Below, piece after piece: positions 1-64,000 of a DNA stretch of 64,000 nt. The translations under genes were made by a program, and so were the position numbers. Numbering within the stretch: the stretch's first letter is position 1; each line of letters opens with the position of its first letter. A model generated the notes under the pieces. It was given only the letters and a program-made list of their open reading frames with translations, made no database searches and was not told where the DNA came from. The stretch covers positions 412,249 through 476,248 of the IMG/VR virus record IMGVR_UViG_3300018080_008436. One strand, given 5' to 3'.

Positions 1-330
1 CAGGTCATAATTTATGTTGTAGGACTCTTGCACTTTTACCTCCCGTATAGGAATTTTTTTGGGCTTTATCTCTCTACTCTCTTTAACTGTGGGTTTATGA
101 CCTTTTAAAGCATCATATTCTTCAATTAAAGACACTGTTCCATTTGACCCATCCGATTCAATAACTACTGTTTGAAATTCTTGAGGGCCATCTGGATGCT
201 TCCAACACTCAACAAAATCTGGCAGTTCAATATCTGGATCGTCATTTTCAGTATTTAGAATCTTCATCTCTGGCTTTGGCACTATGACTCTTTCACATGC
301 CAATTCATATGCCGACTTAATTTTTGACAT
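1..330 (-). CDS. hypothetical protein, 3'-truncated by the window edge (MSKIKSAYELACERV...)
   Basis: Manual translation is open from ATG at 330 to position 1; TGTATAAT element upstream at ~358-365; not in the ORF track because there is no stop inside the window. Confidence 0.6.
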   Translation of the reverse strand, partial: MSKIKSAYELACERVIVPKPEMKILNTENDDPDIELPDFVECWKHPDGPQEFQTVVIESDGSNGTVSLIEEYDALKGHKPTVKESREIKPKKIPIREVKVQESYNINYDL

Positions 331-409
331 AAGTAGAATTTGCATACCCTTTTGTGCATTATACATATTTTCAGGGTATAATTTAGTAAACCGCATAGGA
401 GAACAGACA

Positions 410-733
410 ATGAAAAGATGGGAAGCTGTAGGTAAAAATGATAGTGAGATCAATGAAGATGACATCAATTGGGAGTTGGTAAAAAACAGAGTCAAGTCTC
501 TCCAATTAAACAACAATGGTCAAATCATCCGTTTGCCTGACAATATGGAATATATACAAGGGAAGACTGCCAGTGCCAATCTTATGGGTGGAAAAGTTCA
601 GATTGAATCTAGGTATGTTGGCATAAAAGTTGGAAATAATATAGTTAAGATACGAGTGGATGAAAAAACCAACGATATTTCCATAGAGGTAGAAGATGAC
701 CCCAATTACATACCTAATCCAAAACAGGACTAG
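410..733 (+). CDS. hypothetical protein
   Basis: ORF 284..733; more likely start is ATG 410 (MKRWEAV) after AGGAGA. Confidence 0.55.
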   Translation: MKRWEAVGKNDSEINEDDINWELVKNRVKSLQLNNNGQIIRLPDNMEYIQGKTASANLMGGKVQIESRYVGIKVGNNIVKIRVDEKTNDISIEVEDDPNYIPNPKQD

Positions 734-1121
734 AATTCCCATCAATACTTTGGATGCAAAGTCCTTAACATTTGGTATGGTGGCTCCAAACGAAACGGCC
801 CAAACCAATATCGTACAGCTTTATGTACCAGATGCCGCCGCAATTACCAATATTCGACTTGCATTAATCGATACTGGAGGTATAATGTTTGGATCTACTA
901 CTTTTGGAGTAGATAACAGATCGTTTATCGACAATAATGTAGTACCCGAATCATTTTTTCAAGGTGTTAGCGACAAAAGCGTAAATTCGCCTTACAATAT
1001 ATCAGTAGCAAACCTAAATAGATTAGCCAGTGAGTACATATATCTGAATGTGGATATCCCAATTGGTCAAACTTTTATCGCTGGAACAATAAGATATCAA
1101 TGGCTTTTTGACTATGCATAG
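696..1121 (+). CDS. hypothetical beta-rich protein
   Basis: 141-aa ORF overlapping the previous gene in an operon-like arrangement. Confidence 0.6.
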   Translation: MTPITYLIQNRTRIPINTLDAKSLTFGMVAPNETAQTNIVQLYVPDAAAITNIRLALIDTGGIMFGSTTFGVDNRSFIDNNVVPESFFQGVSDKSVNSPYNISVANLNRLASEYIYLNVDIPIGQTFIAGTIRYQWLFDYA

Positions 1122-1128
1122 GGGTAAT

Positions 1129-3135
1129 ATGAGAGTACAAATACAACCAACAAAAGACGAACAAGAGCTTTTTGAACTATTAAGGAATACAGTTAAGAAA
1201 GTGGCCCCTGGAACTTCATTAAGAGTTGCAGGCGGGTGGGTTCGTGACAATCTTCTAGGGAAGAAGTCAAATGACATTGATTTCATGGTTGACAACATGT
1301 CTGGAGAGCAAATTGCTCGATTAATCACAAATGAGCTTGGTCTAAGTGGACCCCATGTTGTTCAAGCAAACCCAGATGCCTCCAAACATTTGGAAACCGC
1401 TGGAGCAGAAATCCCCATATCAAATGGCAAGGTGTTTGATCTTGATTTTGCCATCGCAAGACAAGAAATTTACCATGATGACTCAAGAATTCCTGAGATC
1501 AAACCAGCGACTCCAGAAGAAGACGCTTTCAGAAGGGATTTGACCATTAATTCTATGTTCTACAATATTATGACTGGAGAACTGGAAGATTTCACTGGAA
1601 GAGGAATGGAAGATCTTAAGAGTAGAACAATTAAAACTCCTGAAGACCCACTGAAAACATTCAAAGATGACCCTTTAAGAATTTTCAGAACTATTCGTTT
1701 CGCTTCAAGGTACAATGGTAATATTGACCCAGAAACACTTTCTGCTATGAATAATCCAGAATTACATAGCGAAATTAGAGAAAAAGTGTCAAAAGAGAGG
1801 ATTCAAGAGGAACTCTTCAAAACAATGAAGGGACCAAATCCTCTGATGGCCATCAATTTGCTGAAAGAAACTGGCATATTCAGAGACATCATAGAAGATG
1901 CTGTCAAAGGTAGTAAATTTGAAGGAAAAATCGCTCCACTTGACATGGAGCAGAACAATCCTCATCATGAGCTAACGGTTTGGGGTCACACCCTAAAAGT
2001 TGTCGAAAATCTGTTGATGTACTATCCAGACACAGATCCTGAGAAACGTGCTATCATGATCCTAACAGCGGTTATGCATGATTTAGGGAAGCTTTATTAC
2101 GACATTCATGTCGATAAGGGGGATCAAACTTCTTACTATGGACATGCAGACGCTAGTGGTGAAATTGCTGAGATGATTATGCGTTACTTGAAGTTTAATA
2201 ACAAAATGATTGATCAAGTCTCCAAGATGTCAAAGCATCATATGAGAGTTCACTTGGTTGAAAATGACAAAAACTTAAGTGGCGAAGGAAAACGTTTGGC
2301 ATTTTTCAGAAAATTTATTAGAAAGATGCTGGCTGAAGGTATCGATGCGATGGACATAATGAATCTTTCTATTGCTGATGCTTATAGCAAAGGTCACAAA
2401 ATTGTTGATCCTTCAGTAGTTAAAAACTATCAACTTTTAAAAACTCAACTTGAGCAGGCTTTGGCTTCAATAAGTGTTGACCAAAATCAAAAGAAAGTTG
2501 TCCCAGTGTTGAATGGACGAGAAATTATGACTATTCTAAACATTAATCCTGGGTGCATGGTTGGTGATGCGACTAGATTTGTTTATGAGTTAATGGATGA
2601 GAATCCTAAAATCACCAAAGATGAGGCCGCAGAAAGATTAGTTGAAGAGTTCGCACACAAAATTGACAACGAAGAAAAAATTAGGCAAGCTTCTGCATGT
2701 CCAAAGCATCTTCTGTTTAGCAAGATTGATGAAATAAAAGAAGCGATTAATGATGAGAATTGTGACAGAGCAATTACAATTATGACCACTCTCAAGAAAG
2801 AGAATGAAGATGACGAAAGTGTATATGCAGAAATTGCGAACCGTATGCTTGATGTCTTGCTTATAGACCGTTCGAAAAGGAACTTTGAACTTCTAGGTTA
2901 TGTATTTGACAAAGCAATAGATAACTTCTTTGATGTAGAAGTTTGCATACCTGTTCTTGGAATCTTGTTACTCTTAAAGACAGGTACAAAAGAAGAGCAT
3001 ATAGAAACATTATGTGAAAGAATGAAGAACATGGCGAATGATAAATTACAAGTCATGTTAAAGAAATTACCTGATGATGCTTATCATAAGAAATTCATAA
3101 AAAGGTTAAAGAATGGAAGATGTAACTGCAAATGA
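1129..3135 (+). CDS. cca: class II CCA-adding tRNA nucleotidyltransferase with HD domain and C-terminal extension
   Basis: VAGGWVRDNLLG..DIDF, RRDLTINSM and DDPLRIFRTIRFA motifs; HH..VWGHT and MHDLGK HD domain; LNGREIM...PG..VG tail; start MRVQ after AGGGG. Confidence 0.9.
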   Translation: MRVQIQPTKDEQELFELLRNTVKKVAPGTSLRVAGGWVRDNLLGKKSNDIDFMVDNMSGEQIARLITNELGLSGPHVVQANPDASKHLETAGAEIPISNGKVFDLDFAIARQEIYHDDSRIPEIKPATPEEDAFRRDLTINSMFYNIMTGELEDFTGRGMEDLKSRTIKTPEDPLKTFKDDPLRIFRTIRFASRYNGNIDPETLSAMNNPELHSEIREKVSKERIQEELFKTMKGPNPLMAINLLKETGIFRDIIEDAVKGSKFEGKIAPLDMEQNNPHHELTVWGHTLKVVENLLMYYPDTDPEKRAIMILTAVMHDLGKLYYDIHVDKGDQTSYYGHADASGEIAEMIMRYLKFNNKMIDQVSKMSKHHMRVHLVENDKNLSGEGKRLAFFRKFIRKMLAEGIDAMDIMNLSIADAYSKGHKIVDPSVVKNYQLLKTQLEQALASISVDQNQKKVVPVLNGREIMTILNINPGCMVGDATRFVYELMDENPKITKDEAAERLVEEFAHKIDNEEKIRQASACPKHLLFSKIDEIKEAINDENCDRAITIMTTLKKENEDDESVYAEIANRMLDVLLIDRSKRNFELLGYVFDKAIDNFFDVEVCIPVLGILLLLKTGTKEEHIETLCERMKNMANDKLQVMLKKLPDDAYHKKFIKRLKNGRCNCK

Positions 3136-3721
3136 AGTCGCTTCATACGTTGAGGCATTAAATGTAGCCAATATGGATGGCGAGATAAAGAAACCAGAAG
3201 TGCTTGGAGTTTTGCAATCTCTTCCATCCCCAAATCACATCAAAAGATACTTATCAAATGAAGAAGCAAGAGTCTTGTTTGAAAGCATCCGATGGATTTG
3301 GAAAGAAACAAGTGGTAAAGATATTAGTGAGACATTTAATTTCGAGCCTGCTCCAGAATCATTGCTAGGAAATTACTGGATGCTAAGGAATGGTCTGATC
3401 TTTCATGGTATCAACCATTATGGCATCATTAAAAGAAATATGACGCTCTTTTCTAACGTCCTGAAGTTAGAGCCGTTTGTACTGCATCAGAAGCTTGCAG
3501 GCATACCACAAGACCTAATTAAGTACGTTATAGACAATGGGGGGATGAGAATCTTCGTTACGGCTGACAAAAGAGCATATTTCCAAATGAATGATCAGGT
3601 TTATGCCAATTGGGGTAGGGCCAAAGTTAAAGGACTGGACTTCGGAAACAAAGTGGTCAAACTTGTTGACCCCACTACCCGATTTGACGGTTGGAACTCT
3701 GGAATTACCTTAAAACTCTAG
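3113..3721 (+). CDS. hypothetical protein
   Basis: 202-aa ORF overlapping the cca stop. Confidence 0.7.
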   Translation: MEDVTANEVASYVEALNVANMDGEIKKPEVLGVLQSLPSPNHIKRYLSNEEARVLFESIRWIWKETSGKDISETFNFEPAPESLLGNYWMLRNGLIFHGINHYGIIKRNMTLFSNVLKLEPFVLHQKLAGIPQDLIKYVIDNGGMRIFVTADKRAYFQMNDQVYANWGRAKVKGLDFGNKVVKLVDPTTRFDGWNSGITLKL

Positions 3722-5475
3722 TTCATAAAGAACGGGTCATCATCATCGTCGTCGTCATCAAATTCTACAGGTGGCAGATCTTCCTCAGGATGTTTTCTCT
3801 TAGGTGGCAATGGTTCGTCTTTCGTTGAAGGGCCAAACAATGATGCAAGTTCTGCTTCAAAATCTACATCATCCCATATCAACTCATCAAGATCTTCTTC
3901 TGCACCAGGAGAAAGTGGGTCTGATGGATCAACTTCTGCACCATCGATAGCATCTCCAGTACCTTCATCAATGTCACCAGCATCTTTGTCTTCTTCATCT
4001 GTTTCGGTTTCCCAGAAACCAGTTTCATCCAACTGATCTTTGAATCGATTCAGAATTTCTTTCGCTTCTTCTTGATCACTAATAATATAACTTGATGCTT
4101 CGAAAAGCTCTTGTACTGGTCCAGCACCCATATATCCAACCAATCCTAATCCAACGATATCTTCTGGTTTACATTGCATGAATCTTCTGAAGTTCTCAGG
4201 ACCAATCTGCATTTGCATTTGCTCATTTACCAATTCATCTGATTCTTTTAGAATGGCAATCGCCTCTTCCATCTCCAAAGGACGTTGTCCTCTGCTTGCT
4301 CTAGACTCATTGTCCAATTGGTGATCAGTTGCTTTTGAGAAAATACCCTTGGTAAGTTCCTGACAAATAATAATAAAGTTCATACCTTGAGCTACAGTGT
4401 TACCTTCATCATCATTATGACTCCAACCAGTTCCTTTTTGGCCTAACTGATCAGCCATCATCCTAACCATCTCTGGATCGATGTAATAAAAATGCTGACA
4501 CATCAAATTAGAGAACTTTTCATAAAGTCCTAAGAGTTGAGGATTAATGTCATTGATCGCACCTTGGACTTCTTCCATCTCAGTTACATCAAATAATTCA
4601 TTAAGTCCTGCGCCTTGAGCCAATGAATTCATGATGATGCGTTTGTTAATTTCACCTTCAAGTTCTGGAGTTATTTCAATATCTACTTCTGGGAAGTCTT
4701 CTTCACCTGAAGGACCCATCTCTTCCATATATTTGATTTCTAACTCATCCCTATCAACATTCCATTTACGAGAGATAACGTCTTTTGCGAGGTCCATCAA
4801 CTGCTCTTCATTTCCTTGTTCCAAAGCTTGGATTTCTCTAAGGAGTCCAAGAATCTGCATCATAACTTGTTGAATGTTAGTGTTTACAGGGATATCCTTC
4901 TCTTCTGCAATATTCGTAATATATTCATAGTTTGCGCGAGCTAGTTCATCACCATAATGAGAAAGCACTGGATTTTGAGAAAGGATATTGTTTTGAGGAA
5001 TATCTTGCCAGAAATTTCTTACACCTCTTTGTACTGAGGCATCGTAATCAGCGGCGGCGACCTTCTGTTCAAGAAGACGGATTTCGTAACCACTTATCTT
5101 TTTTTTTAACTCCGAAGTAATGGTCGGCAAGTTATCAGGGGATACTTGTGCGGCCAATGGAAGATCTTCTTCTGGTTCTTCAGCTTTAGGTTTTGGTTGT
5201 ACGATAGGTTTAGGATTACGTGGTCTTCTTTTCCCAGGTTTTCCAGGCTTAGTCTTTTCTCCTGGTGTAGTTCTGGGTTTGGTTGTTGGAGCGGCTGGAG
5301 CAGGTCCTGATCTTTCGGTTGATGGAGCAGGTTCAGCTTCTCTTACCATATCTTCTGCTTGAACAACTAAATTGCCATCTTCGTCTAGCCATCCAGCTTT
5401 TTTACCAAATTCTTCCCAATCTTTTTGAGACAATTTAACGGTCTTTTTGCCATTGGCGTTTTTTATAATTTTCAT
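3718..5475 (-). CDS. acidic hypothetical protein with shared N-terminal leader module; candidate internal virion protein
   Basis: 585 aa; begins MKIIKNANGKKTVKLSQKDWEEFGKKAGWL; AGG-N19-GAA motif upstream. Confidence 0.75.
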   Translation of the reverse strand: MKIIKNANGKKTVKLSQKDWEEFGKKAGWLDEDGNLVVQAEDMVREAEPAPSTERSGPAPAAPTTKPRTTPGEKTKPGKPGKRRPRNPKPIVQPKPKAEEPEEDLPLAAQVSPDNLPTITSELKKKISGYEIRLLEQKVAAADYDASVQRGVRNFWQDIPQNNILSQNPVLSHYGDELARANYEYITNIAEEKDIPVNTNIQQVMMQILGLLREIQALEQGNEEQLMDLAKDVISRKWNVDRDELEIKYMEEMGPSGEEDFPEVDIEITPELEGEINKRIIMNSLAQGAGLNELFDVTEMEEVQGAINDINPQLLGLYEKFSNLMCQHFYYIDPEMVRMMADQLGQKGTGWSHNDDEGNTVAQGMNFIIICQELTKGIFSKATDHQLDNESRASRGQRPLEMEEAIAILKESDELVNEQMQMQIGPENFRRFMQCKPEDIVGLGLVGYMGAGPVQELFEASSYIISDQEEAKEILNRFKDQLDETGFWETETDEEDKDAGDIDEGTGDAIDGAEVDPSDPLSPGAEEDLDELIWDDVDFEAELASLFGPSTKDEPLPPKRKHPEEDLPPVEFDDDDDDDDPFFMN

Positions 5476-5511
5476 AATATCAATATCCTCTAAAAACTAA
5501 TTGATGTTTAA

Positions 5512-5536
5512 TTCCAATTAAGGTAGTAATAATCCT
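5512..5536 (-). promoter_or_regulatory. AGG-N19-GAA putative phage late promoter
   Basis: AGG attattactaccttaattg GAATTA on the minus strand; same spacing recurs at 16 other sites. Confidence 0.7.
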
Positions 5537-5537
5537 T

Positions 5538-6488
5538 TTATGGATTTACTTCTAGCCCCATTCTTGCATATTCTTCTAGATTTATCGCTGGATTTGAGGC
5601 TTTGACTTTTACAAAAGTCGAATGGTCACATTCTTTCCACAAATCTTCTCTATCCTCTCCCCCTTCAAAGATTATCATATCATAATCTATGTGTGCGGGA
5701 GTCATCCACTCTCCATTATGCCAAATCTGGAAATCCACATCTGCATCTCTATATTGGTTCAACTTGTTGATATGGACTTCTGCATAAAGGAAATCTGGTG
5801 GTTTTTCAATTTTTAATGTATATTTATTATAGCCTGCTGGGACTATCCAAGGGTTTTGGAAAACAAAATACAAATCTTTTGAAACTTTTAACAAATCACC
5901 TCTTTGTTGAACCCAATTCCCCTTTTCATACCAATTCTTATTTTGAGAGAATGAAACAATTCCCCTTCTAACAACATTTTGCTTATCCTTATATGTCCCA
6001 TAATATCCTGATTTAGCAATGGGACTGTAAAAAGTCAGATGACTTCCATCGGCCTCCACTTGTCTTCGAGCGTTATTAAAGGCTCTAACTTCTTCATCTT
6101 CCTCTTCTTCAATAGGATCAGCTTCTTGAGGAGCGTTCGGATCAGCTTCTTGAGGAGCGTTCGGATCAGCTTCTTGAGGAGCGTTCGGATCTATCCCTGC
6201 CAGAAGTTGAGCATTTCGTTCTCTCTCCAATAATTCAAAAAGATCATCTGGTTCATCTATGTCTGGAATTTTCATTTTTCCATCTTTCAACGCATCGTCT
6301 ATTTGTTCTGGAGTTAGAGGTTTTTTATAACCTTTTATCTTCCCTTGTTTATCAAGTACTGGTTGCCTTTCTTCTTGCGTCCAGCCTATTTCTTTTAGCC
6401 TATTCTGATATTCTTTACATTCTATATAGTCTGCTCTTTGAGCCTCTTTAAGAAAAGAATAAAATTCAAATTGCTTGTACCAACTCAT
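5538..6488 (-). CDS. hypothetical protein with WY-type leader (MSWYKQ...LKEAQ) and DPNAPQEA repeats
   Basis: 316-aa ORF with AGGAGA SD. Confidence 0.75.
   Translation of the reverse strand: MSWYKQFEFYSFLKEAQRADYIECKEYQNRLKEIGWTQEERQPVLDKQGKIKGYKKPLTPEQIDDALKDGKMKIPDIDEPDDLFELLERERNAQLLAGIDPNAPQEADPNAPQEADPNAPQEADPIEEEEDEEVRAFNNARRQVEADGSHLTFYSPIAKSGYYGTYKDKQNVVRRGIVSFSQNKNWYEKGNWVQQRGDLLKVSKDLYFVFQNPWIVPAGYNKYTLKIEKPPDFLYAEVHINKLNQYRDADVDFQIWHNGEWMTPAHIDYDMIIFEGGEDREDLWKECDHSTFVKVKASNPAINLEEYARMGLEVNP
6115..6191. repeat. 3 x 24-bp perfect coding tandem repeat (DPNAPQEA)
   Basis: ggatcagcttcttgaggagcgttc x3. Confidence 0.9.
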
Positions 6489-6504
6489 AGAATCTCCTAA
6501 AAAC

Positions 6505-6912
6505 TTATAACATCATTAAATCACTAAAATCTGTATCTTCTCTTTCAGGTGGGTTACAAAGTTCCTCAAGCTGTTCTACAGAAAGGCTTGGCTTAATATT
6601 GTCAAGTCCTCTGAACTCAACAACTTGATCGGTCCCCTTGTTTTTAAGAACTATGGCGTAAAGATCTCCACTAATGAAGTAAACGGATATATCATTTCTA
6701 GCAAGATATTCTCTGGCATAAGATTCTGACTGGACACTCCAACCACCTTCTTGACCCAGTTCCATTAGTCTTTTTACACCTGTAACATCTTCTTTCGTAA
6801 AATTGAAGTTTCTGTTTGCAGTTTTTAGCCAACCAGATTTCTGACCCATGACCAACCACTCTTTTTTAGACATTTGAACTGTTGTCTTTCCAGCTTTTCT
6901 AACTAGTTTCAT
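6505..6912 (-). CDS. hypothetical protein with shared N-terminal leader module
   Basis: MKLVRKAGKTTVQMSKKEWLVMGQKSGWLKTA. Confidence 0.75.
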   Translation of the reverse strand: MKLVRKAGKTTVQMSKKEWLVMGQKSGWLKTANRNFNFTKEDVTGVKRLMELGQEGGWSVQSESYAREYLARNDISVYFISGDLYAIVLKNKGTDQVVEFRGLDNIKPSLSVEQLEELCNPPEREDTDFSDLMML

Positions 6913-6915
6913 TAT

Positions 6916-7197
6916 TTACTCCTCAACATTAGCAACATCTTTTTCAGATGGTGCTTGGCCATGTTCCAGATGCATTTTCATTGCATCACGTAGCTTGAAT
7001 TTATCTGTATATCTAACAGTAATTACTCCACCTGGATAAATGAGGTCCCAGCAGATTTCACCATCACAATCTTTATTCCTAATCATCCCTCCAGCATCAC
7101 GCCATCTGTCGATTAGTTCTTCCATTTCTCTTCTAAAAACAAAGACATCATTCTCTCTTTGTAAAAATGGCATCGCTATTTTAATAATCTTCATCAA
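6916..7197 (-). CDS. hypothetical protein with MKIIKIA leader
   Basis: 93-aa ORF; promoter motif at 7230-7254. Confidence 0.65.
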   Translation of the reverse strand: MMKIIKIAMPFLQRENDVFVFRREMEELIDRWRDAGGMIRNKDCDGEICWDLIYPGGVITVRYTDKFKLRDAMKMHLEHGQAPSEKDVANVEE

Positions 7198-7229
7198 ATA
7201 TCCCCAAATGAATTGCTTATTCTAATTTA

Positions 7230-7254
7230 TTCTTCAATATCAACCATCTAACCT
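7230..7254 (-). promoter_or_regulatory. AGG-N19-GAA putative late promoter
   Basis: AGG ttagatggttgatattgaa GAATAA. Confidence 0.65.
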
Positions 7255-7264
7255 TCATTAACAC

Positions 7265-7291
7265 AAAAAAAGCCCCTTGATTTCAAGGGGC
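7265..7291 (-). terminator. rho-independent terminator
   Basis: GCCCCTTG/CAAGGGGC stem followed by a U-tract on the minus strand. Confidence 0.8.
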
Positions 7292-7371
7292 AGAAATAAT
7301 GCTCTGTCATTCAGGGAAGCAAAAATAATGCCTTATTCCCAAACAGCATCCATAAGTTCATATATTTATTT

Positions 7372-7947
7372 TTATTTATTCTCGCAGACATCTATTAACT
7401 CATAGATTAAATCTTTTTGATCATCTGTGAATTTCCATCGGACATTAACATTTTTGTCTGCCCAGTCTTTTGCGCTATTACCTTTCTCTTGCCCCATACT
7501 GACCCAATCAGCCACCATTTCAGCTATGTCAATGTCCCCCATCTTAGTGCCATCAATCATTTTTTCGGGTGGTTTGTCTCTATCATTTCTGTTGATGAGA
7601 TCGACCGTTTCAGATGAATGAAACTCTGGATGATGCCTATTACTTTTTACATGATGCTCAGTAGCTTTATTCATCTTTTCATCCATCCCATCTGGCGGTT
7701 CCCAGTCTACACCATCATCTTTGCATTTATAACTCCATGTTACATAAAGATATGGTTCATACTCTGGATCTTCAAATTTACTATCGTCATGATGACTGGC
7801 CTGTTCGATAAGGTCTTCGAATTTGTCATCGTAGTCAGCAATCTTTTTGCAGTATTTCTGAACTCGCTTGATATGTTCTCTAGTTCTTTTTTCAAAGAAC
7901 TCTTCTATTTCTTTCTTCTCACTTTTCGCTGTCCTGATTAATTTCAT
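7372..7947 (-). CDS. HD-like phosphohydrolase (DUF5662-like) with MKLIRTA leader
   Basis: RTREHI..V, HHDDSKF, HHVKSNRHHPEFH and EMVADW motifs; start 7947 after GGAGG. Confidence 0.65.
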   Translation of the reverse strand: MKLIRTAKSEKKEIEEFFEKRTREHIKRVQKYCKKIADYDDKFEDLIEQASHHDDSKFEDPEYEPYLYVTWSYKCKDDGVDWEPPDGMDEKMNKATEHHVKSNRHHPEFHSSETVDLINRNDRDKPPEKMIDGTKMGDIDIAEMVADWVSMGQEKGNSAKDWADKNVNVRWKFTDDQKDLIYELIDVCENK

Positions 7948-7965
7948 TGTAATACCTCCATGATT

Positions 7966-8001
7966 ATTATACAAAAAACCCCTTGTAGAGACAAGGGGTT
8001 T
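7966..8001 (-). promoter_or_regulatory. terminator hairpin with an embedded sigma70-type promoter (TTGTCT-17-TATAAT)
   Basis: AACCCCTTGT/ACAAGGGGTT stem plus U-tract; -35 at 7989-7994, -10 at 7966-7971. Confidence 0.7.
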
Positions 8002-8018
8002 AGATGTACACAGAAAGC

Positions 8019-8333
8019 TTATTTTTCTGGTTTGGGTTGTGGAGGTTGGGGTCTGCCTTTTCCATGGCCTCTCATGCCTTTTCCAGGGCCATTACCATGT
8101 CTTCCCCTCATGCCTTCACGATGACGCTTCATCCTTTCTTTCATCATAGCAGTTAACTCTGAACGATCTAACTTACCATCTTTGTCAACGTCAAAGTTTT
8201 CCATGACTCTGTCCAATACCTTTTCCAAACACTTCTCTGGACTTGGACGTTCAGGGCGTTCGGGTCTCTCGGTTTCTTGGGCTGAAAGAGTGCAGGCAAA
8301 AACTAGGGCGAGTAATACGATTAATGCTTTCAT
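8019..8333 (-). CDS. secreted EF-hand protein
   Basis: Signal peptide MKALIVLLALVFACTLSA; EF-hand loop FDVDKDGKLDRSEL; Gly/Pro/Arg-rich tail; start 8333 after AAGGAG. Confidence 0.75.
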   Translation of the reverse strand: MKALIVLLALVFACTLSAQETERPERPERPSPEKCLEKVLDRVMENFDVDKDGKLDRSELTAMMKERMKRHREGMRGRHGNGPGKGMRGHGKGRPQPPQPKPEK

Positions 8334-8370
8334 AATAAGATCTCCTTTATTAAGCAATGAATTTGTTAAC

Positions 8371-8385
8371 GCAAGTGCTGTGCCA
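8371..8385 (-). promoter_or_regulatory. sigma54 (RpoN) -24/-12 promoter
   Basis: TGGCAC-AGCAC-TTGC matches the -24/-12 consensus spacing, 38 nt upstream of the EF-hand start. Confidence 0.7.
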
Positions 8386-8459
8386 AATGTTTTATTGGGT
8401 AAATGGTCACTATAGTGCGCAAATATTAGAATTTTGGTAAAAATAGTGCGCAAAATATG

Positions 8460-8795
8460 CTATCTAAACTCATTTCCCCATTTGTCGAGGTTTTCGTATG
8501 GTATTGTAAACAAATAATCTTCAACTTTGCTTGAACGTGTCCCAAAAGAGACATCATAATATATCCCATCACATTTGACTAAAGCGTGGTTAACTCCATC
8601 CTTTCTACAAACAACAACATCTGCTTTGTATCCCGCTTCTCTTAATGCTTTGCAATACCTTCCACACAGATTACTGCAATCATTGGCATTGGGAATCTTC
8701 TTTTCTTTATTAAGTGACCAGAAAATATCTGGTAATGGTATTTTTTGAAAATTTAGTAATTTGTATAAGAACGATTTGAACCATTTCATGATCAC
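8460..8795 (-). CDS. small transglutaminase/papain-fold-like protein
   Basis: DCSN...NHALV...YYDV putative Cys-His-Asp arrangement. Confidence 0.5.
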   Translation of the reverse strand: MIMKWFKSFLYKLLNFQKIPLPDIFWSLNKEKKIPNANDCSNLCGRYCKALREAGYKADVVVCRKDGVNHALVKCDGIYYDVSFGTRSSKVEDYLFTIPYENLDKWGNEFR

Positions 8796-9212
8796 TTAAC
8801 ATTCGTATGATGTCCTCTTTTCATACTCTGGGCTTCTAGAATAGCTCGTTATAAATACATCAGGGTAATTAGCACCGAATTGATCTGCCGTAATGTCAAT
8901 TATTACCTTATTGTTTAATTCAACCCAGCAATGGTAACTCTTCATACAGTTCCCGCAAACTTTTTTGGCATCGAACCCTCTTTTATTAAGTTCTGCGCAC
9001 AATTCTTCGCTCATCATTTCACAGAATGGAGGAGATAGGAATTTTCCCCCGCTAAGAATTTCGTCTAACCGTTCTCTTTTTTCATCATCGTTGTCATAAT
9101 CTTCATTAACTTCTTCAAGTAGCTCTGAAACATATTCATCCATCATTCTTTCTCTGATCTCTGAAGCGATCTCAAAAATAATCCCCATTCTTGCTACTTT
9201 AATGATTTTCAT
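8796..9212 (-). CDS. transglutaminase/papain-fold-like protein (DITADQF family) with MKIIKVA leader
   Basis: FCEMMS...YHCWVEL...IIDITADQF; start reassigned to 9212. Confidence 0.6.
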   Translation of the reverse strand: MKIIKVARMGIIFEIASEIRERMMDEYVSELLEEVNEDYDNDDEKRERLDEILSGGKFLSPPFCEMMSEELCAELNKRGFDAKKVCGNCMKSYHCWVELNNKVIIDITADQFGANYPDVFITSYSRSPEYEKRTSYEC

Positions 9213-9213
9213 A

Positions 9214-9495
9214 TTAACCAAGAGTATCTTGAACTCTGTCCTCTCGTAACCAAAATTCTCCACTTCCACCAACAGGTTTCAATTTATATTGTGTCCTGCC
9301 GAACATTTTACGTTTACTAAGAACTTCAACAGGAAAGAAAACAGAAGTTGACCCTCTTCCAATTTCATAAAACTGAGCATATTTTATTTGTCCAACTTCG
9401 CTCTCATCCAGTTCCATCTCTTCTGGCACTTTTCTTTCTGGCTCTTCCTTCTGTGGCATAGGAGGAATTACTTGAGCCGCCTTCATTATTTTCAT
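9214..9495 (-). CDS. hypothetical protein with MKIMKAAQ leader
   Basis: 93-aa ORF coupled to its neighbours. Confidence 0.65.
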   Translation of the reverse strand: MKIMKAAQVIPPMPQKEEPERKVPEEMELDESEVGQIKYAQFYEIGRGSTSVFFPVEVLSKRKMFGRTQYKLKPVGGSGEFWLREDRVQDTLG

Positions 9496-9920
9496 TATCC
9501 ATCTCCTTTTATTATCTCGAATCCATTATCTAACCAACCTGCAACTGGAACTCCTTCAACAGGAGAGATGCCCATGCCAAATTTCAAAGAGACGACATCA
9601 TATCCAAGCATTCTCAAAAGAACCAAAGCTTGACTGGAAGTATGACCAACATAACAAACAAGAAGAATCTTTTTGTCTTTAGGTAATTTATCCAGGTTCT
9701 CTTTTTCTAATAAATCTAGCCAGAAAATGTTCTCTGCTCCTTCGATATGCCCTTCAGCAAAGTCTTCGGGCTTTCTTATGTCTAAGATGAAGAAGTTATC
9801 CAAGCCTTTTTCCTTCAACTCAACAGGAGTGATGTAGTTCCAAGTATCGTCTGTTTTGTCAATGAACTCTTTCAGCTTTTCCGTGAAAGTTAGATCGCAT
9901 GATATTTTTATGAGCTTCAT
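9495..9920 (-). CDS. rhodanese-domain protein with MKLIKIS leader
   Basis: ILDIRKPEDFAEGHIEGAENI; active-site loop VCYVGHTS; LRMLGY...GW. Confidence 0.85.
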   Translation of the reverse strand: MKLIKISCDLTFTEKLKEFIDKTDDTWNYITPVELKEKGLDNFFILDIRKPEDFAEGHIEGAENIFWLDLLEKENLDKLPKDKKILLVCYVGHTSSQALVLLRMLGYDVVSLKFGMGISPVEGVPVAGWLDNGFEIIKGDG

Positions 9921-9958
9921 TCACCCTTCCTTAATTCATAAGTATAGTCTTATTATAC

Positions 9959-9983
9959 TTCTAAATAAGGTGTTAGTATCCCT
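9959..9983 (-). promoter_or_regulatory. AGG-N19-GAA putative late promoter
   Basis: AGG gatactaacaccttattta GAAGTA. Confidence 0.6.
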
Positions 9984-10073
9984 ACACAAAAATACCCCCT
10001 GAGGCGAACCTAAGCAAGTCCATCGCAAGCGATATACTCGCTTTGAGACGAATCCCAAGGGGCAAATACTAAG

Positions 10074-10427
10074 TTACCTGTTGGGTTTTATGACTATTAC
10101 ATCAAAAACTCCACTATTTTGATCATTAGCTTCATCTAATGAATCTATGTCAGGGGACATTCGCTCTACGGAATCTATGTGTCGCTCATCAGGTGTTATT
10201 TCCTCTAAGGAATCGACATACTGCTCATCAAACTCTTCTAAACTATCTGTAACTTTCATGACAACTTGGCGATTTTCTATTTCATCCCAAATGTCACTAA
10301 GATCGTTATGACTTTCTACGAAACCTAAGCTTCCAACTCTCATTTGGGTATTAGTATCAGTATTGTGTATGTAAATTACCCCAGTTTCATAAACCCTCAG
10401 TTCACAATTCCTAATGATTATTTCCAC
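10074..10427 (-). CDS. hypothetical protein
   Basis: 117-aa ORF, GTG start after AGGAG. Confidence 0.6.
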   Translation of the reverse strand: MEIIIRNCELRVYETGVIYIHNTDTNTQMRVGSLGFVESHNDLSDIWDEIENRQVVMKVTDSLEEFDEQYVDSLEEITPDERHIDSVERMSPDIDSLDEANDQNSGVFDVIVIKPNR

Positions 10428-10457
10428 TTTTGGCTCCTAGTTTATTACAGTAATCCT

Positions 10458-10709
10458 TTATTCACCTTCTCTGTACCTTCTTCTTTCCAAACATCTATTG
10501 TAATTGTCTCGATAATTTAACTCTATGTCAGGATTTGGCAACAATCTAAGATTGACACTAATCTGGGTTATAATATCCTCTATGCTATCCCCAATTAGTA
10601 CTTGCTTACCTTGTTCAACATTGCACGCAATATAATCTTCCACCAAATTTTCCTCTATCTCGCCAAGAACCTGAAATCCATTAAAAATAGTTACTAGCGT
10701 CTTCTTCAT
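10458..10709 (-). CDS. hypothetical protein
   Basis: 83-aa ORF with GAGG SD and TGTATAAT upstream. Confidence 0.6.
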   Translation of the reverse strand: MKKTLVTIFNGFQVLGEIEENLVEDYIACNVEQGKQVLIGDSIEDIITQISVNLRLLPNPDIELNYRDNYNRCLERRRYREGE

Positions 10710-10843
10710 GATTTAACCTCTTTATGCTACTTACCATAAGGACATTATACAGATAACCTTGATTCATTTTTCTCTTGTAAAAAGCAACATTTTTCCACCT
10801 GGACTCTTACTATCAGAGATTCTGGTTTTCAAGCAAAATCGAC

Positions 10844-10879
10844 AAAAAAAATGCCCCTTGGGACGAATCCCAAGGGGCA
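10844..10879 (-). terminator. rho-independent terminator with UUCG loop
   Basis: TGCCCCTTGGGA-TTCG-TCCCAAGGGGCA plus U8. Confidence 0.85.
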
Positions 10880-10919
10880 AATATCTTTTACGAAATATCT
10901 ACAGAGTAGGTGTAAATAA

Positions 10920-11318
10920 TTAGCTGTCTTGAATTCCTTCTCTTGCTTTTTGGAGTTTGTCCATTAGCATTTGGTGTTCTTCAGGAGTAGGTTCCTCTGG
11001 AACTATGTCTTCCATTTCGTCATGCTCAAACAAATCCCAAAGCCCTTGCCTTTTTAATTGCTCTTCTATTATAGCCGCACGGAATTTATTGCATTTACCT
11101 TCGAAATAATCATCTACTTCAGCCAAATCAAGTGGTTGGTTTATAGCATCTTGGAAAATTTTTCTGAACCTGGCTAATACAGCTTCTGTACCTCCATCCC
11201 AATCTCCTTCCAAATCGTTTGCTTTTTTCATCCACCCAGCCTTCTTCCCCATATCAGTCCACTCTTTGCGAGTCATCTTAATCCTAGTTTTTCCACCAGC
11301 AGTTTTAACTATTTTCAT
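10920..11318 (-). CDS. hypothetical protein with shared N-terminal leader module
   Basis: MKIVKTAGGKTRIKMTRKEWTDMGKKAGWMKKA; AGG-N18-GAATAA at 11354-11377. Confidence 0.75.
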   Translation of the reverse strand: MKIVKTAGGKTRIKMTRKEWTDMGKKAGWMKKANDLEGDWDGGTEAVLARFRKIFQDAINQPLDLAEVDDYFEGKCNKFRAAIIEEQLKRQGLWDLFEHDEMEDIVPEEPTPEEHQMLMDKLQKAREGIQDS

Positions 11319-11397
11319 TTTAATCTCTCCATTAAGGTCTTAATTCTAATTTATTCAAAATCTTTTCTTTTGATCCTTTAATCAGCAGTAATTGTTA

Positions 11398-11925
11398 TTA
11401 AGCCTTTGCCCAAGCCAAGCCTACCCCATTTACACCTAAAGCATTTTTACATGCTTCTATCGTTGTACCTTTAGTTATTACATTATCAACAAAATAAACA
11501 TTCTTGTTGTCTAAATCCATAACGTCTGCATCATCTCTGACAATCATATTGTGCTCTTCAACCGTGTAATTAGGAAGATTTTGCTTTCTCCTTTGATGAG
11601 ATGGTTCTATACTAGAAGACCGACCCAATGGATCATATATCTCAGATCCAGTTATTTTAGCAATTGCCTCGCATAAAAGCATGTTTGACCCCCTATCCCC
11701 TGATGATGATGGAACTGGTACTAAGAGGCTATTAGATGCAACATATTTCGCCATAGTATCAGCCGCTATCTTAATGGCATCTGAATTTTTGTTCTTTATT
11801 TCGTAAGATATCTTTCTAACAAAAGCTTCTTGCTGTGATAGTTCTCTTCTTCTAGGAGAAATATATTGATAAATGGCTATATTTTTGCCATCATTTAAAA
11901 ATTGAGCTTTTTTATACCAGTTCAT
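11398..11925 (-). CDS. phosphoribosyltransferase-fold (ComF-like) protein with MNWYKKAQ leader
   Basis: LLVPVPSS and PRPP-binding loop VYFVDNVITKGTT. Confidence 0.75.
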   Translation of the reverse strand: MNWYKKAQFLNDGKNIAIYQYISPRRRELSQQEAFVRKISYEIKNKNSDAIKIAADTMAKYVASNSLLVPVPSSSGDRGSNMLLCEAIAKITGSEIYDPLGRSSSIEPSHQRRKQNLPNYTVEEHNMIVRDDADVMDLDNKNVYFVDNVITKGTTIEACKNALGVNGVGLAWAKA

Positions 11926-11936
11926 AACAATATTAA

Positions 11937-11961
11937 TTCAAAAATCTGTTCTTCTGACCCT
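11937..11961 (-). promoter_or_regulatory. AGG-N19-GAA putative late promoter
   Basis: AGG gtcagaagaacagattttt GAATTA, 11 nt before the ATG. Confidence 0.65.
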
Positions 11962-11971
11962 TTGTAAACAC

Positions 11972-12004
11972 AAAAATATCCCCTGAGGCGAACCTCAGGG
12001 GATA
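11972..12004 (-). terminator. major capsid gene terminator (UUCG loop)
   Basis: TATCCCCTGAGG-TTCG-CCTCAGGGGATA plus U-tract. Confidence 0.85.
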
Positions 12005-12035
12005 AATACTTTCTACGAGATATCTAAGCTTTCGC

Positions 12036-12899
12036 TTAGCTACCAGCGGTAACTGTGACCTTGGCTACTGCGTAGGTATTGATGATTACAATACCAACTT
12101 CCTCATAAATTACCCAACCGAGGCGGAGCTTCTTTGGATCGTCTGCTGGGAGGACGGTGATATCCTGACGAATCGGGAATGCACCAACGTACTCAGCAGG
12201 AGCGAGCAAGAAGACGGTATCGGTAGGCATCTTTGAAGATACGTGAATATCAGCAGTAAAGAGATGTCCGAACAAACCAGTTGTAAGAACTTCTTTCTGT
12301 GTTGCTTCATCATAGACAGTCTTACCAAATCCACGAATGTCAGCGTAACGAAGAGCATGCATAACAAGCTTACCTACTGTGAGGTCGTGCTGTTCGATGG
12401 TTGCGAAAGCTTGGTTCAAGGCGTTAAGGGTAAGAGCACCACCAGTTGAAACAACGGTATGTGCGGCATCAATTGCGGCGGCGATAGCGTTGAAGATGTT
12501 AAGATCTTCTTCCTTCTGAATCGCTTCTTTAGCTTTGATCTGAGCACGGTCTACAATGTAGAATCTACGAGCTTTAATCTCACTCAAGCGAATAGTAGGA
12601 TTGGTTGCAATCTCGAACGTAGGAACGAGAATTTCTTCACCTTCGGTAATACCATCAGGTACAGCGCCACGACGAGGAATAACCTGGGCGGTCTGGCGAA
12701 CGTCTTTCTCGTAACGTGCATAAGCGCCCTGAGGAAGCTCATCCACCATGAGAAGTTTACGTCCAACTGCTTGATATTCCAATGCTCTACGAATTGGCTC
12801 GACCATGGCCTGAGCCAATGCTACTCTACCTTCAGGTGTCTCAAGCGCCTGAGCGATAAGAGCTTCTCTTTCTGCATTAACAGATCTTTTATTAATCAT
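12036..12899 (-). CDS. major capsid protein (HK97 fold)
   Basis: 287 aa; spine-helix-like DRAQIKAKEAIQKEEDLNIF; C-terminal GWVIYEEVGIVIIN..AV; follows protease/scaffold and decoration genes; strong SD and codon bias. Confidence 0.85.
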   Translation of the reverse strand: MINKRSVNAEREALIAQALETPEGRVALAQAMVEPIRRALEYQAVGRKLLMVDELPQGAYARYEKDVRQTAQVIPRRGAVPDGITEGEEILVPTFEIATNPTIRLSEIKARRFYIVDRAQIKAKEAIQKEEDLNIFNAIAAAIDAAHTVVSTGGALTLNALNQAFATIEQHDLTVGKLVMHALRYADIRGFGKTVYDEATQKEVLTTGLFGHLFTADIHVSSKMPTDTVFLLAPAEYVGAFPIRQDITVLPADDPKKLRLGWVIYEEVGIVIINTYAVAKVTVTAGS

Positions 12900-12969
12900 T
12901 TTGTTTCTCTCCTAATTAGTTGTTCTATAGGGGGTAATAGCCTATAAAATAAACCTTTTTTACTATACC

Positions 12970-13491
12970 TTATACAAGAAGCTTGTATTCGATATAAGTG
13001 TTAGAGTTATCGCCAGCAAGGGCCTGATCGCCATTGATGTCGATGCCAGGTACGCCACTTGGGTATGAGCCAGCGGCACGAGTCAAACGAGCAACAGGAG
13101 TTCCAGTGGTCAAACCACCTTCATCTGTAGTGTCGAGTACACCAAGGGCATTACCATAAAGCAATGCGCCAGGATTGGCGGATGATACGTTTGAAGCGAA
13201 CTGGTCGGTTGCAAACTCACCACCTGAGTGATAGACAGTCATTTTACCTGAAGCTTTGGTTTCGTCAAAATAATCGGAAACCCTGTTCTGCCATCCTGCT
13301 GAGATGCCAGGCATTGCTGAAGCGCTAGTTGACTTGGTGTCACCAGCTACACCGTAAACGGCGGCGTTGGTGCTTGCAAGTACTACTTCGCCAGATGTAT
13401 TAAGAGAGACAAGCTGTCCTTCTTTAATAGTTTCGCCAGAGGCGACATCCTGTTCAGCGGCTACTACATGAAATTTTTCTACAAGAGCCAT
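12970..13491 (-). CDS. putative capsid decoration/cement protein
   Basis: 173 aa, Gly/Ala-rich beta protein (IKEGQLVSL...YGVAGD...GKMTVY) directly upstream of the MCP. Confidence 0.6.
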   Translation of the reverse strand: MALVEKFHVVAAEQDVASGETIKEGQLVSLNTSGEVVLASTNAAVYGVAGDTKSTSASAMPGISAGWQNRVSDYFDETKASGKMTVYHSGGEFATDQFASNVSSANPGALLYGNALGVLDTTDEGGLTTGTPVARLTRAAGSYPSGVPGIDINGDQALAGDNSNTYIEYKLLV

Positions 13492-13677
13492 TTTTTGTTT
13501 CTCCTTTTAGAGTTAATTTTTTGTCAATTTTCATTGACGGTTTTTTAACCAATTTGGTAAACGAAAACCAGCTTAACGCTACGATCTTTCTTCATTGATT
13601 TACTGAAAAAGTTGCCGTCATCTTATTAATCAAAACTGCAAACATTGAATTACTTACCAACTTGTTATATCCCTTTG

Positions 13678-13702
13678 TTCTATATTAATAAGGTGATTTC
13701 CT
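13678..13702 (-). promoter_or_regulatory. AGG-N19-GAA putative late promoter for the decoration/MCP operon
   Basis: AGG aaatcaccttattaatata GAACAA. Confidence 0.65.
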
Positions 13703-13713
13703 GCTTACTATAC

Positions 13714-13760
13714 AAAAAAACCACGAAATATTGCTGATAAAAGCCATATTTCGTGGTTTT
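13714..13760 (-). terminator. rho-independent terminator
   Basis: AAAACCACGAAATAT/ATATTTCGTGGTTTT inverted repeat plus U-tract. Confidence 0.7.
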
Positions 13761-13780
13761 GGCACAAAAATGATTGTTGT

Positions 13781-14014
13781 TTATTCTTTTAGAGACTTTC
13801 TTCTTTGCAATTCTTTTTTCATAGCATCTCTGGTTTTATCTAACTCTTCTAAGTCATATCCCCAATCGATACCATAATTTTCCTGTTCAATAATTTGATT
13901 ATCATAATAAAGCCAAGCCAACTCATTTTCTAATTCTTCTGTTGGAATTTCTTCTATTGGTTCTTTAGATATAATGTATTTATGTTCTTTGTTAGACACT
14001 CTTATTAATTTCAT
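13781..14014 (-). CDS. small hypothetical protein with MKLIRVS leader
   Basis: 77-aa ORF; start overlaps the upstream gene's end. Confidence 0.6.
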   Translation of the reverse strand: MKLIRVSNKEHKYIISKEPIEEIPTEELENELAWLYYDNQIIEQENYGIDWGYDLEELDKTRDAMKKELQRRKSLKE

Positions 14015-14262
14015 AATTTCCCCAATATTTCATCTAATCTTGTTGAAATCTCGACATCTGATAATTGTCTGAATGGAGCCTTAAATACAGTCCCAGACGG
14101 CAATGTAACCTGCACCTTGTCTCCACCTCCCAACACCTCTCTAAACTCATGATAAGTTAATCTATTGGGCTTGGCTCTTAATCCCTTGACATATACGACA
14201 TTGTTGTTTGAGTCTACCCAAACAATCGATGGAATTTTAGAAGATATCTTGATTATTTTCAT
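14011..14262 (-). CDS. small hypothetical protein with MKIIKIS leader
   Basis: 83-aa ORF; AGG-N19-GAATTA at 14272-14296. Confidence 0.6.
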   Translation of the reverse strand: MKIIKISSKIPSIVWVDSNNNVVYVKGLRAKPNRLTYHEFREVLGGGDKVQVTLPSGTVFKAPFRQLSDVEISTRLDEILGKL

Positions 14263-14306
14263 AACAATTAATTCACTAATATAAAAAGAACTTCCTTTAA
14301 GAATAC

Positions 14307-14356
14307 AAAAAAAAGCCGCTCCGGTTTGCTTGCGAACAAGCAGAAGAGCGGCTTTT
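14307..14356 (-). terminator. terminator after the scaffold gene (extended UUCG hairpin)
   Basis: GCCGCTC...GAGCGGC outer stem with inner TGCTTG-TTCG-CAAGCA; U-tract. Confidence 0.75.
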
Positions 14357-14370
14357 AGAGTTAACCGAAC

Positions 14371-17300
14371 TTAACGTTGGTCGTTGTCAATCAAGTTGTC
14401 ATTTAACAACTTGGAACCAATCGTAAACGCTCCAGCGATTTTGTCCTGGAAGCTAGGCTCCTGGGCAGGCTGTGATTGAATTACGATAGCTGGAAGACCA
14501 GTTCCAGCAGTTTTAACTTGCTGTTCAGTAGAAGCAGTTTTAACGGCCTTAACTGGGAACATAGTTTCCGCAACTGAAGCAATTTTATCAACTTCAAACT
14601 GAGCTAATGCAGTAACAACATTATCAAATGTGCTCTTATCAGAAGCAATTCTGTTGTTAGCGGCTAACCATGAAGCAGTACGAAGAGCTTCCTCTTTACG
14701 TGCTTCCTTGATTCTAGCAAGTTGTTCTTCTCTTTTCTGTTGTACCTGTTTGAGATACTTATCATTGATGCCAGGCATATCTGACTGAGTTTCCTTCTCA
14801 ACGCCCATATAAGCGTTATCGATAGGTACATCAGGCTTAGGTGCGTTAACGTCGATGTTATCTGGTCCTTCCTGTCCCATAGTAGCTTTTGCTCTAGGAA
14901 CGTCTGGATTTGCCATCTTTACATCGATGTTGTCAGCGCCTTCATGACCCAAAGAAGCATCGGCTCTAGGAACTCCAGCTTCAACATCACCCTCAACGGT
15001 GTCAACTTCTTTCATCTTTTTCGCTAATGCAAGCTGTCTCTGAGCCTCTTTGAGGTTTTTCTCAGCTTCAGCAATTACAGTACCTTTAATCTCATTATTG
15101 ATTGCAGGCATATCTGATTGAGTAGCTTTCTCAATTCCCATGTAGGAACTATCAACAGCTACGTCTGGCAGACCAGCAGGTGGATTAATGTTATCTGCGC
15201 CTTCATGGCCCATGGTAGCATTAGATCTAGGAACCTGAGGTTTGGCCATAGGAACGTCAATATTATCTGCTCCTTCATTCATCATAGTTGCCTTACTACG
15301 AGGTACTCCAGCTTCAACGTCTTTCTCAATAGTTTTGATGAGCTTAGGCTTACCTGCCAACTTAATGTTGGACTCAGCGCCAGAGCGTCTTACTCTTGAG
15401 GAATTCATTGCCAAAGCCTCTGCAAGTGCGTCGGTATCAAATGTTTCCATATCTTCTCCTTCTGGAACTTCTTCAGCTTCAAATGCAACGTCCTCTGCGA
15501 TGTCCTCTTCCAAGGCTTCATCACCAGTATTTTCAACAACTTCGAGGTTGTCTCCAGTGATGGTTACAGATTCAACTGCGACTTCTTCTGGTTCTTCAAT
15601 AATCTCATCAACCTCTACATCGACTGAGTCGAGTGGTTCGAGATCATCTCCGATTTCAACTTCTTCCAAGATAGCCTGAGCTTTCTTGGCTAAGTTTTCT
15701 TCTTTCTGAATGAACAATTCGTTCATTGTAGCGAGATCGTATTGGCTAAGTGCAATCTTTCCTTCTTTTGCTTCATCAGCAAAAGCTTGGACGTAAATGT
15801 TATCAGATTCTTCTTTAGCGAACTTCTTCTTAATGCAGTTGCAAATTGAAGTTGCTTGAACAACATCATGTCCTTTGCTCTTTTGATCTTCAATACATTC
15901 ATCCATTGGATCTACTTGCATTAAAGTGTCAGCCAATTTTTTCATTTGACGGACTTTGGTAAAACCAAGTCTCTTCAGTTCTTTGCATACGCATTCAGCC
16001 AATGGCTTATCTTTGCAAGGACCGAATCTAGCTACAGTGTTTCCACCATAAGTTCTAGCAATTCTTTCAACGCAGTTAGCAGTTGGGAACGTATCGGCGT
16101 TAGCCTGAGCAGTCTTCAACATTCCAACAACCTTAAGCTTAGAAGCGAACTTCCTTGCTTCTTCTTTGCATTCTGGGCAACTATTGTCAGGAGAAAGATC
16201 CCATTCAACTCTTAACAAGCCGTTTGAAGGATTCTTACTACTAACAATGAGGTTCTTCTCGAAAGAAGTTCCGCATTGTCCGCATTCGCATTTGGTGCGA
16301 CCATCGCCGCTTGCGATGACATCACATTTCTTATTTCCGCAAGCTGGGCAGACATCGCCATGGGCCTCTCTGTTAGCGGCAATACGAACAATAGAATCTT
16401 TATCAATTCTAGTTTGAGCGGCAACTGGAAGTGCTGGCATTTCTTCAGGCTCTTCAGGGCCTTCAACGTCTTCCATACCTTCTTCGCCAACGCTTTTGGT
16501 AGGTTTGATGATTCTAAATTCAATTTCTTTCTTAATGAGAGCTTCGTATTCGGCTCCGCAATTCTGGCAGTTACCGATAATTCCACCGTCATCTTCTTTA
16601 GTTACATCAACATCAGATGAACCACACTCTGGGCAAATGCTCCAAGGAGCTTGCTTTTCGCCAACAGTTGGGATCTCATCCTCTAACTCATCCTCATTAC
16701 CAGTGGTGAGAGCTTGAAGAGCAGGATCTTCTCCCATTGGAGGAGCGTCAAGACCTTCCTCAGGAGCGCCTGGAGCGGCGACTTCGCCTGCGGCCCCTGG
16801 CATTCCGCCACCCATTGGTGACTGAGCAGTTCTTTTCATCTTCTTATTATTATAGGCAACCTGATTAAGGTTTTCCATTTCAATATCAGCGTCAAGTCCG
16901 TCCTCAATGCCTTCTCCTACGAGATCGCCTTCAGGAACGATTTCTTCTTCAATTGGTGCTACTTCTTCGCCAATCGGAATTTCAACTGACTCTTCGCCAG
17001 CATCAGTCTGGACAGCGATTTGAATGGTATTACCATCAATAGTAACATTAGTGATAGAAGCAAGCTTCATATTTTCAGTTGCTAAAGCGCCTTTAGCAAA
17101 CTTAACGATATCTTTCTTGAAAGTGGCAGAAGTCTTTTGAGAACCAAGTTCTTCGAAATCGGTTTCAATTACGATGTCTGCTCCATCAAGTTTTTCAGGA
17201 TTAAGAATTTCTTCCTGAGCCTGGACTCGCTTTCTTGATTCCAAAGAAGCTAGAATTTCTTCTCTTTCAGCATCTCTTTTAGCCTTTTCGTTTTTAACGA

Positions 17301-17460
17301 CAGCTTTGGTTGATGCTTCTTTAGTTTCTTTCTTCTCTTCTTTTTCTTCGCATTCTTCATCCTCTTCGTCACACTCTTCTTCTCCAGCGACAGCTTGCTT
17401 CAGAGCATTTCTAAGTTCGTCCTTAACGTTAACTTTTGCTACTGTAGAGGCTTCAGCAGT
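14371..17460 (-). CDS. C-terminal scaffold/core part of the prohead protease-scaffold protein (Zn-ribbons, internal repeats); reached by a -1 shift
   Basis: Frame is open 72 codons upstream of the TTG at 17244, up to ~17463, with no ATG/GTG; many CxxC pairs; repeated VEAGVPR...EGADNID units. Confidence 0.7.
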   Translation of the reverse strand, partial: TAEASTVAKVNVKDELRNALKQAVAGEEECDEEDEECEEKEEKKETKEASTKAVVKNEKAKRDAEREEILASLESRKRVQAQEEILNPEKLDGADIVIETDFEELGSQKTSATFKKDIVKFAKGALATENMKLASITNVTIDGNTIQIAVQTDAGEESVEIPIGEEVAPIEEEIVPEGDLVGEGIEDGLDADIEMENLNQVAYNNKKMKRTAQSPMGGGMPGAAGEVAAPGAPEEGLDAPPMGEDPALQALTTGNEDELEDEIPTVGEKQAPWSICPECGSSDVDVTKEDDGGIIGNCQNCGAEYEALIKKEIEFRIIKPTKSVGEEGMEDVEGPEEPEEMPALPVAAQTRIDKDSIVRIAANREAHGDVCPACGNKKCDVIASGDGRTKCECGQCGTSFEKNLIVSSKNPSNGLLRVEWDLSPDNSCPECKEEARKFASKLKVVGMLKTAQANADTFPTANCVERIARTYGGNTVARFGPCKDKPLAECVCKELKRLGFTKVRQMKKLADTLMQVDPMDECIEDQKSKGHDVVQATSICNCIKKKFAKEESDNIYVQAFADEAKEGKIALSQYDLATMNELFIQKEENLAKKAQAILEEVEIGDDLEPLDSVDVEVDEIIEEPEEVAVESVTITGDNLEVVENTGDEALEEDIAEDVAFEAEEVPEGEDMETFDTDALAEALAMNSSRVRRSGAESNIKLAGKPKLIKTIEKDVEAGVPRSKATMMNEGADNIDVPMAKPQVPRSNATMGHEGADNINPPAGLPDVAVDSSYMGIEKATQSDMPAINNEIKGTVIAEAEKNLKEAQRQLALAKKMKEVDTVEGDVEAGVPRADASLGHEGADNIDVKMANPDVPRAKATMGQEGPDNIDVNAPKPDVPIDNAYMGVEKETQSDMPGINDKYLKQVQQKREEQLARIKEARKEEALRTASWLAANNRIASDKSTFDNVVTALAQFEVDKIASVAETMFPVKAVKTASTEQQVKTAGTGLPAIVIQSQPAQEPSFQDKIAGAFTIGSKLLNDNLIDNDQR

Positions 17461-19940
17461 TTTTCATCAACTTTCTTACTGATACTCTGTTCACCAAGTT
17501 CGCCATCTGAGAGAACATCAACAGCATCAATAATAGTATCTGGATTAATAGTGTCATCAGATGCAATTACTCTCAACTTGTTAACAAGACAGTGTTCGAC
17601 TTCAGTTGGGGAAGCAGTTGCAACTTTTACGTTTTTGGCGTTCCAATAGGATGATCGCTTCGAAAAAGAAGCAGATTCAGAAGATTGAGGTTCTTCTAAC
17701 AAAGATCCTGCTAATCTTACACGTTCCTTAGTGGTTGCAACGCAGTTGTTCGCAATTTCTTGCAATTCTTGTGGGGTTGCTCCAGTTTCAAGGGAAACCT
17801 CTGCAAACGCTTCAACGACAGCATCCATGTGTTCCTTAGCGGACTTAAATAGAGATGCATCTCTGTTGGCCTGACGTGCCCATGCAGGATCGACATTGTC
17901 TAACTGCTTCTGGGTGATTACTTCAGGCTCATTGTTGGTACGATAGCCTTCACTATCCAATTGTTTTTGGGTGACAGTATGTTTGTCCTCATCCTTACGG
18001 GGAGATACACCATTACTATCATTATCCAATTGTTTTTGGGTAATGACTTCAGGTTCGTCATCCTGTCTGGGGTTCAGCTTCAACTCGCTGTCATCCAACT
18101 GTTTCTCAGTGATAACTTCTTTTTCACCTTTTCTTGGACTCGCGTTATCATTGCTGTCCAGTTGTTTTTGTGTGATGACCTGCTGTTCTTCCCCAGTGCG
18201 ACCGTGATACAACTCGGATCTGTGATCTTCGAGTTGTTTCTGAGTGATCACTTCTGGAGTTGCAAGAACGGTATTGGCACCAGCCTCTTTAGTTTCTTTA
18301 CTCATTCTTTCTACTCCTTCTCTTGGATTTGTTTTGGCGAATAAATCTAAAAATTGATGAGCCGCTACTTTTGGCGACTCACTGATTAAATTCTTATCTT
18401 GATCTGACAGATCGTCATAGGTCCAAATTTGCATTCTGTCAGAGTTAGTGTCCTCCGCGACGATGATAAATGAATCGTCTCTATTTTTCACTGCGAGTTT
18501 TAAATTACCAATTTGCATTGATGGTACTTCTTTTATATACTCAAAAAAGCTTTGTTTTTCCTGCCACGAGTCAGATAAAACTTGCATAGCTTTTTCACGT
18601 TGTTTTTCTTTACTAGCTACGGTTCGTCTTTTTCCCATAGATTTAACTCCCGTTTTATTCATTTTATCGCACAGACTCGCGGCCTTTTGCAAAACAGAAG
18701 CTCCGAACTCATAATGATCTACGGCCTCATCTGCGACTCTCCTAATTAAATGTGAACTCTGGGCGGCTGGACGCATAGGTGCGGTAATAGGCATCTGCGG
18801 TGTATTTACTGGAGGTTGCCCTGGCGCTCCAGTTGTCGTTCCAACTTCCATCGCTTGTTCTGAAGCAACTGGCATTGGTGCGGCATCTCTTGGAGCCGTT
18901 TCCAATCCCCCTCCTGGTGTTGGTGGTACTTCCCCTGTTGGAGGCATACCTTCTTCTGGAGCGTTACCCTCGGTTCCAGGAACCTGAGATTCAACACTTC
19001 CATATCCAGCCCCTACTAATTCATCTGACCAAGTTTGTAGACTAGCAATAATATCTACTAAATCACTTGCAAATTCAACTTCAACTTGTTGTCGGTTCTT
19101 AATCAAGTTAACAGCAATGTTCTCTAATGTTTCAAGAACCTGATTAATCTGATCAATTTCTTCCTGACTTGCATTTTTCTCAAGTGCCGCAGTCTTAATC
19201 ATTCTAAGGTAATTCTCAACATTGGCAACTCTTGCAAGATAATCATCGTTTGGAATTATACCTTCAATATGGCAACTTGGGCAAGCAGGATCAACAACTC
19301 CACTTAACTCAATAAACTTGATCCCATAATTATGTTCAAATACTGGTTCGTCTTTGAATTCCTTCACTTCGCCAGTTCTAACGTTTCTGGCCCTACCAGT
19401 AAATTTTCTGCTCTTTCTATTTCTAATATGTTCGCAGTAATCTTCAGTTCTCTCAGCTTTGTTTTCGCAAATACTGCAAGTACTGTATTCAACTGAAGCA
19501 CCCATGGAGACTCCAGTCATATATCCTTGTTCAATACCGCGACAAATATGAGGATAAGCATCTCTATCTACAAAAGCTATTGTATAAACAGCATTATCAT
19601 CTTCGTTCCATTCGGCCCAGATGATCTTACCTTTAGCCTTTTCTATATCTTGATTTTCATGATTGGTAAAGAAAGGGACACCTTCGAAACTCTTATAAGC
19701 TTTAAGCAATTCTTCTTTCGAAAATGAATCACCATTACTATTAGGTTCGTCAGCTTTGATTGCTTTAGCCCTGAAAAATAAAGCATTTGGATGCTTTGTA
19801 ATTTCTGCTTGAACAATCTTTTCTTTCTCTGAACCAGGCTCTATCAAAACTCTGCCAGAGGCAGTTTTAATCATAACCTCGTCTTCCTTAGAAATTTGCT
19901 CTACAGGACAAGGTTCGGTTAAAGCAACTTTTATTAACAT
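17439..19940 (-). CDS. prohead (maturation) protease with scaffold extension
   Basis: NSNGDSF...FFTNH...AKGKI...GVSMGASVEYSTCSIC...CEHI...FIELSGVVDPA, typical of HK97-type prohead serine proteases; located between portal and MCP. Confidence 0.8.
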   Translation of the reverse strand: MLIKVALTEPCPVEQISKEDEVMIKTASGRVLIEPGSEKEKIVQAEITKHPNALFFRAKAIKADEPNSNGDSFSKEELLKAYKSFEGVPFFTNHENQDIEKAKGKIIWAEWNEDDNAVYTIAFVDRDAYPHICRGIEQGYMTGVSMGASVEYSTCSICENKAERTEDYCEHIRNRKSRKFTGRARNVRTGEVKEFKDEPVFEHNYGIKFIELSGVVDPACPSCHIEGIIPNDDYLARVANVENYLRMIKTAALEKNASQEEIDQINQVLETLENIAVNLIKNRQQVEVEFASDLVDIIASLQTWSDELVGAGYGSVESQVPGTEGNAPEEGMPPTGEVPPTPGGGLETAPRDAAPMPVASEQAMEVGTTTGAPGQPPVNTPQMPITAPMRPAAQSSHLIRRVADEAVDHYEFGASVLQKAASLCDKMNKTGVKSMGKRRTVASKEKQREKAMQVLSDSWQEKQSFFEYIKEVPSMQIGNLKLAVKNRDDSFIIVAEDTNSDRMQIWTYDDLSDQDKNLISESPKVAAHQFLDLFAKTNPREGVERMSKETKEAGANTVLATPEVITQKQLEDHRSELYHGRTGEEQQVITQKQLDSNDNASPRKGEKEVITEKQLDDSELKLNPRQDDEPEVITQKQLDNDSNGVSPRKDEDKHTVTQKQLDSEGYRTNNEPEVITQKQLDNVDPAWARQANRDASLFKSAKEHMDAVVEAFAEVSLETGATPQELQEIANNCVATTKERVRLAGSLLEEPQSSESASFSKRSSYWNAKNVKVATASPTEVEHCLVNKLRVIASDDTINPDTIIDAVDVLSDGELGEQSISKKVDEKLLKPLQ
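17895..18260 (-). repeat. six degenerate (E/Q)VITQKQL protein repeats in the scaffold
   Basis: EVITQKQLEDHR, QVITQKQLDSN, EVITEKQLDDS, EVITQKQLDND, TVTQKQLDSE, EVITQKQLDNV. Confidence 0.85.
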
Positions 19941-19941
19941 A

Positions 19942-22900
19942 TTATCTTCCTTTTCTAAGATTCTTCGAGAACTTCTTTGCTAACCTTAAGAGTTCTAAAG
20001 ATTCATGTGATTTTCCTTCATTGTCCAATTCTTGGGACAACTTTATGATGTTTTTAAGAGCGTCAGTCGATGCCTGTGGGCCATCATCATCGTCATCATC
20101 CACATCAAAATCTTCTTGAAGACCATCAAGAAGTCCAGGCAATGCAGGTGTTGCAGGTTGTTTTGCAGGAGGTTGCTCCCTTCTTTCCCCAGGTTGTTCT
20201 ACGACATCGACTTCTCTGTCAATAACAACCTCTGGCAAATCAGGTGTTACTTCTTCAGGACCTTCAGGACCTTCAGGAACAACCTCTTCAGCGCCATCAC
20301 CAACATCATTTATTTCGAAATCTTCTTGATCCAACAAATCTCCTTCATCAAGTACCTGTTCAAGCTCAAGTGCAACCTGATCCAACATATCTTGATCAAC
20401 ATCATGAACTCCTCTCATATAAGCGAGGTCTTCTGTGTTAATTCTAATCATTGCTTCGTCACCATATATCTCTTCGAAATATTTTCTCATGGTTTCATCA
20501 CTTCTGATTGTTCTGTATAACTTTCTTTGAGCAGGTGTTCTGGCATAGAATTCATATGCCAATTGATTTGAAGTTACATTGTCTGCTGGAGGTCTCTGGA
20601 ATACCAACGCAATTCTTTGAATATTCTTGTCCCCATTCTCATCCATAGATATCAGTGGAGTCTTGGTCCCTGGATCTGTAAGTCTCGTTCCTTTCTCAAC
20701 AAACTCAAAAGCCATTGTTTCAGTTATTTCTCCAACATCAAGAAATGCATCTAACAAACTATTATGAACTCCAAATTGACTCATTTCTTGTTTATCTTCA
20801 TCCCAAACAATACTAACAGCATTGCCAACATCTTCATCGGCACCTTTCTTTGTTCTCTTGCCATCAATTTGTTTTTGTCGTCTATAAACCTTTTCCATTT
20901 CATGAGCATAACTTCTTGCTTTCTTGGCTATGTCTTTTATTTCAGAATCAATTTGAATTTGTTCCCCATTTTCCCCTTCTTCAACATATGGTCTAAATGG
21001 CTCCAATTCTTTTATTTGTAAAGGTACATCTAATTGCCTTGCTCGAATAGCCCTTGTCATCATTGCTCTAACCTGACTTGGGAGAAACTTATTGGCATGT
21101 CCATTCTCATTAAGGAAGATTCGGCCCCTTTCTACAGAATCTTTATCTATCTGTTCTCTGGTGGTAATATTGTTCTCACCCATGAACTCAGCCAAAGTGT
21201 CTAAAGCATTTTTCTTATCGAAGAATTGCAATACTTTCTCCATAGGAGTTCTAACTGTATTCTCATTAAAGCATCTTGGGAAACCATTGGCATCCAAAAA
21301 TCGGACTACAGTTTCGGCAGTACCTTGACCAACATGAGCAAAGTTATTTGCCTCCATACACTCAGCAACCTTCTTTTTAACAACTCTGTCCAAAACTTTA
21401 ATCATTAATGGCTTTACATTACCCTTATTAAATAATGGAGTATAATTGTTAAACTCATCTTTGTGTTTCTTTCTCTTACCCCTACCACTAGCACTTCCAC
21501 CTGGGCCTTTGGGATCTCCACCAGCATTTAAGAAATCAACTACAACTTGCATTGAGTCTTCACTTATCTCTTCTATATTTCTAGAAGCCATAAATTCAGC
21601 AATTTCAGCAATAAGATTCTTCTCATTCTTCACATTTGATTTAATCTGAAGGGCTGAGTTTCTTAAAGCGCTACTAGGTTTAATGAATGCATGAGTCTCA
21701 CTCATTCTTTTGAAGTTCTTTCGCATAACATCAATACTTAATAACTTATCAATGTCTTCTTCTGCCAATTCTCTCTCTTCTTCTGTAGAGTCAGGGTCGC
21801 TAATAATATCTTTGCGGTTTTTGATTTTTTCTTCAATTATGTTTTCATAGAAAGCAAATATATGAGTGACTAACTTATTAAAGATTCTGTTCCCACTATA
21901 TCCATTAAGAGCGCCATCTTTAGAGAAGTTAAAGTTATCTAGGTTAAGAACTCCACCATTAGTAACCTGTTGTCTTGGATCTGGGTTATCTGCCTGTCGT
22001 TGACCTTCTTCCCATTCGTTCAGAGCTTCCTGCCTATCTTCAGAAACGCCACCAATTCCAGTTAGGAAATTAACAAATGTTCTAAAATCACTTGTAAAAT
22101 CAAACCCTGCTTGACCTGCTTGAGGGATTCCCCCAAGAAGTCTGTATCGGTATCTCTCTCCACCAGTTATATTTTGATCTTGGAGATAGGATCTCACATA
22201 ATGTAAAAGATCTTCATTGTATTGTTTGAACTCTTCCATTCCCATCATGTTAGCCAAAAGTTTCCTTAAACCATTTCTATTTAAGAACATTCTTGTTCCA
22301 TTTGGAGAAATGATCATGTTATTCTCAGCGGCTTGATTGTAATTAGCGAAAGAATAGATCTGACAATCAGGATCATTCATATAATTTGCGGGTAAAGTAG
22401 AATCTCTTTTAAGAAGACGATTGTCTACCATAGGACCAACAGCTTTTTTCTGGAAGAATCTTGGACCTTCTGTCTTCTTATCAAGATTATAAATAGTTCT
22501 ATAGTTAAAGATGTAGGAATAGTCATCCAATCCGAACTTCTGAATAAGAGGTGATGGACTCTCGGGATTGGTTAAGCTTTCCACTTGTTGTTCCTGAGTA
22601 ACATGATCTTCTCCTAGATCTTGGAACATATCAAGTTTATGAATTTTGAGATTCTTTTCTAATTCTTCATTCTCTCTGTTTGGAGCAGGGACTGGATAGG
22701 ATCTATGGAATGCTTGGAATTTCCCAAATGCGTCTGCGTAATACAAACCTGCTAGGTTAAGAACTTGATCTCCTTGTATCTTTTTCCCTCTAACTTTTGC
22801 AAATGCGGCATCCTTAGCTTTTCTTTTAGCCACTTCATCGGCGGCTTCCTGATCTTCATGTTTTGGATTTCTACGTTCTTCTTCTTGAATGTTTGGCAAT

Positions 22901-23859
22901 AACATTTGATAGAAGTGATCTTGAACCATCCCTTGAATTTGTCCAGATGACTTTTTGAGAAGTTGTATGATTGTTCCCATAGGGATATCTTCCCCATTTT
23001 CTGCATGGGGGTACATTCCCATAATACGCAATGCGTCACACAATCTACCGTTATCCTCTGGGGCCATTAAATAAGGCCCAACATAAATAGCATGAAGACC
23101 ATGATGTTTACTAAATCCGACATAAGTCTTAAAAATCTTTCTCATTTCTGCGGCACCAGCAGGATCAACTAATTCATCATCTTGACCCTCTTTCGCATCT
23201 CCATATCCATACTTTCTTTTATAGTATGCATATCTCTTCCTCTTCTCATCTTTGATGTCTTGTAATGCGCCTTCGAATGACGGGTTGTCTGCTATAAACT
23301 CTTTCAAGTCATCAGCTTCGTCTAGCATAATCGCTTCATATGGAACCCAAATATAATCGACTCTGTATCTAAGAGCGTCTGCGCCCATAGCTTCTTTAAT
23401 AATTACATCGATATTGAACGATTCTAGTTTCTTTTCTCTCTCTTCTTCCCTCTCTTCCTTTTTCTCTCTCTTGGCTTTCCAATCATTCACTTTCTGAGAA
23501 AGTCCATGGAGTTGTTTTGAGGTATAAGGTTTCAAGCTACTGGGGGTGGGGACTCCCCAAGTTTCTTTAGCATATTTAGCGGCTGAGTCTAAACTGTCGA
23601 AATATTTTCCACCAGCAGAGTAAGTAGCGGGTAGCTTTCTTACGCCTGCGAAGAATTTAGCTCTAGGAGCGTGTACTTTAGCTGGTCCAATAATACAATA
23701 GTATCCGTCACCATTTGGGGCTTGCCCTTCAAAACGGAAATAACTGCCTGGACCGACAACATCTTCAAACTGATCTTTGAGAAATTGGGTTTTATCAGTA
23801 TATTTCTCGCCCCACTTGATGTTTTTCTCAACGAGTTTTTCTTTGGATTCTTTGCGCAT
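19942..23859 (-). CDS. large hypothetical head-associated protein (1305 aa)
   Basis: Lies between portal and protease; AGG-N19-GAA at 23904-23928; internal IIKEA motif; acidic tail ending in a helix NIIKLSQELDNEGK. Confidence 0.7.
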   Translation of the reverse strand: MRKESKEKLVEKNIKWGEKYTDKTQFLKDQFEDVVGPGSYFRFEGQAPNGDGYYCIIGPAKVHAPRAKFFAGVRKLPATYSAGGKYFDSLDSAAKYAKETWGVPTPSSLKPYTSKQLHGLSQKVNDWKAKREKKEEREEEREKKLESFNIDVIIKEAMGADALRYRVDYIWVPYEAIMLDEADDLKEFIADNPSFEGALQDIKDEKRKRYAYYKRKYGYGDAKEGQDDELVDPAGAAEMRKIFKTYVGFSKHHGLHAIYVGPYLMAPEDNGRLCDALRIMGMYPHAENGEDIPMGTIIQLLKKSSGQIQGMVQDHFYQMLLPNIQEEERRNPKHEDQEAADEVAKRKAKDAAFAKVRGKKIQGDQVLNLAGLYYADAFGKFQAFHRSYPVPAPNRENEELEKNLKIHKLDMFQDLGEDHVTQEQQVESLTNPESPSPLIQKFGLDDYSYIFNYRTIYNLDKKTEGPRFFQKKAVGPMVDNRLLKRDSTLPANYMNDPDCQIYSFANYNQAAENNMIISPNGTRMFLNRNGLRKLLANMMGMEEFKQYNEDLLHYVRSYLQDQNITGGERYRYRLLGGIPQAGQAGFDFTSDFRTFVNFLTGIGGVSEDRQEALNEWEEGQRQADNPDPRQQVTNGGVLNLDNFNFSKDGALNGYSGNRIFNKLVTHIFAFYENIIEEKIKNRKDIISDPDSTEEERELAEEDIDKLLSIDVMRKNFKRMSETHAFIKPSSALRNSALQIKSNVKNEKNLIAEIAEFMASRNIEEISEDSMQVVVDFLNAGGDPKGPGGSASGRGKRKKHKDEFNNYTPLFNKGNVKPLMIKVLDRVVKKKVAECMEANNFAHVGQGTAETVVRFLDANGFPRCFNENTVRTPMEKVLQFFDKKNALDTLAEFMGENNITTREQIDKDSVERGRIFLNENGHANKFLPSQVRAMMTRAIRARQLDVPLQIKELEPFRPYVEEGENGEQIQIDSEIKDIAKKARSYAHEMEKVYRRQKQIDGKRTKKGADEDVGNAVSIVWDEDKQEMSQFGVHNSLLDAFLDVGEITETMAFEFVEKGTRLTDPGTKTPLISMDENGDKNIQRIALVFQRPPADNVTSNQLAYEFYARTPAQRKLYRTIRSDETMRKYFEEIYGDEAMIRINTEDLAYMRGVHDVDQDMLDQVALELEQVLDEGDLLDQEDFEINDVGDGAEEVVPEGPEGPEEVTPDLPEVVIDREVDVVEQPGERREQPPAKQPATPALPGLLDGLQEDFDVDDDDDDGPQASTDALKNIIKLSQELDNEGKSHESLELLRLAKKFSKNLRKGR

Positions 23860-23945
23860 TTGGTAATCTCCAACAAAAAAGATCTATTATCATTTTTTCT
23901 CTTTTCTAAAAAAATGACACAGATCCCTTTTTTATGATAAAAATG

Positions 23946-26168
23946 TTACTCTTTTGGTGCTTGATTTTGAATAGCCATTTCCTTTTTCATAATTGTCTGC
24001 ACAATTTTACTCATTGCCTGCTGTGGCTGTTTCTCTATCTCACTATCTTTAAACCTTAAAACAGTCCAGCCCATCTGGGCAAGTTGCCTATCTCTTTCTT
24101 GGTCTTTTTGAATCTGTTTTGGAGAATTGTGAAAAATCTCTCCATCTGCTTCAATAATAAGTCTCAAATGAGGGAGGGCAAAGTCTACAGGATGTTCCAT
24201 ATTTCCTATCATAATCTTATACTGAGGGATAATAGGATATTTAATAATCCCGTCTTTTTGATGTTGAACCATATGATCCATCAATTCTCTTTCAATTTTT
24301 GTAAAAGCGATTCTCCCCTTCTCATCTCTTACCTGTCCATCTTTCCCTTGCGAATAGGAAGATGGTTTTGCGGTCTCTGAACGCATTTTCTTTTGCTCAG
24401 AAACTAATTTATCTCTGGTTTTCTTTTTCAAAACCTTTCCGCCAAATTGTGATGGATCAGCAACTTCCGCAGTCAATGGCCCTGTTTTTGCCAATACGGG
24501 TTCTCCACCTGTTGGTGCGGCTGGCGCTCCACCGAGATCTCCTCCTGGCTCAATAGGGGGTTCTCCCCCCATACCTCCCATTCCACCTCCAAGATCCATG
24601 CCTCCTGGCATTCCGCCGAAGCCACCACCCATGTCTCCTCCAGGCTGTTGCCCCATACCTTGTCCAAGGGCCATCATTTGAACGGCATCATAGCGTTTTC
24701 TTTCAATTTCTTGATCTGGGTCAATATCAAATGCTTCAAGAACAGTCTGCGCACTAACAAGACCCTTCTCGTACAATTGAATAATAAATGTTCTGTATTG
24801 CTGTTGATCTCTAAGATGCATGGAGTTCCATTTAATCTTAGGAACCAGATACTCTTCTTCTCCCGTCTCAGGATTTGTATCAATAAACCCTTGTCGTTTA
24901 GCTTCTGGGAGATATAGGAAATCTGTTATCCAATCAGCTATTTGACTTCTAAATGTGTCCAACCTGTGAATCATAGCTTCAATACCAACAGAAGCGCTTG
25001 CAAATGTTGGACCTTCACCATTAAGAAGAGCATTGTTAATCATCATACCATCAAGGACTTCCTGATTGATGAATTCAAACTCATTACTAAGAGTAAGAAC
25101 TTTGCCAGAAGCACCCACCCAGTCAAAATCAAATGCATGGTGTGTGACAATGGTAAGGTTAGGGTCATTAGCAGTTTCGGCAAGCTGTGCTTGTACAGCG
25201 GCAATATCGGCAGGTCCAGCAGGACGTTCATCACTACCGACTTTAACAATCTTAATAGGAACGATTAGACGTTCTGCAACGATCCACTGAGCTACCATGA
25301 GCTTAGTTTTATATGAAAGTATAGGGAATAATCTACGGACCATTCCGATTCCATAACGAGTATATCCACTTTCACCATATTTCAAGTGAGAAACGTTACG
25401 ATTATCTAATCGGATAGGCTGACCTGACGAAACAAGTGCGATTACATCTGGAGAAAGTTTCTCATATCCAGGTGTTTTTCTCTGGACCATATTGATGAGT
25501 TCTTCATCTGGTTTCAAAGCGATAATCGGGTCAGGATTTAAAGGTGGGGTATAGACATCTACAAAGTCAGGGTTAAGGATGACCATTCTTCTGACCGTTC
25601 CTCCCTCATGATCGCAAATAATATCTCCGACCATTCCAGAGCCTCCACAATGCTCACAATGGATTTCTGCAAATGGGAAGCAATCGCCAAGCAAATGGAC
25701 TTCATGACTTATCAAACGACACCATTTAGTCAGTTCGAGTCTTTTTTTGAATTTATCAAAGTATAACTTAATCTCTCTATCTTTACACTCATGTTCCCAA
25801 TCACTCATTGGAAAATAACTGTAGAAATCAATTGCAGAAGCTACCTTGGGTTCGTTTTCATAGAAGAATCTTGCCCATTGATATTGTTCTATTCTTTTAC
25901 TTGGGATCTGCCAGTTGATTGGAGTATGAACTGGGGAGAAAAATTGAGGCTGACCATAAATAGTTCCTGCACTTGCTACGGAACTAAATTTCGCCATACC
26001 ATTTCCCCATTGGGTACTGGCACCAGTCGTTGGGGCATAGTTTTGTCTTGGGATAGGTCGATATGATTGGTGCTGTGGAACCTCGCTGGTAGCGAGTTTA
26101 GCGGGATCTCTATTTCTTAATGCTCTAAAAGTCTCTTCTAGATTGGTAGTTTGTAGGTGAACTTGCAT
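23946..26168 (-). CDS. portal protein with C-terminal DUF559/Vsr-like endonuclease domain
   Basis: WARFFYENEPKVASAIDFYS, HLLGDCFPF, YGIGMVRR, IVPIKIVKVG portal-like core; Gly/Met/Pro linker; then PVDFALP..RLIIEADGEIFH...KDQERDRQL..GWTVLRF. Confidence 0.8.
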   Translation of the reverse strand: MQVHLQTTNLEETFRALRNRDPAKLATSEVPQHQSYRPIPRQNYAPTTGASTQWGNGMAKFSSVASAGTIYGQPQFFSPVHTPINWQIPSKRIEQYQWARFFYENEPKVASAIDFYSYFPMSDWEHECKDREIKLYFDKFKKRLELTKWCRLISHEVHLLGDCFPFAEIHCEHCGGSGMVGDIICDHEGGTVRRMVILNPDFVDVYTPPLNPDPIIALKPDEELINMVQRKTPGYEKLSPDVIALVSSGQPIRLDNRNVSHLKYGESGYTRYGIGMVRRLFPILSYKTKLMVAQWIVAERLIVPIKIVKVGSDERPAGPADIAAVQAQLAETANDPNLTIVTHHAFDFDWVGASGKVLTLSNEFEFINQEVLDGMMINNALLNGEGPTFASASVGIEAMIHRLDTFRSQIADWITDFLYLPEAKRQGFIDTNPETGEEEYLVPKIKWNSMHLRDQQQYRTFIIQLYEKGLVSAQTVLEAFDIDPDQEIERKRYDAVQMMALGQGMGQQPGGDMGGGFGGMPGGMDLGGGMGGMGGEPPIEPGGDLGGAPAAPTGGEPVLAKTGPLTAEVADPSQFGGKVLKKKTRDKLVSEQKKMRSETAKPSSYSQGKDGQVRDEKGRIAFTKIERELMDHMVQHQKDGIIKYPIIPQYKIMIGNMEHPVDFALPHLRLIIEADGEIFHNSPKQIQKDQERDRQLAQMGWTVLRFKDSEIEKQPQQAMSKIVQTIMKKEMAIQNQAPKE

Positions 26169-26209
26169 GCACACATTCCTGATTTAGATTTTTTTTATTA
26201 TACAAAATC

Positions 26210-27541
26210 TTAGAGTTCATCAATTTCGAATGTGTCTACCTCTTCAACCTCTTGAACATCTTGAACACCCATTTCTTCGCCAACTTCATTTAGACCAATC
26301 TCATCTGCCGCATCCTGAATTGATTCAACTTCACCATTCTCGTCAAGTGCATCAAGGGCTTCAGTAAGATTTGAAATGTCAGTTTTGATAATGACAGTTT
26401 GACCGACCCCTTTCCCAGAAGCAATATCATAATTGCCTTGTGGAGTATTTGGGTCATCTACAAGAATTGTTCCCTGTAAAAGATTGACAGGAACATTCCC
26501 ACCATCTCCCATTGTTTCAGCCGCAAGGTCACTTAACAATCTGTAGGTTGACCTTGAATTTGCTGTTTTGACAGGTTTAACATCAAATGCATAAGCAATT
26601 TGATCATGTTTCTTCACCATCGTATCAGCAAACTTTCCGATCTGTGCTACGTTCGTTATTGAAGTGTCGTAATGCTCAGAGATCAAATCCAACATATTCT
26701 CATATCCGATGCCTGCCGCTTTCATATCCATGTAATCAGTAAAGATGCTATAAACAATATCATCAAACCTATTTACAGGGGTCTTACTAGCTGTTTTAAC
26801 CAATTTATTAAAAGAATTGGCAGTCGTCGTTACTTCAAGATCATAAGTCTCATTGCCTCTGGCCTCTTCCAGTCTTCTTTCAGTTGAATACTGATGAGGT
26901 CTTGGCTTTCTGGTCCTTTCATTCAGACCTAATTCCATTTGGTTTCCGCCATCTCTTGGAGCGTCTGGATTGGCAGGAGTACCAGCAGTAGGGTAAACAT
27001 GGAATCTGTCATTGATATATCCACCAACCCATTGTCCTTCTTCTGTTTTATACTCTCTGTAGAATTTGTCCATGACATACATTCTCCAGATAGCTTCCCC
27101 ACTATAAACACGATCAGGATCAGCGTCAAAAGAAATGGCATCTGGAGCATAATGAGTGAAATCAAAAAACTGATCTCTGTCAACTCTCCAAGGAGTGTCT
27201 TCATTATAAGCATCTACTGCTCTATTCCATTTATTACGCTCTCCTCGCATCCAACCGTTTCTCTGTCTGCTTTGAGCTTTCTTTTCCATATAAACACCTT
27301 TATTTAATGCCTCTGTTAAATTGTGTTTGGACAAAATTTTATACAATACATTAGACGCATCTTCGTCATCATCATTATAGATCGCTGTACAAGCGTCTTT
27401 AATGTCCAACTCATCCTCAATAAAGTCAATGTCAGTAGTTATCTTCACTACCTTCATTAACTCGTTAAATGCATCTCCTAACGTATCTTTATCTCTAATC
27501 CAATCATTAAGATCATTTGGATTTTTGAAAAAATTCGCCAC
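26210..27541 (-). CDS. hypothetical head-associated protein
   Basis: 443 aa; internal MEKKAQ, LVKTAS and VKTAN motifs. Confidence 0.7.
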   Translation of the reverse strand: MANFFKNPNDLNDWIRDKDTLGDAFNELMKVVKITTDIDFIEDELDIKDACTAIYNDDDEDASNVLYKILSKHNLTEALNKGVYMEKKAQSRQRNGWMRGERNKWNRAVDAYNEDTPWRVDRDQFFDFTHYAPDAISFDADPDRVYSGEAIWRMYVMDKFYREYKTEEGQWVGGYINDRFHVYPTAGTPANPDAPRDGGNQMELGLNERTRKPRPHQYSTERRLEEARGNETYDLEVTTTANSFNKLVKTASKTPVNRFDDIVYSIFTDYMDMKAAGIGYENMLDLISEHYDTSITNVAQIGKFADTMVKKHDQIAYAFDVKPVKTANSRSTYRLLSDLAAETMGDGGNVPVNLLQGTILVDDPNTPQGNYDIASGKGVGQTVIIKTDISNLTEALDALDENGEVESIQDAADEIGLNEVGEEMGVQDVQEVEEVDTFEIDEL

Positions 27542-27545
27542 AAAA

Positions 27546-28574
27546 TTATCCTAAATGTTTCTTCAACTCTTCAGTGAAGTGGTCACTAACCATTCTAGAA
27601 GGAGCGGCCTTGGTTTCTTCCCAAGTCCTATTTTCAGATTTAGTTTCTCTCTGAATAGAAGCTTTTCTAGTTTCGTTCTGCTGAGCTAAACTCTCACCAG
27701 CAGTTTTCTCAGGAAGATTTTTGAGGTCAGCTTCGCTATAAGCTCCCATGAAGCTACTACTAACTCCAGAGCCAACGTTCCCAACCTCAGTTGGGAAGAC
27801 AACACCTTGAGCCTCAAATCCATCAGCTTGCATTTCAGCGACCTTTTCTTCCTGCCAAGCTTGATGCTCTCTTTCTCTTTTCTTGGATCTTTCAAAATTA
27901 TCAAAGACAAGCTTTTCGCCAGGAGTGAATGTTTCACTTTCTTCAAGCCTTTCAATGGCCCCAGGATCGGCAATAGAATTCTGATTAGGAGCAAGGCTAG
28001 GTTGATTAGCAATTCTGTAATCCTCTCCACCTCTAATAGGACAAATACCTCCAAGCATAGCAACACCTGGAGCATCGCCTAATTTAGCCTCAGGAGCAAC
28101 CTGTTGCCAATTTGCTTCTTTCATGTGGTCCATATTTGTTCTTTCATCGATATGGAACGGATCGCCAAGAACTTCTTTCAGAGCTTCTTCCATTGTGGAA
28201 GTCTGAGGTTCTGCACTGGCAGTCTTAACCATTTGTTCAGATGAAGCCGTTCTCTCTACTACGGATGTAGGATCAATTCCAACAATTCGGTCTGTACCAA
28301 GTCCACATACAGAAGCGAACTCTTTAAGATGACGAACGTCTCTTTCAGACCAAGTTGAGTTATAGTAATAAGGTTGGTTGTTGGACGCACATTTCTCTAT
28401 TTGTTCACATTCTTCGAACAAGCACATCTCATCAACCTTAGAAGCGGCTGTGACATTAAGCCTATCAATGCCAGCTTGAAGCAGTCTTTCATTCTCTTCT
28501 ACTGCTTCTAAGTATGTTCCTGCGGTAACCCAATCAGGGACGTTATGAACATCTTGTGTTCTATTAATTTTCAT
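27546..28574 (-). CDS. hypothetical head-associated protein
   Basis: 342 aa; VERTAS, MVKTAS, EKTAG; tandem AGG-N19-GAA sites upstream. Confidence 0.7.
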   Translation of the reverse strand: MKINRTQDVHNVPDWVTAGTYLEAVEENERLLQAGIDRLNVTAASKVDEMCLFEECEQIEKCASNNQPYYYNSTWSERDVRHLKEFASVCGLGTDRIVGIDPTSVVERTASSEQMVKTASAEPQTSTMEEALKEVLGDPFHIDERTNMDHMKEANWQQVAPEAKLGDAPGVAMLGGICPIRGGEDYRIANQPSLAPNQNSIADPGAIERLEESETFTPGEKLVFDNFERSKKREREHQAWQEEKVAEMQADGFEAQGVVFPTEVGNVGSGVSSSFMGAYSEADLKNLPEKTAGESLAQQNETRKASIQRETKSENRTWEETKAAPSRMVSDHFTEELKKHLG

Positions 28575-28612
28575 GTTAATATCATCCTGTAATTAATGAC
28601 TTTTCGAACTTA

Positions 28613-28681
28613 TTCGTTAAAAATAAACAAAAGTCCTATTCCCATGTCATACTTAGTTCAACAAATATTATACACAAACCT
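28613..28681 (-). promoter_or_regulatory. two tandem AGG-N19-GAA putative late promoters
   Basis: 28613-28637 (AGG acttttgtttatttttaac GAATAA) and 28657-28681 (AGG tttgtgtataatatttgtt GAACTA). Confidence 0.65.
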
Positions 28682-28692
28682 TCATAAAACAC

Positions 28693-28720
28693 AAAAAAAG
28701 ACCACCCGAAGGGGTGGTCC
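28693..28720 (-). terminator. rho-independent terminator (CUUCGG loop)
   Basis: GACCACCC(C)-TTCG-GGTGGTC plus U7. Confidence 0.8.
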
Positions 28721-28750
28721 TTAATGGTACATTAGTATGTTAGAAAACGG

Positions 28751-28954
28751 TTACCAGTCGAAGTTTAACAGTACTTCTTCTTCAGGTTCGCATCCTATTG
28801 AAGTTAACCACTCTTCAATAGAACCTCCTATTTCTCCAACTGTTGTCCTAACGGCTGTTCTGTTCAAATCTCCGAGCCAACCGCCAATTTCTTTTCTAAC
28901 TTCTTTTGGAGCGTCATTGACATCAACGACTTTCATTATTTGTACAGTACCCAT
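28751..28954 (-). CDS. small hypothetical protein
   Basis: 67-aa ORF just after the AAA gene, with GAGG SD. Confidence 0.55.
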   Translation of the reverse strand: MGTVQIMKVVDVNDAPKEVRKEIGGWLGDLNRTAVRTTVGEIGGSIEEWLTSIGCEPEEEVLLNFDW

Positions 28955-28956
28955 GA

Positions 28957-30981
28957 TTATTCCTCTTGAAATCCTTTGGTCTCTTTGAGCTTCTCAACAT
29001 CCGTGACAGAGTCCTCGAACTCAACCTGGATTTCTTCAGGATCATCCTTGTAATAATCCCTATCGCCAAGTTTAAGCTCTCCAGTCGTTGCTCCCTTGAC
29101 AGAACCTTCGCTGTTCTCAAGAACCTTGACGAATGATTCAGTTGTCCATGGAATACCTCGGTCATCACCGTACTTATTGAAGTAGTAACGATGAGCCGCC
29201 ATTTCAATCATAAGCATCTCAACATCACGAACGGTGAACTTCTTAGTCATTGCCAATTCAGACAACTTTTCGAGATCCAGACCGTTGATTGCTCTCTGGA
29301 AGTCTTCTTGATCCTCAAAACCAATAACATCAACGCCTCGATTGTGCATTCTTCTTGCGCAAGTCTCAAATGTTTCCATCATACTTGCGGAATCGAAGTT
29401 ACCAATGTCAATGGCAAGGTCAGTACGACCAGAACGAAGCAGAGGTCCAGTGAAATTCTCAAGATGGTTCGTAGTCAAAACGAGGAAGATATTTCTTTTA
29501 ACAAAAAGATTCTCTTCCTGATTGTTCTGAAGCCAGTTCATGAACTCACTCTCAACCTGCTTATGAGCTTCATGCATTCCGCCACCTCGATCATTGGTGG
29601 AACCCATAGCTCTGTCATACTCATCAATTCGAATGATAATATGACTGGTTGAAGCGATTTTATCCAAAGACTTTCTCATCTGTTCGGAACCCTGACCAAT
29701 CCACTTTGAATGACATGCATTGATGTTGAAGTCCCAAACATCAATATCAAGCAATCCAGCCAAGTGAACGGGAAATGCAGACTTACCAACACCGCCCTGA
29801 CCATACAGAACAATAACATGAGGCATTCTGGTTCGAAGATCCTCAATGCTTTTATCGAGGACAGACATTTGGTCTCTTGCCTCATTAATCTTCTTGGCTG
29901 ATTTATTCTTGCTCTTCTGATGGATCTCTTTCTTCTCGTCAGAAAGAAGATCAACCTCATCAAAATCACGCATCAACTTCTGAACATCATAGGTGAAGTT
30001 ACTGTTCTTTGGACAGATATAGTCTTCCCAAGGTCTTCCCTGCAACTGAGTCAAACCAAAGCCATCCTTCATCAGGTTCTTATTGATCTTTGTTCTCAGA
30101 AGTCTCAGGGCTTCTCCCATGTCAATGTAGTCCTGACCGTTTGCATCTGTTGTAATCGCCCTTGGAAGGCAATATCCAAGAACATCACAAGCTTCACTGT
30201 AATTCAGACCAGCGAGTTTGCGGATTGTCTGGTTCATCTGAGATTCGGTGATCGAAAGACGAATGTTCTTTGCGCTGTAGCTCTTGACGTAAACATTGAA
30301 AAGGTGTTTAACCTCAAACTCGTCAACAGTACCAATCTCAACAACATCGACTTTAAAAGGGAACTTGAGTGGGACATTCGAAATCAGAACCAAAACACAT
30401 CCAAGACGAACGGTTGGGTTTCTGAATTTATCAAACAGGAACAAAGCTCTGGTGTCTACAACTCCTGGCTCTTCTGGTTTGCAGAAATCAAGGCAGAAAT
30501 CGACATTACTAATCAACAGAATTTTATCTCTGCACCCACCAGCTTCAGACTTTTTGCGAAGATCCTTTCTGGTTACAAGGCCATTCTCTTTTCTCCTGAT
30601 CTCACCAGTTTGTTCATTGATATCTGGCTCAGGATCTCCATTTGGCCCATTCTTGATTTTGTAAGCGCCATAGATCAACTCATCAAAGAAACGAACACTT
30701 GCTCCTTTCCCAGGTCTACCATGCTGTAACTCAACAGCATCAAATTTGGTTGTTCCATTGAAGAGTTGCTCTACACAGAACGTTTTCTTCAGGATGGACT
30801 GAACGAGGTAAGGATTTTCATGATTGACAACGAAATTGACGATACCAGTTATAGAGATGGAGCAAGTAGACTTCATCTCTTTAATTACCTTATTAATACC
30901 TGGGCTGTTTTCCAGCAGGTAAGGCATTCCAGTTTTCTTCTGCTTGTTGTCTTCTGTGGCACTTTTCTTGTCTTCGCTCAT
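28957..30981 (-). CDS. AAA+ ATPase, Ycf46-like
   Basis: Walker A GQGGVGKS, SKWIGQGSE pore loop, Walker B IRIDEYD, sensor TTN, Arg finger LLRSGRTD; degenerate N-terminal AAA domain. Confidence 0.8.
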   Translation of the reverse strand: MSEDKKSATEDNKQKKTGMPYLLENSPGINKVIKEMKSTCSISITGIVNFVVNHENPYLVQSILKKTFCVEQLFNGTTKFDAVELQHGRPGKGASVRFFDELIYGAYKIKNGPNGDPEPDINEQTGEIRRKENGLVTRKDLRKKSEAGGCRDKILLISNVDFCLDFCKPEEPGVVDTRALFLFDKFRNPTVRLGCVLVLISNVPLKFPFKVDVVEIGTVDEFEVKHLFNVYVKSYSAKNIRLSITESQMNQTIRKLAGLNYSEACDVLGYCLPRAITTDANGQDYIDMGEALRLLRTKINKNLMKDGFGLTQLQGRPWEDYICPKNSNFTYDVQKLMRDFDEVDLLSDEKKEIHQKSKNKSAKKINEARDQMSVLDKSIEDLRTRMPHVIVLYGQGGVGKSAFPVHLAGLLDIDVWDFNINACHSKWIGQGSEQMRKSLDKIASTSHIIIRIDEYDRAMGSTNDRGGGMHEAHKQVESEFMNWLQNNQEENLFVKRNIFLVLTTNHLENFTGPLLRSGRTDLAIDIGNFDSASMMETFETCARRMHNRGVDVIGFEDQEDFQRAINGLDLEKLSELAMTKKFTVRDVEMLMIEMAAHRYYFNKYGDDRGIPWTTESFVKVLENSEGSVKGATTGELKLGDRDYYKDDPEEIQVEFEDSVTDVEKLKETKGFQEE

Positions 30982-31054
30982 TGTTTACTCCAGTAATTGA
31001 TGGTCGCCTTCTAGGTTTTCAAGTTAAACTAATATTAGTATATCCCCCTAAAAC

Positions 31055-31095
31055 AAAAAAGCAAGCCGATAAATGCATATCGACTTGCTTTTTTT
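31055..31095. terminator. bidirectional-looking terminator
   Basis: AAAAAAGCAAGCCGAT...ATCGACTTGCTTTTTTT. Confidence 0.7.
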
Positions 31096-31116
31096 CGAGA
31101 TTCTTGGGATTACGAC

Positions 31117-31791
31117 TTATTTTTCGTAATCTTTTACCATTAACTTGACAAAGTCTTTGGGGTATCCAAGCTGTCTTGACCAGTAATCGTAGATCTTCTT
31201 ACGATTCTTTGGACTGATCTCAGCAAGCTTTACCCAATCATCAGCGGAAGCTTCAACAACTTCATCTTCTTCGTCTTCGGCTTCTACCACTTCATCTTCT
31301 TCGGAAGCTTCAACAGTTTCTTCGGAAGCTTCAACAGTTTCGTTTTCATCAGTTGCACATTTTTGAGTTGGACACTCTTCGCCACCTTCGATAACTTCTT
31401 CCTCAACTTCCATTTCGAATTCCTCTACAGGAGCATCTTCAGTTTCTCCACCAAGACACTCAACAGCATCTTCAATGGCATCCTGTGCTCTTTCGAGACA
31501 TTCAACTGCGGCATCTTCGCCTTCAGCTACTTCTTCGACTTGACCTTCGAATTCAACACCGTCAGTTTCAACAGCATCAGTCTCTGCAAGCTCATCGCCA
31601 CCCATAGCCATGCCACAACCTTGTGCGGCTTCTTTTTCTTCGTAATTAGCCACTACTTGTTTTGCGGCTTCGAAAAGATCATCTCTATATTGTTCCTGTT
31701 CGGAAACTTCTCCTTCATTATTTGAAGCGGTTTTCACCATAACTTTGGGAAGCCAATCCGTAGAACCTTTTCCAGAAGGCATAATTCTCAT
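31117..31791 (-). CDS. acidic hypothetical head-associated protein
   Basis: 224 aa; MVKTAS, ETVEASE repeats, WVKLAE; AGG-N19-GAATAA at 31857-31881. Confidence 0.7.
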   Translation of the reverse strand: MRIMPSGKGSTDWLPKVMVKTASNNEGEVSEQEQYRDDLFEAAKQVVANYEEKEAAQGCGMAMGGDELAETDAVETDGVEFEGQVEEVAEGEDAAVECLERAQDAIEDAVECLGGETEDAPVEEFEMEVEEEVIEGGEECPTQKCATDENETVEASEETVEASEEDEVVEAEDEEDEVVEASADDWVKLAEISPKNRKKIYDYWSRQLGYPKDFVKLMVKDYEK

Positions 31792-31853
31792 TTTAAACTC
31801 TCCTTATCTATGTTTTGTTGGTTTACACACTTGAAAAAGTATGGAATTCTCTC

Positions 31854-32057
31854 TTATTCTAAATAAGAGTCCTTTTTCCCTACATCTTTCTTGTCATATT
31901 TGTCTTGGCAGGTTTGCCATGCATCTTGAGGACTGTCCCCTTCATCAAGACACTCTTTCTGACAGTCCATCTTTTTCCTTTCTGGACGCATCAATTCTTG
32001 AGCACCTTCATAAAAGGCTTTCTTTTTTAAATGCCTTTTCAAATTGAAAATAGCCAT
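31854..32057 (-). CDS. small hypothetical protein
   Basis: 67 aa; MAIFNLKRHLKKKAF N-terminus. Confidence 0.55.
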   Translation of the reverse strand: MAIFNLKRHLKKKAFYEGAQELMRPERKKMDCQKECLDEGDSPQDAWQTCQDKYDKKDVGKKDSYLE

Positions 32058-32060
32058 AAT

Positions 32061-32975
32061 TCACCTAATAATGTTTTTTAACCTGTCCCACAAATTTTGT
32101 GGTTCTTCTATTGTTTGTTCTTGTTCTGGAGAGGTTTCTCCTTCATCAACTTTTATTTCTAGACTGATTATGTTATCAATCAAGAAGTTCTTTGGCGTTC
32201 CCCCTTCAATACTCCATCCACTTCCATTAATAGTAGGAGAAGCATCATAAGCCGTAAAATATCTTCCGTTAGGTCCAGACTTAATTGGATACCCTTCACC
32301 TGGAACTGGCATCAATCTTCTTGGTGGTAAAACCCTTCCGCTCAAAGTCCAGTAGACGATATCCATCTCCTGGTTATTTTGTTCTGCATACTTGATCTTA
32401 GCTGTCTGGTTCATGTTGTACTCAACAACTTGATTGGGCTGTGGAGGCTGTTCATACATTTGTTGTTGTTCAGGAGTAACTGGTATTTCTTCCATTGGGG
32501 CTTCTTGAAGAACTTGCTCTTCTTCGGGAGTTAACTCACCCTCTAAATCATTCGGCTCCATCAAAGGATCTTCATTCTCAACATTAACTTGAGCAAATCT
32601 TGAAAGATTCTTGTAAGTAACATTGCTTTTAAGAGTTCTCACCCAATCATCTCCATCAAACATCTGGAAACCAACATCAATATTGTTTTTGGAAAACCAC
32701 CCTTTATTAACTTCAACAGCATATTGGCATGGGCTTGAGGAAGTCGTCATTCTTGTACTCATTGGGGCCATGGATTCTATTTGCATAATCTTTCCACTAT
32801 CATCAAGAAAAGCAATATCCAATGGAATATAGGTGTTCTGCATCCAAAAACTTTGGGGATGCTTTCTAGGAAAGATGAATATCATTCCATCATTTTCCCC
32901 CAGTGTTTTACGATCCATTAAACCATAAGATCGTTTATGGGGAGTATCCGCTATTTCCAAACTCAAATAAGCCAT
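32061..32975 (-). CDS. DUF192 domain fused to a WYL-like domain
   Basis: EIADTP.KRSYGLM.R..L..NDGMIFIF...FWMQNTYIPLDIAF...YAVEVNKG (DUF192); C-terminal MDIVY...RRLMP...YFTAYD...KNFLIDNIISLE (WYL-like). Confidence 0.75.
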   Translation of the reverse strand: MAYLSLEIADTPHKRSYGLMDRKTLGENDGMIFIFPRKHPQSFWMQNTYIPLDIAFLDDSGKIMQIESMAPMSTRMTTSSSPCQYAVEVNKGWFSKNNIDVGFQMFDGDDWVRTLKSNVTYKNLSRFAQVNVENEDPLMEPNDLEGELTPEEEQVLQEAPMEEIPVTPEQQQMYEQPPQPNQVVEYNMNQTAKIKYAEQNNQEMDIVYWTLSGRVLPPRRLMPVPGEGYPIKSGPNGRYFTAYDASPTINGSGWSIEGGTPKNFLIDNIISLEIKVDEGETSPEQEQTIEEPQNLWDRLKNIIR

Positions 32976-33231
32976 ATCTTACCTCTTCATCCCAAGGGAT
33001 TCCGCTTTGATCCAAAGCATCGCAAAGCACTTCGGAAATTTCTCTATCCTCACACTCAAATTGGAGAACCTTAGAACCTGCTTTGTTGGTCATTTCAACT
33101 CCACTAGGAATTTCTAAAGTTGCCAGACCATGAATTAGCATATTGTAATGTCTTCTTGACAATACAGCCCTAATAGCTACTGGTCCGTTTCCTGGTTCGT
33201 GTTTTTTATTCCTGATCAGCATCTTTGACAT
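32935..33231 (-). CDS. hypothetical protein
   Basis: 98-aa ORF overlapping its neighbours in the operon. Confidence 0.55.
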   Translation of the reverse strand: MSKMLIRNKKHEPGNGPVAIRAVLSRRHYNMLIHGLATLEIPSGVEMTNKAGSKVLQFECEDREISEVLCDALDQSGIPWDEEVRYGLFEFGNSGYSP

Positions 33232-33676
33232 TAAGATTGTTTGATGTGTTAGAGCAGAATTTTGGAATGCGATATCCTTCCTTCCCTCTCTTATCCATGC
33301 TTGCCATGATTTCTAAATAACTCTTATCCGATTTACCTTTCTCGAACTTATTACCTTCACCAAGGGCCATAACAGTAATAACCTGTCTCCCTCGTTCAGT
33401 TATTCTAACTTCAGAAGAATCACCAGAAACCAACCCATAGGTTTTCAGTCTCATGATATCTCGGTTACTAAGACCCATATCAGAAGAAATCACAAACTTA
33501 TCATCATTGTTCTCTGCTTCGAGCCAAATTCTCATCAAAATCTCTGCGTCTTTATTACTAGCAGTGATTTTCTTTCTTTTCTCATCACTCTTAATGACTT
33601 CTTGTGCAAGAAACGAATAATCAACAAAACGATTGTTTTCTTGTGGATCTTGCATTGGTCTAATAGGTATAGGCAT
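33206..33676 (-). CDS. winged-helix-like hypothetical protein
   Basis: IMRLKTYGLV...VRITERGRQVI resembles a wHTH wing; KKITAS motif precedes it. Confidence 0.55.
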   Translation of the reverse strand: MPIPIRPMQDPQENNRFVDYSFLAQEVIKSDEKRKKITASNKDAEILMRIWLEAENNDDKFVISSDMGLSNRDIMRLKTYGLVSGDSSEVRITERGRQVITVMALGEGNKFEKGKSDKSYLEIMASMDKRGKEGYRIPKFCSNTSNNLNVKDADQE

Positions 33677-33678
33677 AA

Positions 33679-36063
33679 TTACTCTCCAAAATCCAATATT
33701 TTATCTAATTCATACTTCTTAAAAAGTTCCTGGGCTTCCTCTTCATTGAGTGACTCTATCTTTGCCTTCGCAAACTGCAAGAAGTCAACAGAATACTTTT
33801 CCAAAAGAACGGGAGCGTATTTTCCAATAGCTTCCTCTAATTCACTATCAATATCAAGACCAAGCTTGATTGACAAATACAACGCTCTCAATATAATGAA
33901 TGGGTTGAATGACAATACATCATCTGCATCCATGACCGTTTCGATATAATTATCTCCATTAAAAGGAGTGATGAACGATCCAGTGTAAGGGTTATATCCT
34001 CTAGCATTAATAGTGAAATCCTTGTTGCAAATATCATGCAATACATGGCTGGAAGAATCAAGATCCTGTTTTTTCATCCATCTCTCGATAGTTGGGATCT
34101 TTTGTCCTCCATTGAAACAAATCTTCACGCCTTTGTGATTAAAACAAAAACATCTAGTTGCTGGATCAATCTCAGAGACCTGTTCTCCCAATTCTTCAGC
34201 CAACAAACTTCCGAATTTATGGCAGTTTTGGGATGAATCACTTGTAAATTCAAGTTCCTCAACTTCTGGAGATCTGTTCCCAAAAGATTTCTCTCTTGCA
34301 TAAGAACCGATAGCATAAACATCTTTGATATCGTATTCATGAGCCACACTCTTTGCGGCATCCATAATGCAACTAATAGCATCTTCAAGCGTTGGTCTGC
34401 AACCAACAACCTTTGACATAATCTCTCTTAGTTGTTCATCATTGTTCTGAATAGCATCTTCGACTTTTTCAATTTCTTCACTACCAACTCCCCTATGAAT
34501 CCAGCAGGAGTATATCTCTTCTCCATCGGACTCTCCCAAAGAAAACATATCGACTCCAATAGGACTGCGCCCCATTGACTTTTCAATAACTGACAACATA
34601 TCTTCACTACAAACAATCCTAGTTGCCTTCATATCGCCCCTAAGAATGATTGATCGTATTTTTCTCAACATATCAACAATATGTCCAAGCCCACCCGAAG
34701 CAAAACGTTTTGCAGGATGAGTGTTGCTTAAGTCTCTTGTTGAATCAAACCAACTCTCTGGTTTGAACCTTGGCTCGATCCATCTGTAATAAAACCCCTT
34801 GATGTCATATGTTGGGTTATATCTAGGTTGTGACTTTATCCAGTCCTCTTCTTCTGAAAAACATTCATCTCTGTCATCCCAGGCCATGACTCTGTCACCT
34901 AACCCAGGAATAGTTGATCCATCAGAAATTTCGAGATTATTGTACCACCCAAAAACTGTCGCCATCTTTGTCATCTTTGATGCTTGCTTTAAAGGCATCA
35001 TCAATGGTTGTGGTCTAGTATCTTCCAGAAGATCTTCAGTGATTCTATATCCAGTATCGTCTTTGAGCCTGTCTTTGTCAAGCAATTCTTCAAAAATGAG
35101 ATCAGGATCTAATTCCCAATCACCTTCAGTAAATTTCCTCAACTGAACTTCATAGATGTCATGTTCTGGAGATAGGTCTGGAGGGAGTGGAGCCTGATAC
35201 TGTCTGCCAAGCATTTCTTCGATTGCTCGATTTTGATATTGATGGGCGATCATACCCCAATCTGGTTGGGCCTGGAAATTTGCTCCATGATCACCATATC
35301 TTCCTGACAAATCAGATCCTGAGGGAGGATAGAATGGAAAGTGGCTTTGAGCTTCTTTATACCAATTATTTGAGGCTCCTTGCCTTAAACTTAGTTCACC
35401 CTCTATGCTGTATTTCTGCTGAATCTCTCTCATGGCAGATTCAAGTAATGCTGTCTCAACTTGAGTTGGACCTGCTTCGTCTTCTGCCCCTTTAGCATGA
35501 GTGGCTTCGTGAGCCATTGTAGCGGCCATGTGAGCTATCATAAGATCTTGTCTTAGCTCTGCATGCATTTCTGGTGGAACGATGTCCTGAAGGTTCCTAA
35601 AGGATTGCTCCATCTCATTACGAGTGTCTGCTACATTCAGTCCTAGAACTGATCCTCCTTTACTTTCTAGATCAGCATATACTTGCTGGATTTCATTACG
35701 GATAGTTTCTTGGTCTTTCTCTTCTTTAGTGTCATACGCTCGAAGCATTCCATCTTCTTCGACAATTTCATAACCTCTTGATTCAAGTCTTTTTTGAAGT
35801 TCTTGGGTTTTGACTGCCCTATCTAGTGACGGAACATAAACTCCATAAACACCAGCTTTCGCGAAGTTGAACATATAAACAATATTCTGCAAAAGATTTG
35901 AGTCGAATCGATTGACTAAGTCAACTGATTTCTGGGCATCGCCAAATTGGGAAGAGATGTTGGAGATGTTAACACTTGGGCTTCCGATCAAACTACCTTT
36001 ATACTCTGGAGCATCACCAGAGTAATACCCTCCGTAGTCTTGAGATACTTTTATGATTTTCAT
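33679..36063 (-). CDS. multidomain protein: MKIIKVSQ leader, HExxH domain and degenerate CCA/poly(A)-polymerase domain
   Basis: MAHEATH; internal NNWYKEAQ; VYAIGSYARE...ELEF...DICNKDFTINA...NPFIILRAL; AGG-N19-GAATAA at 36100-36124. Confidence 0.7.
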   Translation of the reverse strand: MKIIKVSQDYGGYYSGDAPEYKGSLIGSPSVNISNISSQFGDAQKSVDLVNRFDSNLLQNIVYMFNFAKAGVYGVYVPSLDRAVKTQELQKRLESRGYEIVEEDGMLRAYDTKEEKDQETIRNEIQQVYADLESKGGSVLGLNVADTRNEMEQSFRNLQDIVPPEMHAELRQDLMIAHMAATMAHEATHAKGAEDEAGPTQVETALLESAMREIQQKYSIEGELSLRQGASNNWYKEAQSHFPFYPPSGSDLSGRYGDHGANFQAQPDWGMIAHQYQNRAIEEMLGRQYQAPLPPDLSPEHDIYEVQLRKFTEGDWELDPDLIFEELLDKDRLKDDTGYRITEDLLEDTRPQPLMMPLKQASKMTKMATVFGWYNNLEISDGSTIPGLGDRVMAWDDRDECFSEEEDWIKSQPRYNPTYDIKGFYYRWIEPRFKPESWFDSTRDLSNTHPAKRFASGGLGHIVDMLRKIRSIILRGDMKATRIVCSEDMLSVIEKSMGRSPIGVDMFSLGESDGEEIYSCWIHRGVGSEEIEKVEDAIQNNDEQLREIMSKVVGCRPTLEDAISCIMDAAKSVAHEYDIKDVYAIGSYAREKSFGNRSPEVEELEFTSDSSQNCHKFGSLLAEELGEQVSEIDPATRCFCFNHKGVKICFNGGQKIPTIERWMKKQDLDSSSHVLHDICNKDFTINARGYNPYTGSFITPFNGDNYIETVMDADDVLSFNPFIILRALYLSIKLGLDIDSELEEAIGKYAPVLLEKYSVDFLQFAKAKIESLNEEEAQELFKKYELDKILDFGE

Positions 36064-36134
36064 ATTTTAACTCAGGAAAATTGTACAATTGCATTTTTAT
36101 TCTCACTTTTCCGTTGAATGTCCTATTTGGGCAC

Positions 36135-36162
36135 AAAAAAACGGGACTATTTCTAGTCCCGT
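36135..36162 (-). terminator. rho-independent terminator
   Basis: ACGGGACTA/TAGTCCCGT stem plus U-tract. Confidence 0.8.
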
Positions 36163-36192
36163 ATATTATACATTTTATTGTGGGCCGAAAAC

Positions 36193-36540
36193 TTAGATGC
36201 CAAAACCTCCTGCATCATAAGGATCAACGGCCATTGGGGAGTCGTCCAGAGGATTGTAGCCGTCCTCTTCCTCTTCTTCGTCATTTTCAAGTGGATTGAA
36301 AGTGACAGAGGCTTGGCGATGCACCATCTCCCCCTTCTTTGTTAATTCTGGTTCCCCAGAAGATCCGCCAATTTGTTCAGCGATGTACTTCACAATTTTG
36401 GCATTGATGTTTTCACCGTTTTCATCAATCGCAGTACATGAGACTTGCTCCCCATGGTCCAAGATTGTAACGGTGTACTTTCCTGTCAATTTGTCGATTT
36501 TTACTTCGACATCGAGATGAGTTCCAAAAAGGTCAGCCAT
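36193..36540 (-). CDS. DUF2997-like protein
   Basis: VEVKIDKLTGKYTVTI...SC pattern; adjacent to a DUF1257-like gene. Confidence 0.45.
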   Translation of the reverse strand: MADLFGTHLDVEVKIDKLTGKYTVTILDHGEQVSCTAIDENGENINAKIVKYIAEQIGGSSGEPELTKKGEMVHRQASVTFNPLENDEEEEEDGYNPLDDSPMAVDPYDAGGFGI

Positions 36541-36550
36541 TGTTATACTC

Positions 36551-36994
36551 CTAAACCATTCCGTTCAAAATGTCGTCACCATCGATCTTGAACTTGAAGA
36601 TGAAGTTATCATCATCTTCTTCCTCGGTGAAGCCCAGTACGTCCAAACGATTGACCATCGTCTTGGCTTTGTACCTTCCGATTTCACCTGGGAGTTCATC
36701 TTCGAACTTCTTCTGGCGCTTTCCAGCGACAGAGCTATGACCACCCAAAGCAACAATCCATTTATTGCCTTCCCGTCTCATACCGAATTCCTCGTAGCAA
36801 ACTCCTTTTGCTCCGACTGGAACGCGAATGTGATAGGTTGACTTGGCTTGTTGATAGCCACTTCTCAAAGAAATGTTTCCAGATTCAGAAGTGTCGATTT
36901 GACCTTTCCATTCTGGGACCATGTTTTCGAGAACTCTGGCCATTGTTTGGACATCGCAATTTGCTTGCACTTCACCATAAACATAGTGACTCAT
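36551..36994 (-). CDS. DUF1257 (Ycf35)-like protein
   Basis: Start reassigned to MSHYV (36994, after AGGAGA); EFGMRREGNKW motif. Confidence 0.5.
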   Translation of the reverse strand: MSHYVYGEVQANCDVQTMARVLENMVPEWKGQIDTSESGNISLRSGYQQAKSTYHIRVPVGAKGVCYEEFGMRREGNKWIVALGGHSSVAGKRQKKFEDELPGEIGRYKAKTMVNRLDVLGFTEEEDDDNFIFKFKIDGDDILNGMV

Positions 36995-37020
36995 TGCTCT
37001 TCTCCTTGGTTGTTTTTGTT

Positions 37021-38082
37021 TTATCTTGCTACTTGAATACCATTCTTTTCGCAAAATTCGATGGCGTATATTGAGAATACTCCAGCACTCAATCCGTAGT
37101 TGTCGTTGTCTCCAACAATTGCAGTTATTACTCCGATAACCTTACCATCATGACGATTGATAATTGGACCGCCACTGTTTCCTGGTAATATTGCGAGATC
37201 TAAAAACATGTATAGAGGTGCTCCATTATGAGAATAGATCTCCCTGTCAAGAGAGCTAACATAACCGAAAGTTGTGTTGTTTTCGAATCCATGAGGACTT
37301 CCAACTGCAAAAATTTCATCTCCGACATTAACGATTTGATCGAATTCAAAAGGTTTTGCATTGATATCGGCCTTCAGTAAAGCTAGGTCTTTAGCTCCAT
37401 CAAAGGCTATAACCTCTGCGTTAACCATCTGATCTCCATCTTTGATCAGTACCCTTATCATATCCTCATATTCAGAGAAGTCAAGCGAGCTTTCAGTATT
37501 TTTGTTGTAATTTTTTACGACATGGGCGCAAGTAAGGAAATAATTAGGGGCTACGCAGAAAGCAGAACCCGTTTCCTCAGTATTCGTGCTGAAGTTCTGT
37601 GACTTTACAACAAACGTCTTTTCAAGAGCCTCATCAACTTGATTTGGTTCTGGTTCAGCTTGCGCTACTCTAGAGATCCATTTGACAAGAACTCCCCTCT
37701 CTTCCATCTTTCTTCGATATTGTTGAGCCGATTCCAAAGATGGGAAAGTTTTATAGCCACCTCTAACCTTTAACTTCCAAACCTCTTTATCACCAGAATT
37801 ATTAGTAAGGTTTCTGAAGATGTCTAAATCTCTTTCTCTTCTTTTGTAATCGTCACCCTCATCTTTGTAAGATCCAGGTTGAGATTCTTCGTTCCTTGAC
37901 CAATCTCCCCAATCACCTTGTTGACCTGGGAGTTTATATTGTTTGCCAGTCAATACATCCCATATGGTATGCACATTATTGAAGGGCATAACGGATTTTG
38001 GAGTAGTGGGACTTAAGCCAGAGCCTGGATATAGAATCTCAGGCATTGTTGTGCGATAAGCTTTTTTCTTTTGTTTGCCCAT
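37021..38082 (-). CDS. trypsin-like (S1/HtrA-type) serine protease with N-terminal extension
   Basis: GSAF...FLTCAHVV, DLALLK, GNSGGP triad; AGG-N19-GAATAA at 38116-38140. Confidence 0.85.
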   Translation of the reverse strand: MGKQKKKAYRTTMPEILYPGSGLSPTTPKSVMPFNNVHTIWDVLTGKQYKLPGQQGDWGDWSRNEESQPGSYKDEGDDYKRRERDLDIFRNLTNNSGDKEVWKLKVRGGYKTFPSLESAQQYRRKMEERGVLVKWISRVAQAEPEPNQVDEALEKTFVVKSQNFSTNTEETGSAFCVAPNYFLTCAHVVKNYNKNTESSLDFSEYEDMIRVLIKDGDQMVNAEVIAFDGAKDLALLKADINAKPFEFDQIVNVGDEIFAVGSPHGFENNTTFGYVSSLDREIYSHNGAPLYMFLDLAILPGNSGGPIINRHDGKVIGVITAIVGDNDNYGLSAGVFSIYAIEFCEKNGIQVAR

Positions 38083-38140
38083 TTTTGATACCTAAATTAA
38101 GTGTACTCTAACTTATTCAAAAAAAGTACACTTTGAACCT

Positions 38141-38971
38141 TTAGACTTCAATAAAGGCATCTCCAAGTTGATCTTCTTCATCAACTTCATCTGGAATGAA
38201 GGCATTTTCCACATCTTCATCTACAGGTTCTTCTTCATCGATAAAAGCATCTTCTACATCATCTCCGAAGATTTCATCAACATCTAGGAAATTTGCATCT
38301 GGTCTATCACCGAAAGCATTGTTTTTCATTTCAACCTGGGTTGCCTTGCCATTGCCAGCGCCAATAACAGCGGTTGTTCCCATTCTTTCAGATGGATCTA
38401 ACAAAGATTCATCGATGGGTGTTTCTTCCTCAACCTCTTCCCCTGCCTCTTCTGCATCAAGCTTTGCGGCGGCTTTCATGGATGCCTCACAACGAGGCTC
38501 ATTTTCATCAATTTCCCCATTCATCTTGTGAACCATCTCTTGAGTCTTAGGCCCTACATCAGTCATTACAACCACTTTCTCTTTTGGTTTTTCTTCCTTT
38601 TCAGCCTTCTTTTCAGTTTTCTTGCTTTTGCTCTTGCCTCTTCTTGACTTAGGCTTCCTTTTGGGCTTCTCTTCTTCAGCCTTTTCTTCAGGCTTTTCTT
38701 CAGGCTTTTCTTGGGGAGGTTCAGTGGTCAGAATCTCTTCTACCTTTTCTGCTTCTTTAGGTTTTTCTTCGATCACTTCCATACGAATCAAACCATAGTT
38801 GGCAACTTGTCTGAGTTCACTTGCTTGCGCTTCGTTTTCAACTTCGATATTTAAAGCGTAACTACATCCATCACATTTTTTAGGATTGGGGTCATATTTA
38901 CCCCTAAGCATCATGCCAATAGTGTTGAAGGAAATTGTAGCTTCTGTCAAACCATATACGTTAACTTTCAT
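38141..38971 (-). CDS. hypothetical protein with Lys/Glu-rich low-complexity segments
   Basis: 276-aa ORF; TGTATAAT upstream at ~39005-39012. Confidence 0.7.
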   Translation of the reverse strand: MKVNVYGLTEATISFNTIGMMLRGKYDPNPKKCDGCSYALNIEVENEAQASELRQVANYGLIRMEVIEEKPKEAEKVEEILTTEPPQEKPEEKPEEKAEEEKPKRKPKSRRGKSKSKKTEKKAEKEEKPKEKVVVMTDVGPKTQEMVHKMNGEIDENEPRCEASMKAAAKLDAEEAGEEVEEETPIDESLLDPSERMGTTAVIGAGNGKATQVEMKNNAFGDRPDANFLDVDEIFGDDVEDAFIDEEEPVDEDVENAFIPDEVDEEDQLGDAFIEV

Positions 38972-39208
38972 AATAAAACTCCCAATTTAGTCTTGGTGTT
39001 GTTTATTATACAAATTAACCGAGCAGATCTAACCCTATGTTTTTGTCTTGCATAAAGGTGTTGATGTGTTTAAGGAAAAGAGCTTTCTCTTGTGGAGTAA
39101 AAAATGCAGATGCAAGTAAACTACTCAACTCATCACTTGTCGCAGGGATATCATCCTCGTCAAACGATCTTTTGAATGAAACAAATGCTCGACTTACTTT
39201 CTGGTCAT

Positions 39209-40150
39209 CTACTTTTTTTTTGTAGCTTCAACGATTTGACGGTTTTTGAAATAATTGGATGCAAAGAGTCTATCTTCCTCATCCATTAGATCTTCTTCGT
39301 CTAAGTCAGTTACTTCAAAATCCTCACCCACTTCGTCAAGACCGATTTGGTAAGTTACAATGCCCTGACTAAGTTTTGAATCATCAAATGAAGCTAATGA
39401 AAATGGAATTTCGCCATGATGTTTGGACATGAAGTATTCCAAATCGTCAGCGATATCTTCCAAAGTCAAACTACTTGTATCGTTTGTACCAGTTATTTCA
39501 AGTTTACCAACAGCGGTAGGGGTTCCACCTATGTCAATCTCTTCGTAGTAGACTTCTTTAACAGCTTCTAGAACATCATCGTCGTCTCCGAGGTCTTCTA
39601 TTGGAAAATCAGGATCGATTTCATTAATTTCAAAGTCCTGTCCATAAGGATCATCTAGGATATCATCCATATTGTCTTCAAGACTACGATCACGTTCCAC
39701 ATAATCCCAATCAATATCCATTGACTGAGCTTTCTTCTCGAAAGCTATTTTAAGGCCATCTTCGCTTTTGATTTCCCACCATCTTTGTCGCTTGGGAGTT
39801 TCTGAGGCTGTCTCATACTCCTCTCCTTCGATATTGTAATCGGCCAATCGTTTCTCTTCAAGCTTATTCATATCACCTTCATAAGCTTGAGCATTTCTGT
39901 GTTTAGAACCAAATTCATCTTTGGCTTCATCTAGGTTTTTCTCAATAACAACTTCTGCACTACCAGTTCTGTTGTTTTCAAGAAGCTTTTCCATAACTGA
40001 ATCTTTGTCACCTACGTGATGAGGATCTAACTGCTTATCTGTAATTTCCTCTGGAATGTCGCCATGGGATTCTGACAACATGCGATCAGTATGGGCATCT
40101 TCATCTAATTTTTCATAGACTACAAATTTATATTCAGACATTTTATGCAC
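39209..40150 (-). CDS. acidic hypothetical head-associated protein; candidate -1 frameshift extension to 39015
   Basis: 313 aa ending ACA AAA AAA AAG TAG; AGG-N19-GAACAA at 40176-40200; LKIAFEKKAQ motif. Confidence 0.7.
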   Translation of the reverse strand: MHKMSEYKFVVYEKLDEDAHTDRMLSESHGDIPEEITDKQLDPHHVGDKDSVMEKLLENNRTGSAEVVIEKNLDEAKDEFGSKHRNAQAYEGDMNKLEEKRLADYNIEGEEYETASETPKRQRWWEIKSEDGLKIAFEKKAQSMDIDWDYVERDRSLEDNMDDILDDPYGQDFEINEIDPDFPIEDLGDDDDVLEAVKEVYYEEIDIGGTPTAVGKLEITGTNDTSSLTLEDIADDLEYFMSKHHGEIPFSLASFDDSKLSQGIVTYQIGLDEVGEDFEVTDLDEEDLMDEEDRLFASNYFKNRQIVEATKKK

Positions 40151-40200
40151 TCTCCTGAAGAATATTTCTTATTTGTTCTTCTTCTATTATAAAAAATCCT

Positions 40201-42036
40201 CTAAAATCTCATCCTAACAGTTACAGGTTCTGGAAGAGCAGGGTTCAGTCCATCAGTAGCAGAAGAAACAGCCCCTACTAAGCAATCAACTACATCATCT
40301 GTCTTCACATCTGCATTTTTATCTGGCAGAAGAGAAATTCCTCTTGCAATTCTTTTGAATTTTAAGTGTTGCATCTCTGCTAACATATATGAAGCATGTC
40401 CATCATCATCATAAAGATAAATTTCAGGATTTGGTTGATACTCCATCATCATCTTCATATTTCTATATAATTTCTGTTTAACACTTCTGTTATATTGAAT
40501 CTTTTGACAATTTACTCCATGACTCCTCAAAAACTGCAAACTGTGTACAGACTGAAAGTCATCATAAGTAACTCTCAATGGTCTAAAGATTTTGCAAATA
40601 GTTAGAACATCTCTATCAATCTCATGGAATTGTAATCCAATACCTGGAACTGGTTTCCAGATCCATACGCCAGCTAATTCAACCATCCATCTCTTTTCCC
40701 CCTGATTGTTTCTATATTTCTTAGCGGCAATCAAAACCATACTGAAGTTATTTCCGCCATTGGCTGGATCAACATGAGCATAATAATTGTATCCTGGTGC
40801 TGGTTTGGCATGAGGGCCAAGATCTGCCCTTACACATCTTTCAAGCAATCCTTCCTCAAAATAGTTACCATAAATACCGCCACTAGCCCATTGAGCGCCA
40901 TACTCAATAGCAAACATTTCTGGGTTACTCTCTCTATCACCAACCATCTCTTTGTTATAAAAATCAATATCATCATTTACACACCAAGTTGGCAACTGAA
41001 ACGATAAGATAGAATCATCTTCTAATGATCTTCGATACATATCATAGAAAATACCCATCCTATTGTTCGGTGATGATATCATCACTATTCGAGCCGCATT
41101 ATATTTGTAGAATTTAGATAATGATGGCTTTAATCTGTTGAAGAAATAGGTCCCTGTTACCTTACCACTCTCATCATAGAATGCAATCTCGTCAAACAGA
41201 ATAAGAATAGCACTATATCCAGCAAGTGAGTCTGGATTACTATGACCACAAAGAAGTAGAATAGATCCCGCAACTTCAATGTCAACTCCCTGACTTTTCT
41301 TTTCTAAGTCAGAGTCAGTATACAAACGAATCTCCGAAGAAATTGATTTAGCGATTCGTCCTTTGAAAAAAGGAGAGTTTCTAATTCTAGCCTGAATCTG
41401 TCCAAACAAACGTCCAGCCTGAGATTGTGACAAGGCAACATTAATAATTGCAATTTCATCATCACTAGGTAGATTATAGTAGCTATGGGGATTACCCTCA
41501 TTAATAACTAGTAACTTGTACGCTTCATACACAGTTATGATTGAAGCCATCAAGGTTTTACTTCCACGTCTACCTAAGACAAGATGCAACATACTAAAAT
41601 ATTCAGGTCGTCTGTCTTCTGGCTTCTTCCCCTCATTTTCATCATTCCCCTTGGCCTTCTCATCGTGGAACCTGTCCATCTCGATCATTTTTTTGATAAC
41701 CTCTTTGATGTTCCTTTCATAAGTAACACCTTCAAGAGTCTCATCTTCTTCATTACCGTAAAGCCACTCCCACTCTTCTTTATTGAGATGAAGGTCTTCA
41801 TTTCCTATAGTGTTCTTGTAGAAGCACTTAAGGATAACTCTTTGGGAAGTCCAGAGATCAAGCTGATTCTCTTCTGATGGTAAGTTTAGGTAGTCTGGAT
41901 GATCACAAAACGTTATGATATCGACTATCTCTTTGTAACCCTTGTTCTTTTTCAGAATCGGGTTTTTGGTATTAATCTGAAGTATTGCTTCTTCAAGTGG
42001 ATTAATAGCTTTCTGCTTCTTCTGGCGACTCGACAT
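40201..42036 (-). CDS. terL: terminase large subunit
   Basis: Walker A GRRGSKT, Walker B ILFDEIAF, motif III ISSP, EYGAQW, RNase H-like HVDPA and C-terminal DDVVD. Confidence 0.9.
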   Translation of the reverse strand: MSSRQKKQKAINPLEEAILQINTKNPILKKNKGYKEIVDIITFCDHPDYLNLPSEENQLDLWTSQRVILKCFYKNTIGNEDLHLNKEEWEWLYGNEEDETLEGVTYERNIKEVIKKMIEMDRFHDEKAKGNDENEGKKPEDRRPEYFSMLHLVLGRRGSKTLMASIITVYEAYKLLVINEGNPHSYYNLPSDDEIAIINVALSQSQAGRLFGQIQARIRNSPFFKGRIAKSISSEIRLYTDSDLEKKSQGVDIEVAGSILLLCGHSNPDSLAGYSAILILFDEIAFYDESGKVTGTYFFNRLKPSLSKFYKYNAARIVMISSPNNRMGIFYDMYRRSLEDDSILSFQLPTWCVNDDIDFYNKEMVGDRESNPEMFAIEYGAQWASGGIYGNYFEEGLLERCVRADLGPHAKPAPGYNYYAHVDPANGGNNFSMVLIAAKKYRNNQGEKRWMVELAGVWIWKPVPGIGLQFHEIDRDVLTICKIFRPLRVTYDDFQSVHSLQFLRSHGVNCQKIQYNRSVKQKLYRNMKMMMEYQPNPEIYLYDDDGHASYMLAEMQHLKFKRIARGISLLPDKNADVKTDDVVDCLVGAVSSATDGLNPALPEPVTVRMRF

Positions 42037-42853
42037 AATATTCCTCCAATATATAAACACAACCATTGTCTGATGGACAAAAGGTCAGAATTTTATTTCC
42101 AACCTTATATATTTCAAACAAATGAGTCGCATCTCCTTCAGAGGAAAGCATATGCACAGTATTGTCACTTAAAAAGAAAAGTTTGTTCTTGACATAATAT
42201 ATGTCTTTTAGGTCTTTGCAGTCATCGATAATTGTGTACGTTGAGTTTTTTCGTATCCCCCTTAAGCAATTGTTACCACTGTCTGCAAAACAGACAGTTT
42301 TTCCCATTATTGCAACTCCAGTTGGTTTAGAAATCCTCGTATTTTTTAAATTTGATATTGAGAATCCAGCCTTACCACAACCTATAAGTGGAAAGGCGTT
42401 CTCCTCATTCATTATAAAGCATCTGTGACAATTTGTAGTGCTCCAGATGACTTGATTTTCTAATGAAGTTACATAAGTCCTTGAGTCGCTTCTTCCAAGG
42501 ACTTTTCTTCTAAATTGTTTAGCACTGTTTTTTGAGATCAAATTCTCAAAATCCATCAACTCCAAATCGACTTTGTGAATTCGGCTACCACCTTCTGAAA
42601 CTATATATAAACAATCATAACTGGAATTATAGCATATCGAACTGAAAGTTGAAAAGTCTGGCTTCTCAGTATATGTGAGTTCATAACGCCAATCAGGATT
42701 GCAGTCGCCATTATTCATCTTTCCTATGCCATCATCATGTAGGAAAAACAGATTATCCCCAACACAACAAAAATCCTTGATCTCGAAGTTGATCTCGAAA
42801 TTTCGTTGTTTTCGGGTGGTAAGGTTCTTTTCTGTAAGTTTATAGATCATCAA
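42002..42853 (-). CDS. NHL-repeat/beta-propeller-like protein
   Basis: KPTGVAI...FADSGNNCLR NHL-like repeat. Confidence 0.55.
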   Translation of the reverse strand: MMIYKLTEKNLTTRKQRNFEINFEIKDFCCVGDNLFFLHDDGIGKMNNGDCNPDWRYELTYTEKPDFSTFSSICYNSSYDCLYIVSEGGSRIHKVDLELMDFENLISKNSAKQFRRKVLGRSDSRTYVTSLENQVIWSTTNCHRCFIMNEENAFPLIGCGKAGFSISNLKNTRISKPTGVAIMGKTVCFADSGNNCLRGIRKNSTYTIIDDCKDLKDIYYVKNKLFFLSDNTVHMLSSEGDATHLFEIYKVGNKILTFCPSDNGCVYILEEYYVESPEEAESY

Positions 42854-44207
42854 TGATTTCGAACTGATCTTCTACCATTCTACAAATGTGATTACCAAAG
42901 TTAATATCAACTTCCAAATGATCACCAAATGGTATAACTTGGACAACATGTCCTGTTTGTTGATAATAGCTTTCCAAAGTTGGATCAGTGCAAACAACAA
43001 TTGCGCCTTTTCCATTTTGGTAGTAATCCTGTTCAGAGTATTTTGATCCTGCTTCTTTCGTCATTGAAGATGGATTAACAAACCAAGCAGGTTTGTCTCC
43101 TTTAAAAGAAACAGTAAAAGTTGATGCCGCCTTAGATTCTTTATCTATTGTTTCGAAAGTAGGGCTTTCATAGGGAAAGTCTTTAGGTATGTCTGGTAAA
43201 CTACGTCCCTCTAAATGTAATACAGATGAATTGTCTCCTACACAGCAATGCCCTATCTTCTCCACAATTGGCTTCCAATATGCTTGATAGAACTCCAGGG
43301 AGTGATATGGATACATATCCCTGATTTTGCCCCCAGGTCTTATGTCTTGCAAAAACAAATCTTTCCCAATATCTAATGCGATTACAATATCGTCACCATC
43401 AAATAAATCAATACCATGGGAATGTTTTACCCATACTGCACTTGGATGATTATTTTCAACTGCTGAACAAGCACGTTTGCCATACTCATTCATCAACTCT
43501 TGGATTGCATCAGCGTCGATGTCTCCCCAAGCATCTTGATAAGAAGTAAGAGATTGGGCTTGCTTTATTAAAGACTTAGATGAGGCCATCGGCATTTCCA
43601 TTGGATCGGCCATTGGCATCCCTCCCATCGGATCGGCCATCGGATCAGCCATTGGATCAGCCATTGGGACATCTTCCTCTTCTTCACTTTCTTTTTTGTC
43701 CTTGGCTAAATCCTCAGAATAATATTTGTGGACAAGTTCCTTTATTTTAGAAATAATTCCGTTCAGTCTTTCTTCGCTTTTTTCTTTATCTTCTTCTTCA
43801 GCGAGTTCATCTTCGTCCATGTTGTCTATCACAAACAAAATTTCACTAACAACAGCTTTTGCTTCGAAGTAATTTACTTTCTTCTGATTCTTATCCTCTT
43901 CATCCATGCCATCCGCCGTATCCACGAGACCATCATAAATTTCTTCATAATGATCTGCTAATCTCGTCTCTGCCGAAACATCTTCTACTAATGGCTTTTG
44001 CAAATCCTCTATAGCGAATTTTTCTAAAGCGTCAATGTGATAAGAATGTTTCTCCGCAATTTGTTTGGCATCGCTATATGCTTCCCAGGCGTAACGATAC
44101 AAAGGTTCTGAGAATTTTGTAAGGTTACTGTGATGGATGGATGAGAATTTGTTTATTGTAAAACAATATCTGTCTTTTATCTTGAAAACTTTAATGTGTT
44201 TGTTCAT
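42840..44207 (-). CDS. hypothetical head-associated protein with PMAD repeats
   Basis: 455 aa; LEKFA, LIKQAQ, MTKEAG; AGG-N19-GAA at 44242-44266. Confidence 0.7.
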   Translation of the reverse strand: MNKHIKVFKIKDRYCFTINKFSSIHHSNLTKFSEPLYRYAWEAYSDAKQIAEKHSYHIDALEKFAIEDLQKPLVEDVSAETRLADHYEEIYDGLVDTADGMDEEDKNQKKVNYFEAKAVVSEILFVIDNMDEDELAEEEDKEKSEERLNGIISKIKELVHKYYSEDLAKDKKESEEEEDVPMADPMADPMADPMGGMPMADPMEMPMASSKSLIKQAQSLTSYQDAWGDIDADAIQELMNEYGKRACSAVENNHPSAVWVKHSHGIDLFDGDDIVIALDIGKDLFLQDIRPGGKIRDMYPYHSLEFYQAYWKPIVEKIGHCCVGDNSSVLHLEGRSLPDIPKDFPYESPTFETIDKESKAASTFTVSFKGDKPAWFVNPSSMTKEAGSKYSEQDYYQNGKGAIVVCTDPTLESYYQQTGHVVQVIPFGDHLEVDINFGNHICRMVEDQFEIIDDL

Positions 44208-44218
44208 AGCTAAAACCT

Positions 44219-44266
44219 AAAAAAGGCTGTATCGTGTTTATTTCCACAAATACAGCCTTTTTACCT
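44219..44266 (-). terminator. terminator after RNR, overlapping an AGG-N19-GAA promoter
   Basis: AAAAAGGCTGTAT...ATACAGCCTTTTT. Confidence 0.7.
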
Positions 44267-44275
44267 TTTATATGA

Positions 44276-47200
44276 TTACGAGTCTTTTTCGCTTAGCTTC
44301 TCACGTATGGATACTCCAAGTGCTCCGCTTTCACAATGACCGCCTGAGCAAGCGTCTCCAGCCCCGCCACCATAATTGTCTAAATTGCCATATTCATCTT
44401 CATAACATCCTGACCAGTCAACATCAATATATGTTCTAGTCAGATCTAACCACTTCTTCCAGTTCGCGACATCTTTAAGGCAATATGTCATTTTTCTAAC
44501 ATCACCTTCAAAATAGCGATCTGCAAATTGTTTTGCCCTTCTGACCCAATCCAATTTTTCTTTGTAGTTTTCTACATTATGGTTAAGCCAAGCTTCAAGT
44601 AGTTTGTCTGGAGAGTCAGGGGACAATCCTTCGTTTTTCCACTTGATCCCATTTGTTTCAAAATCTCTGGAGATCTTATTTCTTAAAGGATCAACATAGA
44701 TAATCTCTCCAATGCCAAGCAAACAATCACAAGCTTCCCAAAGATTGTCTTTAAATACTCTCAATCCGTCAACAATAAGACCGCTGGCGAATAAACTGCC
44801 ATCCCCATACTCTCTGACGATCTCTGTGATGGTCATAACTGCCGTAAAAGGCGCTTGAGGGTAATCTTTGTCCCCAGACATAGGTAACATAGAAATTCCC
44901 GCATAATACCTTCTATTGCGATAAATGTGGTTAGCAACATCATCCCATTCATGTGGCTTGATGTTAATAGTGTTTGATACATTATGTCTTAGCCAAGGAT
45001 AAATAGCCGTATCATGTCTTGTCCCTGACTCAACCCAATTCTGTTGAGTAAGCTTAACATTCTCAAGAAGAGTTATGGCACCGACCTGATTTTTGGTTTT
45101 GGCTCCATCAGGAACTTCGCATAAGAAGGTAATAACAACATCAGTGTTATTATTTGACCATACTGATTCTTCGATAGCATCTGGGTTATGTTTTTCAAAA
45201 TATTTCAGCGGAGTCTCAAGTTTGTTTGCTTGAACTCTCCTGAAATATCTTTTGGCATGATGAGGATGAATCCCAGATGCAGTTCCCAAAACACAACTCG
45301 TAGATCCAGCAGGCTTAACACATGTAGCTCTTGCACATAAATTGATGCCAAGTATTCCTGCAATCTTCTCATTAGTTTTAAGAATAAGTTTAGCACCCTT
45401 CCTTTGTAATGCAGGATCAAAGGCCATATCAGGATTATCTGCCATACCTGTCATAGAAACACCGAGAAGTGCCTCAAGCTTTACGATTTCCTGAGTGATG
45501 TTGCCCAAATAATGAAAGGTATCATACGAAGCTTGAATAGTGCCAATGATTGCCGCCGCTTTACAAGAGTCAAGAAAATCCTCTTCGGTTTTAACCTTCT
45601 TTACATTGATCTCACATAAATTGCAAAATTGCCATCCGCTAAGATATTCATTATTGTCCTGAGCGATAACAGCAGAGGCAAATTCTTTGCGGAATTGATC
45701 ATTCAAAGGGAGCTTTGGGACCATGCCGATTTCAACACAGTTATGTACATAAACTCCGTTTCCATCGAACGCATGAACAACGGGAACAGTACAATCATAT
45801 ACTTTTTCAATCCCCTTACTCTCTTTAGAGGCAACTGTAGCTATGAATTTACTCTTATTTGGTTTTCTTTTATATTGACTCAACAAACTATCAAGTTTTT
45901 GAATTTTATATGGTTCTGAAAACCCGATCCTATTTCTATAAACCCAAATAGATTCATTTGAAATAACAAGTTCATGGGCCGTTTGGCAAAAATAATCTTT
46001 TTTACCACCTTTTCCGTCAGGCATTGGTTTAAAACCCTCACCTCTACGGTTTTTATAAACTTTAGACACAATACCAAGGCGGAGGAGCATCCTTTGTACA
46101 GTTTTTAAATTGTTAAGAGAGATGCTGTGTAAACGTATTGACATCCCCTTCTTTAAATCGCCCTGGACAGATCCATCTGCATCAAAATACCCCTGAAGGA
46201 ACCCTCTATACATATCTGAAGAACTTCCCTCTATTTTACACCCTATCTCCTTTTCACCACGTTTTATTCCGTAGTATTCTGCCATCTTTTTTAACCCAGA
46301 AGAATATAACCTTAATTTACCGACATTTGACGTTTGTTTTCCTCCTGTCATTTCTTTATATGTATGAAGTCCTGACATTTTTATTCTTTTGATAGCCATC
46401 TTCATCATATGAGACCTTGACTCTCCCCAATAGTCAAGCAATGCACTATTTTTAGTAAAGGTTCCGTCCCCAAGCAAACTGCCCAACAACCAACCTTTAT
46501 CAAAGGTTTCATGAAACCCTTCTCCCTTCCATGTAAGATTTTGGTGATTATGTAAAACTATTTGATCTCCAACGTTTAGGTCTTTCAGTTCAACCCAACC
46601 CTCTGGAGTCATTATCTGGTGATTACTGGTCGCCTCTATGCAAAATCCCTCTTTAGTTTCTAAACCAAAAAGCTCTTTTTCCCCAGTTTCAAACATCCCC
46701 TTTTTTGTAGTAGGATATACTTGACCATCAACTATTGCTCCAAACTGTTTGCCCAAAAGATTTTTTGCTTTCTTCGGGCCATGATCTGTCATAACCCAAG
46801 TGTCACCACTAACACATGGATTATAAACGATGTCATTACTTTCTGCCCAAACGAAGCCTGGTTCACCAAATTCTTTGTTCAATTCAATGAATTTCATGAA
46901 CTGCTCTTTGGAGGTTTCGCTTCGCACTAAAATAACAGAATTATTTGATCTTCCTCTTTGAGGATTCTCTTTGCGCCAAGCGCCAGTTTTGGCTTTTGCC
47001 ATCTCTTCGTCTTCAGGAGAGAATAAACAAATAGATGCACTGCGGCGAATTCCACCAGACAAAACAGCATCAGAGGAATGCATCATGATATCATAAGCAT
47101 CAATTGGCCTAAGACAGTCACCAAACTTACAACATCTATTAAGCAGAACATTGATATTATATAGTGATATTTTCAGTCCATCTGGTCCAGGGGCCTTGCT

Positions 47201-47779
47201 TCCTGAGGAAATTGGAGCACCTTCTGGTCGAATTTGGGAAAAATCGAAGATCACTTCATATCCTTGATATTCTGGGAAAGGAACGTCATCTCCAATAAAA
47301 AATGAAGATAACAAAACCCCGACAGAATCGGCCCATCCTTCGATGCTGTCTGGGATTACGAAAGTCTTAGTCCCTTTAGTCGGGTTGGCTATGCCAGGAA
47401 GCTTCGCGACATGGTGGGTTTGAACTGAAAATCCGATTCCACAACCACAAAGTAAAAGGAACATACCTTCTTGAAAAAATCTTGGTCTGTCACAATACGA
47501 GACCGTACAATTGTATAACTTCTCATGCTTGTCTAGAATTGGTTTCCCCCCAAACTGCAATGCCCTTTGAGATCCAAGAACCCTTTTTCTTCGAACCATT
47601 CGTTCTGCGAAATCCATTTCTTCTTTTAATTGCTCACAAATCTCTGGCCCAAGCTTCTTTCGATGCATGTCAAATACTCTAGTGACTTGTTCTTCCCAAG
47701 TCTCTCGTCTTTTCATCTCAGGTAGGTATTTGGCATACTTCGAAAAACGTGTATATTCTTGAAGTGCTCTGACGGACAT
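44276..47779 (-). CDS. nrdJ: class II (adenosylcobalamin-dependent) ribonucleotide reductase with intein
   Basis: RRETWEE, YNCTV, GCGIGFSV, GGIRRSA, GEPGF, NP[intein]CVEI, CNLCEIN, TCVKPAGS, HNVSNT and C-terminal CSGGHCE. Confidence 0.9.
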   Translation of the reverse strand: MSVRALQEYTRFSKYAKYLPEMKRRETWEEQVTRVFDMHRKKLGPEICEQLKEEMDFAERMVRRKRVLGSQRALQFGGKPILDKHEKLYNCTVSYCDRPRFFQEGMFLLLCGCGIGFSVQTHHVAKLPGIANPTKGTKTFVIPDSIEGWADSVGVLLSSFFIGDDVPFPEYQGYEVIFDFSQIRPEGAPISSGSKAPGPDGLKISLYNINVLLNRCCKFGDCLRPIDAYDIMMHSSDAVLSGGIRRSASICLFSPEDEEMAKAKTGAWRKENPQRGRSNNSVILVRSETSKEQFMKFIELNKEFGEPGFVWAESNDIVYNPCVSGDTWVMTDHGPKKAKNLLGKQFGAIVDGQVYPTTKKGMFETGEKELFGLETKEGFCIEATSNHQIMTPEGWVELKDLNVGDQIVLHNHQNLTWKGEGFHETFDKGWLLGSLLGDGTFTKNSALLDYWGESRSHMMKMAIKRIKMSGLHTYKEMTGGKQTSNVGKLRLYSSGLKKMAEYYGIKRGEKEIGCKIEGSSSDMYRGFLQGYFDADGSVQGDLKKGMSIRLHSISLNNLKTVQRMLLRLGIVSKVYKNRRGEGFKPMPDGKGGKKDYFCQTAHELVISNESIWVYRNRIGFSEPYKIQKLDSLLSQYKRKPNKSKFIATVASKESKGIEKVYDCTVPVVHAFDGNGVYVHNCVEIGMVPKLPLNDQFRKEFASAVIAQDNNEYLSGWQFCNLCEINVKKVKTEEDFLDSCKAAAIIGTIQASYDTFHYLGNITQEIVKLEALLGVSMTGMADNPDMAFDPALQRKGAKLILKTNEKIAGILGINLCARATCVKPAGSTSCVLGTASGIHPHHAKRYFRRVQANKLETPLKYFEKHNPDAIEESVWSNNNTDVVITFLCEVPDGAKTKNQVGAITLLENVKLTQQNWVESGTRHDTAIYPWLRHNVSNTINIKPHEWDDVANHIYRNRRYYAGISMLPMSGDKDYPQAPFTAVMTITEIVREYGDGSLFASGLIVDGLRVFKDNLWEACDCLLGIGEIIYVDPLRNKISRDFETNGIKWKNEGLSPDSPDKLLEAWLNHNVENYKEKLDWVRRAKQFADRYFEGDVRKMTYCLKDVANWKKWLDLTRTYIDVDWSGCYEDEYGNLDNYGGGAGDACSGGHCESGALGVSIREKLSEKDS
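45740..46816 (-). mobile_element. 359-aa intein with LAGLIDADG homing endonuclease, inserted before the catalytic Cys of RNR
   Basis: Begins CVSGDT, block B ATSNHQI, WLLGSLLGDG and FLQGYFDADG motifs, ends VYDCTV...VHN followed by C. Confidence 0.92.
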
Positions 47780-47790
47780 AAAGTGTCTCC

Positions 47791-49011
47791 TTATTTCTCT
47801 ATTAAATCTTCTACAAAACTACTGACAACTTCGAACATAAACTGCTTTACATCCCCCCTAAAGTCATCCACATCATCGATTGGTTGATCCAATCGTTTCA
47901 ATAACTCTCTCCCATCTTCAACAATGTCTTCTGTGTCATCAAACGTTTGCAGTTTTATCAGAGCATCTTTGATTTCATCATGCACTTGCAATCTCCAGGG
48001 TTCTTTGCGATAAATATCACTACAATTTAACAATCTCAAGTCATGAACTTGGTTTTTGTCTGAAAAATTTCTGGAGATATGATAGCTATGAGTTGTTGTG
48101 ATGATTTGACTATCCTCAAAACATCTTTTCATAGCCCTGATTAAAGGTAAATGTCTTCCACTTTCAACATGCATTTCTACATTATCTATTAGGATTATAG
48201 ATGGGACGTATTCTAAATTCAAAAGAGAAGAAAATGTTTTCATGATTTTCCTCTCTCCATCGCTACATTCTTTATAGTGAATTGTTTCATTGGGTTTGTG
48301 TACGTAGAACCCGAACACATACTCTTTTTTAATTCTGGAGTTTCCGACAGAGAATTCCGTTTCTTCTTCTTCTATCTCAAATCCAGTTACAGCTTCAAAC
48401 AATTCTTTGAAGATCACCCATTTACCTCTGTCCAATTGGAACTTTCTTAGCTCCTGATCAAATCGAGTGAAGTAACATAATCTCATTACGAGATTTCTGA
48501 TTTTTTCAGGGTGTCCTTTCTTAAATCCCTCCTTAGTGAGTATAACTTCATAATCTCCCAAAGATGTCCCCAGAGTTGCCCTAATGCAGAAGTCGGCATC
48601 CCCATAAACACCTGACTTATCCCCTCCTTCCACATGACGAACAGCCTTACCAAGTATGGATTTTAGACGAACTTCATCATATTGTTCGTAATTAGTAAAA
48701 AGGGAGTAAATAATTTCAAGGGTTGTTGACTTTCCACAGCCATTGGGTCCGATAAAACAGGCAAAATTGCTGGTTTCATCTTTATAAGTAAAGTCTATTA
48801 AGAAGTCATGGAAGATTTTATAGTCTCTTATGTAGAGACGCTTCACTTTGACGTAAGGAAAATCTTTCTCTGAGAAATTGGGCATAGCAGAAATGAGCTT
48901 CTGAAGGTCATCAGTGACATTTGTCTCATTGGTTACCTGATCTTCGGCACAATCAAACTCAGTTTTGTTCTCTATGAAAAAATCTTTACCTTTTGTCGTC
49001 ACTTCGTCCAT
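47791..49011 (-). CDS. ABC-type ATPase (AAA_15/AAA_21, OLD/AbiEii-like)
   Basis: GPNGCGKST, signature-like CSDGE, Walker B ILIDNVEMH, H-loop TTHS. Confidence 0.75.
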   Translation of the reverse strand: MDEVTTKGKDFFIENKTEFDCAEDQVTNETNVTDDLQKLISAMPNFSEKDFPYVKVKRLYIRDYKIFHDFLIDFTYKDETSNFACFIGPNGCGKSTTLEIIYSLFTNYEQYDEVRLKSILGKAVRHVEGGDKSGVYGDADFCIRATLGTSLGDYEVILTKEGFKKGHPEKIRNLVMRLCYFTRFDQELRKFQLDRGKWVIFKELFEAVTGFEIEEEETEFSVGNSRIKKEYVFGFYVHKPNETIHYKECSDGERKIMKTFSSLLNLEYVPSIILIDNVEMHVESGRHLPLIRAMKRCFEDSQIITTTHSYHISRNFSDKNQVHDLRLLNCSDIYRKEPWRLQVHDEIKDALIKLQTFDDTEDIVEDGRELLKRLDQPIDDVDDFRGDVKQFMFEVVSSFVEDLIEK

Positions 49012-49174
49012 ACTTGCCTCCGCATAACTTCTTTGTTACTGTTCTATCAATAATCATTCGTCGTTTTTCATATTCAGTTTCAGGTTCAGGTGCAGGTTTA
49101 TTTTCTGTATTTACTCTTGCACCATCTGGCACATGGACATAGAATCCACCCAATTCATATTTTTCATCATTCAT
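48986..49174 (-). CDS. small hypothetical protein
   Basis: 62-aa ORF filling the operon gap. Confidence 0.45.
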   Translation of the reverse strand: MNDEKYELGGFYVHVPDGARVNTENKPAPEPETEYEKRRMIIDRTVTKKLCGGKYGRSDDKR

Positions 49175-49178
49175 TCTA

Positions 49179-49649
49179 TTACCAATCCAAAGATCTGAGT
49201 TCTTCAGTAAGTATTCTGGGCAGTAGACTTATGTGAAATTTAAATTTTGCAACATTTCCGAGAACTGTTACACCAAACTTTCTATGAGTTTTTGACGATA
49301 TCGCCTCAATATAATCTTGTGCTTCTAATTTAGAGGTTAACTCTACAAATTGGCTGATATTCTCTCTTACCAAGAACTCTCCCAAGAAGTCGATCATGAA
49401 AGTGGAGAAGAACTCTTTCTCATATTTGATGTAGGTTTCTCTATCAAACCCCATATCATCCATGAATACTGAGAAAGTGATATCTTCGGTATCAATCGCT
49501 TCTTCATTTTCATTTTGAGACTGGACAAAAGAAAGAGATCTGATTTGAGGCTTCGTTTTTATAAAGCGCTCAATCATTTCTCGACAATGAAAACACTTGC
49601 CTCCATTCGAGTCTTGAAACAACTTATTGTTTGTTTGCTCTTTATTCAC
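49179..49649 (-). CDS. hypothetical protein
   Basis: 156-aa ORF. Confidence 0.6.
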   Translation of the reverse strand: MNKEQTNNKLFQDSNGGKCFHCREMIERFIKTKPQIRSLSFVQSQNENEEAIDTEDITFSVFMDDMGFDRETYIKYEKEFFSTFMIDFLGEFLVRENISQFVELTSKLEAQDYIEAISSKTHRKFGVTVLGNVAKFKFHISLLPRILTEELRSLDW

Positions 49650-49716
49650 TTAATCTTGCCCTTGTTAGATTATGGTTATAAGCCTTTGATATTATAACCT
49701 GAGACGACCCAAAATC

Positions 49717-50184
49717 CTAGAACTTTATTGTCATTTTTAGGCCGACCTTTAAATTTTTCTTAAGTTTATCTCCGATTTCTTGGATATCGTCGTTCATATA
49801 GTCTGGACCTTCGCCTTCTTTGAAAGGTGTAAGTCCAATATCTGGTCTGACATGTTTCTTTATAAAATTACCTATTCTTCCCAATCTCGTCTTGGGTCTT
49901 TTGTCGAATTCTGTCTCTTGAACTGGCTCAACACTCTCTAAAATTTCTTTCTTTTCTTCGTCTGTAAGTCTAAATATCTCGGTTTTAGTTGGCGGTTTTG
50001 AGTCTTCCGTTTCGACTATTTCCACCTTATCCTCTGAAGTTCCAAAAAGAGAGTTCAAATCGTCTTGGACATCTTCCAGTTTTTCCGTCTCTTTTTGTTT
50101 TTGAAGTGCTTTTTCGGCTTCTCTAGCTTCTTTCTCCCGCCGTCTTCTCTCTTTTCTTTCTCGGAGTTTTCGTAGTAATCCCAT
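49717..50184 (-). CDS. charged hypothetical protein
   Basis: 155-aa ORF; AGG-N19-GAA at 50232-50256. Confidence 0.6.
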   Translation of the reverse strand: MGLLRKLRERKERRRREKEAREAEKALQKQKETEKLEDVQDDLNSLFGTSEDKVEIVETEDSKPPTKTEIFRLTDEEKKEILESVEPVQETEFDKRPKTRLGRIGNFIKKHVRPDIGLTPFKEGEGPDYMNDDIQEIGDKLKKNLKVGLKMTIKF

Positions 50185-50189
50185 GTGAA

Positions 50190-50256
50190 AGGTTTTTCTC
50201 GATTTTAGTTAGAATTATTGGTAAGTTATAGTTCAAAAAAGTCAAGTTAAAAACCT
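50190..50256. promoter_or_regulatory. face-to-face AGG-N19-GAA promoter pair serving divergent genes
   Basis: Plus strand 50190-50214 (AGG tttttctcgattttagtta GAATTA); minus strand 50232-50256. Confidence 0.65.
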
Positions 50257-50267
50257 GTATCTGAAAA

Positions 50268-51044
50268 ATGATTAACAACAAAAATAATTGGTATTCTGAG
50301 GCTAGAGAAGCCTCTTTAATCGTTCAAGAAGCTGGTATCACTGATAACTGGAAAACATTGGTGTTTGCGGTTGCACTTGTTTTATCAGGGTTATCTCTAA
50401 TTGATGTATCTGAGAAGACTGGATTACCACCTGAACAAATACAACAAGCCCTCAATAATAAAGAAATAGTTGAACAAGCTCAAAATCAGGAAGAATCATC
50501 AATGCCTAGATTAGATTTCTCTGGAATCGAGGAATTAATTCGACAGCATGAAGTTTCTGGTGCCGAAAGGTATGTTAGAGTTAAAGGTAAAAACGTTGAC
50601 ATAAGAAAAGCATATCCTGATCCTATTCATGGATGGAAAGTTCCAACCATTGGTGTTGGTTATAATTTAAACAAACCTGAAGCCAGAGGGGAAATTGAAG
50701 CTCTAGGACTAGATTATGACAAAGTCCGTAAAGGAGAGCAAGCCCTAACTGATGAACAGGTAAATATACTATACCGAGACGATATAGCAAAAGCAATACT
50801 TTCTGCAAGAAGATTCCTACCGAATTTCGATCAACAACCAACTGAAGTAAAAACAGTAATCGTAGACATGGCTTTTAATTTAGGTGAAACCCGATTGAGA
50901 AAATTTAAAAAATTCAGGAAAGCGCTCGAAAACAACAATTATCAAGAAGCCGCAGAAGAGATGAAAAACTCTAGGTGGTATCATCAAGTTGGGAATAGAG
51001 CGAAAAGAAACGTTGAAAAAATGTTGGAATTTCACTCCAAATAG
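50268..51044 (+). CDS. T4-type (GH24) lysozyme with WY-type leader and hydrophobic helix
   Basis: IRQHE...AYPD...PTIGVGYNL, DMAFNLG, SRWYHQVGNRA; N-terminal NNWYSEAREA and LVFAVALVLSGL. Confidence 0.85.
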   Translation: MINNKNNWYSEAREASLIVQEAGITDNWKTLVFAVALVLSGLSLIDVSEKTGLPPEQIQQALNNKEIVEQAQNQEESSMPRLDFSGIEELIRQHEVSGAERYVRVKGKNVDIRKAYPDPIHGWKVPTIGVGYNLNKPEARGEIEALGLDYDKVRKGEQALTDEQVNILYRDDIAKAILSARRFLPNFDQQPTEVKTVIVDMAFNLGETRLRKFKKFRKALENNNYQEAAEEMKNSRWYHQVGNRAKRNVEKMLEFHSK

Positions 51045-51190
51045 CCTATTTTTTCTCCCAGAATCGTAACACTTATATAATACTATATCTTACTTATTAA
51101 TATAATAACTTATTATAATAATAAAGGCGAAACCCAACTTTCACAAACCATTGATAACTTTATTGTTACATAAGTGCTATTTATTTTTCG

Positions 51191-51298
51191 TTAGTAAAAA
51201 TTACTAACCCTTGAGCCACACTTTAGTAAAAATTACTAACGAAAAATTAAAGATTAGTAAAAATTACTAATTTGCCATTTTTTAGTAAAAATTACTAA
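51191..51298. repeat. four identical 17-bp palindromes TTAGTAA-AAA-TTACTAA
   Basis: Copies at 51191, 51223, 51254 and 51282. Confidence 0.95.
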
Positions 51299-51447
51299 TT
51301 TGCAAAAATCTTGCATTTTTTCTTGGAATCAGAAAATGTGGTTGTATAATGACAATATGCTTTCGAAACCAATTGTTTTGAAAGTGAACCCTTCCTAGCG
51401 GGGTATAGGCTAGAGAGCGAGAGACATAATAAAAGGAGAAAAGTATC

Positions 51448-52371
51448 ATGTCTAATGAAACGCCCACCGACTCTTGGGAGTCAAGAATCAACCAAGTTGC
51501 TAAGATCCTTAGCAAAACCCCAGATGACATTGAGGAAATCCTCAGTGCAGATCCGTTCAGAATTACTCAGGACCCAAACCGTCTTGAGATGCTGGCGGAT
51601 GAAGAAGTAACCCCATTCGGAGATCTTCGCAAGATGTTTTGCGATGAGAATGGAGTTTCCCTACCCCAATTACGTATGTGCATGAAAGTATTACGTGGAC
51701 CTAAAGGTAGCCAGAAGGCTTCTGAAATGGATACAAACGTACTTGCTTTCAATGCTAAGTATGGATTGGAAACTCATGTAGAAGATCTGGACATTGAACA
51801 GATCCTCCCATTCTACAATCCCAAAAAGCGCAATAGAATTCATGAACTCATTCGTGATCGTTATGAAAGTGAGTTCGGCCCTGTTATCGCTTTCAAACCG
51901 AACTCTGAAAAGATTGCTGTTGAAGAAACACTTGATTACATTGCTGATCTTGAATCTGGCCTTCCAGCAGAAGAAAGTATCGAGGTAGATGGGGAACTTG
52001 TCCGTCTTTATAAAGTTGGAGAAGTTCCAAACGAAAAGGTCGATGAAGATCCACTCTTCCCAGACTGTCCATTGAGAAAAGGCCGTTCTACTCATAACAG
52101 AGTGAATTGGACTGACATCTCAATAGAAGTTCGTCAATTCTTCCGCATTCTTCATGAGTATTCTGAGGATATCGATCCAAACAATCGTCTTGAACTACGT
52201 AAAGTGGTTCGTCTTCCTCTTGATGAACTTAGAGAAATCTTCCCAGAAATCTATTTGATTTACAAAGAGCTTAAGGCAGACAACAAACTGCCAAGTTTGA
52301 AGATGTCTTTAAGAACCGTTACTTCAAGAACGCAAAATCCATTTGCCATTGGCAGAAACAGAACTCGATAA
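51448..52371 (+). CDS. hypothetical protein
   Basis: 307 aa, strong AAGGAG SD, TGTATAAT at ~51343-51350. Confidence 0.75.
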   Translation: MSNETPTDSWESRINQVAKILSKTPDDIEEILSADPFRITQDPNRLEMLADEEVTPFGDLRKMFCDENGVSLPQLRMCMKVLRGPKGSQKASEMDTNVLAFNAKYGLETHVEDLDIEQILPFYNPKKRNRIHELIRDRYESEFGPVIAFKPNSEKIAVEETLDYIADLESGLPAEESIEVDGELVRLYKVGEVPNEKVDEDPLFPDCPLRKGRSTHNRVNWTDISIEVRQFFRILHEYSEDIDPNNRLELRKVVRLPLDELREIFPEIYLIYKELKADNKLPSLKMSLRTVTSRTQNPFAIGRNRTR

Positions 52372-52425
52372 AAATATAAGGGAGTGGGGTTATCCTCACT
52401 CCCTTTACTTTCTGGGAGAATAATT

Positions 52426-53571
52426 ATGAAAAATTTTGATACCGTATGGGATTATGAATACTGGATGAAATCCAATGGGATGTTTGTTGGACTAAATACC
52501 CCCGAAGCTCTTAAGTCCGAAGATTTTAATCATGGTCTGCCACCATATGCTAGAAGAAAATCATTTCTAGTAGATGAATACCCAGCTTGCCCTAAAAACT
52601 GGATGCAAAGTGAAGGAACGTTAGCCAGTTATTTTGTTCCTGTAAAAGAAGGTAATGGAATGTGGTTAGATTTCAATAAAAACTATGACCATGACTATGA
52701 TGTGGCTATCGTCATTTCAATTCAAGGTGTAAACCCAATTTCAGGTTTACCTTGTAAAGATGAATATCTGGAGCAATACATTGAATGTTGTCCAAAATGC
52801 GAGACTCCTTTCAAACCAGATAGGTTGTGTGAGAAGTGTAACATTAGATATCCTAAGCAGAATTATATTGCTACAACTACAACTCCAAAAGGCAAACTTT
52901 GGCTTGATGGGTTCAGAAGTTTAGAGGGTATCGTTCGTCAATACATTTTAACAGCAGAAAAAATGAGAGGTGTCGCATCTAACGTAAAAGGAGTTGGGAG
53001 CAATAGAGTGTTCGCTATTGGAGTCTCTTTCTTTTTAAGTAAGGAAAAGAAACCAGTATATGAATCTTCATCTTCGTCTTCATCATGGGGGTTCCCATGT
53101 TCATCATCTTCTTCGTCTTCTATTGGAAGTGCATCATCATCTTCGATTCCTGACGCTTATGAAGATGATGACGACGATTACACATATTTGGATATGGATT
53201 TTGAAAGTATAAGTAGCGCTGACAACAAATCCAGTGAGAGTTACAAGATTACATGTGACAACTCTGACATACATAAAGTTTTTTCCAAAAAATCACGTCT
53301 CTCTAAACCACAACGTTCAGCCAAACCAGTAACTTGCAACTTTATCCAACAAGTTAAAACCAAAAAGCTTGAGGTTGGTGCTGGAGCGAACATTGATCAA
53401 CAGGTTTATGATGATAACGAAAAGATTGATTTCTGGAGAAGTGAACCTGAAGCCAGAATTTGCGTAAATTACGTCCTTGAGGAAGACGCAGTTAAGATCA
53501 TTGAGCAAGGAAGAAGAATATTGGAAGGCCACAAGGAAGGCTTTCTGCAAAACGTACCAGTAGGAAATTAA
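52426..53571 (+). CDS. conserved protein of unknown function (MWLDF...VNPISG...WLDGF...VRQY...GAGA.I.Q family) with Zn-ribbon insert
   Basis: Start reassigned to 52426; motif pattern recalled from an uncharacterised family; CPKC..C..C insert. Confidence 0.65.
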   Translation: MKNFDTVWDYEYWMKSNGMFVGLNTPEALKSEDFNHGLPPYARRKSFLVDEYPACPKNWMQSEGTLASYFVPVKEGNGMWLDFNKNYDHDYDVAIVISIQGVNPISGLPCKDEYLEQYIECCPKCETPFKPDRLCEKCNIRYPKQNYIATTTTPKGKLWLDGFRSLEGIVRQYILTAEKMRGVASNVKGVGSNRVFAIGVSFFLSKEKKPVYESSSSSSSWGFPCSSSSSSSIGSASSSSIPDAYEDDDDDYTYLDMDFESISSADNKSSESYKITCDNSDIHKVFSKKSRLSKPQRSAKPVTCNFIQQVKTKKLEVGAGANIDQQVYDDNEKIDFWRSEPEARICVNYVLEEDAVKIIEQGRRILEGHKEGFLQNVPVGN

Positions 53572-53582
53572 GGAGAATTAAA

Positions 53583-54281
53583 ATGCCTAGAGAAGATTAT
53601 ACCCATTTAGTTTTTGTCGTTGATCGTTCTGGATCTATGTCTGGAATCGCATCAACAATGTGTGAAGGATATAACGGACTTATGGTTGATCAAAGAGAAG
53701 TCGATGGTAAAGCAACCGTCACATTAGCTCAATTTGATGACCGATATGAGTTGTTATATGATATGGTTGACATTGAGACCGTTCCAGAGCTTACATTGCA
53801 ACCAAGAGGCTGTACGGCCCTTCTGGACGCAATGGGAAGGACCATGAATACTGTCTTAGAACAGATTATGGAGATGGAAGAGTCTGAAAGACCAGCAAGA
53901 TGTCTGTTTGTTACCATTACTGACGGTGGAGAAAATTCATCAATGGAATATACCAGAGATCGGATTTTCCAAATGATCCAGGATTGCCAGGAAAGAGACG
54001 ATATTAACTTTGACTTCACTTTCCTTGGAGCTAACCAAGATGCTATCGCTGTTGGTGGAGGTCTTGGTATTCGTCAAGATGCGGCTTTGACTTATGCCGC
54101 AAACAATGTCTCTGCTCAAGCAATGTGCGATACTTTGTCAAGAAGCATGACGCAGTATAGATGTTGTAAATCTAGGGATGCTTCATTGAGTTATTCTCTT
54201 GAAGATCGGGAAAATGTATTGGGAGAAAACCCCCTTGTCCCTGACATCGATTCTGATGTAATCAAGAATTTCAAGAAATAA
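53583..54281 (+). CDS. von Willebrand factor A domain protein
   Basis: MIDAS DRSGS, GCTALLDA, ITDGGENSS, FLGANQDA. Confidence 0.88.
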   Translation: MPREDYTHLVFVVDRSGSMSGIASTMCEGYNGLMVDQREVDGKATVTLAQFDDRYELLYDMVDIETVPELTLQPRGCTALLDAMGRTMNTVLEQIMEMEESERPARCLFVTITDGGENSSMEYTRDRIFQMIQDCQERDDINFDFTFLGANQDAIAVGGGLGIRQDAALTYAANNVSAQAMCDTLSRSMTQYRCCKSRDASLSYSLEDRENVLGENPLVPDIDSDVIKNFKK

Positions 54282-54293
54282 TTCATCGTACAG

Positions 54294-54346
54294 TTGTCAA
54301 ATATCCAACGGTTAGTTATAATATCTCTAACCGTTGGATATTTTTT
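54294..54346 (+). promoter_or_regulatory. sigma70-type promoter (TTGTCA-17-TATAAT) nested in a terminator hairpin
   Basis: 16-bp inverted repeat 54300-54315/54327-54342 plus T-tract; the -10 lies in the loop. Confidence 0.75.
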
Positions 54347-54369
54347 GTTAAGATTAGGAGAATAAAGAC

Positions 54370-54942
54370 ATGGGTAAAGAAGACACCAATCCCTGCAACA
54401 ATCTTGAAGACAACCGAATTATTTATGTAAATGGAAATTTCAACGAAGAAATGACCAAGAACATATATGAAAAGCTAATAGCACTGGAAACAAAAGATCC
54501 TAGAAAAGACATTTTCATGGTCATTGACTCTTATGGTGGATACTGCCACAGCTTCCTTGCAATTCATGATGCCATGAAAATGTGTAGGTGTGATGTTGCA
54601 ACGTTTTGTATTGGGAAAGCTATGTCATGTGGGCAAATGTTATTGATGTCTGGGACTAAGGGTAAGAGATTTGCCTCCCCAAATTGCAGAATACTTGTCC
54701 ATCAACTTTCTAGTGCTTGTTGGGGAACTTTGTCAGAAATGCAGGTCGAAGTTACTGAGAGTGAAGAAATCCAGAAAATTATGGACAAAATCATTCTTGA
54801 GAACACTGGGATGACCAAAAGGGAATTAAAAAAGCTGATGTCAAGAGATTCTTATCTATCTCCAGAAGAAGCTATAGAATTTGGAATTGTTGATAAGGTC
54901 GTTACCAGTTATAAAGACATTTACAAAACGGTAAAAATCTAA
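54370..54942 (+). CDS. clpP: ClpP-family serine protease
   Basis: IDSYGG, GKAMSCG (Ser), ILVHQ (His), RDSYLSPEEAIEFGIVDKV (Asp). Confidence 0.9.
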   Translation: MGKEDTNPCNNLEDNRIIYVNGNFNEEMTKNIYEKLIALETKDPRKDIFMVIDSYGGYCHSFLAIHDAMKMCRCDVATFCIGKAMSCGQMLLMSGTKGKRFASPNCRILVHQLSSACWGTLSEMQVEVTESEEIQKIMDKIILENTGMTKRELKKLMSRDSYLSPEEAIEFGIVDKVVTSYKDIYKTVKI

Positions 54943-55746
54943 TTACCAGACTGTTCTATAGATCTTCAAGCCAAGAACATGATTGTTTTGTGTTCCTGCT
55001 GGATAATAAACATATGTTCTTACCCTTGCCGCTTCTTGAGTAACACTTGGGTCCAATGGGAATCCGAATGTATTCAAACAGCTAATCCATTGCCCTTCAT
55101 AAGGGTATAGATAACTATCAAAGAATGGTAGTGATCCTCCCATAGAAGTAGGTATATTAGGTGCCAATACACAATAGAGTTGATGCCCCCAAGCGTCTCC
55201 ACTTAGGTTTTTATCACACCAGAAAGTTCCCCCCATTGTATCAACATCCAATGCGGCTGGAGTTTCTGCTTGATCATTAGCTACATAATCCCATATAGAT
55301 AAAACACCATTATTGTTTGCATCAGTCTCATCTGAGCAAGCTGTGTAGCCTGAAGAATCGTCCCCTTTATAACATCCAACAAAAGATAGCTCTCCCCAAC
55401 TTGTCCTTTTATTGGTTGAAGTGTTAACTCTCAAATCTTCGAATGTATCAGAAAGTGTTGCTGTTGTTAATTTAAAATCTCTAAATGACATGTAGTAACC
55501 AGATCTTGCTGGTTGTTGAACAAATCTTTGAACATAACCAACTGTTGGTTTCTCAAGTGTAGCCATGTTTGCAATTTCTACAGCTTCCCCTTCTGTTGTT
55601 TCTACAACACTAGTTTTATTACTGTCAATTGTATGTCCAACTGGATCTGCTGGACAAGTTGTTGGTGCTGTTTCACTTTCTGACCAGAGATATTCCCATT
55701 GAGAATCAGTGTCGCACCATACTCTATATTTATATAATACTGCCAT
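54943..55746 (-). CDS. hypothetical virion (tail/fibre-associated) protein
   Basis: 267 aa, last gene of the fibre operon. Confidence 0.6.
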   Translation of the reverse strand: MAVLYKYRVWCDTDSQWEYLWSESETAPTTCPADPVGHTIDSNKTSVVETTEGEAVEIANMATLEKPTVGYVQRFVQQPARSGYYMSFRDFKLTTATLSDTFEDLRVNTSTNKRTSWGELSFVGCYKGDDSSGYTACSDETDANNNGVLSIWDYVANDQAETPAALDVDTMGGTFWCDKNLSGDAWGHQLYCVLAPNIPTSMGGSLPFFDSYLYPYEGQWISCLNTFGFPLDPSVTQEAARVRTYVYYPAGTQNNHVLGLKIYRTVW

Positions 55747-55756
55747 AATTTTCTCT

Positions 55757-56392
55757 CTATTTTACGACTGCTGATGAAATCCTCAGTTCATTACCTTTAT
55801 TATTGATTCTACCCTCTATACTTAGGACTACTTCGTCTGTTGGAAGATTTGCTAATGGCGTAAGAGTTACAATAGAAGGAAGATTATTAGTCTTACCTGT
55901 AGCTTCGACAATTACATCTCCAGTATCTTCTCTTACAATCCTAACATCATATGAATCGTTTGATTTAGTCTGCCATGAAACTAACTTAATTACTGTTGGG
56001 ACTCCAAGCGTATCAATTCCCTCGAATATAAAACTTGCTATAACACTATAGTTTGTTGAAGTTGTTCTGGTGTAAGGTTTTCTCCCAGATGGAAAAATAA
56101 CATTAACATCGGACATTTTTTGCTCAGCAACAACTGATTGGTTCTTAAATAACTGAATTAAACCAGTTTGAGGCGACTTAAGGGTTATTATAAGTTCGTT
56201 CTTTTTATTGCCAGGTGAGGTCATAACACTTTCTATAAGGTCTTCTCTAGATTTCCCATTAAGAATTACTTTTGCTGTTAGATCTTTGTATCCAAGGTTA
56301 TGAGTCACTGTTATAACTGATTCAGGTGATAGAGTTCCTTCCTCTTCATCATATCCAAAGATATGCCTGTATACCAATACATCTTTAGCCAT
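55757..56392 (-). CDS. hypothetical virion (fibre-associated) protein
   Basis: ITVTHNLG motif, typical of phage fibre/baseplate proteins. Confidence 0.6.
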   Translation of the reverse strand: MAKDVLVYRHIFGYDEEEGTLSPESVITVTHNLGYKDLTAKVILNGKSREDLIESVMTSPGNKKNELIITLKSPQTGLIQLFKNQSVVAEQKMSDVNVIFPSGRKPYTRTTSTNYSVIASFIFEGIDTLGVPTVIKLVSWQTKSNDSYDVRIVREDTGDVIVEATGKTNNLPSIVTLTPLANLPTDEVVLSIEGRINNKGNELRISSAVVK

Positions 56393-58698
56393 TACAATTT
56401 ACCTCCATGAGTCCATTTTACTCCACTTAATCCGAGTTCAACCACTCCTATTTGTGAAGAAGACGTTCCTAAATCATCTAACTCAAATCTAATAAAAACC
56501 ATGTCTCCAGGATAATACCCAGATATATAAAATGGGCCAAATTCAACAAACTGAATTTTAGTTGTGTCAACATCGTCAACTTTTACAGAATCTGACTGAG
56601 CGGCAGTTGCCGTTTTTGATTCTGTATTGACTAAAGTCCTTGCAACAGGAGTTATCCCTCCAGATGGATCTGCTTCCAAGACACCTTGCACTTCAACAAC
56701 TTTAAAGCCAATAGTCATATCTATATCTAAGCCAGATCCTGTATTAACAGTATCTAGGAAAGTTAAATCAACAAAAATAGGTAAGCTTGTGTCCATCCCC
56801 TTAGGTATGCTGAATTGATAGTATATTGCATCCCCCGCGTCATTTAACAATGAGTTTGGACATTGATGTGTCCATCCGTCAGGCTCAGTTCCCAAGCCAA
56901 TTGCAGTCGTCCAAGCCGCAACCCCACCAGATTCTCCAAAAACATTCCCAGCGGCGTTTAGAGATACCCTGAATCTAGATCTTCCATGATAAGTGTTCGT
57001 TCCATCTGGATTAGCTTCAAATCTATTGCAACTTAATTTAAATTGTTCGAAAACTGGAGCAGTTGTAACAGCAGTATCAATTCTAATTCTTGTCCAATAT
57101 AGATTTTTACTATCAATTGTTTTCTTTGTCCAGTCAGTACCAGTAACATCTTCAGTTAGTCCAAATCTAATATGTTCACTTGAGTTTGCTCTGATAAATA
57201 CTTCGTCAGCATAATTGTAAAATTCAGATGATTCTGTTGACTGAACTGCGAACTCTGTCCAGGCACTGCCATTCCAATACTCAAAAACAAAACTTTTAGG
57301 AGTTACTTCAACAGCGGCTGTGGTTTGTTTGACTTTTATTCCCCAATGTTTAACCAAATCTGTTGCAGTTTGTCTTTGTGAACCAATTAAAATTGTATGA
57401 TTCGCCGCAGTACCTTGGAATGAAAAAGTACTGCCTGATGAAGAAGACGCATCCTCTGATTCATCTACGAAATTACCACCATCAGTAGTTGATGACGCTG
57501 TGCTGTCTGTAGTTAAAACAACCATTCCTGAGGTATAAGAGTCACCTTCTCCAGCAATAAGTTCAGATCCACGATCTGGTCGTCCAACTGCGAGTTCTCC
57601 AGAGAATTTAAAGCCTTCATCACCTTCAAAATCATCTTGAATAAATACAATTTCATTAGCATATCCTGCTGGAAATTGAGCTAACCCAAAATTAGCGTCC
57701 AAACCAATAATGTGAATCTCCACATCAAGACTTTCTACCAAAAAATCAAGACTTGACGATGTACGGAATTCACACGACGAAATAGTAATCTTACCTGTCC
57801 CATCGGCTCTCATCGCGTTGGTGCAATTTCTTATCGTCATGGAAGATATTATTAACGATGAATCTGTTCCTAAGATATAAACCCCATCAGTTGCTCCATC
57901 AATTTCACCAGCACGAACGGTAAGAGTTGCTCCATCATCACACTTTATCCCTGTAGTAACATTAGTTGACACACACTCAAAAGTTACAAAATCAATTTTT
58001 GATGTAGAACCATTTGCGTGAAAAACATTTGTTATGCTACAAGCAACTGGCACAACAAGGCCAGTACCTCTTATTGTTCCACTATTCGCATAAATAAGGT
58101 TGGTTACTGAACCAACTGGCGCTGTAGTTAAGTTAATAACAACAACGCTTGAACTCGAAGTACATTCAATACCATTCGCACAATTATAAATAACACAGTC
58201 TTTAACTATAGATGACGGAACACCTGGAGTTGCCATTAAGAATGCTGTTCCTGAAGTTGCTCCAGTCAAAGAAAATCCTGCCAAAGTGTTATATCCAGTA
58301 GATGTTACTATTGTATCACTTGCGCTTGATGCTGAAATAGTAGTTGTAAATGGACCAGCTATGGCTCGTATATCAACATAGTTCTTCATTGCTATGGGAG
58401 TTTCTGTGTAAATTCCAGGTGCAACTGCAATTGTATAGCTATTGGTTGGACCATTGTCTGTAATGTTTGATAAGGCCCCATTTATAGTTAAATATGGGCT
58501 ATGTGCATCACCGTCACCTTCTGTATCGCTACCCGTTTTGGATACATATAAAACGTTTGAAAGTGGAACAAGAAGATTTTCTCTTTTGATATATTGTGAT
58601 TCATAACTTCCACCACCAAGGTTTTTTGAAACAGCGACTAAGTCATCTGCTTCTAAAGTGGTCATTTCTGAAAGTTGTGATAATGATTTGTCAGCCAT
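56392..58698 (-). CDS. tail spike/fibre with right-handed beta-helix
   Basis: LYVSKTGSD..GDG..SPYLTI..AL...IAVAPGIYTE cap followed by beta-helix repeats; AGG-N19-GAA at 58729-58753. Confidence 0.7.
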   Translation of the reverse strand: MADKSLSQLSEMTTLEADDLVAVSKNLGGGSYESQYIKRENLLVPLSNVLYVSKTGSDTEGDGDAHSPYLTINGALSNITDNGPTNSYTIAVAPGIYTETPIAMKNYVDIRAIAGPFTTTISASSASDTIVTSTGYNTLAGFSLTGATSGTAFLMATPGVPSSIVKDCVIYNCANGIECTSSSSVVVINLTTAPVGSVTNLIYANSGTIRGTGLVVPVACSITNVFHANGSTSKIDFVTFECVSTNVTTGIKCDDGATLTVRAGEIDGATDGVYILGTDSSLIISSMTIRNCTNAMRADGTGKITISSCEFRTSSSLDFLVESLDVEIHIIGLDANFGLAQFPAGYANEIVFIQDDFEGDEGFKFSGELAVGRPDRGSELIAGEGDSYTSGMVVLTTDSTASSTTDGGNFVDESEDASSSSGSTFSFQGTAANHTILIGSQRQTATDLVKHWGIKVKQTTAAVEVTPKSFVFEYWNGSAWTEFAVQSTESSEFYNYADEVFIRANSSEHIRFGLTEDVTGTDWTKKTIDSKNLYWTRIRIDTAVTTAPVFEQFKLSCNRFEANPDGTNTYHGRSRFRVSLNAAGNVFGESGGVAAWTTAIGLGTEPDGWTHQCPNSLLNDAGDAIYYQFSIPKGMDTSLPIFVDLTFLDTVNTGSGLDIDMTIGFKVVEVQGVLEADPSGGITPVARTLVNTESKTATAAQSDSVKVDDVDTTKIQFVEFGPFYISGYYPGDMVFIRFELDDLGTSSSQIGVVELGLSGVKWTHGGKL

Positions 58699-58751
58699 AA
58701 TTTTTCCTCGGCATTAATTATTTTCTATTTCTATATTTATGTTAAATAATC

Positions 58752-61700
58752 CTATTGGCTTTCGCTAGAACTTTCGCTAAACATTTCAGATGAAGAGGAA
58801 GATGACTCACCTTGAGATGATGTTGATGAGCTTTCGGAGTATAACTCACTAGAGGTACTTGAGCTTTCGGAGTATAACTCACTAGAGGTACTTGAACTTT
58901 CAGAGAATCCTTCAGATGATGTACTTGAACTATCGGTACTTTGTGAGTATTGTTCACTAGATGTACTTGAACTATCAGTACTCTCTGTTAATCTACGGAA
59001 AGTTCCATCCTCCCAAATTGCGTTTCCTAAATCACCATCCCAGACAAAGTTATCTCCATTCTCTAGTATCCATTGTTCGTCATTAATGGATGAAGATGAA
59101 CTTTCTGAACCAGAGCTTGTGGAGAATGGACAACTTTCTTCAACAAATCCAGGGTCGCCAAATCCCCTGCCTTTTGTCCAGACATTACCTTGATTAATTG
59201 GATAAATTTGGTTTGGGTCACTATAGAACATCCAAAGATTTATGTCATTAGTAACTGTATCGTTAACGGCCCAATAAAAATTACCACCTGATTCTCCATA
59301 AAATAGATATAAGTCATTTGTATAACGTTTATATATTGGATACCCATTAAATGTTTGTATAGTTTTGTAATACGGCCCATTAACATCTTGAGCAGGGACA
59401 GAGCTTGAACTTGATTCTGAAGAAAATTGTTCACTTGATGTTGAGGAACTCTGAGAAATACTGCTAGATGATTCAGATTTTGATGAATCGCTTACTGAAC
59501 TTTCAGAAAGTGAGCTTGAACTTTCAGATTGAGAGCTAGAAGACTCACTAGTAAATCCTCCAGAACTTGTACTACTAGAGTCTTTAGAACTTGAACTACT
59601 TTCTCCAACTCCATCAGCAAGGGTTGAAAGTCTAATGGCAGATAAACCAATTTGGCTTGCTACCGTTAAATCTGTTCCACCTGCCTGACCTTGGAGAGAT
59701 GTCCTTAACTCAACTTCCTCCCCCGCTGTCAATTCAAGGACAGTGTGGGCGTTAAAACCACCATTCCAAGTGTCTGCTCCCCCCTGAGAACCACGTTTGT
59801 AATTACCATGACCCCCAATATTACTTTCGACATCATCAACAAACCAATCCGCGCCAAATGTAAGTCTTGTCCCACTAGTTGAAACTGTATCATCTGACAA
59901 TCCATTCCCCATAAACAAATAATCATCAGTAATATTAACTTGAACTTCAGCATTAGAGTTTTGAGTATAGGAGTTTGTGTCAATTTGATCAACATCTCTA
60001 GCAATATTAAGAATGGTACTTGCTCCCACATCCTGTCCACCAGTACTATCATGAGTAATAATGGTTTCTGTATGCCATGGTACTTCCATAATTTCCAGAC
60101 TAGATGAGTTAACAACTCTGGCCATACCTGTTCCATCAATGTCTGCGTTACCTCTTTGGATTTGCAAGATAAGATCTTGATTTGCAGTTGTATTATCGAC
60201 TAGAAAAAGCGCATGAGCCACACCTGGACCTGAACTATTACCTCTTTCATAGACATATGAATAACTACCCTCAATTGCTGTACCACCCAAAGTTGTCCTT
60301 AATATTCTTTGTGTTCTACTAGATCCAGGTCCAAACTTGAAAGAATATTTGACAAGATATTTTGCGACCTTTTTAAGTCGAACGGTTGTTGCATTTTGTT
60401 GTTCGATAACATCTGTGTCAGTTTCGTCTTTAGTATTAAATGTAATGTCCTGCCATACTGTTCCAACGTAAGCTGTAGTATCTATATCGTCAAAGTATTG
60501 TCCATATGCGACTTTGTCTTCACTTGGCAATTTTACCAACATTAATGAAGTTTTAGAGTTCGATAACACATCAGATGCACTTATAAGTACGGGTTGCCAT
60601 TCAACTCGGACATCTTGTCCTCTAACTACATCTATAAAAACCGCTCCAGATGTAAAGCCTTCATCATTCTCATTATTTCTGGCATAGCCATATCCATAAC
60701 CACCATCTTGAACTACACCATTAACCAAAACTCTTGATTGAATTGAATGTCTGCCATCAGATGTTGATGTTGATCTAATCTCATACATGAGTAGGTATTT
60801 ACCATTGCTATCTATAGTGATGTCTGTATTGTTTACGTTTTTGTTATAAATGCTGTCTTCTCTAACAGTGTTATTAAATTGAACTCCTTCCCATACCCCA
60901 ATGTTTCCTATTGTTTGGGTATTATTTGTGTCTTGGTAAATTGCAATAAGTCCAGTATTTTCTACATCAGACTCACTACTGGAACTTGTGATTCCCTCAC
61001 TACTGGAACTATTGGAACTGTCAGAACTAAATTCATCGTTAAGCCATTTATCAGCGAGATATGCTTCTACTTCATATCTCTCTGATGTAGACAGAACCCT
61101 ATCATAGAGAAGTATTTCAGCGACTAAACCTTCAGTATATGAATCATTATTTCTGTTTCTTCCAACAGCATAAAAATCAAACAACGGATTGAAAACGGAA
61201 CCAAGAGTTTGATCTAAGGTTTTCAATCCATTTATATAACCTTTTAAACTATTGGCACCATCAGCAGTAATTGATAAAACGGTTGGCAATCTATTCCCAG
61301 AAGATTGCTCAATGGAATATTCTGTAGCTCCTACTCTAATTCCTAAAGTATCTGATGCATTATAATTGACTTGAAAGGAAGTGTCTGGAGTTTCTGAAGA
61401 ATCATTACAAAACCAACTATCAAATTCAGATTGAGTTTCTGTTGATTTATAAACCAAGAAAAAAGTCATTGGGCCTTGCCAATTAACGATATCTCTGTCT
61501 AAATAATCGTTATCACCATCAAACTCAACAGTGTTCCTTCCATTCATTGAGTTCAAGTTGTAAACTGGTTGATTTGCAGGGGTTGTCTGCTCCACATTAA
61601 GTATATTACCAGATTTGTCAGCCCAAGCAGATACATTACTTCCGTTCAAGGTAATAGTGGATGCATCATCTGCATCTAGCCATAACCTCAATCCATTGGA

Positions 61701-61835
61701 CGGGAGTCCTTCTGATGATGTTGAGCTACTATCTCTGCTTGAACTGGAGCTACTATCTCTACTGGAAGAGCTAGAACTACTGTCTCTGCTTGAGCTTGAG
61801 CTACTATCAAAACTACTTGAACTACTTGAAGCCAT
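58752..61835 (-). CDS. Ser-rich modular fibre protein with LamG/ConA-like domain and repeated beta-sandwich domains
   Basis: LWLDADD...VSAWADKSGN...EILLYDRVLS..ERYEVEAYLADKW; poly-Ser/Glu linkers. Confidence 0.75.
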   Translation of the reverse strand: MASSSSSSFDSSSSSSRDSSSSSSSRDSSSSSSRDSSSTSSEGLPSNGLRLWLDADDASTITLNGSNVSAWADKSGNILNVEQTTPANQPVYNLNSMNGRNTVEFDGDNDYLDRDIVNWQGPMTFFLVYKSTETQSEFDSWFCNDSSETPDTSFQVNYNASDTLGIRVGATEYSIEQSSGNRLPTVLSITADGANSLKGYINGLKTLDQTLGSVFNPLFDFYAVGRNRNNDSYTEGLVAEILLYDRVLSTSERYEVEAYLADKWLNDEFSSDSSNSSSSEGITSSSSESDVENTGLIAIYQDTNNTQTIGNIGVWEGVQFNNTVREDSIYNKNVNNTDITIDSNGKYLLMYEIRSTSTSDGRHSIQSRVLVNGVVQDGGYGYGYARNNENDEGFTSGAVFIDVVRGQDVRVEWQPVLISASDVLSNSKTSLMLVKLPSEDKVAYGQYFDDIDTTAYVGTVWQDITFNTKDETDTDVIEQQNATTVRLKKVAKYLVKYSFKFGPGSSRTQRILRTTLGGTAIEGSYSYVYERGNSSGPGVAHALFLVDNTTANQDLILQIQRGNADIDGTGMARVVNSSSLEIMEVPWHTETIITHDSTGGQDVGASTILNIARDVDQIDTNSYTQNSNAEVQVNITDDYLFMGNGLSDDTVSTSGTRLTFGADWFVDDVESNIGGHGNYKRGSQGGADTWNGGFNAHTVLELTAGEEVELRTSLQGQAGGTDLTVASQIGLSAIRLSTLADGVGESSSSSKDSSSTSSGGFTSESSSSQSESSSSLSESSVSDSSKSESSSSISQSSSTSSEQFSSESSSSSVPAQDVNGPYYKTIQTFNGYPIYKRYTNDLYLFYGESGGNFYWAVNDTVTNDINLWMFYSDPNQIYPINQGNVWTKGRGFGDPGFVEESCPFSTSSGSESSSSSINDEQWILENGDNFVWDGDLGNAIWEDGTFRRLTESTDSSSTSSEQYSQSTDSSSTSSEGFSESSSTSSELYSESSSTSSELYSESSSTSSQGESSSSSSEMFSESSSESQ

Positions 61836-61894
61836 TAAATGTTTCCATTACTATTTTTCGTATTCTATATTATAAATTTTTTTCTATTAATCCC

Positions 61895-64000
61895 TTATCC
61901 AAAACCAAATAAACAGTATTGATCTGGGAATGCCTCTGATGAACTTGAACTTTCGGAGAATCCTTCGCTTGAACTTGAACTTGAACTTTCGGAGAATCCT
62001 TCGCTTGAACTTGAACTTTCTGAAGAAGAGCTTTCTGAAGAAGAGCTTTCAGAGAAACCCTCTGATGAACTGCTACTTGAATCTTTAGAACTACTTGATG
62101 ACGAAATATCAGCTTCAAAACAAGTTGCCATTGCTGACAAACTGATATTAGTACCAGTAACAGTAGTTCCTGTTTCAGTGTACCACCTACCTTTAATGGT
62201 ATAGGTTCCTGCTGGTAATTTATTTTCTGTTCTTACAAAAATTGAGCAACTTCCATCTTCATTAGCTGTTCCATGACTTCTTCTAATCTCACCATAATCA
62301 GTTCCATCAATGTTGATCGTGAAAAGAACATCTCTATTTGCAACATCTGCTGATGTCTGTAATGTCATGCATGCAAAAATGTGGCCCTCTTGATTTAACT
62401 GTAGGGTTATGGAAGATCCATCTATATCCTCTATGGAAGTTGCAGTTGTTGTATCAGAATTAACTATTGTCTGGGATGATGGAAGAAACTCTTCTTGATT
62501 TGTTTCGCATCCGAAGGCCGTAAGCATAAATGGAGCACCAGTGGCAGTAACTGGAGATTCAACACTCCACCTTCCTTTAACTGTTATGTCTCCAGGACCA
62601 AAGTTACTTCCAGTTCTTGAAGCTATACATATAGAAGATCTGTCTCCTGCACTTGAATGGAACCTGGTAATAGGCAACTCTTGACCACCAATGTTCAGGG
62701 CGCAAGTAATGTCTTTGGCGGCTCCACCAGAAATGTATGTGGTTGCAGATAGGAAACCAAAAATTGGATGGTTCGTCTGCATGGTCAAGTCTTGAGTTAA
62801 GCCATCAATATCCTCTAGTGTTGCAGATGTTGTTGTGTCATTTGCAACTGTATCATATATTGATGGGATTTCATTTCCATAACAACTCTGCATAGGAATG
62901 GCGATAACAGTGATGCTAGTTGCAGATAGAGTTCCTCCTTCAGTATACCATCTACCTTTAACTGTGTATGTCCCTGCTGGAAGAGTGCTTGGAGTTCTAT
63001 AAACAACACCAACACTACCATAATCATTTGAACTTGACTGGTATCTAGTAATCACAGGAGAATCTGTTCCATTGATGCTAATGGCGAAATAACCTTCTTG
63101 GTTATTAGTTGTATTGTTGCTTGATAACGACATGAATCCCATTATGTGGGCATCGTCAACCAATATAACGTCAACGCTTGCTCCATCGATATCCTCAAGA
63201 GCGGTTGTATTGGTTGTGGAGTCAGATGCAACAACTGCTCTTTCAACAAACATGCAATTAAGACATTCCAAGCTTGAAGAGCTACTTGATGAACTGCTAA
63301 ATCCTTCACTACTTGAGCTTGAAGGAGAAGATTCAGAAATACTTGACGATGACTCAGACAGAGATGAAGACGATTCGGACTGAGAACTCTCTGAGAAAGA
63401 ACTCTCAGATTGACTACTGCTGGATTCTGATGTACTACTTGAGCTAGATGATTCTGAGCTTATACTTTCAGTAAACTCATCGCAGTGTCTGTACCTAAAA
63501 TGAACGTTCTCTGTAGAACTACTTGATGAGTTACTACTTGATGATTCACTCTGCGAACTTGAACTTTCTGAGAATCCTTCGGATGAACTGCTTGAAGGAG
63601 AGGATTCCGACTGACTAGATGATGATTCTGATTGAGAACTACTAGACTCACTTTGTGATGACGAACTCTCTGACTGAGAAGATTCACTTTGAGAACTAGA
63701 ACTCTCTGACTGCGAAGAACTGGATTCAGATTGAGATGAATCGGACTGACTACTTGAGCTTTCAGACTGACTACTTGAGCTTTCAGATTGAGATGAATCG
63801 GACTGACTAGATGAACTTTCAGATTGACTACTTTCACTTTGTGAACTGCTTGACTCTGATTGACTACTTTCAGACTGAGATGATTCACTTTGAGATGATT
63901 CCGATTGACTACTTATACTTTCGGTAAATAAATCGCATAACAAATATTTGTAATGAACGTTTTCTGTTGAACTACTTGATGATTCACTACTTGAGCTTTC
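61895..64000 (-). CDS. Ser-rich modular fibre protein, start lies beyond the window edge
   Basis: Frame stays open from 63943 to 64000; (SQSESSS)n tracts; three repeats of TT.T..EDIDG...T.KGRW domains. Confidence 0.75.
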   Translation of the reverse strand, partial: ESSSSESSSSSTENVHYKYLLCDLFTESISSQSESSQSESSQSESSQSESSSSQSESSQSESSSSQSDSSQSESSSSQSESSSSQSDSSQSESSSSQSESSSSQSESSQSESSSSQSESSSSQSESSSSQSESSPSSSSSEGFSESSSSQSESSSSNSSSSSTENVHFRYRHCDEFTESISSESSSSSSTSESSSSQSESSFSESSQSESSSSLSESSSSISESSPSSSSSEGFSSSSSSSSSLECLNCMFVERAVVASDSTTNTTALEDIDGASVDVILVDDAHIMGFMSLSSNNTTNNQEGYFAISINGTDSPVITRYQSSSNDYGSVGVVYRTPSTLPAGTYTVKGRWYTEGGTLSATSITVIAIPMQSCYGNEIPSIYDTVANDTTTSATLEDIDGLTQDLTMQTNHPIFGFLSATTYISGGAAKDITCALNIGGQELPITRFHSSAGDRSSICIASRTGSNFGPGDITVKGRWSVESPVTATGAPFMLTAFGCETNQEEFLPSSQTIVNSDTTTATSIEDIDGSSITLQLNQEGHIFACMTLQTSADVANRDVLFTINIDGTDYGEIRRSHGTANEDGSCSIFVRTENKLPAGTYTIKGRWYTETGTTVTGTNISLSAMATCFEADISSSSSSKDSSSSSSEGFSESSSSESSSSESSSSSEGFSESSSSSSSEGFSESSSSSEAFPDQYCLFGFG

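What the first reader, a model, noticed from the sequence alone, without database searches (positions are those of the whole stretch)
39015..39221. Canonical A_AAA_AAG slippery site extends a head-region protein by 65 aa
Seen: ORF 39209-40150 ends ACA AAA AAA AAG TAG (A9G). The -1 frame is closed by TGA just upstream of the run, then reads VDDQKVSRAFVSFKRSFDEDDIPATSDELSSLLASAFFTPQEKALFLKHINTFMQDKNIGLDLLG* to 39015. This fills an otherwise empty 200-bp gap and ends next to the following gene's TATAAT. Known: A_AAA_AAG is the dnaX/IS-type bacterial -1 shift site. Inference: two isoforms of the protein encoded downstream of terL, outside the usual tail-chaperone context.
Basis: partly seen in the sequence, partly recalled or inferred. 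Interest (0 to 1): 0.65.

Follow-up and report, generated by a model that had tools for sequence, protein, structure and literature searches.

The report
Conserved A9 slippage site, two isoforms
A gene next to the large terminase of a 476-kb uncultivated phage needs a one-base slip on a run of nine A's to add a 65-residue three-helix domain; 35 distant relatives keep this arrangement, and what they conserve is the A9 run, not the dnaX-type heptamer.

Summary
ORF 40141-39209 (minus strand, 310 aa) ends ACA AAA AAA AAG TAG. The -1 frame then runs 65 codons to 39015.

The recoding is real. In 35 non-duplicate metagenomic relatives (extension identity averaging 36%), the homologous domain lies in the -1 frame behind an A-run. 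It is never in the +1 frame and is open in 35 of 35. There is no start codon at the junction in 33 of 35. One relative encodes the fusion in frame with A7.

The conserved element is A9 or A10, never shorter. The next base is T in 15 loci, G in 13 and C in 7. The preceding codon encodes S, T, V, I or L but ends in A in 30 of 30 loci (P about 3e-15). There is no upstream Shine-Dalgarno-like motif and no downstream hairpin.

I therefore favour RNA polymerase slippage, as in Thermus dnaX. Ribosomal -1 slippage on the same run is not excluded.

Relatives also carry A9 at two other domain boundaries, either in frame or frame-breaking.

The protein's function is unknown. It has no family or fold match. 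It sits in a conserved block: terL, this gene, an unknown gene, an HtrA-like protease. No RNA data were available.

The parts
39209..40141 (-). Zero-frame ORF, the short isoform: 310 aa, acidic, ending ...EATKKK followed by TAG. The ORF listing gives a GTG start at 40150, but homologues begin at the ATG (MSEYKF).
39213..39221 (-). A9 homopolymer, the slippage site and the element conserved across the family. It starts at the third position of codon ACA.
39212..39218 (-). It is present here, but G at the last position occurs in only 13 of 35 relatives.
39209..39211 (-). Zero-frame TAG stop, one base after the run. A stop lies 0-1 nt after the run in 29 of 35 relatives.
39228..39230 (-). TGA that closes the -1 frame two codons before the run. 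Entry into the -1 frame must therefore happen within the run.
39015..39212 (-). The -1-frame extension: 65 codons (39018-39212) plus TAA (39015-39017). The homologous segment of P0016 is modelled as a three-helix bundle with pLDDT 94-97. There is no start-capable codon at the junction.
40201..42066 (-). Large terminase subunit. It lies directly upstream in 19 of 19 relatives that have enough flank.
38141..38971 (-). Next gene, 276 aa, unknown. It starts 44 nt after the stop of the extension.
37021..38082 (-). HtrA/DegP-like trypsin-fold serine protease. It is found downstream in 18 of 18 relatives that have enough flank.

Best explanation
This is a programmed, conserved recoding site, and the operative signal is the A9 homopolymer.

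Most transcripts and ribosomes read ACA AAA AAA AAG TAG and release a 310-aa protein ending in KKK. A fraction of products continue into the -1 frame and gain a 65-residue three-helix domain, giving 375 aa with the junction ...TKKK-VDDQ....

I think the slip is made mainly by RNA polymerase. The polymerase realigns on the nine-base A:T hybrid and inserts one extra A into the mRNA, which is then translated normally. Thermus thermophilus dnaX and several Shigella type III secretion genes work this way. A -1 ribosomal slip on the same run would give the identical protein here and may contribute.

Shown:
- the anatomy of the site;
- conservation of the run and of the trans-frame domain;
- absence of an independent start;
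- absence of the dnaX-type stimulators.

Inferred:
- that two isoforms are actually made;
- which machine slips;
- that the isoform ratio matters, with the extension acting as a docking module carried by only a subset of the molecules.
For: Conservation of the arrangement:
- In 35 non-duplicate loci from many metagenomes the extension domain is in the -1 frame behind an A-run. It is never in the +1 frame behind an A-run.
- The run is 9 A in 30 loci and 10 A in 5, never shorter.
- The extension is open in 35 of 35. Mean amino-acid identity is 36%, and nucleotide differences by codon position are 0.51, 0.36 and 0.61, the pattern of a coding frame.
- There is no start-capable codon at the junction in 33 of 35.
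- Natural in-frame versions exist: L088/P0018 with A7 and L058.

Why the run rather than the heptamer:
- The base after A9 is T in 15, G in 13 and C in 7 loci.
- The codon before the run encodes S, T, V, I or L but ends in A in 30 of 30, against a background of 33% (P about 3e-15).
- Both Lys codons are always AAA, although AAA makes up only 67% of Lys codons elsewhere in these genes.
- No SD-like motif lies upstream. Downstream folding is no better than in control windows: mean z is -0.18 against +0.09, and the window's own sequence gives -2.7 kcal/mol with z +1.5.
- There is no Rfam element.

Enrichment:
- There are 43 runs of A9 or longer in 47 kb of this gene family, against 4 in 138 kb of flanks.
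- Relatives carry A9 at two other domain boundaries. Some are in frame, with a -1-frame stop right after the run; some are frame-breaking.

Literature:
- Bacterial RNA polymerase slips efficiently at runs of 9 A or T. The RNA-DNA hybrid is 9-10 bp. Thermus dnaX uses such a run. [quoted passage not shown]
- Frameshift yield rises with poly-A length: 10% at A7, 40% at A9 and 63% at A11 (PMC3711429).
Against: - No RNA or protein data exist for this phage. No RNA run holds the sequence, so neither the isoforms nor the slipping machine has been observed.
- In 30 of 35 loci the run starts at codon position 3. That phase gives two in-phase heptamers (A_AAA_AAA and A_AAA_AAN), and even a ten-base motif on which E-, P- and A-site tRNAs could all re-pair. 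A purely ribosomal mechanism could therefore also select for A9.
- A zero-frame stop directly after the run (29 of 35) is a known kind of ribosomal stimulator.
- The polymerase that transcribes this gene is unknown.
Confidence: 0.55

Rival explanations
1. This is the reader's reading: classical -1 programmed ribosomal frameshifting. tRNA-Lys in the P and A sites slips back one base on A_AAA_AAG, or on A_AAA_AAA one codon earlier. The adjacent zero-frame stop may help. The mRNA is colinear with the DNA.
For: - The heptamer is in the correct phase in the window.
- Every family member has an in-phase A_AAA_AAN heptamer, the shift is always -1, and the run starts at codon position 3 in 30 of 35.
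- A stop lies 0-1 nt after the run in 29 of 35.
- A_AAA_AAG is the E. coli dnaX site, and some phage frameshifts work without stimulators (PMC5009743).
Against: - The efficient G-ending heptamer occurs in only 13 of 35 loci. 22 have C or T, which is much less shifty in E. coli (PMC5009743).
- Three bases that the heptamer does not need are invariant at nucleotide level.
- There is no SD-like motif and no hairpin.
- At the in-frame A9 sites of relatives, the adjacent stop lies in the -1 frame. It cannot act as a zero-frame stimulator there.
- The phage carries its own tRNA-Lys(CUU) as well as two tRNA-Lys(UUU). By established knowledge, a dedicated AAG reader reduces slipping on AAG.
Confidence: 0.33
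2. DNA-level phase variation. Replication slippage switches the phage population between A9 genomes (short protein) and A10 genomes (long protein), so each genome makes only one form.
For: - Poly-A tracts are slippery for DNA polymerases too (PMC3711429).
- One relative, P0016, is recorded as an in-frame fusion whose KKK-I junction implies one extra A. Its DNA could not be fetched.
Against: - All assemblies of this phage give A9: the window, L001/L010 and the X1 contig at depth 62.
- 30 of 35 divergent lineages sit at exactly A9 with the extension out of frame. A free on/off switch would be sampled in both states.
- The stop directly after the run and the short +1-frame tails look designed to give a clean short product.
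Confidence: 0.05
3. Not a functional feature. The candidates are an assembly error in a homopolymer, a decaying gene, an independently initiated small ORF, or read-through of TAG by the phage's CUA-anticodon tRNA.
For: - Homopolymers are error-prone.
- The genome encodes a tRNA with anticodon CUA.
Against: - The same A9-plus-stop architecture, with an intact and conserved -1 domain, is found in 35 lineages.
- There is no start codon at the junction.
- Reading through TAG in the zero frame adds only five codons before a TAA and never reaches the extension.
- TAG behaves as an ordinary stop genome-wide: 95 of 588 crude genes end in it, and the distance to the next stop is the same as for the other stop codons.
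Confidence: 0.02

Closest known systems
Thermus thermophilus dnaX (tau/gamma) and the two-ORF dnaX genes with 10 A: programmed transcriptional realignment
   Same: A run of 9-10 A inside a coding sequence, with no elaborate stimulators, gives two proteins that share an N-terminus and differ at the C-terminus. Run length is what is conserved (PMC5009743, PMC3711429).
   Different: That is a cellular replication gene, and slipping there gives the shorter product. Here slipping gives the longer product in a phage gene of unknown function. Slippage has been shown experimentally for Thermus but not here.
E. coli dnaX / IS-element A_AAA_AAG -1 ribosomal frameshift
   Same: The window carries the identical heptamer in the right phase, and the shift is -1.
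   Different: dnaX needs an upstream SD-like element and a downstream stem-loop. Both are absent here. The G is not conserved in relatives, whereas three extra A's are.
Shigella type III secretion genes (spa13, mxiE, spa33, mxiA) and Citrobacter rodentium tssM: transcriptional slippage on A/T runs
   Same: Homopolymer slippage yields a C-terminally extended variant alongside the short one, in genes for large assemblies (PMC5009743, PMC4256274).
   Different: Those are bacterial secretion-system genes. The family here has the run at up to three alternative domain boundaries, and its polarity flips between lineages.
Phage two-isoform structural genes: lambda gpG/gpGT tail chaperone; capsid extensions in Lactobacillus phage A2, Listeria phage PSA and T7 gene 10 (T7 from my own knowledge)
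   Same: A minority of molecules receive a C-terminal domain by a frame change near the end of the ORF. Some lineages encode the fusion directly (PMC5009743, PMC10885494).
   Different: The gene is not upstream of a tape measure and is not a capsid protein. It sits between terL and an HtrA-like protease. The signal is A9 rather than a heptamer with or without a pseudoknot.

Membership tests
dnaX/IS-type -1 programmed ribosomal frameshift site | X_XXY_YYZ heptamer in zero-frame phase, with an open -1 frame behind it | tested here: met
   A_AAA_AAG lies at 39212-39218, and the -1 frame is open for 65 codons.
dnaX/IS-type -1 programmed ribosomal frameshift site | The specific heptamer A_AAA_AAG is the conserved element | tested here: not met
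   G follows the run in 13 of 35 loci, T in 15 and C in 7. The conserved unit is A9 or longer.
dnaX/IS-type -1 programmed ribosomal frameshift site | Stimulators: an internal SD-like motif about 10 nt upstream, and a stem-loop or pseudoknot 5-8 nt downstream | tested here: not met
   No SD-like motif in the window, and one in only 5 of 35 relatives. Downstream MFE z-scores match those of control windows. No Rfam hit.
dnaX/IS-type -1 programmed ribosomal frameshift site | The slip occurs on the ribosome, with mRNA colinear with DNA | not testable with these tools
   No RNA run holds the locus.
Programmed transcriptional realignment (Thermus dnaX / Shigella type) | Homopolymeric A or T run of about 9 or more, the length of the RNA-DNA hybrid | tested here: met
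   A9 in the window. A9 or A10 in 35 of 35 relatives, never shorter at a frame-breaking junction.
Programmed transcriptional realignment (Thermus dnaX / Shigella type) | Run length conserved at nucleotide level, independently of the encoded residues and of codon phase | tested here: met
   The preceding codon is S, T, V, I or L but ends in A in 30 of 30 (P about 3e-15). Runs occur in codon phases 1, 2 and 3. The in-frame A9 sites keep nine A's while the encoded residues vary.
Programmed transcriptional realignment (Thermus dnaX / Shigella type) | mRNA population heterogeneous in run length while the DNA is homogeneous | not testable with these tools
   Only DNA runs were found, and they are kept as contigs.
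Phage tail assembly chaperone G/GT-type frameshift | A pair of overlapping ORFs immediately upstream of the tape measure gene | tested here: not met
   terL lies upstream in 19 of 19 loci, and an HtrA-like protease lies downstream in 18 of 18.
Phase-variable contingency locus (DNA slippage) | Run-length polymorphism among near-identical genomes | tested here: inconclusive
   Three assemblies and a depth-62 contig all give A9. These are consensus sequences, and raw reads were not available.

The most novel reading that the evidence does not exclude
In this clade of huge phages, A9 tracts may act as a movable, evolvable isoform switch read by RNA polymerase. The same gene family places the tract at any of three domain boundaries. 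It uses the tract either in frame (slip gives a truncated product) or out of frame (slip gives an extended product). Elsewhere it replaces the tract with gene fission or fusion. If confirmed, this would be, as far as the held library shows, the first programmed transcriptional slippage described for a gene of a dsDNA phage packaging/head block. It would also be a natural series for studying how isoform ratios evolve.
Probability: 0.45. Interest if true: 0.7.

Novelty: new member of a known kind. Interest (0 to 1): 0.58.

Why it matters
- Gene callers split or truncate this gene in every relative. Nearly all database entries end at KKK or KKN, so a conserved 65-residue domain is missing from protein catalogues of huge phages.
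- The family gives 35 independent natural replicates of an A9 site, plus in-frame, fused and split variants. That is good material for separating transcriptional from ribosomal slippage and for asking why the isoform ratio matters.
- The case shows that a canonical-looking A_AAA_AAG can be incidental to a longer homopolymer signal.
- The protein itself has no known family or fold match and sits next to terL. A two-isoform design points to a stoichiometric role in an assembly, which virion proteomics could test.

Tried and rejected
Searches that found nothing:
- blastn of the locus against 50,697 phage records: no match.
- Pfam, PHROGs and NCBIfam on the protein, the extension and 30 homologues: no family.
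- Family profile against PDB sequences: no hit.
- ESM Atlas: its own model is poor (pLDDT 0.39) and there was no usable hit.
- Foldseek against BFVD and PDB, VIA-align wide, and Atlas by shape, all on the AlphaFold model. Nothing stood above background. The extension gives Z of at most 6.8, as a generic three-helix bundle would. The alpha/beta domain gives Z 6.5 to a ribosomal S6-like fold.
- Rfam: no match.

Data that were not available:
- DNA of the in-frame relative P0016 could not be fetched.
- No RNA runs hold the locus. The DNA runs are contigs only. X2 and X3 look like one data set filed twice, and their contig ends 19 nt past the run, so it does not count as bridging it.

Ideas rejected:
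- That the 794-aa neighbour is the capsid protein, which would have placed the gene in a head module. It belongs to a PolyA_pol-like nucleotidyltransferase family.
- That the extension is an independent gene. Rejected for the window and for 33 of 35 relatives, although L053/L054 do encode the domain in a separate small ORF with its own ATG.
- Amber read-through by the phage's CUA tRNA.

Side lead that went nowhere:
- A search for relatives of the second A9-bearing gene (586 aa) found only the same phage.

Tools and options not used:
- The large representative protein search, because the claim does not rest on an absence of relatives.
- Complex prediction, because no binding claim is made.
- Any alternative genetic code.

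Full report
**The observation**

On the minus strand the ORF that begins MSEYKF at ATG 40141 ends ...GAA GCT ACA AAA AAA AAG TAG.
- The A-run is 39213-39221, G is at 39212, and TAG is at 39209-39211.
- The ORF listing offers a GTG start at 40150.
- The -1 frame is closed by TGA at 39228-39230.
- The next gene starts at 38971.

The window is the last 64 kb of a 476,248-base virus record with 39% G+C. That genome holds only five A or T runs of nine or more.

**Is it real?**

The protein has no match in phage GenBank records or in Pfam, PHROGs or NCBIfam. A word search did find 31 homologues. Nearly all of them end in KKK or KKN.

The first distant relative I read was L003, whose protein is 47% identical. 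It ends GTA AAA AAA AAG TAG, and its -1 frame encodes a 65-residue homologue of the extension, 38% identical with no gaps.

A metagenome scan then gave 78 loci. I built an HMM of the extension and located it in all forward frames. The results for the 35 non-duplicate loci that have a frame-breaking junction are:
- The domain is always in the -1 frame relative to the N-terminal ORF.
- The overlap always contains an A-run of 9 (30 loci) or 10 (5 loci).
- The extension frame has no stop in 35 of 35, while the other two frames average 5.8 and 9.1 stops.
- Mean amino-acid identity is 36%.
- Nucleotide differences by codon position are 0.51, 0.36 and 0.61, the pattern of a translated frame.
- No start-capable codon lies between the upstream -1-frame stop and 15 codons past the run in 33 of 35.

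L088 (P0018) encodes the fusion directly with TCA AAA AAA CTA GAT, a run of seven. L058 is also fused in frame.

An assembly error, a pseudogene and a separate gene are therefore excluded for the window. Independent assemblies of this phage also give A9 (X1 contig at depth 62). Only consensus contigs were available, and X1 may be the source sample.

**What the conserved signal is**

- The base after the run is T in 15 loci, G in 13 and C in 7. In the -1 frame this base is the first position of a Val, Leu or Ile codon.
- The run is never shorter than nine.
- In the 30 loci where the run starts at codon position 3, the preceding codon is TCA, ACA, GTA, ATA or TTA. That is five different amino acids, always with the A-ending codon, against 33% A-ending for those residues elsewhere in the same genes (P about 3e-15).
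- The two Lys codons are always AAA, although AAG makes up a third of Lys codons elsewhere.
- There are 43 runs of nine or more A in 47 kb of this gene family, against 4 in 138 kb of flanking sequence.
- No Shine-Dalgarno-like motif lies upstream.
- The 50 nt downstream fold no better than control windows: mean z is -0.18 against +0.09, and the window's own sequence gives -2.7 kcal/mol with z +1.5.
- Rfam finds nothing.

**Further sites in relatives**

Many relatives carry a second A9.
- Seven lineages (L003, L007, L022, L025, L037, L040, L081) have an in-frame A9 or A10 just after the conserved N-terminal domain. In four of them a stop follows in the -1 frame immediately after the run. The encoded residues vary (Q or E, then KK, then T, S or N), but the nine A's are kept.
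- In L055, L060 and L084 an A9 at the same boundary breaks the frame, and everything downstream, including the extension, is in -1.
- L020 has a frame-breaking A9 before the central alpha/beta domain and an in-frame A9 at the extension junction.
- In L068, L071, L073, L080 and L085 the N-terminal domain is a separate gene with no A-run.
- In L053 and L054 the extension domain sits in its own small ORF.

The family therefore makes 'with' and 'without' versions of its modules by every available route, and A9 is the recurrent device. At the in-frame sites the adjacent stop is met only after the slip. Its role there is to end the short product cleanly, not to stall a zero-frame ribosome.

**Mechanism**

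Published work supplies four relevant facts.
- Bacterial RNA polymerase slips efficiently on runs of nine A or T, and the hybrid is 9-10 bp.
- Thermus dnaX uses such a run productively.
- Frameshift yield in reporters rises with poly-A length: 10% at A7, 40% at A9 and 63% at A11. Runs longer than 7 A or 8 T are classed as transcriptional realignment sites (PMC3711429).

These facts fit three features of this family: a strict length of nine or more, an indifferent tenth base, and no stimulators. They point to insertion of one A by RNA polymerase, which puts the extension in frame.

I cannot exclude ribosomal -1 slippage.
- The predominant phase gives two in-phase heptamers.
- A zero-frame stop lies next to the run in 29 of 35 loci.
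- The two routes give the same protein in the window.

The phage encodes tRNA-Lys(CUU) as well as two tRNA-Lys(UUU). By established knowledge, that should reduce slipping on AAG. I put transcriptional slippage at about 0.55, ribosomal at about 0.33, DNA-level phase variation at about 0.05, and artefact at about 0.02. No RNA run holds the locus, so the question stays open.

**What the protein is**

The AlphaFold2 model of the in-frame relative P0016, built with a 60-row alignment, has mean pLDDT 70.6. Along the chain it shows:
- a low- to medium-confidence helical N-terminal region;
- a disordered acidic linker;
- a confident alpha/beta domain at residues 190-270;
- a linker that contains the KKK;
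- a three-helix bundle at residues 296-349 (pLDDT 94-97), which is the extension.

Structure searches gave nothing above background.

Gene order is conserved. A 283-aa ORF and terL lie upstream (terL in 19 of 19 loci). An unknown gene of about 270 aa and an HtrA-like serine protease lie downstream (protease in 18 of 18). The 794-aa gene further on belongs to a PolyA_pol-like nucleotidyltransferase family and is not a capsid protein. The portal is 13 kb away.

'Head-region protein' is therefore only a positional guess. My inference is that the extension is a docking module carried by a set fraction of the molecules, as in other two-isoform assembly proteins.

**Comparison and novelty**

The kind is known: recoding on a homopolymer that gives two C-terminal variants. 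The closest parallels are:
- Thermus dnaX and the 10-A two-ORF dnaX genes;
- the Shigella type III secretion genes;
- Citrobacter tssM (PMC4256274);
- functionally, lambda gpG/gpGT and the frameshifted capsid extensions.

The site fails the tests for a dnaX-type ribosomal site, both on stimulators and on conservation of the heptamer. It is not a tail-chaperone pair. It meets the sequence-level criteria of programmed transcriptional realignment. The defining mRNA heterogeneity could not be tested.

A library search found no paper that links transcriptional slippage with jumbo or huge phages. That is weak evidence of novelty. I file the finding as a new member of a known kind, in an uncharacterised phage family, with the unusual feature that the site moves between domain boundaries and flips polarity.

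**Limits**

- All evidence is comparative and computational.
- The relatives are metagenomic contigs.
- The raw reads behind the homopolymer could not be inspected.
- The protein's function is unknown.

Noticed in passing
window 5099-5107 (minus strand), inside ORF 3718-5475: This is the only other sense-strand A9 in a coding region of the 476-kb genome: TTA AAA AAA AAG ATA, in frame, about 125 codons into a 586-aa ORF with no Pfam hit. A -1 slip here would give a 12-residue tail and then a stop, so it may be a second isoform site that makes a truncated product. No relatives other than the same phage were found.
   Followed up: partly
outside the window: G000:C1:409748-409822 (complement), about 2.4 kb before the window start: The genome carries 59 predicted tRNAs. 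One has anticodon CUA, an amber suppressor type that ARAGORN labels Pyl. TAG nevertheless behaves as an ordinary stop: 95 of 588 crude genes end in it, and the distance to the next stop is unremarkable.
   Followed up: partly
L009:4850-5470: In this relative the homologous ORF has an in-frame TAG at 4904 and continues in the same frame to the usual A9-G-TAG junction at 5263. This is either a sequencing error or a lineage that reads TAG as sense. In the second case, the TAG after the run would not terminate the short form there.
   Followed up: no
window 33679-36063 (minus strand): This 794-aa protein belongs to a large, well-conserved family (about 40% identity over 150 or more members). Many members carry a PolyA_pol nucleotidyltransferase head domain. 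One homologue (P0135) is fused to a trypsin-like protease domain, which links it functionally to the neighbouring HtrA-like protease gene.
   Followed up: partly
window 23946-26174 (minus strand): This is the portal protein (phrog_16240, E = 1.6e-47). It has a C-terminal stretch of about 100 residues that matches HNH-endonuclease-type PHROGs, an unusual appendage for a portal.
   Followed up: no
window 44276-47779 (minus strand); L003:1059-3917: The 1167-aa ORF matches ribonucleotide reductase in two separate stretches, with unrelated sequence in between, which suggests an intein or an insertion. The terL homologue in L003 is 952 aa against 621 aa here, which likewise suggests an insertion.
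   Followed up: no
L053:5289-5627 and L054: In these relatives the extension domain is encoded by a separate ORF of about 112 aa with its own ATG, which overlaps the stop of the upstream gene (TAAAATG). There is no A-run. The domain can therefore also function as a free-standing protein.
   Followed up: partly

What the first reader, a model, noticed from the sequence alone, without database searches (positions are those of the whole stretch)
51060..51350. Four identical 17-bp palindromes next to an AT-rich tract: candidate origin or operator array
Seen: TTAGTAAAAATTACTAA at 51191, 51223, 51254 and 51282 (periods 32, 31, 28 bp). A very AT-rich tract (~51070-51125) precedes them and a TGTATAAT promoter for the 51448-VWA operon follows. 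This is the largest non-coding gap in the window. Inference: phased binding sites for a dimeric protein, either replication iterons with an unwinding element or a repressor array.
Basis: partly seen in the sequence, partly recalled or inferred. Interest (0 to 1): 0.6.

Follow-up and report, generated by a model that had tools for sequence, protein, structure and literature searches.

The report
Regulator binding-site array in a megaphage
The four identical 17-bp repeats are real, strongly conserved binding sites for an unidentified dimeric DNA-binding protein of a ~524-kb uncultivated phage; they sit upstream of a phage promoter and belong to a four-locus site set, so they are most likely a gene-control element, not a replication origin.

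Summary
Four exact copies of TTAGTAAAAATTACTAA lie at 51191, 51223, 51254 and 51282. The most AT-rich 56 bp of the window precedes them and a TTGGAA-16-TATAAT promoter (with TGTATAAT) follows.

The window belongs to a 476-kb record cut from a ~524-kb phage contig. That record holds exactly 10 perfect sites and 1 degenerate site, all intergenic, at four loci.

In a relative whose proteins are about 54% identical, the same intergenic region carries five perfect copies. Site columns are 68/68 identical; spacer columns are 12/40. Two other loci are conserved in further relatives. The recognised element is TTAGTA-W5-TACTAA, and the basic unit is a pair of sites 28 bp apart.

At two loci the nearest site ends 44-45 bp upstream of TGTATAAT, a genome-wide phage promoter motif. 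No site overlaps a predicted -10 or -35 element.

Best reading: operators of a phage-encoded dimeric regulator acting from upstream on the orphan-orphan-VWA-ClpP operon. A replication origin is not supported: the sites are multi-locus, there is no skew signal, and no replication genes are adjacent. The binder is unknown; a ParB/Srx-like protein is only a candidate. This is a new member of a known kind, of moderate interest.

The parts
51191..51207 (.). Site 1 of the array (TTAGTA-AAAAT-TACTAA), the most distal; centre about -158 from the predicted start
   Evidence: Exact match. The orthologous array is conserved in L041.
51223..51239 (.). Site 2; 32 bp from site 1; centre about -126
51254..51270 (.). 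Site 3; the distal member of the promoter-proximal pair; centre about -95
   Evidence: A 28-bp pair recurs at all four loci of the genome and in relatives.
51282..51298 (.). Site 4; promoter-proximal; it ends 44 bp upstream of TGTATAAT; centre about -67
51070..51125 (.). AT-rich tract (89% AT) with three TATAAT-like hexamers. The blocks ACACTTATA and ATTATAATAATAARGG are conserved in L041. Its role is unknown: possibly an upstream promoter or a bendable/UP-like region.
51323..51350 (+). Promoter TTGGAA-16-TATAAT containing the phage-wide TGTATAAT motif (51343-51350)
   Evidence: Scan. TTGTATAAT is conserved in L041. The motif occurs 62 times genome-wide; about 38 copies are intergenic, nearly all oriented with the next gene and mostly 20-40 bp before its start.
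51357..51447 (+). Predicted ~90-nt leader with a Shine-Dalgarno sequence (AAAGGAG). It has an 11-bp hairpin that is not significant against shuffles. The blocks GCAATRTG and AAYCCTTCCTA are conserved in L041.
   Evidence: No Rfam family reaches its gathering score.
50268..51044 (+). Upstream co-directional gene: a lysozyme-like protein with a hydrophobic N-terminal segment. No terminator lies between it and the array.
   Evidence: Pfam Phage_lysozyme, E = 1.8e-7. Terminator scan. The L041 ortholog is 52% identical.
51448..52371 (+). First gene of the controlled operon: a 307-aa orphan. It is absent from the same position in relative L041.
52384..53571 (+). Second gene: a 395-aa orphan
53583..54281 (+). 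VWA-domain protein (phrog_7371). In L041 this gene directly follows the array.
54370..54942 (+). ClpP-family protease; the last gene of the + strand island
   Evidence: Pfam CLP_protease, E = 1.3e-52.

Best explanation
The four 17-mers are high-affinity operators for one sequence-specific, twofold-symmetric (dimeric) DNA-binding protein. That protein is most likely phage-encoded, and its identity is not established.

**The element.** The recognised sequence is TTAGTA-W5-TACTAA. Sites are used in pairs 28 bp apart. The locus in the finding has the largest array, with two extra sites at 31-32 bp.

**Position.** The array lies entirely upstream of a promoter of the phage's own TGTATAAT class. Site centres are at about -67, -95, -126 and -158. 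That promoter drives the + strand operon 307-aa orphan / 395-aa orphan / VWA / ClpP.

**Other loci.** The same protein would occupy three further loci of the genome:
- Locus B: a pair at the same distance upstream of another TGTATAAT promoter.
- Locus D: three sites in an 800-bp repeat-rich control region.
- Locus C: a pair between a stop codon and its terminator.
Together these form a small regulon.

**Inferred mechanism (not shown).** The bound protein controls initiation from an upstream position. Two modes are possible:
- It could activate or architecturally remodel a promoter that largely lacks a -35 element, as upstream-binding phage activators do.
- It could block transcription that enters from the upstream lysozyme-like gene or the AT-rich tract.
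I rate activation somewhat above repression.
For: **Shown**
- The 476-kb record holds exactly 10 perfect sites plus 1 degenerate site. All are intergenic and fall at four loci; shuffles give 0.13. The 37 kb read from the part missing from the record hold no further site.
- Relative L041 has 54% identity in the VWA protein and 52% in the lysozyme-like protein. In the same intergenic region it carries five perfect copies. Site columns are 68/68 identical, spacer columns 12/40, and the rest of the intergenic region 166/307.
- Locus D is conserved in L308/L333, L247 and L336. Locus C is conserved in L311, where the stop codon again falls inside a site and a terminator follows.
- In L247 the centre is flipped (TTT). 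In L146 the centres are CTG, CCA and AAA between unchanged arms. So it is the arms that are read, as for a symmetric dimer.
- Four of the five base changes in the three degenerate copies break the dyad pairing, one leaves a wobble pair, and none is compensated. This argues against selection on a hairpin.
- A 28-bp pair is present at every locus and in the relatives L041, L308/L333, L247, L311 and L336.
- The proximal site ends 44 bp (locus A), 45 bp (locus B) and 53 bp (L041) upstream of TGTATAAT.
- TGTATAAT is a genome-wide promoter-like motif, oriented with genes.
- In L373 a single site ends 7 bp upstream of TTGAAA-16-TATAGT.

**Inferred**
- That the sites are protein-binding sites.
- The direction of regulation.
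Against: - No binding protein is identified. Pfam, PHROGs and NCBIfam give no regulator next to any locus.
- Locus C lies between a stop codon and a terminator, with no promoter in sight. That does not fit a simple operator.
- The distances from site to promoter are not phased: about 40, 48, 57, 58 and 66 bp to the -10 centre.
- The promoters are consensus predictions only. No RNA data exist.
- Identical sites in phages with about 54% protein identity would also fit a host factor.
Confidence: 0.6

Rival explanations
1. The 17-mers are parS/OB-like loading sites for the phage's ParB/Srx-like protein P0001 (G000 16872-17756, minus strand). The complex would serve partition or condensation of the 524-kb genome. 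Alternatively it would act like KorB of plasmid RK2, a sliding clamp that silences promoters at a distance.
For: - The sites are palindromic and lie at several loci at variable distance from promoters. One locus (C) has no promoter and sits 1.35 kb downstream of the P0001 gene.
- The AF2 model of P0001 has pLDDT 96. Its best PDB matches are ParB, Noc, KorB, PadC and sulfiredoxin: Foldseek probability up to 1.0 with E = 1.4e-3, and VIA Z of 5-6.4.
- P0001 carries a DGQTR motif in place of the ParB GERR box. It has a weak PHROG hit to a ParB-like partition protein (E = 0.007).
- Two contigs carrying a 41%-identical ortholog hold a site 865 bp downstream of that gene.
- F sopC (tandem palindromes) and the N15 sites IR1-4 are precedents (PMC7205306). 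KorB OB sites are a precedent for regulation at a distance (PMC11790492).
Against: - Pfam ParB_N does not match anywhere in the record.
- No ParA-type ATPase was found.
- The structural Z-scores are middling, and the helical domain is not shown to be an HTH.
- Two other contigs with 43-44%-identical orthologs have no site in their 3-5 kb.
- The reproducible 44-45 bp distance to TGTATAAT at two loci points to local promoter control.
Confidence: 0.14
2. The array plus the AT-rich tract is a lambda-like origin of replication: four dyad-symmetric initiator sites next to an unwinding element.
For: - Four closely spaced dyad-symmetric repeats lie 66 bp from the most AT-rich stretch of the window.
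- Both the repeats and the tract are conserved in L041.
- The architecture resembles lambda ori (from memory: four dyad-symmetric iterons next to an AT-rich region).
Against: - The same site occurs at three other loci, without comparable AT tracts.
- Cumulative GC skew falls monotonically over 476 kb and only follows gene strand.
- No initiator or replication gene lies beside the array, and the DnaB-like helicase gene is at 328 kb.
- The array keeps a fixed distance to a promoter, as at locus B.
Confidence: 0.07
3. The sites are recognised by a host transcription factor that the phage lineage exploits. That would explain identical sites in diverged phages.
For: - The 17-mer is perfectly identical in phages whose proteins are only about 54% identical.
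- No phage regulator has been identified.
Against: - An exact-match scan of 185,579 species genomes gave only single hits in unrelated taxa. All fetched loci were rescanned.
- I recalled no known regulator consensus that fits.
- The host is unknown.
Confidence: 0.1
4. The repeats act as nucleic-acid structures. They could be RNA hairpins (7-bp stem, 3-nt loop) in read-through transcripts, or DNA cruciforms or hairpins such as the hairpin promoters of phage N4.
For: - Each unit can form a 7-bp stem with a 3-nt loop.
- The array folds better than shuffles as single-stranded DNA (z = -5.5).
- Locus C lies in a 3' untranslated region.
Against: - About 25 perfect copies in about 7 genomes show no compensatory change.
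- Four of the five substitutions in the degenerate copies break pairs.
- The stem is A/U-rich with one G-C pair.
- The centre and the orientation are free.
- The low folding energy follows trivially from the presence of repeated palindromes.
Confidence: 0.04

Closest known systems
Upstream activator sites of phage late or middle promoters (phi29 p4 sites upstream of PA3; P2 Ogr and Mu C dyad sites at about -55 of promoters lacking a -35) — recalled from memory, not tested here
   Same: - Dyad-symmetric sites lie upstream of the core promoter of a phage promoter class that mostly lacks a -35 element.
- A small number of promoters is controlled.
- Several dimer sites form a nucleoprotein complex, as with phi29 p4.
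   Different: - The site sequence is unrelated.
- The arrays hold up to five identical sites in 28-bp pairs.
- One locus has no promoter.
- No homolog of p4, Ogr or C was detected (not specifically searched for).
Dispersed operators of a phage master repressor (P1 C1 operators; lambda OR/OL) — from memory
   Same: - One 17-bp element is repeated at several loci of a large phage genome.
- There are tandem copies that imply cooperative binding.
   Different: - Classical operators overlap the -35, the -10 or the start. Here none does.
- P1 operators are asymmetric.
- No CI/Cro-type HTH gene reaches threshold in the record.
KorB-OB / ParB-parS / SopB-sopC and N15 IR1-4 (PMC11790492, PMC7205306)
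   Same: - Short palindromes, some in tandem arrays, lie at several loci and at variable distance from promoters.
- A ParB/Srx-like protein is encoded 1.35 kb from one locus.
- The outer bases TTAG...CTAA resemble OB (TTTAGCGGCTAAA) and OA (TGTTTAGCTAAACA).
   Different: - There is no ParA and no Pfam ParB_N match.
- A CTP-binding motif is not evident.
- The binder is untested.
Lambda-type origin (four dyad-symmetric iterons plus an AT-rich region) — from memory
   Same: - Four dyad-symmetric repeats lie next to a very AT-rich tract.
   Different: - The sites are multi-locus.
- The array is not inside or beside an initiator gene.
- There is no skew signal.
- The array is tied to a promoter.
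Stoperators of Cluster A mycobacteriophages (PMC9283540)
   Same: - One repressor-type site is repeated in intergenic regions between co-directional genes.
- A roadblock role is conceivable for locus C and for read-through from the lysozyme-like gene.
   Different: - Stoperators are asymmetric, orientation-dependent, bound by a monomer, and number in the dozens across the genome.
- Here the sites are symmetric, their orientation can flip, and there are only four loci.

Membership tests
Iteron-type replication origin | A cluster of three or more repeated initiator-binding sites | tested here: met
   Four identical sites within 108 bp.
Iteron-type replication origin | An adjacent AT-rich unwinding element | tested here: met
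   89% AT over 56 bp, the richest stretch of the window, ending 66 bp before site 1. Unwinding itself is untested.
Iteron-type replication origin | A locus linked to an initiator or replication gene, with the sites essentially confined to origin and control loci | tested here: not met
   Neighbouring genes are lysozyme-like, two orphans, VWA and ClpP. The DnaB-like gene is 135 kb away. The same sites occur upstream of unrelated operons.
Iteron-type replication origin | A switch of strand composition (GC skew) at the site | tested here: inconclusive
   Skew is monotonic over 476 kb and follows gene strand. There is no inflection, and the test has little power here.
Iteron-type replication origin | Replication starts there | not testable with these tools
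   Only contigs are available, not raw reads.
Transcription-factor operator array | A short dyad-symmetric site with half-sites about one helical turn apart | tested here: met
   TTAGTA-N5-TACTAA; the half-site centres are 10-11 bp apart.
Transcription-factor operator array | Sites under purifying selection relative to their flanks | tested here: met
   68/68 site columns identical against 12/40 spacer columns, between phages with 54% protein identity. Other loci are conserved in four further relatives.
Transcription-factor operator array | Sites placed at promoters | tested here: met
   Loci A and B and the L041 array lie 44-53 bp upstream of TGTATAAT. The L373 site lies 7 bp upstream of a -35 element. 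Locus C is the exception. The promoters are predictions.
Transcription-factor operator array | For a classical repressor: overlap with the -35, the -10 or the start | tested here: not met
   No site overlaps a predicted core element.
Transcription-factor operator array | A cognate regulator is identified | tested here: inconclusive
   No regulator family lies next to any locus. Only weak HTH hits occur elsewhere in the record.
ParB-parS / KorB-OB | A ParB-family protein with an N-terminal CTPase domain and an HTH | tested here: inconclusive
   P0001 has a ParB/Srx-like fold in its N domain (VIA Z 5-6.4; Foldseek probability 1.0, E = 1.4e-3). Pfam ParB_N is absent. It carries DGQTR instead of GERR.
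ParB-parS / KorB-OB | A partner ParA ATPase (for partition) | tested here: not met
   There is no AAA_31 hit, and only sub-threshold P-loop hits to CbiA. About 11 kb of the genome was not seen.
ParB-parS / KorB-OB | The protein binds the palindrome | not testable with these tools
   This needs EMSA or ChIP.
Stoperators | Asymmetric, orientation-dependent sites, dozens per genome | tested here: not met
   The arms are symmetric, the orientation is flipped in L247, and there are 11 sites at four loci.

The most novel reading that the evidence does not exclude
The 17-mers are loading sites for a divergent, ParA-less ParB/Srx-family protein (P0001; its family has more than 16,000 members, and its nearest protein-atlas clusters are mostly viral). 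That protein would act as a KorB-like clamp or silencer that coordinates a few operons of a half-megabase phage genome. This would give a large uncharacterised phage protein family a DNA target and a function.
Probability: 0.12. Interest if true: 0.7.

Novelty: new member of a known kind. Interest (0 to 1): 0.42.

Why it matters
Almost nothing is known about how uncultivated phages of half a megabase regulate their genes.

This work defines three things:
- A precise cis-element: TTAGTA-W5-TACTAA, used in 28-bp pairs.
- Its complete site set in one genome: four loci.
- Its conservation across a sparsely sampled clade of relatives.

It also identifies TGTATAAT as the genome-wide promoter motif.

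That gives a concrete bait for finding the regulator by cell-free expression and DNA-affinity capture. It also names the operons that regulator controls (orphan-orphan-VWA-ClpP, and an operon starting with a 118-aa gene).

The practical lesson is that 'iterons plus an AT tract' in a phage intergenic region should be checked genome-wide before being called an origin.

Tried and rejected
- **Origin by GC skew.** The skew is monotonic and uninformative.
- **DNA similarity to known phages.** No match.
- **Rfam.** Nothing reached a gathering score.
- **Leader hairpin.** Not significant against shuffles.
It is an orphan with no fold lead, and it is absent from this position in L041, which keeps the array. 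Unlikely.
- **N-terminus of the lysozyme-like protein as binder.** A weak HTH_3 hit (E = 0.07) was rejected. The putative recognition helix is acidic and differs between orthologs although the operator is identical. The preceding segment looks like a membrane anchor.
- **Genes flanking the other loci.** No DNA-binding family was found.
- **Other DNA-binding candidates without any link to the sites.**
  - A 192-aa protein with three HTH_17-like repeats (G000 19357-19935, minus strand).
  - An 84-aa HTH-looking protein upstream of P0001 (my reading).
  - An HTH plus LAGLIDADG-like protein at 302 kb.
- **RHH_1 and ParB_N.** Absent from the record.
- **Arrays upstream of VWA homologs in 54 more distant phage contigs.** None found.
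- **Larger relatives in IMG/VR.** None found.
- **Exact-motif literature search.** No paper.
- **RNA runs.** None hold the locus. The contigs of three DNA runs are identical here, so there is no population variation to exploit.
- **Helical phasing of site-to-promoter distances.** Not consistent.

Full report
**1. The observation**

- The window holds four exact copies of TTAGTAAAAATTACTAA at 51191, 51223, 51254 and 51282, with periods of 32, 31 and 28 bp.
- With up to three mismatches the tool lists 8 matches (these four places, each on both strands), against 0.62 expected from shuffles.
- Each unit has two perfectly complementary 7-bp arms around an AAA centre.
- The stretch 51070-51125 is 89% AT and is the most AT-rich 56 bp of the window.
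- TTGGAA-16-TATAAT lies at 51323-51350, with TGTATAAT at 51343-51350.
- The 403-bp gap 51045-51447 is the only non-coding gap of 300 bp or more in the window. It has no credible small ORF.
- Contigs of three sequencing runs from three studies (sediment and seawater metagenomes; one may be the window's own source) carry the array without a single difference.

**2. Context**

- The window is positions 412249-476248 of a 476,248-bp virus record.
- The record is a trimmed piece of a contig of about 524 kb. Cluster B and the window's array lie about 62 kb apart on that one contig. The 48 kb missing from the record hold ordinary phage-like genes and most of a 4210-aa ORF.
- Nearly all genes are on the minus strand. 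The array lies in a small plus-strand island: lysozyme-like gene, array, 307-aa orphan, 395-aa orphan, VWA, ClpP.

**3. The motif is not unique to this place**

- The record holds exactly ten perfect sites and one degenerate site. All are intergenic and fall at four loci (shuffles expect 0.13 perfect arm matches):
  - Locus A: the four sites of the finding.
  - Locus B: 1466 and 1494.
  - Locus C: 15474 and 15502.
  - Locus D: 31698, 31726 and 31973.
- The 37 kb read from the missing part add none.
- Every locus contains a pair 28 bp apart.

**4. Conservation**

- *Locus A.* An exact-match scan of IMG/VR found arrays only in the same phage and in a 24-kb contig, L041. L041 is syntenic: AAA ATPase 73% identical, lysozyme-like protein 52%, VWA 54%.
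  - Its intergenic region has five perfect copies, followed by TTGTTT-16-TATAAT and then directly the VWA gene.
  - Site columns are 68/68 identical, spacer columns 12/40, and the rest of the region 166/307.
- *Locus D.* Metagenome contigs give orthologs in L308/L333, L247 and L336.
- *Locus C.* L311 gives the ortholog. There the stop codon of the gene for a protein with an L7/L12-C-terminal-like domain again lies inside site 1. Three sites follow at 28-bp period, and then a terminator hairpin.
- *Variation in the centre.* In L247 the centre is TTT, not AAA, at the orthologous position. In L146 three abutting sites have the centres CTG, CCA and AAA.
- *Degenerate copies.* They change single bases without compensation.
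- *Conclusion.* The selected feature is the sequence TTAGTA...TACTAA read symmetrically. That points to a dimeric DNA-binding protein, not a hairpin.

**5. Relation to promoters**

- TGTATAAT occurs 62 times in the record. About 38 copies are intergenic, nearly all oriented with the next gene and mostly 20-40 bp before its start, and they have no common -35 element.
- I read TGTATAAT as the phage's own promoter class. Three sigma-70-like genes are present.
- The proximal site ends 44 bp upstream of TGTATAAT at locus A, 45 bp at locus B, and 53 bp in L041. Site centres are therefore at about -67, -68 and -76.
- In L373/L374 a single site ends 7 bp before TTGAAA-16-TATAGT.
- At locus D the pair lies upstream of a minus-strand TTGACA-16-TAAAAT promoter that is also recognisable in L308.
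- No site overlaps a predicted core promoter element.
- Locus C, between a stop codon and a bidirectional terminator, is the exception.

**6. Best explanation**

- The sites are operators of a small regulon, bound by a dimeric regulator that acts from upstream on the orphan-orphan-VWA-ClpP operon.
- Two modes are possible:
  - Activation or remodelling of a promoter poor in -35 information. Phage phi29 p4, P2 Ogr and Mu C work this way (from memory).
  - Blocking of transcription that enters from the lysozyme-like gene or the AT-rich tract. No terminator separates them from the array, and the tract carries conserved TATAAT-like hexamers.
- Binding, the direction of control and the promoters themselves are inferences.

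**7. The binder**

- The 307-aa product of 51448 is an orphan. It is missing at this place in L041, which keeps the array.
- A weak HTH_3 hit in the N-terminus of the lysozyme-like protein was rejected, because the helix is acidic and not conserved.
- The only lead is P0001, a 294-aa protein 1.35 kb from locus C:
  - It matches phrog_5931, and weakly a ParB-like PHROG family.
  - Its family has more than 16,000 members and no Pfam domain.
  - Its AF2 model has pLDDT 96. The best PDB matches are ParB, Noc, KorB, PadC and sulfiredoxin, but with middling scores.
  - No ParA was found.
  - One of three ortholog-bearing contig lineages has a site nearby.
- This keeps a KorB/ParB-like reading alive at about 0.14 (PMC11790492, PMC7205306).

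**8. Why not an origin**

- The sites are multi-locus.
- GC skew gives no inflection.
- There are no replication genes nearby; the DnaB-like gene is at 328 kb.
- The array keeps the same distance to a promoter as at an unrelated locus.
- The resemblance to lambda ori is real, which is why I keep this reading at 0.07.
- Raw-read depth over the whole contig would decide it.

**9. Other rivals**

- A host factor (0.10).
- RNA or DNA structure (0.04).

**10. Verdict**

- The feature is real, functional and clade-conserved.
'Origin' does not. 'Repressor array' is possible only in a non-classical sense.
- It is a new member of a known kind, of moderate interest.

Noticed in passing
G000 121,400-123,200 (outside the window): A CRISPR array inside the phage genome. 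It has at least 26 repeats of about 36 nt (GTCACAWTTRGCTCAAGTTTTTCTTGAGCCTGTACC, with an internal hairpin). Spacers are variable and some are duplicated.
   Followed up: partly
window 44276-47779 (-): A 1167-aa ribonucleotide-reductase-like gene interrupted by an intein with a LAGLIDADG endonuclease domain.
   Followed up: no
window 61895-64000 (-): This open-ended Ser-rich ORF is the C-terminal end of a 4210-aa giant gene cut by the end of the record. The 476-kb 'provirus' record is a trimmed piece of a ~524-kb contig.
   Followed up: yes
G000 genome-wide; window 51343-51350: TGTATAAT is a genome-wide promoter-like motif. There are 62 copies, about 38 of them intergenic, nearly all oriented with the next gene and mostly 20-40 bp before its start, with no common -35 element. 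Three sigma-70-like genes lie at 72.7, 73.5 and 133 kb.
   Followed up: partly
G000 16.5, 26.9, 31.7-32.5 and 150.1 kb; L308, L247, L373: A second repeated motif, CATTCNGTGCAT, has 17 pattern matches, 12 of them in + orientation in clusters within the first 33 kb. It co-occurs with the 17-mer at locus D and in relatives, 8-9 bp downstream of one site. In L308 it appears as GAATGC..GCATTC palindromes.
   Followed up: partly
G000 1.8-30 kb (for example 15373-15400): A family of about 30 near-identical bidirectional terminator hairpins (AAAAAGAGTACTACTG...CAGTAGTACTCTTTTT) punctuates a region of small genes. Relative L311 has a hairpin family of different sequence in the same role.
   Followed up: partly
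G000 1-1730: Repeats of TTTAGGGAACCC. Two of them lie between the locus B sites and its TGTATAAT.
   Followed up: no
L146 (1.4-kb MAG contig labelled Rickettsiales): Three abutting 17-mers with unchanged arms and variable centres, at a 20-bp period. The contig encodes a relative of a G000 gene at 232.6-233.2 kb, so it is probably a mis-binned phage fragment.
   Followed up: partly
G000 15283-15410 (+): A possible small RNA: a TATAAT-like element, followed about 125 nt later by a terminator hairpin, next to locus C. This is my reading only.
   Followed up: no
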